Source of the DNA: an uncultured Planctomycetales bacterium
GTDB taxonomy: Bacteria; Omnitrophota; Gorgyraeia; Gygaellales; Profunditerraquicolaceae
Reading direction: 5' to 3'
DNA: 35,070 bases
Assembly (NCBI GenBank): GCA_964362795.1
Contig: CAYIFW010000004.1
Span: 1 to 35,070 of the forward strand
The position numbers and the translations under genes were made by a program. Within the stretch, counting starts at the first letter, position 1, and each line of letters starts with the position of its first letter. Below are positions 1 to 35,070 of this stretch, piece by piece. Below the pieces are notes generated by a model. That model was given only the letters and a program-made list of their open reading frames with translations, was not told the DNA's origin and made no database searches.

Positions 1-62
1 ATTTGAACCCGTGTCGAGAGCTTGAAAAGCTCTTGTCCTGGACCAGGCTAGACGATGGGGTC
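1..62 (-). tRNA. tRNA-Glu(TTC), 3' end truncated by window edge
   Basis: Minus strand reads GACCCCATCGTCTAGCCTGGTCCAGGACA-AGAGC-TTTTCAA-GCTCT-CGACACGGGTTCAAAT: D arm, 5-bp anticodon stem around TTC, and T-loop GGTTCAAAT. Confidence 0.95.
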
Positions 63-63
63 T

Positions 64-306
64 TTAGCCTTCTATTAACTTCTTAAACTTACTGTTCCCC
101 TTAAAATTTTTTATCTGATTCTCGCGCTTTCGCGCTTCAGTTATTGTAATGAATTCTTCTTTATATACTATTCTAAAGGGGCCTTTATTTTTAGTAGAGC
201 TTACGGCATTACGATTATGTTCTTTTAATCTTCTCTCTAAATCTTTACAACTTCCTATATAATGCTTACCCTGGTCATTTCTCAAAACATATACATAATA
301 TAGCAT
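64..306 (-). CDS. Stand-alone small GIY-YIG nuclease (UPF0213/SLX1-like), 80 aa
   Basis: YYVYVL..HYIGS..DLERRLKEHN motif and C-terminal EARKRENQIK helix with the conserved Glu. Confidence 0.9.
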   Translation of the reverse strand: MLYYVYVLRNDQGKHYIGSCKDLERRLKEHNRNAVSSTKNKGPFRIVYKEEFITITEARKRENQIKNFKGNSKFKKLIEG

Positions 307-310
307 AAAA

Positions 311-407
311 CTTGTCCTGGACCAGGCTTCCCGTTTCTCTGTATTTTATATTTTGGAAACGGGATCCCGCCAGATTTTTAACAGCTAGGCGGGAAGACGA
401 TGGGGTC
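311..407 (-). pseudogene. Duplicated 5' half of tRNA-Glu interrupted by a 66-bp double-hairpin insertion
   Basis: 311-328 is identical to 32-49 and 395-407 is identical to 50-62; 329-394 is extra sequence. Confidence 0.9.
329..394. repeat. Two abutting short palindromic elements
   Basis: TCCCGTTTC(329-337)/GAAACGGGA(356-364) directly followed by TCCCGCC(365-371)/GGCGGGA(388-394). Confidence 0.85.
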
Positions 408-412
408 GAACC

Positions 413-2842
413 TTATTCTTCTTCTGCAATTACCGGAGCAACACAAGATACCCGGTCTTTGTCTTGCAGCTTAATTAAGCGGACGCCTTGTGAGGAGCGT
501 CCGGTCTCGCGGATATCTTTTATCGCGCAGCGCAAGAATATTCCGTTCTGCGTAATGACCATCAACTCATCATTATCATTTACAGTTTTTAGATTTACCG
601 CTTGGCCGTTTTTATCCGTAACTTTAATATTAATCACGCCTTTGCCGCCGCGGCTGGTTAATCGATATTCATCAATGGTCGTGCGTTTGGCAAAACCTAA
701 TTCCGTAACCGTTAAGATAGTCGACACTTTTTGCGGAACCACCATATCAATAACTTCATCTTTTTTAGCCAAAGATATCGCCCGCACGCCATGAGCGCCT
801 CGGCCCATTTCACGCACTTTTTCCTCGGAAAATCTTATTGCCTTGCCCTGCCGGGTGCCAATAAGCAACTCCTGCTTTCCATCGGTCATCTCAACGCCAA
901 TTAAGGCATCCTCTTTATCTAAAGTAATTCCGATAATCCCGCCTTTGCGCGGATTACCATAAGCATCAAGTTTAGTCTTTTTAATTTGTCCCAATTTGGT
1001 TACCATGACCAAATATTTGTCCGCTGAAAACTCTTTTACCGGAATAGTCGAACTAACTTTTGCTGACTGCTCCATCTGTAACAAATTAACAATCGCCTTG
1101 CCTTTAGATATGCGGCTGGCCTGGGGAATTTCATAAACCTTTAACCAATGTACCTGGCCTTTATCCGTAAAAATAAGCAGATAATCTTTGGTGGAAGCCA
1201 CAAAAAGATGTTCACTAAAATCCTCTTCTTTTAATTCCGCGCCCATTGCTCCGGTGCCACCGCGTTTTTGTTTACGATACGAACTTACCGGCAGGCGCTT
1301 AATATAACCCCCGTGACTGATAGTAACCACCACATCCTCATCGGCAATTAAATCCTCAACCTCTAACTCTTCGGCCTCCCCCACAATATCCGTGCGACGA
1401 TTATCTCCGTATTTTTTCTTTAACTCTTCCAGTTCAGTTTTAATAATTGATTCGATCTTTTTAAGGGAAGCCAGGATTGCCCGGCATTCATCAATTTTCT
1501 TTAAAAGTTCGGCATACTCGGCTTCCAGCTTGTCACGCTCAAGCGCGGTTAAGCGCTGCAACTGCATTTCTAAAATTGCCTGAGCCTGAATTTCGGAAAG
1601 CTCAAACTCCTTCATTAAATTTACTTTGGCCACCTCCACGCTTTTAGAGGTTTTAATAACTTTAATAATCCGGTCGATGAACTTCAGCGCGATTTTTAAG
1701 CCTTCCAAAATATGCGCGCGCCTTAAAGCTTTGTCCAATTCAAATTGGGTGCGCCTGCGAATTACTACTTTGCGATGTTCAATATAACAATCCAATACCT
1801 GGCGTAAATTTAAAACTTTCGGCCGGTTATCCACCAGGGCCAACATAATAATACCAAAAGTGTTTTCCAGTTGAGTATGTTTAAAGAGCTGATTTAAAAT
1901 AATTTGAGATTCGACATCGCGCTTAAGTTCAACCACAATGCGCATACCTTCTTTGTCTGACTCATCGCGAATATCAGAAATCCCTTCGATTTTTTTATCA
2001 TCCACTAAAGCGGCAATAGCTTCAATCAGCGCGGATTTTTGTACTTGATACGGAATTTCAGTAAAAATAATTAGATCTTTTCCGTTTTTCTGATGTTCCA
2101 CCGTTGCCCGGGAACGTATTAAGAGTTTACCGCGTCCGGTGGTGTAGGCATCTTTAATCCCGCCCTTGCCGCAAATTAATCCGCCGGTGGGGAAATCCGG
2201 GCCTTTAATATAACGCATCAGATCTTTAATTTCTGCTTCGGGATTTTCCAGGATGTGGATAATCGCATCACAAACTTCATTTAAATTATGCGGAGGAATG
2301 TTGGTGGCCATACCTACGGCAATACCGCTGGAGCCGTTAACTAAAAGATTGGGCAAAGTCGCCGGCAATAACAGAGGCTCCTTTAAAGAAGAATCAAAGT
2401 TGGGCCCATAGTTTACGGTTTCTTTTTCAATATCCCCAAGCATCTCATCGGAAACTGCCGCCAAGCGGGCTTCAGTATAACGCATCGCTGCCGCCGCGTC
2501 CCCATCCACCGAACCAAAATTTCCTTGGCCATCGATCAACGGATAACGTAATGAAAAATCCTGCGCCATTCTTACCAGCGTGTCATAAATCGCCACATCG
2601 CCATGCGGATGGTACTTACCCATGGTTTCGCCGACGATACGGGCGCATTTTTTATAGGGTTTAGAGTGTTCAAGGTTGAGTTCGCGCATCGCATAAAGAA
2701 TCCGGCGGTGCACCGGCTTTAAACCATCGCGGACATCCGGCAGAGCGCGGCCGACAATTACGCTCATGGCATAATTTAGATAAGAGTCTTTAACCTCATC
2801 CTCAATATCAACTTCAATTATTTTTTCATTGCGCGTATACAT
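413..2842 (-). CDS. gyrA: DNA gyrase subunit A
   Basis: [31 protein letters not shown] catalytic Tyr, GyrA-box QKRGGTG and C-terminal pinwheel repeats. Confidence 0.99.
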
Positions 2843-2844
2843 AA

Positions 2845-5570
<2,726 letters not shown>

Positions 5571-5574
5571 AATC

Positions 5575-6669
5575 CTAACTTAAGCGCATAGGTAAAACTA
5601 TATAAACATAACCGCTAATCCGGATAACCCCCGGCTTCTCCCCATCGGTCAGTTCCAAACTAATACTCTCATCATTTAAATTTTTCAAAACATCCATTAA
5701 ATAAACCGGATTAAAACCGATCACCATTTCCTTGCCCTGATATTCCACCCCCAACTCTTCATGAAACTCTCCGACATCAGGAGTAGACTTGGAAATAACT
5801 AATTTGTTTTTAAAAACCTCCAGCTTTACCGCTTGATAGTCCTGCGTAGACATAAGCGCGGCTCTTTTTACCGCCAATAAAAACTGGCTCCTCTGAACTT
5901 TCATTTTATTTTCAGTTAGCGCAGGCACTACTTGTTTATAATCCGGAAATTCGCCTTCGATTAAACGCGAAACAACCACCACGCTTCCTAAATCAAAAAG
6001 CGCTTGATTACTGCTCAACACTAAAGACAACTCTCCTGTGTCTTTTAAATTACGATTTAATTCCTGTATAGTTTTAATCGGAATAATGATACTTACTTCT
6101 ACATCCGGATCTACCGCGGTTAGTTTTCTTTCGGTAATAGCTAGCCTCTTGCCATCGGTAGCTACTAAAACCAAAACCCCCTTACTAATTTTAAACAATA
6201 TACCATTTAACACATAACGCGTTTCATCCAAAGAAACCGCAAAAGCAGTTAAAGCCAACATTTGTTTTAAAACATCCTGATCGATTTTAATAGCCTTTTT
6301 ATCCTTAAATTCCGGCAGTTTAGGAAATTCTTCTTTACCCAAACCCATAATTTTAAACTGACACAAATCTGAATCAATAATAACTTGATTGTTTTTTTTA
6401 GTAGTAATACTAATTACATCTAAAGGAAATTCTTTAACTATATCACTAAATCTTTTAGCCGGAATAGTAATTGCCCCCTGTTCCTGAATATCCACAGGGA
6501 TTACACAGGTTATTCCTATATCTAAATCAGTAGCGGTTAACCGCAAAACTTCCGCTTGAGCTTCAATTAAGATATTGGAAAGGATCGGCAAGGCGGATTT
6601 TGAGGTAATTATGTTTTGAACGGCACTAATGGCGTTAATTAAATCTACCTTTTTAACCTTGAATTTCAT
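5575..6669 (-). CDS. dnaN: DNA polymerase III beta clamp
   Basis: LPILSNILI, LTATDLD, VATDGKRLA, RLIEGEFPDY, C-terminal IVLPMR; downstream of dnaA. Confidence 0.99.
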   Translation of the reverse strand: MKFKVKKVDLINAISAVQNIITSKSALPILSNILIEAQAEVLRLTATDLDIGITCVIPVDIQEQGAITIPAKRFSDIVKEFPLDVISITTKKNNQVIIDSDLCQFKIMGLGKEEFPKLPEFKDKKAIKIDQDVLKQMLALTAFAVSLDETRYVLNGILFKISKGVLVLVATDGKRLAITERKLTAVDPDVEVSIIIPIKTIQELNRNLKDTGELSLVLSSNQALFDLGSVVVVSRLIEGEFPDYKQVVPALTENKMKVQRSQFLLAVKRAALMSTQDYQAVKLEVFKNKLVISKSTPDVGEFHEELGVEYQGKEMVIGFNPVYLMDVLKNLNDESISLELTDGEKPGVIRISGYVYIVLPMRLS

Positions 6670-6809
6670 TTTATAATCTCCTTCTATTAGTATATATTTA
6701 AAAACTTAAAATCGTAGTAGTCGTAATACAAGAAATATCTGTTAACAAACACCTAACTCTTTGCCCTAAAATTAATTATAATAAATAAGCTGCTTTAATA
6801 ACCTGGGTA
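6670..6809. other. oriC unwinding sub-region (DnaA-trios plus AT-rich DUE)
   Basis: dnaA-sense strand reads TAT-TAC-GAC-TAC-TAC-GAT (6728-6711), then an AT-rich tract and the dnaN RBS, resembling B. subtilis incC. Only a degenerate box (TTGTTAACA) is nearby. Confidence 0.7.
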
Positions 6810-8144
6810 CTATTGTTTTATAACTTGAATAACTTTTTCAATCCGGTCTTTTAATTCCGGGTTACGGTGAAACTCTTCCTTGATTTTATTATAAGAATGT
6901 AAAACCGTAGTATGGTCTTTGCCTCCAAAAAGTTCTCCAATTTCTGGTAAAGATAAATCTGTTAATTCTCTGCTTAAATACATAGCAATTTGTCGAGGTA
7001 ACACAATTTGTTTGTTGCGGCGCTTATTTTTGAGATCTTGTAAAGAAACGCCGAATTCTTCCGCCACACAACGTTGGATAAAATCTACGGTGATTAATTT
7101 CGTGGGTTCTTTTAATAAATCTTTCAATACTTCTCTGGTTAATTGCAGATTTACCGGAGACTCTTCTAATAAAGAATAAGCGATGGTTCTGATTAAGGCG
7201 CCCTCTAGTTCACGGATGTTAGTTTTAATTAACTGGGCGATAAAAAAGATTACATCGTCAGGTATGGTGACGGGCTCGCGTTCAATCTTCTTTTTTAAAA
7301 TAGCTACCCGGGTTTCTAAATCCGGTGGTTGGATATCAGTGGCCAGCCCCCAGCCGAACCGTGAGACCAGCCTTTCCTGTAAATTAGTGATTTCTTTGGG
7401 AGGCCGGTCCGAAGAAAAAACAATTTGTTTGTGTGCGTCGTATAGGGTATTAAAGGTGTGGAAAAATTCTTCCTGAGTGGATTCTTTGCCGGCGATAAAA
7501 TGAATATCGTCAATAACTAAAACGTCAAGGGAACGGTATTTTTGGCGAAAAGCCGCGGTAGAGCGGTGCGCTATAGCGTCAATGAGTTCGTTAGTAAATT
7601 TTTCACTGGAGACATAGCAAATTTTTACGCCGGCGGGATTATTATTTTTGATTTGGTGGCAGATTGCCTGGATCAGGTGGGTTTTACCTAAGCCTACCCC
7701 TCCATAAATAAATAACGGGTTGTAGGTTTTTGCCGGGGAATTGGCTACGGCCAGTGAATAAGCGTGCGCGTGCCGGTTGGACGGGCCGATAACAAAATTG
7801 TCAAAAGTATAACGCGAGTTAAGATTGACGGAGCTGGTAGGCAAGGTATTTTTTAGATTGATTTCACCGGCAGACGGAATAGATAGGTCTTTTTGTGAAC
7901 TACTGACAACCAGTTTTACTAACAGATTATCTAAGCCTTGGAGTTTTAGCGTTTCTTGGATAAGTCCCAGGTAATGTTTTTCTACCCAGTCTTTAAAAAA
8001 TTGGTCCGGCGCCTCAAGATGGATATTGTGGTTGTCTTGGGCTGAAAATTTAAGCGGCGCTATCCAGGTAGCAAAAATGGTATCGCCGAGCCTGGCTTTT
8101 AAGCCTTTTTGTGCCTCTTCCCAATTTTTTATAAGCTCAAACAT
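6810..8144 (-). CDS. dnaA: Chromosomal replication initiator DnaA
   Basis: YTFDNFVIG, YNPLFIYGGVGLGKTHL, TQEEFFHTFN, FGGKDHTTVLHS. Confidence 0.99.
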   Translation of the reverse strand: MFELIKNWEEAQKGLKARLGDTIFATWIAPLKFSAQDNHNIHLEAPDQFFKDWVEKHYLGLIQETLKLQGLDNLLVKLVVSSSQKDLSIPSAGEINLKNTLPTSSVNLNSRYTFDNFVIGPSNRHAHAYSLAVANSPAKTYNPLFIYGGVGLGKTHLIQAICHQIKNNNPAGVKICYVSSEKFTNELIDAIAHRSTAAFRQKYRSLDVLVIDDIHFIAGKESTQEEFFHTFNTLYDAHKQIVFSSDRPPKEITNLQERLVSRFGWGLATDIQPPDLETRVAILKKKIEREPVTIPDDVIFFIAQLIKTNIRELEGALIRTIAYSLLEESPVNLQLTREVLKDLLKEPTKLITVDFIQRCVAEEFGVSLQDLKNKRRNKQIVLPRQIAMYLSRELTDLSLPEIGELFGGKDHTTVLHSYNKIKEEFHRNPELKDRIEKVIQVIKQ

Positions 8145-8192
8145 GATTGTTAGGCCCTCAATCGCTCCAAGGGAATTTACAGAGTTAACAGC

Positions 8193-8223
8193 TTATGCAC
8201 AACTTGCATAAATCTGTGGATAA
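8193..8223. promoter_or_regulatory. DnaA boxes upstream of dnaA
   Basis: TTATGCACA at 8193-8201 and perfect TGTGGATAA at 8215-8223, in opposite orientations. Confidence 0.8.
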
Positions 8224-8283
8224 AATTAACGCGACAAATTACGTTAAACATAGTTATTATAACAGAGACCAAAATCCTTGTAA

Positions 8284-8332
8284 GCCCCGTTAGTTAAGTT
8301 CCACCAGAATAGCATAAGGTAACTAACGGGGC
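8284..8332. repeat. 13-bp perfect inverted repeat element
   Basis: GCCCCGTTAGTTA(8284-8296) and TAACTAACGGGGC(8320-8332), 23-nt loop. Confidence 0.9.
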
Positions 8333-8356
8333 AAGGAAAAAAGTTAAACGTCAGTT

Positions 8357-8384
8357 ATTATACAATAATTTATTCAAGCGTCAA
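8357..8384 (-). promoter_or_regulatory. Putative sigma70 promoter of dnaA
   Basis: Minus strand TTGACG-N16-TATAAT. Confidence 0.65.
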
Positions 8385-8392
8385 TAAAAAAC

Positions 8393-8421
8393 TTGACCTT
8401 AGAATAAATGTATGTTACAAT
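8393..8421 (+). promoter_or_regulatory. Putative sigma70 promoter of rpmH operon
   Basis: TTGACC-N17-TACAAT with TGn extended -10. Confidence 0.7.
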
Positions 8422-8465
8422 TCACAAAATTCAGAAGTATTGAACAATCTAAAGGAGCGGTAAAA

Positions 8466-8603
8466 ATGAAAAAGAATTTAAAGACCCCCACAAACATTGT
8501 TGGAAAAAAACGTCATGGATTCCGCAGTAAAATGGCTTCTAAATCCGGGCGCAAGCTTATCGCGCGTCGACGGGCGAAAGGCAGAAAGAGGCTTTGTATT
8601 TGA
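8466..8603 (+). CDS. rpmH: 50S ribosomal protein L34
   Basis: [27 protein letters not shown]; AAGGAG RBS before ATG 8466; divergent from dnaA. Confidence 0.95.
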
Positions 8604-8818
8604 GGCCGGGAAGCTTTGCAATTAAATTAATAGCGGTTTATCAAAAATATATAAGGCCGGTTATGCCGTTGTGCTGCCGGTTTGAACCGAGTTGTTCCGA
8701 GTATGCCAAGCAGGCTATTATAAAGTACGGATTAATAAAAGGAGTATGCAAGGGAATAGTTAGGATATCTCGCTGTCAGCCTTTTTCTCGGCGGTCTGGC
8801 TATGATCCCTTAGTATAA
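8594..8818 (+). CDS. yidD: Membrane protein insertion efficiency factor YidD (start TTG 8594 or 8600)
   Basis: [34 protein letters not shown]. Confidence 0.95.
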
Positions 8819-8824
8819 AATTTT

Positions 8825-10354
8825 ATGGAAAAACGTTTAGTTTTAGCAATCGCATTATCGCTTTTGGTATTAATGAGCTGGTCGGCGTTAGCTCCTAAAC
8901 CACAAATCATTGAAAATAAAGGAGTTACAGCAGTAAATGCCCCACTTTCAGTTTTATCAGGCTTGGGCACTCCCTCTCTCCAGCCGTCCGTTGCAGTGCA
9001 ATCTTTGATTGATGAGGTTAAGGAAACTGTAAAATTTACCCAAGAGAAACGTGACATTATTTTTAATCCGGAAAGAGCGGTGATCGTTGAGGTTATCTTT
9101 AAAAATAATCTTGAGCATCGCTTGCCGCTGAAAATCGGTTTGCTTAGTGACGAAGGGTTAACTTTTAAACAGCAAGACATAACTCAGGATTCAATTACTT
9201 TTGTGCATGAAGATCAAAATAAGCGTATTATTAAGAAGTTTACTATGCCTAACAATAGTTATACCATAGATTTAGAGATACAAATACAAAATTTATCCTC
9301 TTCTCCTCTGTTGCAAAAGTTTCAATTAGTTTTAGGCAGGTTAGATTTATCCGCTAAAAATATTCAAGCGCGTTATCAGGATGTGCTACTTGGAGGCAAG
9401 GAAAAAACTTTGCACCTGGGAGCAGGCAAGGATTTTAATAGTCCAGATGTAAAGTTCATAGGACTGCGGGATCAGTATTTTTGTGCCATTGTTGAACCGG
9501 TTGATTTTGCGGCTAGTGGTTATGTCAAGAAAATTAGCGCGCAGGAATCCGAAGTGGGAATGTTGGCTAATGAAATAGAATTAAAGGCTGGGGCCCAGAT
9601 TGGACATTCTTACCGTATATTTTTAGGGCCGCAAGATATCAAAACGATTAACAATCTTAAACCAGAATGGACATCAATCGTATATTTCGGCACCTTTGAT
9701 TTTATTGCGCAGTTACTTTTACAGCTTTTAGGGTTCTTTTATAGCTTAGTTCATAATTGGGGGCTAGCTATTATCATCTTAAGTATCGCTGTTTATTTTC
9801 TATTATTTCCGCTTTCCATTAAGCAAATGCGTTCGATGAAGGAGATGCAGCTTTTACAACCTAAAATTGAAGCTTTGCGCAAGGAGCTTAAGGATAATCC
9901 GCAAAGATTGAACAAGGAAATCATGGAACTCTATAAAGAGCATAAGGTTAACCCGCTTAGTGGTTGTTTGCCGCTATTATTGCAGATGCCGATATTCTTT
10001 GCGCTTTATCAGGCTTTAATCCGCTCCGTAGATTTAAGAGGAGCCCATTTTTGGTGGATTAAAGATCTATCTTCGCCGGATAAACTGTTTATTTTCAAGG
10101 ATGCAATACCTTTAATCGGGAAAGATATCAATATCTTGCCCATTTTAATGGCTATTGGCATGTTTGTGCAACAGAAGATTTCCATGGGTAAGGCTACCGG
10201 AGAAGCTGCTCAGCAGCAGAAAATGATGTCCATTATCATGCCGATAATGTTTGGAGTTATTTTTTATCAAATGCCCTCAGGGCTGGTGCTTTATTGGTTT
10301 GTTAATAGTATATTAATGTTAAGTTACCAATTTCGCGTGAATAGTCAAAAATGA
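8825..10354 (+). CDS. yidC: Membrane protein insertase YidC
   Basis: MEKRLVLAI N-terminus, NWGLAII, SGCLPLLLQMPIFFALY, WIKDLSSPD, PSGLVLYWFVN. Confidence 0.98.
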   Translation: MEKRLVLAIALSLLVLMSWSALAPKPQIIENKGVTAVNAPLSVLSGLGTPSLQPSVAVQSLIDEVKETVKFTQEKRDIIFNPERAVIVEVIFKNNLEHRLPLKIGLLSDEGLTFKQQDITQDSITFVHEDQNKRIIKKFTMPNNSYTIDLEIQIQNLSSSPLLQKFQLVLGRLDLSAKNIQARYQDVLLGGKEKTLHLGAGKDFNSPDVKFIGLRDQYFCAIVEPVDFAASGYVKKISAQESEVGMLANEIELKAGAQIGHSYRIFLGPQDIKTINNLKPEWTSIVYFGTFDFIAQLLLQLLGFFYSLVHNWGLAIIILSIAVYFLLFPLSIKQMRSMKEMQLLQPKIEALRKELKDNPQRLNKEIMELYKEHKVNPLSGCLPLLLQMPIFFALYQALIRSVDLRGAHFWWIKDLSSPDKLFIFKDAIPLIGKDINILPILMAIGMFVQQKISMGKATGEAAQQQKMMSIIMPIMFGVIFYQMPSGLVLYWFVNSILMLSYQFRVNSQK

Positions 10355-10542
10355 AAAAAGTGAAATCTATCGAAGTTAAAGGGAATTCTGTCGAAGAGGC
10401 GATTGCTAAAGCCCTACAAGAGCTTAAGCTGCCTCGGAGCCGCGTAAAAATAGAGAGTGTAGCTGAGGAGAAGAAGGGGCTTTTCGGGATGCCCGGAGCT
10501 AAGCCGGCTAAGGTGCGCGTAAGCGTGATCGAAAGTAAATAA
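10351..10542 (+). CDS. Jag N-terminal-domain-only protein (63 aa)
   Basis: IEVKGNSVEEAIAKALQEL..KKGLFG..KPAKVRV matches Jag_N; ATGA overlap with yidC; no KH or R3H domain follows. Confidence 0.85.
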   Translation: MKKVKSIEVKGNSVEEAIAKALQELKLPRSRVKIESVAEEKKGLFGMPGAKPAKVRVSVIESK

Positions 10543-10546
10543 TTAC

Positions 10547-10574
10547 TTGACAATTGATTTAATTTTGAGATAAT
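10547..10574 (+). promoter_or_regulatory. Putative sigma70 promoter of parAB operon
   Basis: TTGACA-N16-GATAAT with TGn before the -10. Confidence 0.55.
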
Positions 10575-10592
10575 TGATTTAGTTGAAAGATA

Positions 10593-10608
10593 TGTTTCGC
10601 GTGGAACA
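10593..10608. promoter_or_regulatory. parS site
   Basis: TGTTTCGCGTGGAACA, 2 mismatches to TGTTTCACGTGAAACA, just upstream of parA. Confidence 0.8.
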
Positions 10609-10630
10609 TATTATAACTATAATAATATCA

Positions 10631-11422
10631 ATGGGTAAAATAATTGCAATCTGTAATCAGAAAGGCGGGGTAGGTAAAACTACCACCTCGATTAACCTTG
10701 CGGCATATCTGGCTATGGCAGGCAAGAAAGTTATGCTCATTGATTTGGATCCCCAGGCTAACGCTACCAGCGGCATCGGAATTAATAAACATGATATTCA
10801 AAAAAGCACCTACCATATTCTCCTCGAAGAATTAAAACTCGTCGATATTTTACAAAAAACTGCAATTGATAATCTTTGGCTGGCTCCGTCCAATCTGGAT
10901 TTAACCGGCGCGGAGGTAGAGCTAGTGGGAGCGCTTGGCCGCGAGTATAGATTAAAGCGAGCCTTACAGGTTGAAAAAGATAATTATGATTTTATGCTGA
11001 TTGATTCACCGCCTTCATTGGGATTGTTGACGATTAATGGATTATGCGCCGCGGATTCAGTGATCATCCCGGTTCAATGTGAATATTATGCTTTAGAGGG
11101 GTTGACGCAACTCCATAATACAGTTAGGCTTGTGAAAGAAAACCTTAATCCATCTTTAAGTGTCGAAGGCGTACTTTTAACTATGGCAGATTTTCGGACC
11201 AATCTTACTAAAGAAGTTATCCAGGAAGCGCGTAATCATTTTAAAGATAAAGTTTATACTACGGTAATTCCTAGAAATATCCGTCTTACTGAAGCGCCGA
11301 GTTTTGGCCAGCCGATTGCTTTGTATGATAAGGATTCTTTGGGGGCACAAAAATACGCCGAACTCAGTAAAGAAATTTTAGGCTTATCAGTAAATTCACA
11401 AATTTCAAAAGGAGTATCTTAA
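10631..11422 (+). CDS. parA: Chromosome partitioning ATPase ParA/Soj
   Basis: MGKIIAICNQKGGVGKTT deviant Walker A, IDLDPQANAT, IDSPPSLG, IPRNIRLTEAPSFG. Confidence 0.98.
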   Translation: MGKIIAICNQKGGVGKTTTSINLAAYLAMAGKKVMLIDLDPQANATSGIGINKHDIQKSTYHILLEELKLVDILQKTAIDNLWLAPSNLDLTGAEVELVGALGREYRLKRALQVEKDNYDFMLIDSPPSLGLLTINGLCAADSVIIPVQCEYYALEGLTQLHNTVRLVKENLNPSLSVEGVLLTMADFRTNLTKEVIQEARNHFKDKVYTTVIPRNIRLTEAPSFGQPIALYDKDSLGAQKYAELSKEILGLSVNSQISKGVS

Positions 11423-12279
11423 TGGAAAGAAGAGCTTTAGGCAAAGGCCTTGGCGCGTTAATACCAGAGAAAGCGGTGGATAACTCAACGCATAAAGAAG
11501 AGATCCTTTATCTCCAGTTTGGACAAATAAAACCTAATCCTTTTCAACCGCGGGAAGATTTTGATCAACAAGCGATTGAGGAATTAGCGCAGTCTATTAA
11601 AGAAAAAGGAGTTATTCAGCCGCTTTTAGTCAGGCGCAAAGGGGACAATTATGAATTGATTGCCGGAGAGAGAAGATTCCGTGCAGCTAACTCTTTGGGG
11701 CTCAAAGAGATACCAGCTATTGTCCGGGATGTAAGCGACCAGGATTCTTTAGAGCTGGCTTTGATTGAAAATATTCAGCGGGAAGGGTTAAATCCCATTG
11801 AAGAAGCGCATGCTTATCAACATCTAATAGATAAGTTTAAAGTTAGCCAAGAAAAAATCAGCGAAGTTTTAGGCAAGGCCCGGGTTTCGATTACCAATAC
11901 TTTGCGCCTGCTTAAATTGCCGCATGAAATTCAACAAGAAATGAAAAAGGGCCGCATTGGTTTTGCGCACGGACGCGCTTTGCTGGAGATTGAAGATGCC
12001 AATCAACAGCGCAAACTTGCCCAGGATATTATTACTAAAGGGCTTTCGGTGCGCGAGTTGGAAAATTTAATTAAAAGCAAACGGCCTAAATTAATTAAAA
12101 GAAGTATCGGCCAGGGCCAACGCGAACCGTTGGTGGTAATTCTGGAGGAGCAATTGCAACATGCTTTAGCTACCAAGGTGCGGATTAGTAAAAGAAAGAA
12201 ACGCGGGCACATTAATATTGAATTTTATTCAGAAGAAGATCTGCAGCGGATTGTTAATGTTGTTAAGGGGGGGAAATAG
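11422..12279 (+). CDS. parB: Chromosome partitioning protein ParB/Spo0J
   Basis: LGKGLGALI, PNPFQPR, IAGERRFRA, ALIENIQRE. Confidence 0.98.
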   Translation: MERRALGKGLGALIPEKAVDNSTHKEEILYLQFGQIKPNPFQPREDFDQQAIEELAQSIKEKGVIQPLLVRRKGDNYELIAGERRFRAANSLGLKEIPAIVRDVSDQDSLELALIENIQREGLNPIEEAHAYQHLIDKFKVSQEKISEVLGKARVSITNTLRLLKLPHEIQQEMKKGRIGFAHGRALLEIEDANQQRKLAQDIITKGLSVRELENLIKSKRPKLIKRSIGQGQREPLVVILEEQLQHALATKVRISKRKKRGHINIEFYSEEDLQRIVNVVKGGK

Positions 12280-12282
12280 ATC

Positions 12283-12786
12283 ATGGGACAGTCAGTTTTA
12301 ATTTTAATTAAACCCGACGGGCTAAAGAAATCTTTGACCGGCAATATACTTTCTCGATTATCTGAAACTAAGCTGGAGATTGTCGCGGCCAAGATGGTGC
12401 GCGTATCCAAGGAATTGGCGGAAGAACATTATAAACAATTAAAAGATAAGCCGTTTTTCGGTGAGATTATTAAATATTTGCAGGGGGACCTGCATGACCG
12501 CAAAAAAGTTATGGCTTTGGTTTATTGGGGGCCGGAGGCGATAAAAAAATGCCGGGATCTAGCCGGAGCAACGAATCCGGAGGAGGCCGAGTCGACATCT
12601 ATCCGCGGTTCTTATGGCCGGATTACCACCGGTGGAATCTATGAAAATGTAGTCCATGTTTCATCCAATCCTTCTGAGGCAGAAAGGGAAATTAAACTTT
12701 GGTTTTCTCCGGATGAGATTATCGTCGAACTTTATGCGGCAAAAGATATCGTGCAAAAAGAAATTCAACAGAAGGTCTGGGCTTAA
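12283..12786 (+). CDS. ndk: Nucleoside diphosphate kinase
   Basis: ILIKPDG, AEEHY, GATNP, SIRG, NVVHVS catalytic His, EAEREIKLWF. Confidence 0.95.
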   Translation: MGQSVLILIKPDGLKKSLTGNILSRLSETKLEIVAAKMVRVSKELAEEHYKQLKDKPFFGEIIKYLQGDLHDRKKVMALVYWGPEAIKKCRDLAGATNPEEAESTSIRGSYGRITTGGIYENVVHVSSNPSEAEREIKLWFSPDEIIVELYAAKDIVQKEIQQKVWA

Positions 12787-12788
12787 AT

Positions 12789-13625
12789 ATGAAAAAAATC
12801 ATCAGCAGTATGACCGGTTTTGGCAGCCACCAGATAGAGCTTGAGGCTATCGGCAGAATTAGTGTGGAATTAAAGTGCACCAATCATAAGTTTCTGGAAA
12901 CGGTTTTTAATTTACCCGACGGCCTGATCTCCTTGGAGGATAAGCTCAAAAAAGAAATTGAGTCAAAAATCAGGCGGGGACGGATTTATTGCGCGATTAA
13001 TATTAAAGACCAGGTTATCCAAGGTATTTTTGTTAATCGTAAATTACTAAAAAATTATTTGCAGGAATTAAATAGTTTAAAAAAAGAATTTAAAATTCAA
13101 GACGGTTTAAATCTCGATTCTTTAATCCGATTGCCGGGAATTTTAGCGCTTAAAGAAAATAAGCCGACAGGAAGCCATATTTGGGATAAGCTTAAACCTG
13201 TTTTTCTGCAAGCACTTATGGCTTTATTGCGGGCCCGCCAGAAAGAGGGGGCAGCCCTGGGGAGTTTATTAAAAAACAGAAGTGAACTCTTGAAAAAAGA
13301 TGTGGATTTTATCAAACAGCGTTTTTCAATTGCGATCAAGAGCAGGCTTAAAAAAATTCACACTCAGGAAGAACGCGCGGCTTTTTTAAAAGGGGCGGAT
13401 GTGGCTGAAGAGATTGATCGCTTGCGTTTTCATATTAAAAATTTTCAGCAAAAGATTACTAGCGCAGGCAGTGTGGGCAAGGAGTTGGATTTTATCACTC
13501 AGGAGATGCAGCGGGAAGCCAATACCTTGGCCGCTAAGTCTTTTGACCTGGTGATCTCCGGCCGCGCCGTGCAGATGAAAAGCCAGATTGAAAAAATTCG
13601 CGAACAAGTGCAGAATATCGAGTAG
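12789..13625 (+). CDS. yicC: YicC/YloC family endoribonuclease
   Basis: SMTGFG, EEIDRL, GKELDFITQEMQREANT, EKIREQVQNIE; upstream of gmk. Confidence 0.95.
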   Translation: MKKIISSMTGFGSHQIELEAIGRISVELKCTNHKFLETVFNLPDGLISLEDKLKKEIESKIRRGRIYCAINIKDQVIQGIFVNRKLLKNYLQELNSLKKEFKIQDGLNLDSLIRLPGILALKENKPTGSHIWDKLKPVFLQALMALLRARQKEGAALGSLLKNRSELLKKDVDFIKQRFSIAIKSRLKKIHTQEERAAFLKGADVAEEIDRLRFHIKNFQQKITSAGSVGKELDFITQEMQREANTLAAKSFDLVISGRAVQMKSQIEKIREQVQNIE

Positions 13626-14224
13626 TGAAAGCCGAAAAAAGCAAAAATAATCCGGGGAAACTCTTTATCATCTGCGGCCCCTCGGGCTCAGGCAAAACCA
13701 CCTTGCTGAGCAGTTTAATTCAAGATAAAAAAATTGCCAAGTTGTTGACCAAGTCATGCTCAATTACCACCCGGCCTAAGCGTTCGGGGGAAAAAGAGGG
13801 CCGAGACTATTTTTTTGTTACCGAGGTTGTGTTTGGCCAACTGTTAAAAGCGAAAAAAATTCTTGAATGGACCAGGTATTTGGGCTATTATTACGGAACG
13901 CCCAAAGAGCAGTTAGAAAAAAAAATTAAAGCCGGTAAAAACATCGGGCTATGTTTAGATCTTAAGGGCACCAGGATTCTTAAGAAATTATATTCTAAGA
14001 ATACGGTAACTATTTTTGTCTTGCCGCCTTCGCTAAAGGCGCTTAAAAGCAGGATCCAGGGCCGTTGCCGTAAGACTAATAAAACAGAGGTAGCGCAGCG
14101 CCTGCGCCTGGCAGCCAAGGAGTTGCTGGCCGCCTCCGGGTTTGATTATTGCGTTTTGAATCAAAAACTGGAAGTCGCGCTTCAAGAATTAAAAGCTATA
14201 TTTTTACAAGAGATCAGCGTTTAG
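13625..14224 (+). CDS. gmk: Guanylate kinase
   Basis: GPSGSGKTT, TTRPKRSGEKEGRDYFF, YYGTP, IFVLPPS. Confidence 0.97.
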   Translation: MKAEKSKNNPGKLFIICGPSGSGKTTLLSSLIQDKKIAKLLTKSCSITTRPKRSGEKEGRDYFFVTEVVFGQLLKAKKILEWTRYLGYYYGTPKEQLEKKIKAGKNIGLCLDLKGTRILKKLYSKNTVTIFVLPPSLKALKSRIQGRCRKTNKTEVAQRLRLAAKELLAASGFDYCVLNQKLEVALQELKAIFLQEISV

Positions 14225-14246
14225 TATTTTACTCCGGGGGGTAAAG

Positions 14247-14456
14247 ATGGGTTATGAAGGCAGAGAAAAACTTTTAGATAAGAGCTTGGGGTCAATTTAT
14301 AAACTGGTAATTTTAGCGTCCAAAAGGGCTTTGGAGATTGCCGAAGGCCAGCCAAAATTAGTGGCTGATGATGCTTCTATTAAACCGTCTACGGTGGCTT
14401 TACATGAAATTGCCGCAGGTAAAATCCAAGCCAAGAAAATTAAAACCAAAGAATAA
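14247..14456 (+). CDS. rpoZ: RNA polymerase omega subunit
   Basis: SIYKLVILASKRA..KPSTVALHEIAAGKI; gmk-rpoZ-coaBC synteny. Confidence 0.95.
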   Translation: MGYEGREKLLDKSLGSIYKLVILASKRALEIAEGQPKLVADDASIKPSTVALHEIAAGKIQAKKIKTKE

Positions 14457-15010
14457 TGATCAAAACAGGAAAAAATATTATTTTAGGGGTAACGGCTAGC
14501 ATTGCTATTTATAAGGCTTGCGATATTCTGCGTAAGCTCAAAAATAGCGGATTCAGCGTGCAGGTAGTAATGACTAAAGAAGCCGAAGAATTAATCAAGC
14601 CGATTGTTTTTCAAAGCTTAAGCGCAAATCGCGTTTATCGCGCAGGAATATTTGAGGAGCAGGCTACCTGGGAGATTGAGCATATATCTTTGGCTCAGCA
14701 AGCGGATCTAATTTTGATTGCCCCGGCGACAGCTAATATTATTGCCAAGCTGGCTGCAGGAATTTGCGATGATTTGTTGACCTGCGTGGTTTGCGCCAGC
14801 AAGGCTAAAGTTTTGATTGCCCCGGCTATGAATGAAAACATGTATAAAAATAAAATTACCCAAAGTAATATCGCAAAATTAAAATCTTGCGGGTATAAAT
14901 TTATTGGCCCGATCAGCGGCCTGCTTGCCTGCGGAACAAGCGGAACAAGCGGAACAGGCTGTTTAGCTGATACCGAAGAAATCGTCAAGCAGGTAAAAAA
15001 TATATTATAA
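14456..15010 (+). CDS. coaC: Phosphopantothenoylcysteine decarboxylase (CoaC domain only)
   Basis: LGVTASIAIYK, EHISLA, IAPATANIIAK, APAMNENM, LACG; stops before any CoaB domain. Confidence 0.9.
   Translation: MIKTGKNIILGVTASIAIYKACDILRKLKNSGFSVQVVMTKEAEELIKPIVFQSLSANRVYRAGIFEEQATWEIEHISLAQQADLILIAPATANIIAKLAAGICDDLLTCVVCASKAKVLIAPAMNENMYKNKITQSNIAKLKSCGYKFIGPISGLLACGTSGTSGTGCLADTEEIVKQVKNIL
14931..14957 (+). repeat. 9-bp tandem repeat x3 in coaC
   Basis: GCGGAACAA-GCGGAACAA-GCGGAACAG, encoding GTS-GTS-GTG. Confidence 0.9.
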
Positions 15011-15014
15011 CTTT

Positions 15015-15089
15015 GGCGACGTAGCCAAGTGGTAAGGCAGTTCTCTGCAAAAGAACTATTCAGCGGTTCGAATCCGCTCGTCGCCTCCA
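15015..15089 (+). tRNA. tRNA-Cys(GCA)
   Basis: Acceptor GGCGACG/CGTCGCC, anticodon arm GTTCT-CTGCAAA-AGAAC, GGTTCGAAT, U73 and encoded CCA. Confidence 0.98.
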
Positions 15090-15100
15090 TTAAATTTTTC

Positions 15101-15183
15101 GGGCAAGTGGTGGAATGGCATACACGAAGGACTTAAAATCCTTTGGCCGTAAGGTCGTGAGGGTCCGACTCCCTCCTTGCCCA
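15101..15183 (+). tRNA. tRNA-Leu(TAA)
   Basis: Acceptor GGGCAAG/CTTGCCC, AAGGA-CTTAAAA-TCCTT, long variable arm, T-loop TCCGACT, no encoded CCA. Confidence 0.95.
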
Positions 15184-15214
15184 TAAATTTTCGTGAAGCC
15201 AGAAGCAAAATTGA

Positions 15215-15288
15215 GGGCTCATAGCTCAGTTGGTTAGAGCGTTTCCTTGACATGGAAAAGGCCGGGGGTCCGAATCCTCCTGGGCCCA
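15215..15288 (+). tRNA. tRNA-Val(GAC)
   Basis: Acceptor GGGCTCA/TGGGCCC, TTTCC-TTGACAT-GGAAA, T-loop TCCGAAT, no encoded CCA. Confidence 0.95.
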
Positions 15289-15314
15289 ATTTAATTTTTG
15301 ATAAAATATAAAAT

Positions 15315-17033
15315 ATGGATCTATCTACTTTAAGACATTCTTGTTCGCACGTTTTGGCGGCTGCCGTTAAAGAGCTCTGGCCGGAGGCCAAGCTGGCTAT
15401 CGGCCCGGCAATTGAAGACGGCTTTTACTATGACTTTGATAAAAAAGAGCCTTTTACCGACGAGGATTTAGCGCAGATTGAGAAAGCTATGCTCCGGATT
15501 ATCGCCAAAAACGAGTCGTTTTTGCGCGAAGAAGTAGATAAAGACCAGGCGATTAAGTTATTTAAAACACTGAAAGAAGATTATAAAGTTCAGCTGATCC
15601 AGGATTTAGCCGATGAGCCGATTTCGATTTATAAAACAGGTACAGTTTTTTTGGATTTATGCCGCGGGCCGCATATCGAATCAACCGGCCAGATCAAGGC
15701 CTTTAAATTACTGTCAGTTGCCGGGGCTTACTGGCATGGGATTGAAACCAATCCTATGTTGCAGAGAATTTACGGCACCTGTTTTAATTCTCAAAAAGAG
15801 CTGGAGGAGTATTTAAAAAATTTAGAGGAAGCAAAATTGCGCGACCACCGAAAGCTGGGCCCGCAATTAGGGTTCTTTGATATCTATCATGAACAGGCCG
15901 GGGCAGGGCTGGTATTTTATCATCCTAAAGGGGCGTTATTGCGCACGTTTATCGAGGATTATGAAAAAAAAGAGCATTTAAAACGCGGCTATCAGCTGGT
16001 AATTACTCCGCATATTATGGATGTGGCGCTTTGGAAAATTAGCGGCCATTATGAATATTACAAAGAGAATATGTATTCTTTTATTACCGAGGGCAAAGAG
16101 TTTGTTCTAAAGCCGATGAATTGCCCGGGGCATATTTTGATTTATAAATCCAAAACCCGAAGCTATAAAGATCTGCCTTTGCGTTTATTTGAACTGGGGA
16201 CGGTTTATCGCCGGGAAAAGGCCGGGGTTTTGCATGGGCTCTTGCGTGTGCGCGGCTTTACTCAGGATGATGCGCATATTTTTTGCTTGCCGGAGCAGTT
16301 AAGGGATGAAATTAAAAAGATTATTGATTTTGTTTTTGAAACGATGAAGGTGTTTGGTTTTAATGAGTGGGGAGTGGAATTAAGCACGCGCCCGGAAAAA
16401 TATATCGGCTCCGATGAAGATTGGCAGGAAGCCACCGCTGCCTTAGAGGATGCGTTAAAAGAAAAAGAAATCACCTATGAAATTAATCAAGGCGACGGCG
16501 CATTTTACGGCCCAAAGATCGATATAAAATTAAAGGATGCGCTGAAGAGAACTTGGCAATGCGCGACAATCCAGTGCGATTTTGCGCTTCCTAAAAGATT
16601 CGATTTGGCCTATATTGATGACCAGGGTAAAGAAAGGCAGCCGATTATGTTGCACCGGGTTTTATTAGGCAGCCTGGAGCGTTTTATCGGAGCTTTGATC
16701 GAACATTATAAAGGGGAGCTTCCTTTGTGGCTTAGCCCTTGCCAAGTTTTACTAATTCCGCTTAAGGAAACGGTGATGCCGTATGCCCAGACGATCAAAG
16801 ATAAATTAGAAAGCATTAATATCCGTTTGGAGATAGATACGCGCAATGAAAGCCTGGATAAAAAAATCCGTGAAGCGGAATTAAATAAAATTCCTTACTG
16901 TTTAATCATCGGAGAGCGCGAGGCTAAGCAGGAGCAGGTTAGCGTGCGTAAAAAAGGCAGCGGCCAGCAGGGCGCGGTGGCCATAGATAAATTTATCGAA
17001 GAATTAATTAATCGGATCCAGGAACATAAATAG
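15315..17033 (+). CDS. thrS: Threonyl-tRNA synthetase (lacks N-terminal TGS domain)
   Basis: LRHSCSHVLA, DLCRGPH, RDHRKLG, LKPMNCPGH, RVRGFTQDDAH, GAFYGPKID. Confidence 0.99.
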   Translation: MDLSTLRHSCSHVLAAAVKELWPEAKLAIGPAIEDGFYYDFDKKEPFTDEDLAQIEKAMLRIIAKNESFLREEVDKDQAIKLFKTLKEDYKVQLIQDLADEPISIYKTGTVFLDLCRGPHIESTGQIKAFKLLSVAGAYWHGIETNPMLQRIYGTCFNSQKELEEYLKNLEEAKLRDHRKLGPQLGFFDIYHEQAGAGLVFYHPKGALLRTFIEDYEKKEHLKRGYQLVITPHIMDVALWKISGHYEYYKENMYSFITEGKEFVLKPMNCPGHILIYKSKTRSYKDLPLRLFELGTVYRREKAGVLHGLLRVRGFTQDDAHIFCLPEQLRDEIKKIIDFVFETMKVFGFNEWGVELSTRPEKYIGSDEDWQEATAALEDALKEKEITYEINQGDGAFYGPKIDIKLKDALKRTWQCATIQCDFALPKRFDLAYIDDQGKERQPIMLHRVLLGSLERFIGALIEHYKGELPLWLSPCQVLLIPLKETVMPYAQTIKDKLESINIRLEIDTRNESLDKKIREAELNKIPYCLIIGEREAKQEQVSVRKKGSGQQGAVAIDKFIEELINRIQEHK

Positions 17034-17047
17034 AAAGTGAGGCTGCT

Positions 17048-17554
17048 ATAAAAAAGTTCATTCGAGTTAATGACAGGATCAGTTCACCGCAGATTAGGGT
17101 TATTGGCCATGATGGTGCTCCGTTAGGAGTAATGTCGGTTCAGAGAGCGTTAGAGATTGCTAATCAGCACGAGTTGGACCTGGTCGAGGTTGCCCCCGCG
17201 GCTGTTCCTCCGGTGTGCCGGATTATCGAGTTCAGCAAATTTAAATATGACCTTGAGAAAAAAGAGCGCGAGGCAAAAAAACATCAAAAACAGGGCCGTT
17301 TAAAGGAAATCCGGCTGAAGCCTAATATCGATGACCATGATTTTGAAACTAAAGTAAAACAAGTGGTAAGTTTTTTAAAGAAAAAAGATAAAGTTAGGGT
17401 CAATCTTTTCTTCCGCGGAAGGCAGATGGAGCATATAGATCTGGGAAGAAGTGTTTTAGATAAATTTATCGCCTCAACGCAGGGCGATGGGGTAGTAGAA
17501 AAAGCGCCGTCATTAGAAGGCAGAATTATGTCTTTTGTGATTGCTCCGAAATAG
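17048..17554 (+). CDS. infC: Translation initiation factor IF-3, probable ATA start
   Basis: The frame extends upstream of ATG 17132 as IKKFIRVNDRISSPQIRVIG (conserved IF3 N-terminus); GTGAGG RBS precedes ATA 17048; DLVEVAP..PPVCRI and FRGRQ motifs. Confidence 0.93.
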   Translation: MKKFIRVNDRISSPQIRVIGHDGAPLGVMSVQRALEIANQHELDLVEVAPAAVPPVCRIIEFSKFKYDLEKKEREAKKHQKQGRLKEIRLKPNIDDHDFETKVKQVVSFLKKKDKVRVNLFFRGRQMEHIDLGRSVLDKFIASTQGDGVVEKAPSLEGRIMSFVIAPK

Positions 17555-17568
17555 GGTATAATAATATA

Positions 17569-17616
17569 TACACCCGGCGCTAATTGGAATTGCGCCGGTG
17601 TTGTGTCCGTACACAA
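17569..17616. repeat. Two-hairpin intergenic repeat, copy 1
   Basis: TACACCCGGCGCTAATTGGAATTGCGCCGGTGTTGTGTCCGTACACAA; near-identical to 26472-26519. Confidence 0.9.
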
Positions 17617-17625
17617 GGAGAAGAA

Positions 17626-17826
17626 ATGCCAAAATTAAAAACCAAAAGAGGAGTAGCTAAGCGCTTTAAAATTAGCAAGAGAGGTAAAGTTAAATATTCT
17701 CCCGGGGGGAAGAGCCATTTAGCTTCATCCAAAAAAACAAAAAAGATGAGAAACTTAAAGAAGCGCAGGATGTTGGCCGGAAAAAAAGAAATACGATTTA
17801 TTAAATCCATGTTACCTTATGGATAG
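17626..17826 (+). CDS. rpmI: 50S ribosomal protein L35
   Basis: MPKLKTKRGVAKRFK; AAGGAG RBS; infC-rpmI-rplT order. Confidence 0.97.
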   Translation: MPKLKTKRGVAKRFKISKRGKVKYSPGGKSHLASSKKTKKMRNLKKRRMLAGKKEIRFIKSMLPYG

Positions 17827-17845
17827 ACCCTAAAGGAGTATAAAA

Positions 17846-18193
17846 ATGGCAAAAATTAAACACAGTGTCGCAACACGTAAAAGAAAGAAAAAAGTTTTAA
17901 AGCAAGCTAAGGGGTTTTGGGGAGACCGTAGTAAGCAATTCCAGCAGGCAAAAAGAGTCTTGATGCATGCGATGAGATATGCTTACCGTGACCGCCGGAA
18001 TAAGAAGCGCGAGATTCGCGCTCTGTGGATCGCGCGGATTAATGCAGCCTGCCGCGAAGTTGGGATTACTTACAGCGTATTTATGAGCGGGCTCAAGAAA
18101 TCTAAAATTACTCTGGACCGTAAGATCCTGGCGGATTTAGCGGTAAGAGACAGCCAGGCTTTTAAAAAACTGGTGGATGTCGTTAAAAAATAA
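17846..18193 (+). CDS. rplT: 50S ribosomal protein L20
   Basis: [35 protein letters not shown]. Confidence 0.98.
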
Positions 18194-18202
18194 GGATCTT
18201 TT

Positions 18203-18856
18203 ATGCATGTAATTATTGTCGGTTGCGGAAGGGTCGGGGCAGAACTGGCTAAGCTTTTGTCCGGGGAAAGTCATGACGTAGTAATCATTGATAAAACCCA
18301 GGATGCTTTTAAACGCCTGGGTGGTACTTTCAACGGCTTGACTGTAGTCGGCAATGGTTTTGATCTGGCTCTCCTAAAGCAGGTGGGGATTGAGAAAGCC
18401 GATGCTTTCTGCGCGGTGACTAACGGGGACAACACTAATTTAATCAGCGCCCAGGTGGCTAAGAAAATTTTCCGCGTGCCTAAAGTTTTTGCCCGTGTTT
18501 ATGATCCGCAGCGGGCGCATATTTACGCTGCTTTAGGCTTGGATATTATTAGCGGAACAATGCTCTTCGCGGCTATGCTTAGGGACAAAATTATTGAAAG
18601 CCGGTTCTCTAGCTACTTGATTGAATCTAAAGATTTGGGAGTTTTAGAGATTGAGATTAAAGATGACCTAGTTGGAAAAGCCATTCAAGATATAAATATT
18701 CCGGGAGAGTTTATCGTAGTTGCTTTGCGGAGAATGCAAGGGGTGGTTATTCCTGAACCTAAAACTGTTTTAAAAATTAAAGATATCTTAATGGGGGTGG
18801 TTAAAGTTTCCTGCCTCCAAGAGGTTAGGGAAAAGTTTCGCTTGGGAGAAAAATAA
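18203..18856 (+). CDS. trkA: TrkA/KtrA family K+ uptake regulatory protein (RCK_N plus RCK_C)
   Basis: IIVGCGRVG Rossmann motif, AVTNGDNTN, ARVYDP. Confidence 0.92.
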   Translation: MHVIIVGCGRVGAELAKLLSGESHDVVIIDKTQDAFKRLGGTFNGLTVVGNGFDLALLKQVGIEKADAFCAVTNGDNTNLISAQVAKKIFRVPKVFARVYDPQRAHIYAALGLDIISGTMLFAAMLRDKIIESRFSSYLIESKDLGVLEIEIKDDLVGKAIQDINIPGEFIVVALRRMQGVVIPEPKTVLKIKDILMGVVKVSCLQEVREKFRLGEK

Positions 18857-18858
18857 AG

Positions 18859-19521
18859 ATGTTTATTTTGATCGTCGGGGCAGGTAAAGTTGGATATTTT
18901 TTGGCTAAAAGGCTGTGTCAGGGTAAACATACAGTCAGCATTATTGATAAAGACCGCCAGATTTGTGAAGAGATTGCCAAAGAGTTGGAAGCCTTGGTGG
19001 TTAACGGTGATGCCTGCGACCCTAAAATTCTGGAAGAAGCCGGTATTGCCCGGGCTGATGTTCTAGCCGCGGTTACCGGAGATGATGAGGATAACCTGAT
19101 AATTTGTCAGTTAGCTAAAGAAAAATTTAATCTGCAACGAACTGTCGGCCGGGTAAATAATCCTGATAATGAACATACTTTTAATGAATTAGGAATTGAC
19201 GTGCCGGTTGACTCCACTAAGATCATCGCTAAAATTATCGAAGAAGAAGTTTCTTTCTCCGATTTTGTAAATCTCATGAGTTTTAAACGCGGTAAACTAG
19301 CGATTGTGCGCGTTGATCTGCCTAGTGATGCTCCGGTGATTAATAAGCAGATAAAAGATATTAGTTTGCCTAAGGATGCGGTATTGGTTTCTATTGTCAG
19401 AGGGGAAGAGGTTATCCTCCCTAAAGGTGATACCGTGCTTAAGCCCGGAGATGATGTTATTGCCCTGACTTTAATCGGCAATGAACCGCAGCTGTTGAAC
19501 CTTTTAGCCGGAAAACTTTAA
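18859..19521 (+). CDS. trkA: Second TrkA/KtrA family protein
   Basis: IVGAGKVG, AVTGDDEDNL, ILPKGDTVLKPGD. Confidence 0.92.
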   Translation: MFILIVGAGKVGYFLAKRLCQGKHTVSIIDKDRQICEEIAKELEALVVNGDACDPKILEEAGIARADVLAAVTGDDEDNLIICQLAKEKFNLQRTVGRVNNPDNEHTFNELGIDVPVDSTKIIAKIIEEEVSFSDFVNLMSFKRGKLAIVRVDLPSDAPVINKQIKDISLPKDAVLVSIVRGEEVILPKGDTVLKPGDDVIALTLIGNEPQLLNLLAGKL

Positions 19522-19525
19522 AATA

Positions 19526-19642
19526 ATGAGATTTAAACCCTCCGTAAATATTATTCTGGGAATAATTACAGAAATTTTGTACGTATTTTCGATAATGTTG
19601 GCAGCGTTTCTGATTTGTCTGTTAATATATCTTAAACCATGA
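19526..19642 (+). CDS. Unannotated 38-aa hydrophobic membrane peptide
   Basis: Hand translation MRFKPSVNIILGIITEILYVFSIMLAAFLICLLIYLKP*; starts 4 nt after the trkA stop and its TGA overlaps the trkH ATG. Confidence 0.75.
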   Translation: MRFKPSVNIILGIITEILYVFSIMLAAFLICLLIYLKP

Positions 19643-21141
19643 TCCTTAGACCTCACCTTAAAGATTTAAAAACAATCGGTTTTTATTTGGGTAAAATAAT
19701 TTTGGGTTTAGCTTTGACGATGCTTATTCCGATTATTATCGGATTATGTTTAGGAGAAGTAAATCCGGTTTTTGATTTTTTGATCGGTATTGAAGTATCT
19801 GTTTTGGCAGGTTGGCTTTTAATGAAGGTCTGTCGTACCGATGATGACCTTAATTGGATGCAGGGGATGATGGTAGTCAGTATCTCTTGGGTGGTGGCCA
19901 TGATTCTCGGCGCAATTCCGTTGTATCTTAGCGGCCACTGGAAATCTTTTTTGGATGCTTGTTTTGATTCGATGTCCGGATTTGCCACTACCGGATTAGT
20001 CCTGGTGCAAAATCTAGACCATCTGTCTTATACGCATAATCTTTGGCGGCATTTGATTATGTTTTTAGGTGGCCAGGGAATCGTGGTGATTGCGCTTTCT
20101 TTTTTTGTGCGCGGTTTTTCCGGGGCATTTAAGATGTATGTCGGAGAGGCCCGCGATGAAAGAATTATGCCCAACGTAATTCATACCTCTAGATTTATCT
20201 GGCTGGTCAGCATTGTTTATCTTATTTTGGGTACCCTGGCCTTGGGTATAACTGGCATCTTTAACGGGATGAAGCCGTTCAACTCGTTTTTTCACGGAGC
20301 TTGTATATTTATGGCGGCTTTTGATACCGGAGGGTTTGCTCCGCAATCGCAAAACATACTTTATTATCATAGCGCAATTTATGAGATTATTACGGTAGTA
20401 ATTATGGTCTTAGGAGCGTTTAACTTTAAATTGCATTACCATTTGTGGATGGGTAATCGTAAAGAGATTATTAAAAATATTGAAACCCGGGCGCTTTTTG
20501 CAACCATTATCGCTACTTTTGCTATTGTTGCCGTGGGCCTGGCGCAAAAAGGAAGTTACTCCGGGGCAGTAATGCTTTTTCGCAAAGGATTTTATCAACT
20601 TATTTCCGGGCATACGGGGACAGGATTTCAGACAATTTATGCACAGCAGTTTATTTTGGATTGGAATCAGTTAGCTTTATCCGGAGTAATTTTGGCGATG
20701 GCTTTAGGCGGGGCAGTATGCTCAACGACCGGGGCGATTAAAATGTTGCGCATCGGCATTCTTTTTAAAGCCTTGCAGGAGGATCTTAAAAGAATTATTA
20801 TGCCGGAAAAGGCTGTCATCATTGAAAAGTTTCATCATATTAAAGAGATCTTTCTAGAGGATAAAATCATTAGAAGCGCTTTAACCATTACTTTGGCCTA
20901 TATTATTTTGTATGGATTAGGCGCTTTAGTCGGAATGTTCTATGGCTATCCTTTTCTGGAATCGCTTTTTGAATCCACATCGGCAGCTGCTAATGTTGGT
21001 TTATCCTGCGGAATTACCGCCTTAACTATGCCGGCAGTATTAAAAATTACTTATATTATCCAGATGTGGGCAGGCCGCCTGGAGTTTATGTCGGTATTTG
21101 CTATAATCGGATTTATTGTCGCGACAATTAAAGGAAAATGA
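19639..21141 (+). CDS. trkH: TrkH family K+ transporter
   Basis: Polytopic; four pore-loop motifs SGFATTG, FDTGGF, HTGTGF, ANVGLS; C-terminal MWAGRLE. Confidence 0.95.
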   Translation: MILRPHLKDLKTIGFYLGKIILGLALTMLIPIIIGLCLGEVNPVFDFLIGIEVSVLAGWLLMKVCRTDDDLNWMQGMMVVSISWVVAMILGAIPLYLSGHWKSFLDACFDSMSGFATTGLVLVQNLDHLSYTHNLWRHLIMFLGGQGIVVIALSFFVRGFSGAFKMYVGEARDERIMPNVIHTSRFIWLVSIVYLILGTLALGITGIFNGMKPFNSFFHGACIFMAAFDTGGFAPQSQNILYYHSAIYEIITVVIMVLGAFNFKLHYHLWMGNRKEIIKNIETRALFATIIATFAIVAVGLAQKGSYSGAVMLFRKGFYQLISGHTGTGFQTIYAQQFILDWNQLALSGVILAMALGGAVCSTTGAIKMLRIGILFKALQEDLKRIIMPEKAVIIEKFHHIKEIFLEDKIIRSALTITLAYIILYGLGALVGMFYGYPFLESLFESTSAAANVGLSCGITALTMPAVLKITYIIQMWAGRLEFMSVFAIIGFIVATIKGK

Positions 21142-21626
21142 GAAATAATTTTAAACCATTTTTAATAATTTCAGGTTTTATTTTAATTTTTGTTCCGCAT
21201 CTTGCTTTTTCCCAAGGGTTAAGCAGTAATGAACTGCTTAAGAATGCTAAGCAATATGACGGTAAATCAATTATTTATTCCGGGGAAGTTATCGGGGATG
21301 TAATGAGCCGCGGTGAGTTTGCCTGGGCGAATATAAACGACGGCGATAATGCCATCGGTGTTTGGATGGGCGCGGCTTTAGCCAAAGAAATAAATTTTAC
21401 GGGTGATTATAAAACCCGTGGGGATGTTCTGGAGATACGCGCAGAGTTCCATCGCGCCTGCGCAGAGCATGGCGGAGACCTGGATATTCACGCTCAAACA
21501 TTACGTAAAATTACTAGCGGCGAGCGGACTGGGCATAAAGTCGATTTCTTTAAAATCAAATTAATTCTTATTTTATTAGGGGTGTTATTTTTAGTATGGA
21601 TATTAAGCTTATTCAGGCGCAAATAG
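21138..21626 (+). CDS. Exported, C-terminally anchored putative OB-fold protein
   Basis: Signal peptide (..LAFSQ), YDGKSIIYSGEVIGD, HGGDLDIHA, C-terminal TM plus RRK; overlaps the trkH stop. Fold is inferred. Confidence 0.7.
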   Translation: MRNNFKPFLIISGFILIFVPHLAFSQGLSSNELLKNAKQYDGKSIIYSGEVIGDVMSRGEFAWANINDGDNAIGVWMGAALAKEINFTGDYKTRGDVLEIRAEFHRACAEHGGDLDIHAQTLRKITSGERTGHKVDFFKIKLILILLGVLFLVWILSLFRRK

Positions 21627-22609
21627 ATATTGATTTAGCCGGTGTTGATTCTTTAGAAGCTTTGGAGGAACTGCGGGTTAGATATTTGGGCAGGAAAGGA
21701 CTGTTGGCAGAGCTGACCGGCTCAATACCTACCCTTCCGGTTGAGCAGCGCGGCCCTTTTGGTAAAGAGGCAAATGTTTTAAAAACTAAACTTTTAGATT
21801 TTATTGAAGCCAGGGAGAAAGTTTTAAAAAATAGCGTTGGTGTTGTAGAAAAAGAAAATTTAGACGTTGGCATGCCCGGGATCGCCCAGGAATTAGGCGG
21901 CATTCATCCGATTACTCAGATTATTGATGAGATTTGCGCGATATTTACGCGTATGGGTTTTTCGGTGGTTCAGGGCCCGGAAATTGAAACTGAATATAAT
22001 AATTTTACCGGTTTAAACATTCCGCTGGAACATCCTTCGCGGGATGCCTTTGATACATTTTATTTAAAAAATTATTCCAAATTTCTTTTGCGTAGCCATA
22101 CCTCTCCGGTGCAGGTCCGGGCGATGAAAGCGCATAAGCCGCCGTTAGCCATCGTGGTTCCGGGCAGGGTGTATCGGCCGGATGCCGTAGATGCTAGCCA
22201 CCTGTTTATGTTTCATCAAATCGAAGGGATTCTGGTTGATGAAAACATCAAGTTCTCCGATTTAAAAGGTATTTTAGATATTTTCCTTAAAAGTGTTTTT
22301 GGGCAGGAAATTAAAATGCGCTTTCGGCCGCATTTTTTCCCTTTTACCGAGCCATCCGTGGAAGTAGATATCTCTTGTATTATCTGTAAAGGTAAAGGTT
22401 GTTCTGTCTGCGGTAGAAAAGGCTGGTTGGAGATCTTAGGTGCAGGTTTAATCCATCCGAATGTTTTTAAGCAGGTGGGGATTGATTCAAAAAAATATAC
22501 CGGATTTGCTTTTGGCATGGGAGTAGAGAGAATCGCCATGTTAAAATACGGGATTAATGATATAAGATTATTTTTTGAGAATGATTTAAGATTTTTAAAA
22601 CAATTTTAA
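21596..22609 (+). CDS. pheS: Phenylalanyl-tRNA synthetase alpha subunit
   Basis: HPSRDAFDTFY, LLRSHTSPVQ, FHQIEG, FPFTEPS, GFAFGMGVER. Confidence 0.99.
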   Translation: MDIKLIQAQIDIDLAGVDSLEALEELRVRYLGRKGLLAELTGSIPTLPVEQRGPFGKEANVLKTKLLDFIEAREKVLKNSVGVVEKENLDVGMPGIAQELGGIHPITQIIDEICAIFTRMGFSVVQGPEIETEYNNFTGLNIPLEHPSRDAFDTFYLKNYSKFLLRSHTSPVQVRAMKAHKPPLAIVVPGRVYRPDAVDASHLFMFHQIEGILVDENIKFSDLKGILDIFLKSVFGQEIKMRFRPHFFPFTEPSVEVDISCIICKGKGCSVCGRKGWLEILGAGLIHPNVFKQVGIDSKKYTGFAFGMGVERIAMLKYGINDIRLFFENDLRFLKQF

Positions 22610-22616
22610 AAACCTG

Positions 22617-22665
22617 CCCCGTTACAAACTTTTGTAATGGGGGTTTATTGGAGGTTGTAACGGGG
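22617..22665. repeat. CCCCGTTACAA..TTGTAACGGGG palindromic element overlapping the pheT RBS and start
   Basis: Arms 22617-22627 and 22655-22665; an extra internal arm TTGTAATGGGG at 22632-22642. Confidence 0.85.
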
Positions 22666-24695
22666 TGAAAGTTACCTATAGTTGGTTAAAAGATTTTCTG
22701 GATTTAAAAATTCCTCCGGCAGAGTTGGCAGAGAAGCTGACTATGGCCGGCCTGGAGGTGGTTTCTTGGGAGGAATTTGGCGGAGATTTTGTTTTTGAGA
22801 TTGAAATCACCTCTAACCGTCCTGACTGGTTAAGCGTTCTGGGGATAGCCCGCGAGGTTAGCGCGATTTGTGGTTTAAAACTTAAAAATTCCCAGCCTAA
22901 AGAGACAAAGATTAAAATCCAGGAAAAGCTGCCTTTAAAAATTTCCGTGAATGCAAAATCCGACTGTCCGTTTTACAGCGGTAGAATAATTTATGATGTT
23001 CAGGTGAGGCCATCCCCGGAGTGGCTTAAAAAAAGATTAGAATCTCTCGGCTGCCGCGCGGTAAATAACATTGTCGATATTACTAATTATGTTTTATTTT
23101 TGACCGGCCAGCCGTTGCACGCTTTTGATTTGGATGTATTTTGCCAGAAAGAAATTAATGTCCGGCGGGCGAATAAAGATGAAAAAATTATTACTATTGA
23201 TGGACAGCAGAAGACGTTGGATTCGGAAGTTTTAGTGATTGCCGATTCTGTTAAGCCGGTAGCTATCGCTGGAATTATGGGAGGTAAAGATACTGAGGTT
23301 ACATTTAAAACGCGCAATATTTTACTGGAATCGGCGGTATTTAATCCGATACTTGTGCGCCGGGCCAAACAAAAATTAGGCTTGCAGTCTGAGTCAGCTT
23401 ATAGATTTGAAAGGGGAGTAGATTTTGCAACTGCTAAGACCGCATCCATCACCGCCCAAGAGTTAATCTTGAAATTAGCCGGAGGCAGGCCCGGTATTTA
23501 TAAAAGTATAGGGTCATTAAAATTAGCCAGTTTCGTAATTAATCTTGATACAACTTATGTTAATAAAGTATTGGGTGTAACTATTCCCGTTATTAAAATT
23601 AAGCAAATTTTAACTAGGTTAGGGTTGCAGGTGAAAGCTAAATCAAAAAACATTTTGTCGGTTAAGATTTCCGGTTTTCGCCAGGATCTTTTGTTGCCAA
23701 TAGACCTGGTTGAAGAGATTGCCCGGATTTATGGTTATGCTAAGATCCTTAAGACTATTCCGGCGATTCGGCCGGGAAAAAATATTTCCGATGTTAGAGA
23801 TATTATCCGCGGGTTTAAGAATATTTTAAGTAGTTTAGGTCTGTATGAAGTAATTACTTATAGCTTAGTTGACCGGGCCCTGTTGACCAAATCAGGAATT
23901 AATCCGGATAAAAAATTAATTGAAATTTTAAATCCTTTAAGCCGTGAGCAAGAGGTTTTGCGTTCGACACTTTTGCCCAGCCTGATTCGCTGCCTGGCGC
24001 ATAATTTAGACCAGCAGCAGGAAAATATAAAAATTTTTGAAATCGCTGATGTTTTTAGCGATAAAAATAATTCTGCCAATGAGGAACCTTGTTTGGGCCT
24101 GGCTTTATGCGGGGTTAATTCATTTCTCATGAAGCAGGGGCTGGTTAAAGATGAAGTAACTTTGTTGCACTTAAAAGGCATCCTAGGTATCTTGTTTAAT
24201 AAGTTGGGGATAAGGGGTTTTGATTTCCTGCGCCAGGATGAGCATAAGATAAAGATTATGATTGGCCAGGAGGAAGCCGGTTTTATGTTGGATTTAAGCC
24301 GGCAAGCCCGGGATGCTTTTGACATTAAAAACAGGCGGGTGGTTTTGGCAGAGATTAATCTGGGAAAATTATTTAGTTATATAAATTTAAACAAAAAATT
24401 TACTAATATTCCCAAATTTCCGGCAATTACCAGGGATATCAGTTTTGTAGTTAAAAATGATATCTCCGCCAAGGACCTGCTTTTGGCGATAGAGGAAAGC
24501 GGGGTTCCCTTATTGCAGCAGGCTAGAGTGGCAGATTATTACCAGGGCAAACAGATTCCGCCAGGTTTTAAAGGTTTGACCCTATCTTGCATTTATCGCC
24601 TGGATGAACGCACGCTCACCGAAGAAGAAGTTAGCCCTCTGCATAACAAGATCTGCTCTTTATTAAAAGAGCGTTTTGAGGTAAATTTTCGTTAA
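22665..24695 (+). CDS. pheT: Phenylalanyl-tRNA synthetase beta subunit (short form lacking the B2 OB domain)
   Basis: MKVTYSWL, EITSNRPD at about residue 47, NNIVDITNY, RFERGVD, DLVEEIARIYGY, C-terminal anticodon-binding domain. Confidence 0.98.
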   Translation: MKVTYSWLKDFLDLKIPPAELAEKLTMAGLEVVSWEEFGGDFVFEIEITSNRPDWLSVLGIAREVSAICGLKLKNSQPKETKIKIQEKLPLKISVNAKSDCPFYSGRIIYDVQVRPSPEWLKKRLESLGCRAVNNIVDITNYVLFLTGQPLHAFDLDVFCQKEINVRRANKDEKIITIDGQQKTLDSEVLVIADSVKPVAIAGIMGGKDTEVTFKTRNILLESAVFNPILVRRAKQKLGLQSESAYRFERGVDFATAKTASITAQELILKLAGGRPGIYKSIGSLKLASFVINLDTTYVNKVLGVTIPVIKIKQILTRLGLQVKAKSKNILSVKISGFRQDLLLPIDLVEEIARIYGYAKILKTIPAIRPGKNISDVRDIIRGFKNILSSLGLYEVITYSLVDRALLTKSGINPDKKLIEILNPLSREQEVLRSTLLPSLIRCLAHNLDQQQENIKIFEIADVFSDKNNSANEEPCLGLALCGVNSFLMKQGLVKDEVTLLHLKGILGILFNKLGIRGFDFLRQDEHKIKIMIGQEEAGFMLDLSRQARDAFDIKNRRVVLAEINLGKLFSYINLNKKFTNIPKFPAITRDISFVVKNDISAKDLLLAIEESGVPLLQQARVADYYQGKQIPPGFKGLTLSCIYRLDERTLTEEEVSPLHNKICSLLKERFEVNFR

Positions 24696-24697
24696 GG

Positions 24698-24726
24698 TTG
24701 ATTTTACCGTTTTTATATGTTAAACT
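24698..24726 (+). promoter_or_regulatory. Putative promoter of 6S RNA
   Basis: TTGATT-N17-TAAACT with TGn, 6 nt before the RNA 5' stem. Confidence 0.6.
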
Positions 24727-24732
24727 ATATTT

Positions 24733-24887
24733 GTCCCTGCGGTGCAGGTTGGAAAACTGATAATTGTTGAACCAACAAAATCTTCAAGGGAGCCCATAAT
24801 TTTTTAGGCACTTGTGTCTAAGAAGAGGGATCCCACCTGAAACCAAATCGGTTCAGAATATCTTTCCAACGGCACATTTGCGGGGAT
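24733..24887 (+). ncRNA. ssrS: 6S RNA
   Basis: Closing stem GTCCCTGCGG-TGC/GCAC-ATTTGCGGGGAT; inner helices GTTGGAAA/TTTCCAAC and TGAACC/GGTTCA; central bubble with GGGAGCCC and CCCACCTG; located after pheT and upstream of the 5-FCL/rny block. Confidence 0.85.
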
Positions 24888-24991
24888 TTTTTTATTCTAA
24901 CTCAGCCTGCCATAGGTATTTTAAATTTCCTATTTCTTAAAATTTGAGTATAATGGAGTGTATTGACCACTAATAAATATAGGTAGGAAAA

Positions 24992-25861
24992 ATGATGCTG
25001 GCTTTGCAAATATTGGTAGTTTTAAGTATCGGGATGGTAATTTACGCGGTTTGGGGAATATTTTCTCCGGCAAAATCTATTACCGGTAAAAAGAGAATAA
25101 ACGAGAATCCGCTATTTCCCTCTGCAGATATCGGCAAGGAGCAGAAAATACAGAGATTGCAGAATGATTTAATTCAACTTAAAGATGCTCTAAGTAAACT
25201 AAATGCAGAATATACCGAGGTAAAATCTGCACTCGTGGTTTCCAAGGGAAATGAAGCTAAACTAACCGATGAACTTAAGCGCCGAGGTGAGTGGGTAGCT
25301 AAGGCAGAAGCAGAGTTAACTAAGATAAAATCCGAAGATTCGGATTTAAGCTCTAAATTCGCGCTTAAAGAAAAAGAGTTGCAGGAAGAGTTTGCTAAAA
25401 ATGTAAACTTAACGCGCCTGATGCGTGATTTAAAAACAGCGCTGGATGAAAAAGAAATGGCTTGCCGGCTCAAAGAGGATCAGGTTCAGGCGCAAAAACA
25501 TCAAATTGAAGAGCAGCTCAAAAGTGTTAAAAATCATTCAGACACTATCGCCGAGTTTAACCGCAAAGAGAAGATCAGCGAATGGGTGCCGAAGACAGAA
25601 TTTAACAAATTAAATGAAGAATATTCGCAGCTGGAAAAGGACTTGGAGGCGGCTCAGGAAAGATTGAAAAGTTTTGCCGAAGAAATCGCGCACCTGCGCA
25701 AAGAAGCTAAACTTGTTGAGCAGTCAAAACAGATAGAGGAGATTAAAAAAATAGAAGACCCTAAGCTGATAGAAGAAGCCAAGCTGGAAGAAATAAAATC
25801 TGGGGAAGAAAATATTGATAAACCGCAAGAACAGAATAATGAAAAAGAGGAGGGGAAATAG
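24992..25861 (+). CDS. Hypothetical protein: N-terminal TM anchor plus long coiled coil
   Basis: Hydrophobic residues 1-25, then E/K/L/Q-rich heptads; AGG-rich RBS. Confidence 0.8.
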   Translation: MMLALQILVVLSIGMVIYAVWGIFSPAKSITGKKRINENPLFPSADIGKEQKIQRLQNDLIQLKDALSKLNAEYTEVKSALVVSKGNEAKLTDELKRRGEWVAKAEAELTKIKSEDSDLSSKFALKEKELQEEFAKNVNLTRLMRDLKTALDEKEMACRLKEDQVQAQKHQIEEQLKSVKNHSDTIAEFNRKEKISEWVPKTEFNKLNEEYSQLEKDLEAAQERLKSFAEEIAHLRKEAKLVEQSKQIEEIKKIEDPKLIEEAKLEEIKSGEENIDKPQEQNNEKEEGK

Positions 25862-25867
25862 ATTGCG

Positions 25868-26410
25868 ATGAAAAATAAAATAGGGATATTAGCATTAATC
25901 TTAGGTTTAACTTTTTACTGCGGAGGGATTTTAGCTATGGCAGAAACAATTGTAGTTTTAGAGACTAATCAAGGAAATATCGAGCTTAAACTTAAAACTG
26001 ATATTGCGCCCAAAACTTGTGAGAATTTCACCAAATTAGTCCAAAAAGGTTATTATGATGGCCTGATTTTTCACCGGGTAATCAAAGGTTTCATGATCCA
26101 GGGTGGAGATCCTACGGGCACCGGAACAGGCGGAGAATCGATTTGGGGAAAACCTTTTGAAGACGAAGTAACCCCTGTGGCAAAATTCGATGGACCGGGA
26201 ATTCTAGCCATGGCTAATGCCGGCCCGAGCACTAACGGAAGCCAGTTTTTTATTACTTGTGCCGCCACTCCTTGGTTAAATATGCGGCATACTATATTTG
26301 GCGAGGTGGTTGCGGGTTTAGATATTATGCAAAAGATTGAAAATACTCCGGTTGGCTCTGGTGACCGGCCGATTGCACAGCAGAAAATTATTCGCGCATA
26401 TCTAAAATAA
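25868..26410 (+). CDS. Cyclophilin-type peptidyl-prolyl isomerase with signal peptide
   Basis: APKTCENF, FHRVIKGFMIQGGDP, LAMANAGPSTNGSQFFIT. Confidence 0.97.
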   Translation: MKNKIGILALILGLTFYCGGILAMAETIVVLETNQGNIELKLKTDIAPKTCENFTKLVQKGYYDGLIFHRVIKGFMIQGGDPTGTGTGGESIWGKPFEDEVTPVAKFDGPGILAMANAGPSTNGSQFFITCAATPWLNMRHTIFGEVVAGLDIMQKIENTPVGSGDRPIAQQKIIRAYLK

Positions 26411-26428
26411 TAAAAACTTTAAACTTTC

Positions 26429-26520
26429 CACCCCGCGCCGAGAGGAATTGCGCAGGTGTTATATCCACCCTTACACCCGATGCTAATTGGAATTGCGTCG
26501 GTGTTATATTCGTATATAAC
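26429..26520. repeat. Two-hairpin intergenic repeat: degenerate copy plus copy 2
   Basis: CACCCCGCGCCGAGAGGAATTGCGCAGGTGTTATATC (26429-26465) and TACACCCGATGCTAATTGGAATTGCGTCGGTGTTATATTCGTATATAAC (26472-26520). Confidence 0.88.
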
Positions 26521-26550
26521 AAAAAGGGCCCTATTCTTAGGGCTCTTTTT
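26521..26550. terminator. Bidirectional intrinsic terminator
   Basis: AAAAAGGGCCCTA-TTCT-TAGGGCTCTTTTT, with T tracts on both strands. Confidence 0.85.
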
Positions 26551-26620
26551 GGAGGAGATAATCCTCGATGGCTTGCGCTATCCTTATCCTCCGTTTCAGT
26601 TAACAAAAAAGGTTGATTAA

Positions 26621-26636
26621 AGCATGCCATATGCCA
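26621..26636 (-). promoter_or_regulatory. Putative sigma54 (-24/-12) promoter
   Basis: Minus strand TGGCATATGGCATGCT, with exact GG-N10-GC spacing. Confidence 0.55.
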
Positions 26637-26686
26637 ATTAAATTTCAAGGGTATTTTAGGAGTTTGGCGAAAACGCTTTCAAAATT

Positions 26687-28714
26687 ATGAAAAAAATAAA
26701 TTATCAGCAGGAATTAAATCCCGCGCAACTTCAAGCTGTGGAGTCTATCGGCGGCCCGCATTTGGTCATTGCCGGAGCCGGTAGTGGAAAAACCCGGGTT
26801 TTAGTGCACCGGGTGGCTTATTTAGTGGAGCAGGGAGTAATGCCGGAGCATATTTTATTGCTTACTTTTACTCGCCGGGCAGCCGAAGAGATGCTGCGGC
26901 GGGCGAGCATTCTTTTAGATGAGCGCTGCAAAAATGTTGCCGGCGGGACATTTCATTCTTTTGCCAATATGATTTTAAGGAAATACGCTAAACTTCTAGA
27001 ATTGAACAATAATTTTACGATTTTAGATACAGCGGATGCCGAAGACGCCCTGAATTTAGTACGCACACAATTGGGTTTTCATAAATCTGAGAAACGCTTC
27101 CCGCGCAAACACGCCATTTTAGAAGCTATCTCTAAAAGTATAAACAAATCCGTAGATATTGCTGATGTGCTTTATGATGAATACCCGCAATTTATAGAGT
27201 TTACTGAAGAGATTAAAAAAATTCGCCAGGAGTATAATAAATACAAGCGCCAAAAATCGCTTCTGGATTATGACGACCTGTTGGTTTACTTAAAAAACCT
27301 TTTAACTAAACATGAACAGGTGCGCGCGAGCTTAGCGGCAAAATATAAATACATTATGGTCGATGAATATCAAGATACTAACAAGCTGCAGGCGCATATT
27401 GCCTGCCTCTTGGCGGCGGATCATACCAACATCATGGTGGTGGGCGATGACGCCCAGAGTATTTATTCCTTCCGCGGGGCAAATTTCAAGAACATTATTG
27501 ATTTCCCTAAGATATTCCCAGGAACTAAGATTATTACTTTGGAGGAAAACTATCGCTCGACCCAACCGATTCTAAATTTAACTAACGCGGTGATTGCCCG
27601 GGCTAAAGAAAAATTTGAGAAAAACCTTTATACCAAGAAAAAAGACGGCAACAACCCGGTTTTTATCGACTGTCCCGACGAGAATTCGCAATCGGCTTGG
27701 GTGGCGGATAAAATCCTGGAATTAAGAGAGGAGGGGGTTGCTTTAAAAGATATCGCCGTGCTTTTCCGTTCGGGTTGGCATTCTAATGACCTGGAGATTG
27801 AATTATCCGCCCGGAATCTCCCTTTTGTAAAATACGGCGGGCAAAAATTCGTCGAAGCTTCGCATATCAAAGACGTGCTGAGTTATTTACGCGTTAGCTA
27901 TAATACCGCTGATCTGGTGAGCTGGTTGCGCGCGCTTTTATTGATTCCTAAAATCGGCCCAAAAACCGCCTCAAGAATTATCCAGGCGCTTGTGGATAAA
28001 AGCGGCCTTAAAGAACTGCTGGACAAAAACCGCCAGCTTAAAGAATTATTTGAATTATTAAAAGAACTGAATTGCCAGAAAGATGAGCCGGCAAAAATTA
28101 TTGAAAAAATTTTGCCGTATTATCAGCCGTTATTAAAAATTAAGTATGATGATTTTAATAAGCGCTTAAATGACCTGGACTCACTTTTACGTATCGCCGA
28201 GCGTTATAAAACAGTGGAACAGTTTTTGGTGGATATGGCTCTAGAACCACCGGAGAGAATGTTTTTGGAGGCCGCTAAGAAAGATAGATCTGATGCGCCA
28301 CTTACTCTTTCAACCATACATTCGGCAAAGGGACTGGAATGGCATACGGTATTTATAATTTATGTTGCCGAAGGGCACCTGCCTTCGTATCTGTCATTAG
28401 AAACCGAGGATGAGATTGAGGAGGAGCGCCGGCTATTTTATGTTGGCTCAACCCGGGCCAAAATAAATTTATTTTTATTAAAACCGCATATTGACCGTTC
28501 TCCGCGAAGTTTTATGGATGGCGGTGGATCGGTTTTTACGCAAGTTTCCCGGTTTCTGGAGCAGGGAAATTTACTGGATAAGTTTGTTGATGTGCAAAGC
28601 GCTGGCCCAACAGATGAACTGGACGATGTCGGGTTAGAGGATATCATCGGGGAGAATAAAAATCGGAATAAAGCCTTCTTTGAAACTATTGAAGAATATT
28701 TTCGCGATGAATAA
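26687..28714 (+). CDS. UvrD/PcrA-family SF1 helicase
   Basis: LNPAQ, IAGAGSGKT, VDEYQDTN, VGDDAQSIYSFRGA, NYRS, STIHSAKGLEW, EEERRLFYV; acidic tail. Confidence 0.95.
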   Translation: MKKINYQQELNPAQLQAVESIGGPHLVIAGAGSGKTRVLVHRVAYLVEQGVMPEHILLLTFTRRAAEEMLRRASILLDERCKNVAGGTFHSFANMILRKYAKLLELNNNFTILDTADAEDALNLVRTQLGFHKSEKRFPRKHAILEAISKSINKSVDIADVLYDEYPQFIEFTEEIKKIRQEYNKYKRQKSLLDYDDLLVYLKNLLTKHEQVRASLAAKYKYIMVDEYQDTNKLQAHIACLLAADHTNIMVVGDDAQSIYSFRGANFKNIIDFPKIFPGTKIITLEENYRSTQPILNLTNAVIARAKEKFEKNLYTKKKDGNNPVFIDCPDENSQSAWVADKILELREEGVALKDIAVLFRSGWHSNDLEIELSARNLPFVKYGGQKFVEASHIKDVLSYLRVSYNTADLVSWLRALLLIPKIGPKTASRIIQALVDKSGLKELLDKNRQLKELFELLKELNCQKDEPAKIIEKILPYYQPLLKIKYDDFNKRLNDLDSLLRIAERYKTVEQFLVDMALEPPERMFLEAAKKDRSDAPLTLSTIHSAKGLEWHTVFIIYVAEGHLPSYLSLETEDEIEEERRLFYVGSTRAKINLFLLKPHIDRSPRSFMDGGGSVFTQVSRFLEQGNLLDKFVDVQSAGPTDELDDVGLEDIIGENKNRNKAFFETIEEYFRDE

Positions 28715-28747
28715 CGCGCCTGTCTTGTCTTGTTCTTCGCAGGCGTG
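28715..28747 (+). terminator. Hairpin after helicase (weak terminator or palindromic element)
   Basis: CGCGCCTG..CAGGCGTG with a 17-nt loop and no immediate U tract. Confidence 0.35.
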
Positions 28748-28764
28748 AAACCCTTTATTTTGTC

Positions 28765-28793
28765 TTGAGATAGGGAAAAATTTGTGTTAGAAT
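28765..28793 (+). promoter_or_regulatory. Putative sigma70 promoter giving a leaderless transcript
   Basis: TTGAGA-N17-TAGAAT with TGn; ATG lies 7 nt after the -10. Confidence 0.65.
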
Positions 28794-28800
28794 TTTTAGT

Positions 28801-29451
28801 ATGATTATTAGCCAGCTCAAGCCGTTAGATGAATTATTAGCTAGCCTTGAAGAATATAAGAAAATATTTTTAGTAGGCTGCGGCGAGTGTTCTACTACCT
28901 GCAAAACCGGCGGGGAAGAAGAAGTTTTGAAGATGAAAGGGGGCCTGAAGAAAGCGGGTAAAATTGTCACCGGCTTTTGTATCCCCTCTGCGCCTTGTGT
29001 CGCGGCTAAACTTAAAACCGAGTTAGCCAAGAATTTGAAAGTTTTAAGTCAAGCGGATGCGGTTTTAGTTTTAGCTTGTGGTTTAGGGGTGCAGTCGTTT
29101 AAGGATAATGACCGTTTGAATTTGGCAGTTTTTCCTGCTTCCAATACCGTCTTTGGAGCAGTGATGGATGCCCGGGGAAATTTTTTTGAAAAATGTTCGA
29201 TGTGCGGTGAGTGTGTTTTGGGAGAAACCGCCGGAATTTGTCCGATTACGCTTTGCCCCAAAGGCTTGCTCAATGGCCCCTGCGGTGGGACTAATAAGGG
29301 CAAATGCGAAGTAGATAATCAAAAAGATTGCGCCTGGGTGTTGATTTATCAGGAGCTTGCGAAGAGCAAAAAATTGAAAATATTAAAAGAGATTCATCAA
29401 CCCAGAGATTTTCAGAAATCCGATAAGCCGCATAAATTAATCATGAAATAA
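28801..29451 (+). CDS. MetV-like / MTHFR C-terminal-domain Fe-S protein
   Basis: VGCGECSTTCKTGG, LACGLGVQ, CSMCGEC, ICPITLCPKGLLNGPCGG, CAW. Confidence 0.88.
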   Translation: MIISQLKPLDELLASLEEYKKIFLVGCGECSTTCKTGGEEEVLKMKGGLKKAGKIVTGFCIPSAPCVAAKLKTELAKNLKVLSQADAVLVLACGLGVQSFKDNDRLNLAVFPASNTVFGAVMDARGNFFEKCSMCGECVLGETAGICPITLCPKGLLNGPCGGTNKGKCEVDNQKDCAWVLIYQELAKSKKLKILKEIHQPRDFQKSDKPHKLIMK

Positions 29452-29452
29452 T

Positions 29453-29890
29453 ATGGACCAACCACTTCCTTATAGTGAAAAAGTAATGGATCATTTTACT
29501 AATCCCCGTAATGTGGGGGAGATTTCCGATGCTAGCGGTATTGGCACCGTCGGAAATCCCGTCTGCGGGGACGTGATGAAAATGTATTTAAAAATTGAAA
29601 ATGAAATAATTATTGATGTAAAATTCAAAACTTTCGGCTGTGGCGCCGCGGTAGCCACCAGTTCCATGGTTACCGAGATGGTTAAAGGAAAAAGTATTAG
29701 TGAAGCATTGGCGATTACCAATAAAGCGGTAGCCGAAGCCTTAGGCGGTTTACCTCCGGTAAAGATGCATTGTTCGGTTCTGGCGGAGGAAGCGCTGCGT
29801 TCGGCGTTAAAAGATTATTATAAGAAGCAGGGCAAACCAATACCTTTTGCGGATAAGCAGCATACCCATGAAGGGGGAACCTGTTTGTAG
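29453..29890 (+). CDS. iscU: Fe-S scaffold IscU/NifU-N
   Basis: YSEKVMDHFTNPRNVG, GNPVCGD, FKTFGCG, LPPVKMHCS. Confidence 0.95.
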   Translation: MDQPLPYSEKVMDHFTNPRNVGEISDASGIGTVGNPVCGDVMKMYLKIENEIIIDVKFKTFGCGAAVATSSMVTEMVKGKSISEALAITNKAVAEALGGLPPVKMHCSVLAEEALRSALKDYYKKQGKPIPFADKQHTHEGGTCL

Positions 29891-29898
29891 GTTTAGCC

Positions 29899-30444
29899 AT
29901 GTTGACAAAGGCTCAAATACGTAGTAAAATTCTTAAGAGATTAAAAACACAGAAGGAGGAAGACCGAAACCGAAAAAGTAAGCTTATTAAAGATAAACTT
30001 TTAAGGAATAAGGTTTTTAAAAAGGCGAAGATAGTGATGTTTTACATCGCTTTTGGCGGGGAAGTAAATACTAAAGAGATGATCAGGGAAGCTCAAGGAA
30101 CAGGTAAACTTATATGTGTGCCAATTTTCAGAAAAGATAAAGAAATTATGCAGCCAGCCATATTTAAAGATCAGGCTAAATTAAAAAAAGGGCCCTACGG
30201 TGTTTTAGAGCCGGTTATAGAAACATTGGTAGAGCCAGAGGATTTAGATCTTATTGTCGTTCCGGGATTAGCCTTTGATAAAGGCGGAAATCGTCTGGGA
30301 CGCGGCAAAGGTTGCTATGACCGTTTTTTAAATACACTTTCTGAAAATACGCCTTCTATAGGTTTGGCTTTTGATTTCCAGATCTTGCCCTTTATCCCTA
30401 CCACCAGCCATGATGTCAGCGTCAAAAAAGTAATCTTCTCCTAA
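29899..30444 (+). CDS. 5-formyltetrahydrofolate cyclo-ligase
   Basis: DLIVVPGLAFDKGGNRLGRGKGCYDRFL and C-terminal HDV. Confidence 0.96.
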   Translation: MLTKAQIRSKILKRLKTQKEEDRNRKSKLIKDKLLRNKVFKKAKIVMFYIAFGGEVNTKEMIREAQGTGKLICVPIFRKDKEIMQPAIFKDQAKLKKGPYGVLEPVIETLVEPEDLDLIVVPGLAFDKGGNRLGRGKGCYDRFLNTLSENTPSIGLAFDFQILPFIPTTSHDVSVKKVIFS

Positions 30445-30489
30445 GCTTCTTAAAAATTCTGAACAAAAAAGTTAAAAAGGGGGACCGAA

Positions 30490-32046
30490 ATGATTCTTAA
30501 CATAGTAGTGCTTATTTTTATTGCTTTAGTTGCCGCCTATGCGGGTTATTTTTTAAGAAAACATGTTGCCGAGAAAAAATTAAAAAGCGCGGAACTCGAA
30601 GCCGAACATATTTTAGAAGTAGCTAAAAAAGAGGTGCTGGATAAGCGCCGGGAAGCGGAATTAGAAGCTAAAGATTTATTGTACCGCATGCGCCAGGACT
30701 TTGAGCGGGAGACTAAAGACCGCAAGCAAGAGACGATTAACCTGGAAAAAAGATTAACCCAAAAAGAAGAAAATATCGACCGCAGGCTGGATCTTTTAGA
30801 AAAGAAAGAAAAAGAAATTGACGCGCGTAATGAAAATTTTAAGAAACAGGAGGATGCTTTAAAAGCCAAAGATAGCCAATTATTGGCCTTGGTGGCGGAA
30901 GAAAAAGAACGCCTGCAGAAAATTTCTTCTTTGTCGGTTGAAGAAGCAAAACAAATCCTGCTTAGCCGTTTAAATGAAGAATTGAATAATGAAAAAGCGG
31001 TATTTATTCGCCGGCAAGAAGAAGAAGTGCGCAGTATCGCCGATAAAAAAGCCCGCGAAATTTTAAGCCTGGCTATTCAGCGTTGCGCGGCGGAGCATAC
31101 CGTGGAATCGACCGTAAGCGTGGTAAATTTACCTAATGATGAAATGAAGGGCCGGATTATCGGACGGGAAGGCAGAAATATTCGCGCCTTAGAGATGGCT
31201 ACCGGTGTGGATGTGATTATTGATGATACTCCGGGAGCGGTAACTTTATCCGGGTTTGACGCCGTGCGCCGGGAGATTGCCCGCCTGAGCCTGGAAAAAC
31301 TTATTTCTGACGGAAGAATTCATCCTGGCCGGATTGAAGAACTGGTTGAAAAAACTAAAAAAGAAATGGATGAAAAAATCCGCGAAGAAGGCGAACGGGT
31401 GGCTTTTGAGGCCGGGGTTAATGGTTTGCATCCGGAAATAATTAAACTTTTAGGCCGGCTTAAGTATCGTACCAGTTATGGACAGAATGCCCTGCAGCAT
31501 TCTAAGGAAGTTTCTTTTTTGTTGGGGATTATGGCCAGCGAACTGGGGTTGGATTTTAAACTCGGCCGCCGGATCGGGCTTTTACATGATATTGGTAAAG
31601 CCGTGGATCATCAGGTGGAAGGAACGCATGCTAAATTGGGAGCGGACCTGGCTAAAAAATATAACGAAAGCGCTGAAGTTGTTTCGGCGATTGAATCACA
31701 TCATGAAGAAGCGCAGCCGCAAAGTATGTACGGAGTTTTAGCTATCGCAGCGGATGCGGTGAGCGCGGCGCGCCCCGGGGCTAGACGAGAAACTTTGGAG
31801 ATCTATGTCAAGCGCCTGGATAAGTTAGAATCAATTGCTAATGTATTTAAAGGGGTGGAGAAGTCTTTTGCCATTCAAGCCGGACGGGAAATTCGCGTAA
31901 TTGTGCAGCCGGAAAAAATCAGCGATGGCGATGCCGTTACTTTATGCCGCGATATCCGTAAGAAGATCGAAGAAGGGATGGAGTACCCCGGACAGATTAA
32001 AGTTACCGTGATCCGTGAAACCCGGACGATTGAGTACGCTAAATAA
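30490..32046 (+). CDS. rny: Ribonuclease Y
   Basis: N-terminal TM, coiled coil, KH ([13 protein letters not shown]), HD (LLHDIGK). Confidence 0.98.
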
Positions 32047-32049
32047 ACT

Positions 32050-32829
32050 ATGAAAATACTTTTTATCGGTGATATTGTCGGTTCGCCGGGACGAGAGGCG
32101 ATTACTAAATTAGTTATTCCGTTAAAGCAGGAATTAGGAATAGATTTTGTAATTGCTAACGCGGAAAATGCTTCCGGAGGATCAGGAATTACTGCTAAGG
32201 TGTCCGATGAGCTGCTGGGTTCCGGAGTGGATGTGCTCACCTCCGGAGACCATATTTGGAAGAAACCGGAAATTTTTGAGTTGATCAGCCGGGAGAAAAG
32301 GATTTTACGCCCGTTAAATTTTCCCAACGGAGCACCTGGCAGCGGAGCAACGGTATTTACTGCCAAAAACGGGATTAAGGTGGGGGTGATTAATGTTAAC
32401 GGCCGGGTTTTTATGGAGGCCCTGGAGTGCCCTTTTAAAGGCGCGCTTAAGGCAGCCGAAGAGCTGGCCAAAGACACAAAAATCATTATCGTCGATATTC
32501 ATGCCGAAGCAACCAGCGAGAAGGTTGCTTTAGGCTGGTATCTGGATGGTAAGGTTTCAGCTGTTTTGGGCACGCATACGCATATTCAAACCGCGGATGA
32601 AAAAATTTTACCCAAAGGCACCGCTTATTTAACGGATGCCGGCATGACCGGGCCGTATGACTCGGTAATTGGCAGAAGAGTAGAGGATGTGTTGACCCGT
32701 TTTTTAAGTTTGATACCCGTGAAATTTCAGGTTGCTCAAGATAATATCCAGTTGCATGGAGCCCTGGTGGAAATAGATGAAAAAACCGGCAAAGCAACTT
32801 CGATTCTAAGAATACAGAAAAAACTTTAA
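32050..32829 (+). CDS. ymdB: YmdB / TIGR00282 metallophosphoesterase
   Basis: FIGDIVG, NAENA, DIHAEATSEK, GTHTH, DAGMTGP; follows rny. Confidence 0.95.
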   Translation: MKILFIGDIVGSPGREAITKLVIPLKQELGIDFVIANAENASGGSGITAKVSDELLGSGVDVLTSGDHIWKKPEIFELISREKRILRPLNFPNGAPGSGATVFTAKNGIKVGVINVNGRVFMEALECPFKGALKAAEELAKDTKIIIVDIHAEATSEKVALGWYLDGKVSAVLGTHTHIQTADEKILPKGTAYLTDAGMTGPYDSVIGRRVEDVLTRFLSLIPVKFQVAQDNIQLHGALVEIDEKTGKATSILRIQKKL

Positions 32830-34740
32830 ATGAATAAAAGCGTGCCGATGAAGGCGGATCGGATCAAAGTATTTTTAATTTTTGCGCTGTTTTTTTTAAG
32901 CGTTCCGTGTTTTGCCCAAGTTCCCGATGAGTTGGAATTTAATTTAGAGTTTAGCTCTCCTGCCGTCAGCACTCCTAAAATATACAAATCCAATATTGAT
33001 TTAAGCGGTAGAGGCGCTCACCGCGATCTAGCTTTGCCGCAAACCATCGCCGCCCCGGAAGTTTTAACTGCCTGGGAGGCGGATCTGGGTTTTGGTAATT
33101 TTTACCGCTTGCAATATAATCTCTGGGAGATCCAGCAGCTGGCTAAAGATAAGGTTAACCAAGAAAAGCTGTTGAGTAATTATGAAGAGATTATTAAAAA
33201 AATAAGCGCTAGCGGCGGGATTGTCATGCTGGATTTATTCGGCACTCCTAACGGCTTAGGCAGGGTGCTGGATCGCAACAGCGCCCCGCATAATTTAAAG
33301 GCTTATAAAGAGTTAGTTAAGAATGCGATTCGTAAATTAAGTTGTGAAAGAAAATATAATATTTGGTATGAAGTTTGGAGCGCTCCGGACCTGGGGGATT
33401 TTTTCTTAGGGGATAAATCGGAGTATCTTAATCTTTACCGCGTGATCGCCGAAGCGGTAAAAGAATTAAAGCAGGAAACTAAAATTAATATTCCTTTGGG
33501 CGGGCCTTCGAGTAGCGCCTGGTTTAAGAATATCCAACCGAATAATATACTTACTCCCGAGGTTAGCTTAATTTATGAGTTGATAAAATATTGTTATAGT
33601 TACCGGCTTCCGTTAGATTTTATTTCCTGGCATGCTTATTCCAGCGATCCGCAGGAAGAAAAACAGGATACGATTTACAATAAATCCTTCATTAAGCTTA
33701 TCCGTGAGTGGCTAAGTTATTTTCATTTTGATAATAATCTTCCTTTGATTGTCGATGAATGGAATTTCGATGCTTCAGCTAATGTTTCGGCAGAACGAGG
33801 CAAGAATGCCTATATTGCCGCCAGCTTTATTCCGGCACGCCTTAAAAATATGTACGAAGCCGGGTTGGATAACCAAATTTATTTTTGCCTGGAAGATTTC
33901 GGAGGGAATATTCTCGGGGCAATTAGGAATTTAGGCGCCAGATCATTCGACCTGGCGCATCCAGAAGCTAAGGGCTATACTAAGCCCGGTTATAATATTT
34001 TCCGCATGCTTAACCTCTTGGGACAGGAATTATTGCCCGCTAAATTTAGCGATGAATTTGTGGGGGTCATTGCGACTAAGTCGGCTGATTCCCTGGCGTT
34101 GCTTATTTATAATTATATCGATCCGCAGGCGGCGATGAATTATTTATCCCGCAATATTATTTATTTGAATAACGCAGAACGTAAAGCGGCTTTAAATATA
34201 ATAAATTCCGATAGAATGCGTAAGCTGCTTTCCGGCCAGTTAGATATGGCTACCCTAAGGCTAAGCCCTAAGACCAAAACGTTGTTTGGCGCGGCTGTGG
34301 AATTAAATAAATTTGTCAATAAATTCTCTGTGGACAACCGTAAACTAAAAATTATTCTCAAAGGTTTAAAAGATACTTATATTATGAGCAGTTATACCGT
34401 GGATAATAAATGCAGCCGGGATTGTGAATTTAAAGCTAGCGACGAACAGGATGTGGATTTTAATTTGGATTATAGCCAGATTATAGAATTGGCGCCGTAT
34501 TCAGTGCAACTGCTGGTTTTTAAGAAAAAACCGGCGCCTCCGGTGGTTTTGGCCAGTGAAAGCCAAACTACGCCTTTGCAGCCTGCGGATCTGGCCAGTG
34601 GAGATCCAGCCCTGGTTTTGCAGCCGGAAGTAAAGCCGGTTGAGAAGGCGGTGGAAATAAAACCCGCTGAAAATATTCCTGAAGTAAAACCAGAAGATGC
34701 TCAGCCTGTGGTTAAAGAGAAAAATGCAGAAGCTAAGTAA
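32830..34740 (+). CDS. Secreted GH39-like (clan GH-A) protein with Pro/Glu-rich tail
   Basis: Signal peptide, YEVWSAPD, LGGP, PLDFISWHAY, IVDEWN, KPGYNIFRML. Start could be ATG 32848. Confidence 0.75.
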   Translation: MNKSVPMKADRIKVFLIFALFFLSVPCFAQVPDELEFNLEFSSPAVSTPKIYKSNIDLSGRGAHRDLALPQTIAAPEVLTAWEADLGFGNFYRLQYNLWEIQQLAKDKVNQEKLLSNYEEIIKKISASGGIVMLDLFGTPNGLGRVLDRNSAPHNLKAYKELVKNAIRKLSCERKYNIWYEVWSAPDLGDFFLGDKSEYLNLYRVIAEAVKELKQETKINIPLGGPSSSAWFKNIQPNNILTPEVSLIYELIKYCYSYRLPLDFISWHAYSSDPQEEKQDTIYNKSFIKLIREWLSYFHFDNNLPLIVDEWNFDASANVSAERGKNAYIAASFIPARLKNMYEAGLDNQIYFCLEDFGGNILGAIRNLGARSFDLAHPEAKGYTKPGYNIFRMLNLLGQELLPAKFSDEFVGVIATKSADSLALLIYNYIDPQAAMNYLSRNIIYLNNAERKAALNIINSDRMRKLLSGQLDMATLRLSPKTKTLFGAAVELNKFVNKFSVDNRKLKIILKGLKDTYIMSSYTVDNKCSRDCEFKASDEQDVDFNLDYSQIIELAPYSVQLLVFKKKPAPPVVLASESQTTPLQPADLASGDPALVLQPEVKPVEKAVEIKPAENIPEVKPEDAQPVVKEKNAEAK

Positions 34741-35070
34741 ACATATTTATACTATTTCGGAAATCACCCAGGTGATTAAGGGGCTGATTGAAAATAATGT
34801 GGGTGAGGTTTGGCTCCAGGGCGAGATCTCCAATTTTAAAGCCGCGGCCAGCGGGCATTTTTATTTTTCGCTTAAAGATCAAAACTCTTTGATTATGGCG
34901 GCGATGTTTGCTAATGCCAATAAAGGATTAAGGTTTAAGCCGGAAGATGGGCTGGAAGTTATTTGTTTCGGCAAAGTTGATGTTTATGGCCCGCGCGGCC
35001 AGTATCAGATTATCGTCGAACGGATTGAACCTAAAGGATTAGGTGCTCAACAATTGGCTTTTGAGCAATT
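34724..35070 (+). CDS. xseA: Exodeoxyribonuclease VII large subunit, 5' part (runs off window)
   Basis: Hand translation MQKLSKHIYTISEITQVIKGLIE..VWLQGEISNFKAAASGHFYFSLKD..YGPRGQYQI. Confidence 0.95.
   Translation, partial: MQKLSKHIYTISEITQVIKGLIENNVGEVWLQGEISNFKAAASGHFYFSLKDQNSLIMAAMFANANKGLRFKPEDGLEVICFGKVDVYGPRGQYQIIVERIEPKGLGAQQLAFEQ

What the first reader, a model, noticed from the sequence alone, without database searches (positions are those of the whole stretch)
1..412. Minimal tRNA-targeting GIY-YIG element with a 31-bp duplication of the tRNA-Glu 5' half
Seen, in transcription order (minus strand): gyrA stop, 5 nt, tRNA-Glu nt 1-31 (407-395 plus 328-311), TTTT, GIY-YIG ATG to TAA, 1 nt, then the intact tRNA-Glu starting at 62. 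The duplication ends two bases into the anticodon stem. The 248 bp between the repeats is almost only the nuclease gene. The dead copy supplies an AGGA SD-like motif 8 nt before the ATG. Known: tRNA-targeting islands normally carry integrases and mostly duplicate the 3' end, and GIY-YIG homing endonucleases usually sit in introns or phage. Inference: a self-contained selfish unit that cuts or nicks tRNA genes, inserts while regenerating the tRNA downstream, and is expressed from the host transcript.
Basis: partly seen in the sequence, partly recalled or inferred. Interest (0 to 1): 0.85.

Follow-up and report, generated by a model that had tools for sequence, protein, structure and literature searches.

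The report
tRNA-splitting nuclease-and-hairpin cassette
A tiny selfish-looking DNA cassette (a double hairpin plus an 80-residue nuclease gene) sits in the glutamate tRNA gene of an uncultured groundwater bacterium, leaves a dead front piece of the gene behind, keeps a working gene beside it, and recurs at many tRNA genes in several bacterial phyla.

Summary
On the minus strand the order is: gyrA stop, 5 nt, tRNA-Glu nt 1-13, a 66-bp double hairpin, tRNA nt 14-31, TTTT, an 80-aa GIY-YIG ORF, 1 nt, then the intact tRNA-Glu, which continues on a second contig before glmS.

It is not a misassembly. Contigs from two studies cover window 10-409 with no differences.

Of 28 same-genus tRNA-Glu loci examined, 20 are empty, 3 carry the nuclease gene, and 1 is a nuclease-less scar. 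The same layout recurs at Glu, Val, Pro, Ser, Arg, Thr and Tyr tRNA genes in records labelled as several phyla. Nuclease clades follow tRNA identity.

It sits at a constant site while the fragment end varies, it resembles the hairpin repeats of the published Ssn nucleases, and it also inserts alone.

My reading: a homing-type cassette that enters where the hairpin sits and carries a replacement tRNA 5' end. Cutting, copying and expression are inferred, and vertical descent with losses is not excluded.

This scan has noted the same architecture on other genomes. I found no paper describing it.

The parts
413..2842 (-). gyrA (809 aa); its stop at 415-413 lies 5 nt before the displaced tRNA fragment
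   Evidence: ORF list. The C-terminal 200 aa are 92.5-97.5% identical in 25 genus loci.
395..407 (-). Displaced tRNA-Glu nt 1-13, at the distance from the gyrA stop where empty-site relatives have the tRNA start
   Evidence: Exact match. Empty sites have the gyrA stop, then 7-18 nt (counted from the GyrA alignment end), then the tRNA.
365..394 (.). Hairpin 1 of the double-hairpin module (7-bp stem TCCCGCC/GGCGGGA, 16-nt loop)
   Evidence: The stem is conserved and the loop varies among G000, G047, G023 and G011.
329..364 (.). Hairpin 2 of the module (9-bp stem TCCCGTTTC/GAAACGGGA, 18-nt loop)
   Evidence: Nearly the same hairpin occurs in G047 and G023.
311..328 (-). tRNA-Glu nt 14-31, read as a relic tRNA piece carried inside the cassette
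   Evidence: Exact match. The equivalent piece ends at nt 21 or 22 in G011, G023 and L098, at nt 31 in G047, and at nt 51 in G039.
64..306 (-). 80-aa single-domain GIY-YIG nuclease gene (stop at 66-64)
   Evidence: PF01541 at 59.7 bits. Y6, Y16, R26, H30 and E62 are invariant in 16 relatives. Model pLDDT 93; nearest folds are UPF0213 and Slx1. pN 0.15-0.34 against pS 0.56 to saturation.
1..62 (-). Intact tRNA-Glu(UUC), nt 1-62; nt 8-75 lie on G000:C23 1-68, followed by glmS

Best explanation
Window 63-394 is one copy of a three-part selfish cassette lodged in the tRNA-Glu(UUC) gene between gyrA and glmS of a Candidatus Omnitrophota MAG. Its parts are (i) a double GC hairpin with ends TCCCG...CGGGA, (ii) an 80-aa single-domain GIY-YIG nuclease of the UPF0213/Slx1-like branch, and (iii) a replacement copy of the tRNA 5' end. 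The cassette entered at the T13|A14 junction at the start of the D loop, exactly where the hairpin now sits. The resident nt 1-13 stayed next to gyrA. The cassette's own nt 1-13, at its 3' end, fused to the resident nt 14-75 and restored a working gene. The nt 14-31 behind the hairpin is a relic carried along. Spread would be by a nuclease-made break in an unoccupied tRNA gene, repaired by copying an occupied allele (homing or gene conversion), with tRNA and flanking sequence as homology arms. The hairpin would be the nuclease's handle, as hairpin repeats are for Ssn nucleases, and it also moves on its own. Shown: the anatomy, empty and scar alleles, recurrence at many tRNA genes, a selected ORF, and clean solo hairpin insertions. 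Inferred: what the nuclease cuts, the copying step, the direction of change (gain versus loss), and expression.
For: (1) Geometry: the upstream fragment starts 5 nt after the gyrA stop, where 20 empty relatives have the tRNA start.
(2) Other states of the same locus: full cassettes in G047 and G011; nuclease gene plus tRNA in G017; a scar in G023 with fragment, hairpin and about 40 nt of ORF 5' remnant. In the same community, contigs join 62 to 413 (empty, in a relative) and 60 to 314/318 (nuclease-less).
(3) The fragment end varies while the hairpin site is fixed: 13/14 in G000, G047, G011, G023, L098 and L103; 38/39 in L100, L102 and L104; both in G039 and L103.
(4) G011 has two extra tandem units, each made of tRNA 1-13, the hairpin, tRNA 14-22 and the last 33 nt of the ORF. 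This is what repeated entry at 13/14 would leave.
(5) Recurrence: 14 of 65 GIY-YIG places in 40 relatives have a same-strand tRNA starting -45 to +260 nt from the ORF stop. My estimate of chance is about 0.3%, from 28 tRNAs in 1.24 Mb. Nine of the 14 show exact tRNA 5' repeats of 11 nt or more upstream. 19 of 30 loci from named MAGs of several phyla are tRNA-adjacent. Of 33 tRNA-linked loci, 25 have a fragment and 27 have the hairpin module (plus L004 and L036 by eye).
(6) tRNA-linked nucleases cluster: a 23-row clade with SH-aLRT 95, Glu 4 rows (97), Pro 4 rows (100).
(7) The hairpin module inserts alone with clean ends. A 33-bp in-frame insert in an M20 peptidase gene is absent in 6 of 6 aligned relatives, at TT|AA with no target duplication. 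There is also a 44-nt insert inside the RNase P RNA gene.
(8) Upstream fragments in G011 and G023 carry the GACCCTG allele while their intact tRNAs carry GACCCCA/TGGGGTC, as if the working copy came in from elsewhere.
Against: No cleavage, binding or transfer has been shown.
Synonymous divergence of the nuclease gene between G000 and G047 (pS 0.56) equals that of the adjacent gyrA (0.56). For G000-G011 it is 0.79 versus 0.70. Old vertical inheritance with repeated precise loss through the direct repeats therefore fits the genus data as well as gain does.
The label 'occupied' needs at least 3 changes on the flank tree but is not clustered more than shuffles (91 of 500 as low).
The restored tRNA should still be a target, and no immunity mechanism is visible.
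Only one copy of the small nuclease gene exists in this MAG.
The hairpin also sits at non-tRNA sites, so it could be an independent repeat that merely colonises dead DNA.
Six of 33 tRNA-linked loci show no hairpin module, and 8 of 33 show no fragment of 11 nt or more.
51 of 65 small GIY-YIG genes in relatives are not next to a tRNA.
Confidence: 0.55

Rival explanations
1. This is a resident (domesticated) Ssn-type nuclease and hairpin pair, not a mobile cassette. The nuclease acts on hairpins in single-stranded DNA. The tRNA fragments and tandem units are by-products of nuclease-made breaks repaired by slipped or unequal recombination (segmental amplification), and the pattern among relatives reflects differential loss.
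For: Ssn nucleases are single-domain GIY-YIG proteins of about 94 aa, flanked by hairpin repeats with the core ATTCCCGCG..GCGGGAAT (PMC11893778, sections 6, 7, 10 and passages). The hairpin here has a TTCCCGCC..GGCGGGAA-type core. A true NTS-flanked 97-aa homologue exists in the same genus (L086). Phage SegB, a GIY-YIG enzyme, cuts inside tRNA genes and drives tandem amplification of tRNA plus truncated segB (PMC13096335, abstract and sections 9, 10), which resembles the G011 stack. The nuclease pS is about equal to the gyrA pS.
Against: The same ordered layout (fragment, hairpin, ORF, intact tRNA) recurs at at least seven tRNA types and in MAGs labelled as several phyla, which needs repeated site-specific establishment. 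The window protein is not in the NTS-flanked clade (separate clade at 99) and is only 40% identical to L086 over 68 aa. The allele mismatch between displaced and working copies in G011 and G023 is not expected from local duplication.
Confidence: 0.27
2. One reading: the nuclease unit inserted at nt 31/32 and made a 31-bp duplication of the tRNA 5' half. The 66-bp hairpin is a later, unrelated insertion into the dead copy.
For: The 13-nt and 18-nt pieces are exact copies of nt 1-31. The hairpin family does insert elsewhere on its own.
Against: The fragment end differs among related cassettes (nt 21, 22, 31, 51), while the hairpin is present in 27 of 33 loci and at the same site within a lineage whose synonymous sites are saturated. 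Chance secondary hits would not give that.
Confidence: 0.1
3. This is an assembly artefact, or the interrupted copy is a functional split or intron-bearing tRNA.
For: The contig ends inside the tRNA.
Against: Contigs from two studies span window 10-409 with 0 differences, and G047 has the same layout. The break is a k=55 graph joint at tRNA nt 8, the point where many relatives' alleles differ (nt 6-7). The upstream copy has no 3' half, so it cannot make a tRNA. Rfam finds only the intact tRNA in 1-1000 at E up to 1.
Confidence: 0.02

Closest known systems
Ssn family of site-specific single-stranded-DNA nucleases with NTS/SRM hairpin repeats (Chenal et al. 2025, PMC11893778; sections 6, 7, 10 and passages read)
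   Same: A single-domain GIY-YIG protein of under 100 aa. The gene lies next to GC-stem palindromic repeats with a TTCCCGC..GCGGGAA-type core that are also dispersed in the genome. The authors themselves note that the layout looks like an insertion sequence.
   Different: Here the hairpins come as an adjacent pair with long loops, on the 5' side only. They lie inside a duplicated tRNA 5' fragment, and the gene abuts an intact tRNA. The word 'tRNA' occurs 0 times in that paper's main text; its supplements were not visible to me. The window protein falls outside the NTS-flanked clade of its own genus. Assignment to cd10448 could not be tested.
Phage T4/T6 SegB, a free-standing GIY-YIG homing endonuclease in the tRNA gene cluster (PMC2330249, abstract; PMC13096335, abstract and sections 9, 10)
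   Same: A GIY-YIG gene beside tRNA genes. It cuts within tRNA genes, is inherited together with neighbouring tRNA genes, and drives tandem amplification of tRNA plus a truncated nuclease gene, which is similar to the G011 stack.
   Different: SegB belongs to phages and, as far as I recall, is larger and carries a DNA-binding part. It recognises the T-loop motif. No hairpin module or split-and-restored tRNA gene is described in the parts I read. Here the protein is 80 aa, chromosomal, and the junction is in the D or anticodon loop.
UPF0213 proteins BH0048 and EF2693 (PDB 1zg2, 1ywl) and Slx1 structure-specific nucleases
   Same: These are the best sequence and fold matches: E 2.5e-8 and 5.9e-5; Foldseek E 2.1e-5 and 8.1e-4, with Slx1 TM 0.65-0.71.
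   Different: No function, hairpin partner or tRNA link came with those entries. Slx1 works with Slx4 on branched DNA in eukaryotes.
Integrase-borne genomic islands at tRNA genes
   Same: They target a tRNA gene and carry a replacement piece, so the gene stays intact.
   Different: Islands are kilobases long, encode a tyrosine or serine recombinase and duplicate the 3' end (established knowledge, recalled). This unit is about 330 bp, has no recombinase and duplicates the 5' end.

Membership tests
GIY-YIG nuclease superfamily (PF01541) | Match to the family profile above its curated cut-off | tested here: met
   59.7 bits against a cut-off of 22.6, E 3.5e-16, residues 3-71.
GIY-YIG nuclease superfamily (PF01541) | Catalytic Tyr, Tyr, Arg, His and Glu residues and the three-strand/helix fold | tested here: met
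   Y6, Y16, R26, H30 and E62 are invariant in 16 sequences. The assignment of these residues as catalytic is recalled. The model has pLDDT 93 and matches GIY-YIG structures.
Ssn family (Chenal 2025) | Single-domain GIY-YIG protein of about 94 aa | tested here: met
   80 aa, and the whole length lies in the domain.
Ssn family (Chenal 2025) | Assignment to CDD cd10448 and to the Ssn clade | tested here: inconclusive
   No CDD tool was available. In the tree, the window protein is separate from the NTS-flanked in-genus proteins (their clade has support 99). It is 40% identical to L086 over 68 aa.
Ssn family (Chenal 2025) | Gene flanked by SRM hairpin repeats that are also dispersed in the genome | tested here: inconclusive
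   A hairpin pair with a similar core lies 5' of the gene only. Six copies occur in the MAG. The paper's degenerate SRM pattern was not available to me.
Ssn family (Chenal 2025) | Cuts single-stranded DNA next to the hairpin, and does not cut duplex DNA or RNA | not testable with these tools
   This needs purified protein.
Free-standing homing endonuclease gene | Presence/absence polymorphism at the same locus among relatives | tested here: met
   Of 28 loci: 20 empty, 3 with the gene, 1 scar. A contig of a co-occurring relative shows an empty site.
Free-standing homing endonuclease gene | The enzyme cuts the unoccupied allele near the insertion point | not testable with these tools
Free-standing homing endonuclease gene | Evidence of horizontal gain (element younger than its host locus) | tested here: not met
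   Nuclease pS is 0.56 against gyrA pS 0.56 for G000-G047, and 0.79 against 0.70 for G000-G011.
Integrase-type tRNA-targeting island | Encodes a site-specific recombinase and duplicates the tRNA 3' end | tested here: not met
   The only ORF in the unit is the 80-aa GIY-YIG gene, and the duplicated part is nt 1-31.

The most novel reading that the evidence does not exclude
The nuclease and the double hairpin form a new kind of DNA transposon. An Ssn-like GIY-YIG enzyme binds the hairpins in single-stranded DNA and cuts at their borders on each strand. It thereby moves either the bare hairpin pair (into coding genes, RNase P RNA and tRNA genes) or the full cassette. In tRNA genes the cassette survives because it carries a built-in repair piece. 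That would make GIY-YIG a transposase-type catalytic domain in bacteria, aimed at structured-RNA genes.
Probability: 0.2. Interest if true: 0.85.

Novelty: new variant of a known kind. Interest (0 to 1): 0.62.

Why it matters
If the reading holds, the smallest stand-alone GIY-YIG proteins are the engines of about 330-bp selfish cassettes. These proteins are a very common group and mostly unexplained outside Neisseria. The cassettes invade essential tRNA genes without killing them, and they leave stacks of dead tRNA pieces and hairpins. That would explain pseudo-tRNA debris and hairpin inserts around tRNA genes in small-genome bacteria. It would link the Ssn nuclease/hairpin system to a mobility function that its discoverers only suspected. 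It would also offer a compact, possibly structure-guided nuclease with a definable target. For annotation, the dead fragments and hairpins can break assemblies and mislead tRNA finders.

Tried and rejected
Promoters: a sigma-70 consensus scan of 1-700 found no site upstream of the ORF on its strand. It gave 2 hits against 1.3 expected, one on the opposite strand and one inside the ORF, so it says nothing about expression.

RNA run X15: its contigs cover only the tRNA (with other organisms' flanks) and gyrA 1013-1380, and none lies on the nuclease gene. This is no evidence either way.

NCBIfam gave only sub-threshold matches (group I intron endonuclease at 31.5 bits against a cut-off of 56). 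PHROGs gave generic homing-endonuclease families.

tRNA acceptor allele: all 5 occupied or scar genomes have GACCCCA, against 5 of 20 empty ones. This is suggestive of co-conversion, but the genomes are related and L098 carries a cassette with the other allele, so I do not rely on it.

First fuzzy-regex script: it timed out and was replaced by BLAST.

Literature: eight full-text searches found no description of a GIY-YIG plus hairpin cassette in split tRNA genes. Supplements of the Ssn and SegB papers could not be seen and may hold gene-neighbourhood tables that bear on this.

Full report
WHAT IS THERE. Read on the minus strand, the window starts its story at the end of gyrA (stop at 415-413). 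After 5 nt come tRNA-Glu(UUC) nt 1-13 (407-395), a 66-bp insert (394-329), and tRNA nt 14-31 (328-311). Then follow TTTT, an 80-codon ORF (306-64), one base, and the tRNA-Glu gene from nt 1 (window 62) to the window edge. The window is the start of contig C4 of a 1.24-Mb MAG that is 89.8% complete. The tRNA continues on contig C23 through a 55-base overlap and is followed directly by glmS. Thirty-five pairs of contig ends in this MAG share 55-mers, so the break is an assembly-graph joint. It falls at tRNA nt 8, just after the two acceptor-stem positions at which relatives differ.

The ORF is a GIY-YIG domain and nothing else. PF01541 matches at E 3.5e-16 over residues 3-71. Y6, Y16, R26, H30 and E62 are invariant among 16 relatives. 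The model has pLDDT 93. The nearest solved relatives are two UPF0213 proteins, then Slx1, then the I-TevI catalytic domain.

The 66 bp that interrupts the dead copy is two adjacent hairpins, TCCCGCC(16 nt)GGCGGGA and TCCCGTTTC(18 nt)GAAACGGGA. The DNA fold is -19.1 kcal/mol with z -3.5.

IS IT REAL. Contigs built independently from runs of two studies cover window 10-409 with no differences (records 6 and 14). A second genome of the genus (G047) has the same order of parts at the same locus. Misassembly is excluded for practical purposes.

EMPTY, OCCUPIED AND DECAYED SITES. I fetched the tRNA-Glu/glmS locus from the genus: 48 of 48 genomes matched, and 29 non-own loci were delivered. One locus lacks the tRNA because the contig starts in glmS. 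The other 28 fall into these groups:
- 20 have the gyrA stop followed within 7-18 nt of the GyrA alignment end by the tRNA. These are empty sites.
- G047 and G011 carry fragment, hairpin and nuclease gene.
- G017 has nuclease gene plus tRNA at a contig start.
- G023 has fragment 1-13, the hairpin pair, nt 14-21 and about 40 nt that resemble the ORF start, but no ORF. This is a scar.
- G020 and G004 have unrelated inserts of 271-314 bp.
- G061 and G062 break in the tRNA, as G000 does.

The other 18 genomes of the genus were not examined at this junction. In the sampled community itself, one contig joins window 62 to 413 with 4 letters between. This is an empty site in a relative, with 7 differences in 53 nt of gyrA. 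Two other contigs join 60 to 314 or 318 through 34-40 other letters, which are nuclease-less forms.

RECURRENCE. In 40 relatives (24 of the genus, 16 of the order), 65 places encode a small GIY-YIG protein, and I fetched all of them. Fourteen have a same-strand tRNA gene starting between -45 and +260 nt of the ORF stop: Glu, Val, Pro, Ser and Arg. From 28 tRNAs in 1.24 Mb, I estimate about 0.3% by chance. Nine of the 14 have an exact copy, 11 nt or longer, of the tRNA 5' part upstream of the ORF; one more cannot be judged because it lies at a contig start. Several ORFs run into the tRNA and take their stop codon from it.

The other 51 places are not next to a tRNA. They include a conserved 79-81-aa group. 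They also include a 96-97-aa group whose members L086 and L081 are flanked by repeats almost identical to the Neisseria NTS.

A search of one genome per species with the window protein gave 30 loci. Their record titles name Candidatus Omnitrophota (the closest), Planctomycetales, Gammaproteobacteria, Sphingobacteriales, Patescibacteria groups, the PVC group and Deltaproteobacteria. One of the 30 duplicates a locus I already had. Nineteen of the 30 have a tRNA directly after the ORF: Glu, Tyr, Thr, Ser and Pro.

Across 33 distinct tRNA-linked loci, 25 have an upstream tRNA fragment of 11 nt or more. In 15 of the 33, the fragment is interrupted by a strongly folding insert. Ten more have such an insert between fragment and ATG (RNA-parameter dG -22 to -47). 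L004 and L036 have it by eye. That makes 27 of 33 with the hairpin module. Most inserts have the same form, TCCCGCC-loop-GGCGGGA followed by (T/C)CCCGCC-loop-GGCGGG(A/G), even where the nucleases are only 35-50% identical.

TREES AND SELECTION. In a tree of 58 small GIY-YIG proteins (91 columns, quick search), the tRNA-linked ones concentrate in one 23-row clade (SH-aLRT 95). The four Glu-linked rows form a clade (97), four Pro-linked rows another (100), and two Ser(GGA) rows another (98). The NTS-flanked proteins are a separate clade (99). So nuclease lineage follows tRNA identity.

Among ten Glu-linked genes, pN is 0.15-0.34 while pS runs from 0.56 to saturation, and dN/dS is at most 0.26 where it can be computed. 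The protein is therefore under purifying selection.

There is a caution. pS of the nuclease gene between G000 and G047 (0.56) equals pS of the neighbouring gyrA (0.56). For G000-G011 the values are 0.79 and 0.70, and for G047-G011 they are 0.74 and 0.46. On a gyrA+glmS tree, G000 pairs with empty G022 (97) and G011 pairs with empty G054 (100). Occupancy needs at least 3 changes, but is no more clustered than shuffled labels. Within this genus I cannot tell gains from losses. Deletion between the direct repeats would restore an empty site exactly.

WHERE DID IT ENTER. Comparison argues for the hairpin site instead. The piece of tRNA behind the hairpin ends at nt 21 or 22 (G011, G023, L098), nt 31 (G000, G047) or nt 51 (G039). 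The hairpin, by contrast, stays at 13/14 in all of these. A second hairpin site inside the anticodon (linear 38/39) is used in L100, L102 and L104, and both sites are used in G039 and L103. Val uses 17/18 and Pro uses the D-arm/anticodon-stem hinge.

A cassette of the form [hairpin, leftover tRNA piece, nuclease gene, tRNA 1..x] inserted at x/x+1 explains the layout. It also explains the G011 stack, which is two extra units of tRNA 1-13, hairpin, 14-22 and the last 33 nt of the ORF. These are what repeated entry of a nuclease-less derivative at 13/14 would leave, with the oldest and most diverged copy next to gyrA.

In G011 and G023 the displaced fragment has the GACCCTG allele. The working tRNA has GACCCCA paired with TGGGGTC. 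This fits import of the working copy, though the sister of G011 (G054, empty) also has the GACCCCA allele.

THE HAIRPIN ALSO MOVES ALONE. The MAG has six copies of the module:
- One is a 33-bp in-frame insert in an M20 peptidase gene. Six of six aligned relatives lack it and read TTTT|AAAA at that spot, so the ends are exact and there is no target duplication.
- One is a 44-nt insert inside the RNase P RNA gene (175 bits).
- One forms the last codons of a deaminase ORF, 29 nt before tRNA-Ser.
- In tRNA-Glu it sits at T13|A14, again a T|A junction.

The only other PF01541 match in the MAG lies in a frame of at least 426 aa. So the window gene is the only small GIY-YIG gene found in the 90% of the genome that is assembled.

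COMPARISON WITH WHAT IS KNOWN. Chenal et al. 2025 (PMC11893778; sections 6, 7, 10 and passages read) describe Ssn. These are single-domain GIY-YIG proteins of about 94 aa that bind a hairpin repeat (core ATTCCCGCG..GCGGGAAT) and cut single-stranded DNA beside it. In their data, 71% of homologues have such repeats nearby. They remark that repeat-gene-repeat looks like an insertion sequence. The nuclease/hairpin pairing here is therefore of a known kind.

Phage SegB (PMC2330249, abstract; PMC13096335, abstract and sections 9, 10) is a GIY-YIG homing enzyme. It cuts inside tRNA genes, is inherited with them, and drives tandem amplification of tRNA plus truncated segB.

I did not find described the chromosomal cassette that splits a tRNA gene at a hairpin and restores it with its own 5' copy, in eight full-text searches. 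Earlier agents of this scan reported the same architecture in at least 12 other genomes, mostly Patescibacteria. Those notes gave me the Ssn and SegB leads. I tested the architecture on my own loci, and their agreement is not independent evidence.

VERDICT. I rate it a new variant of known kinds (Ssn-type nuclease/hairpin pair; free-standing GIY-YIG homing gene beside tRNA genes), with interest 0.62.

Noticed in passing
G000:C11 6549-6605 (locus L128 about 450-506): A copy of the double-hairpin module lies inside the RNase P RNA gene as a 44-nt insertion at model positions 245/246. The gene still scores 175 bits.
   Followed up: partly
G000:C5 8234-8266 (locus L129 435-467): A 33-bp double hairpin is inserted in frame (11 codons) in an M20/M25/M40 peptidase ORF at TT|AA, with no target duplication. 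It is absent in 6 of 6 aligned genus relatives. Matches in other relatives are also about 33 nt shorter than the query.
   Followed up: yes
G000:C43 4711-4772 (locus L130): A double hairpin forms the 3' end of a cytidine/adenosine-deaminase-family ORF and lies 29 nt upstream of tRNA-Ser(GCU).
   Followed up: partly
G000:C42 about 290-432: A second scar in the same MAG. tRNA-Gln(CUG) is preceded by its own nt 1-12, a 20-nt GC hairpin, nt 13-27 and a 19-nt spacer, with no nuclease gene.
   Followed up: partly
Loci L036, L037, L038, L039, L040, L041, L045, L047, L048 (downstream of tRNA-Glu): Many genus members, including some with an empty 5' side, carry partial 3' copies after the intact tRNA-Glu. 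These consist of about nt 50-58, a hairpin in the T loop, then nt 59-75. In G011 the copy is nt 13-38 plus a hairpin. L100 and L104 have nt 20-38, a hairpin and nt 39-75 downstream. This looks like a mirror-image process on the 3' side.
   Followed up: partly
L086 860-1420 (G011:C40): A 97-aa GIY-YIG gene is flanked on both sides by repeats nearly identical to the published Neisseria NTS consensus. This is an Ssn-type locus in the same Omnitrophota genus, in a different clade from the window protein.
   Followed up: partly
L043 (G020) and L050 (G004), between gyrA and tRNA-Glu: Unrelated hairpin-rich inserts of 271-314 bp occupy the same intergenic spot, without a tRNA fragment or a nuclease gene.
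   Followed up: no
tRNA-Glu of 28 genus loci: Two compensated acceptor-stem alleles (GACCCCA/TGGGGTC and GACCCTG/CAGGGTC) are scattered over the flank tree. All 5 occupied or scar genomes have the first allele, against 5 of 20 empty ones.
   Followed up: partly
window 15015-15288: An ordinary tRNA cluster, Cys(GCA)-Leu(UAA)-Val(GAC), on the plus strand.
   Followed up: no
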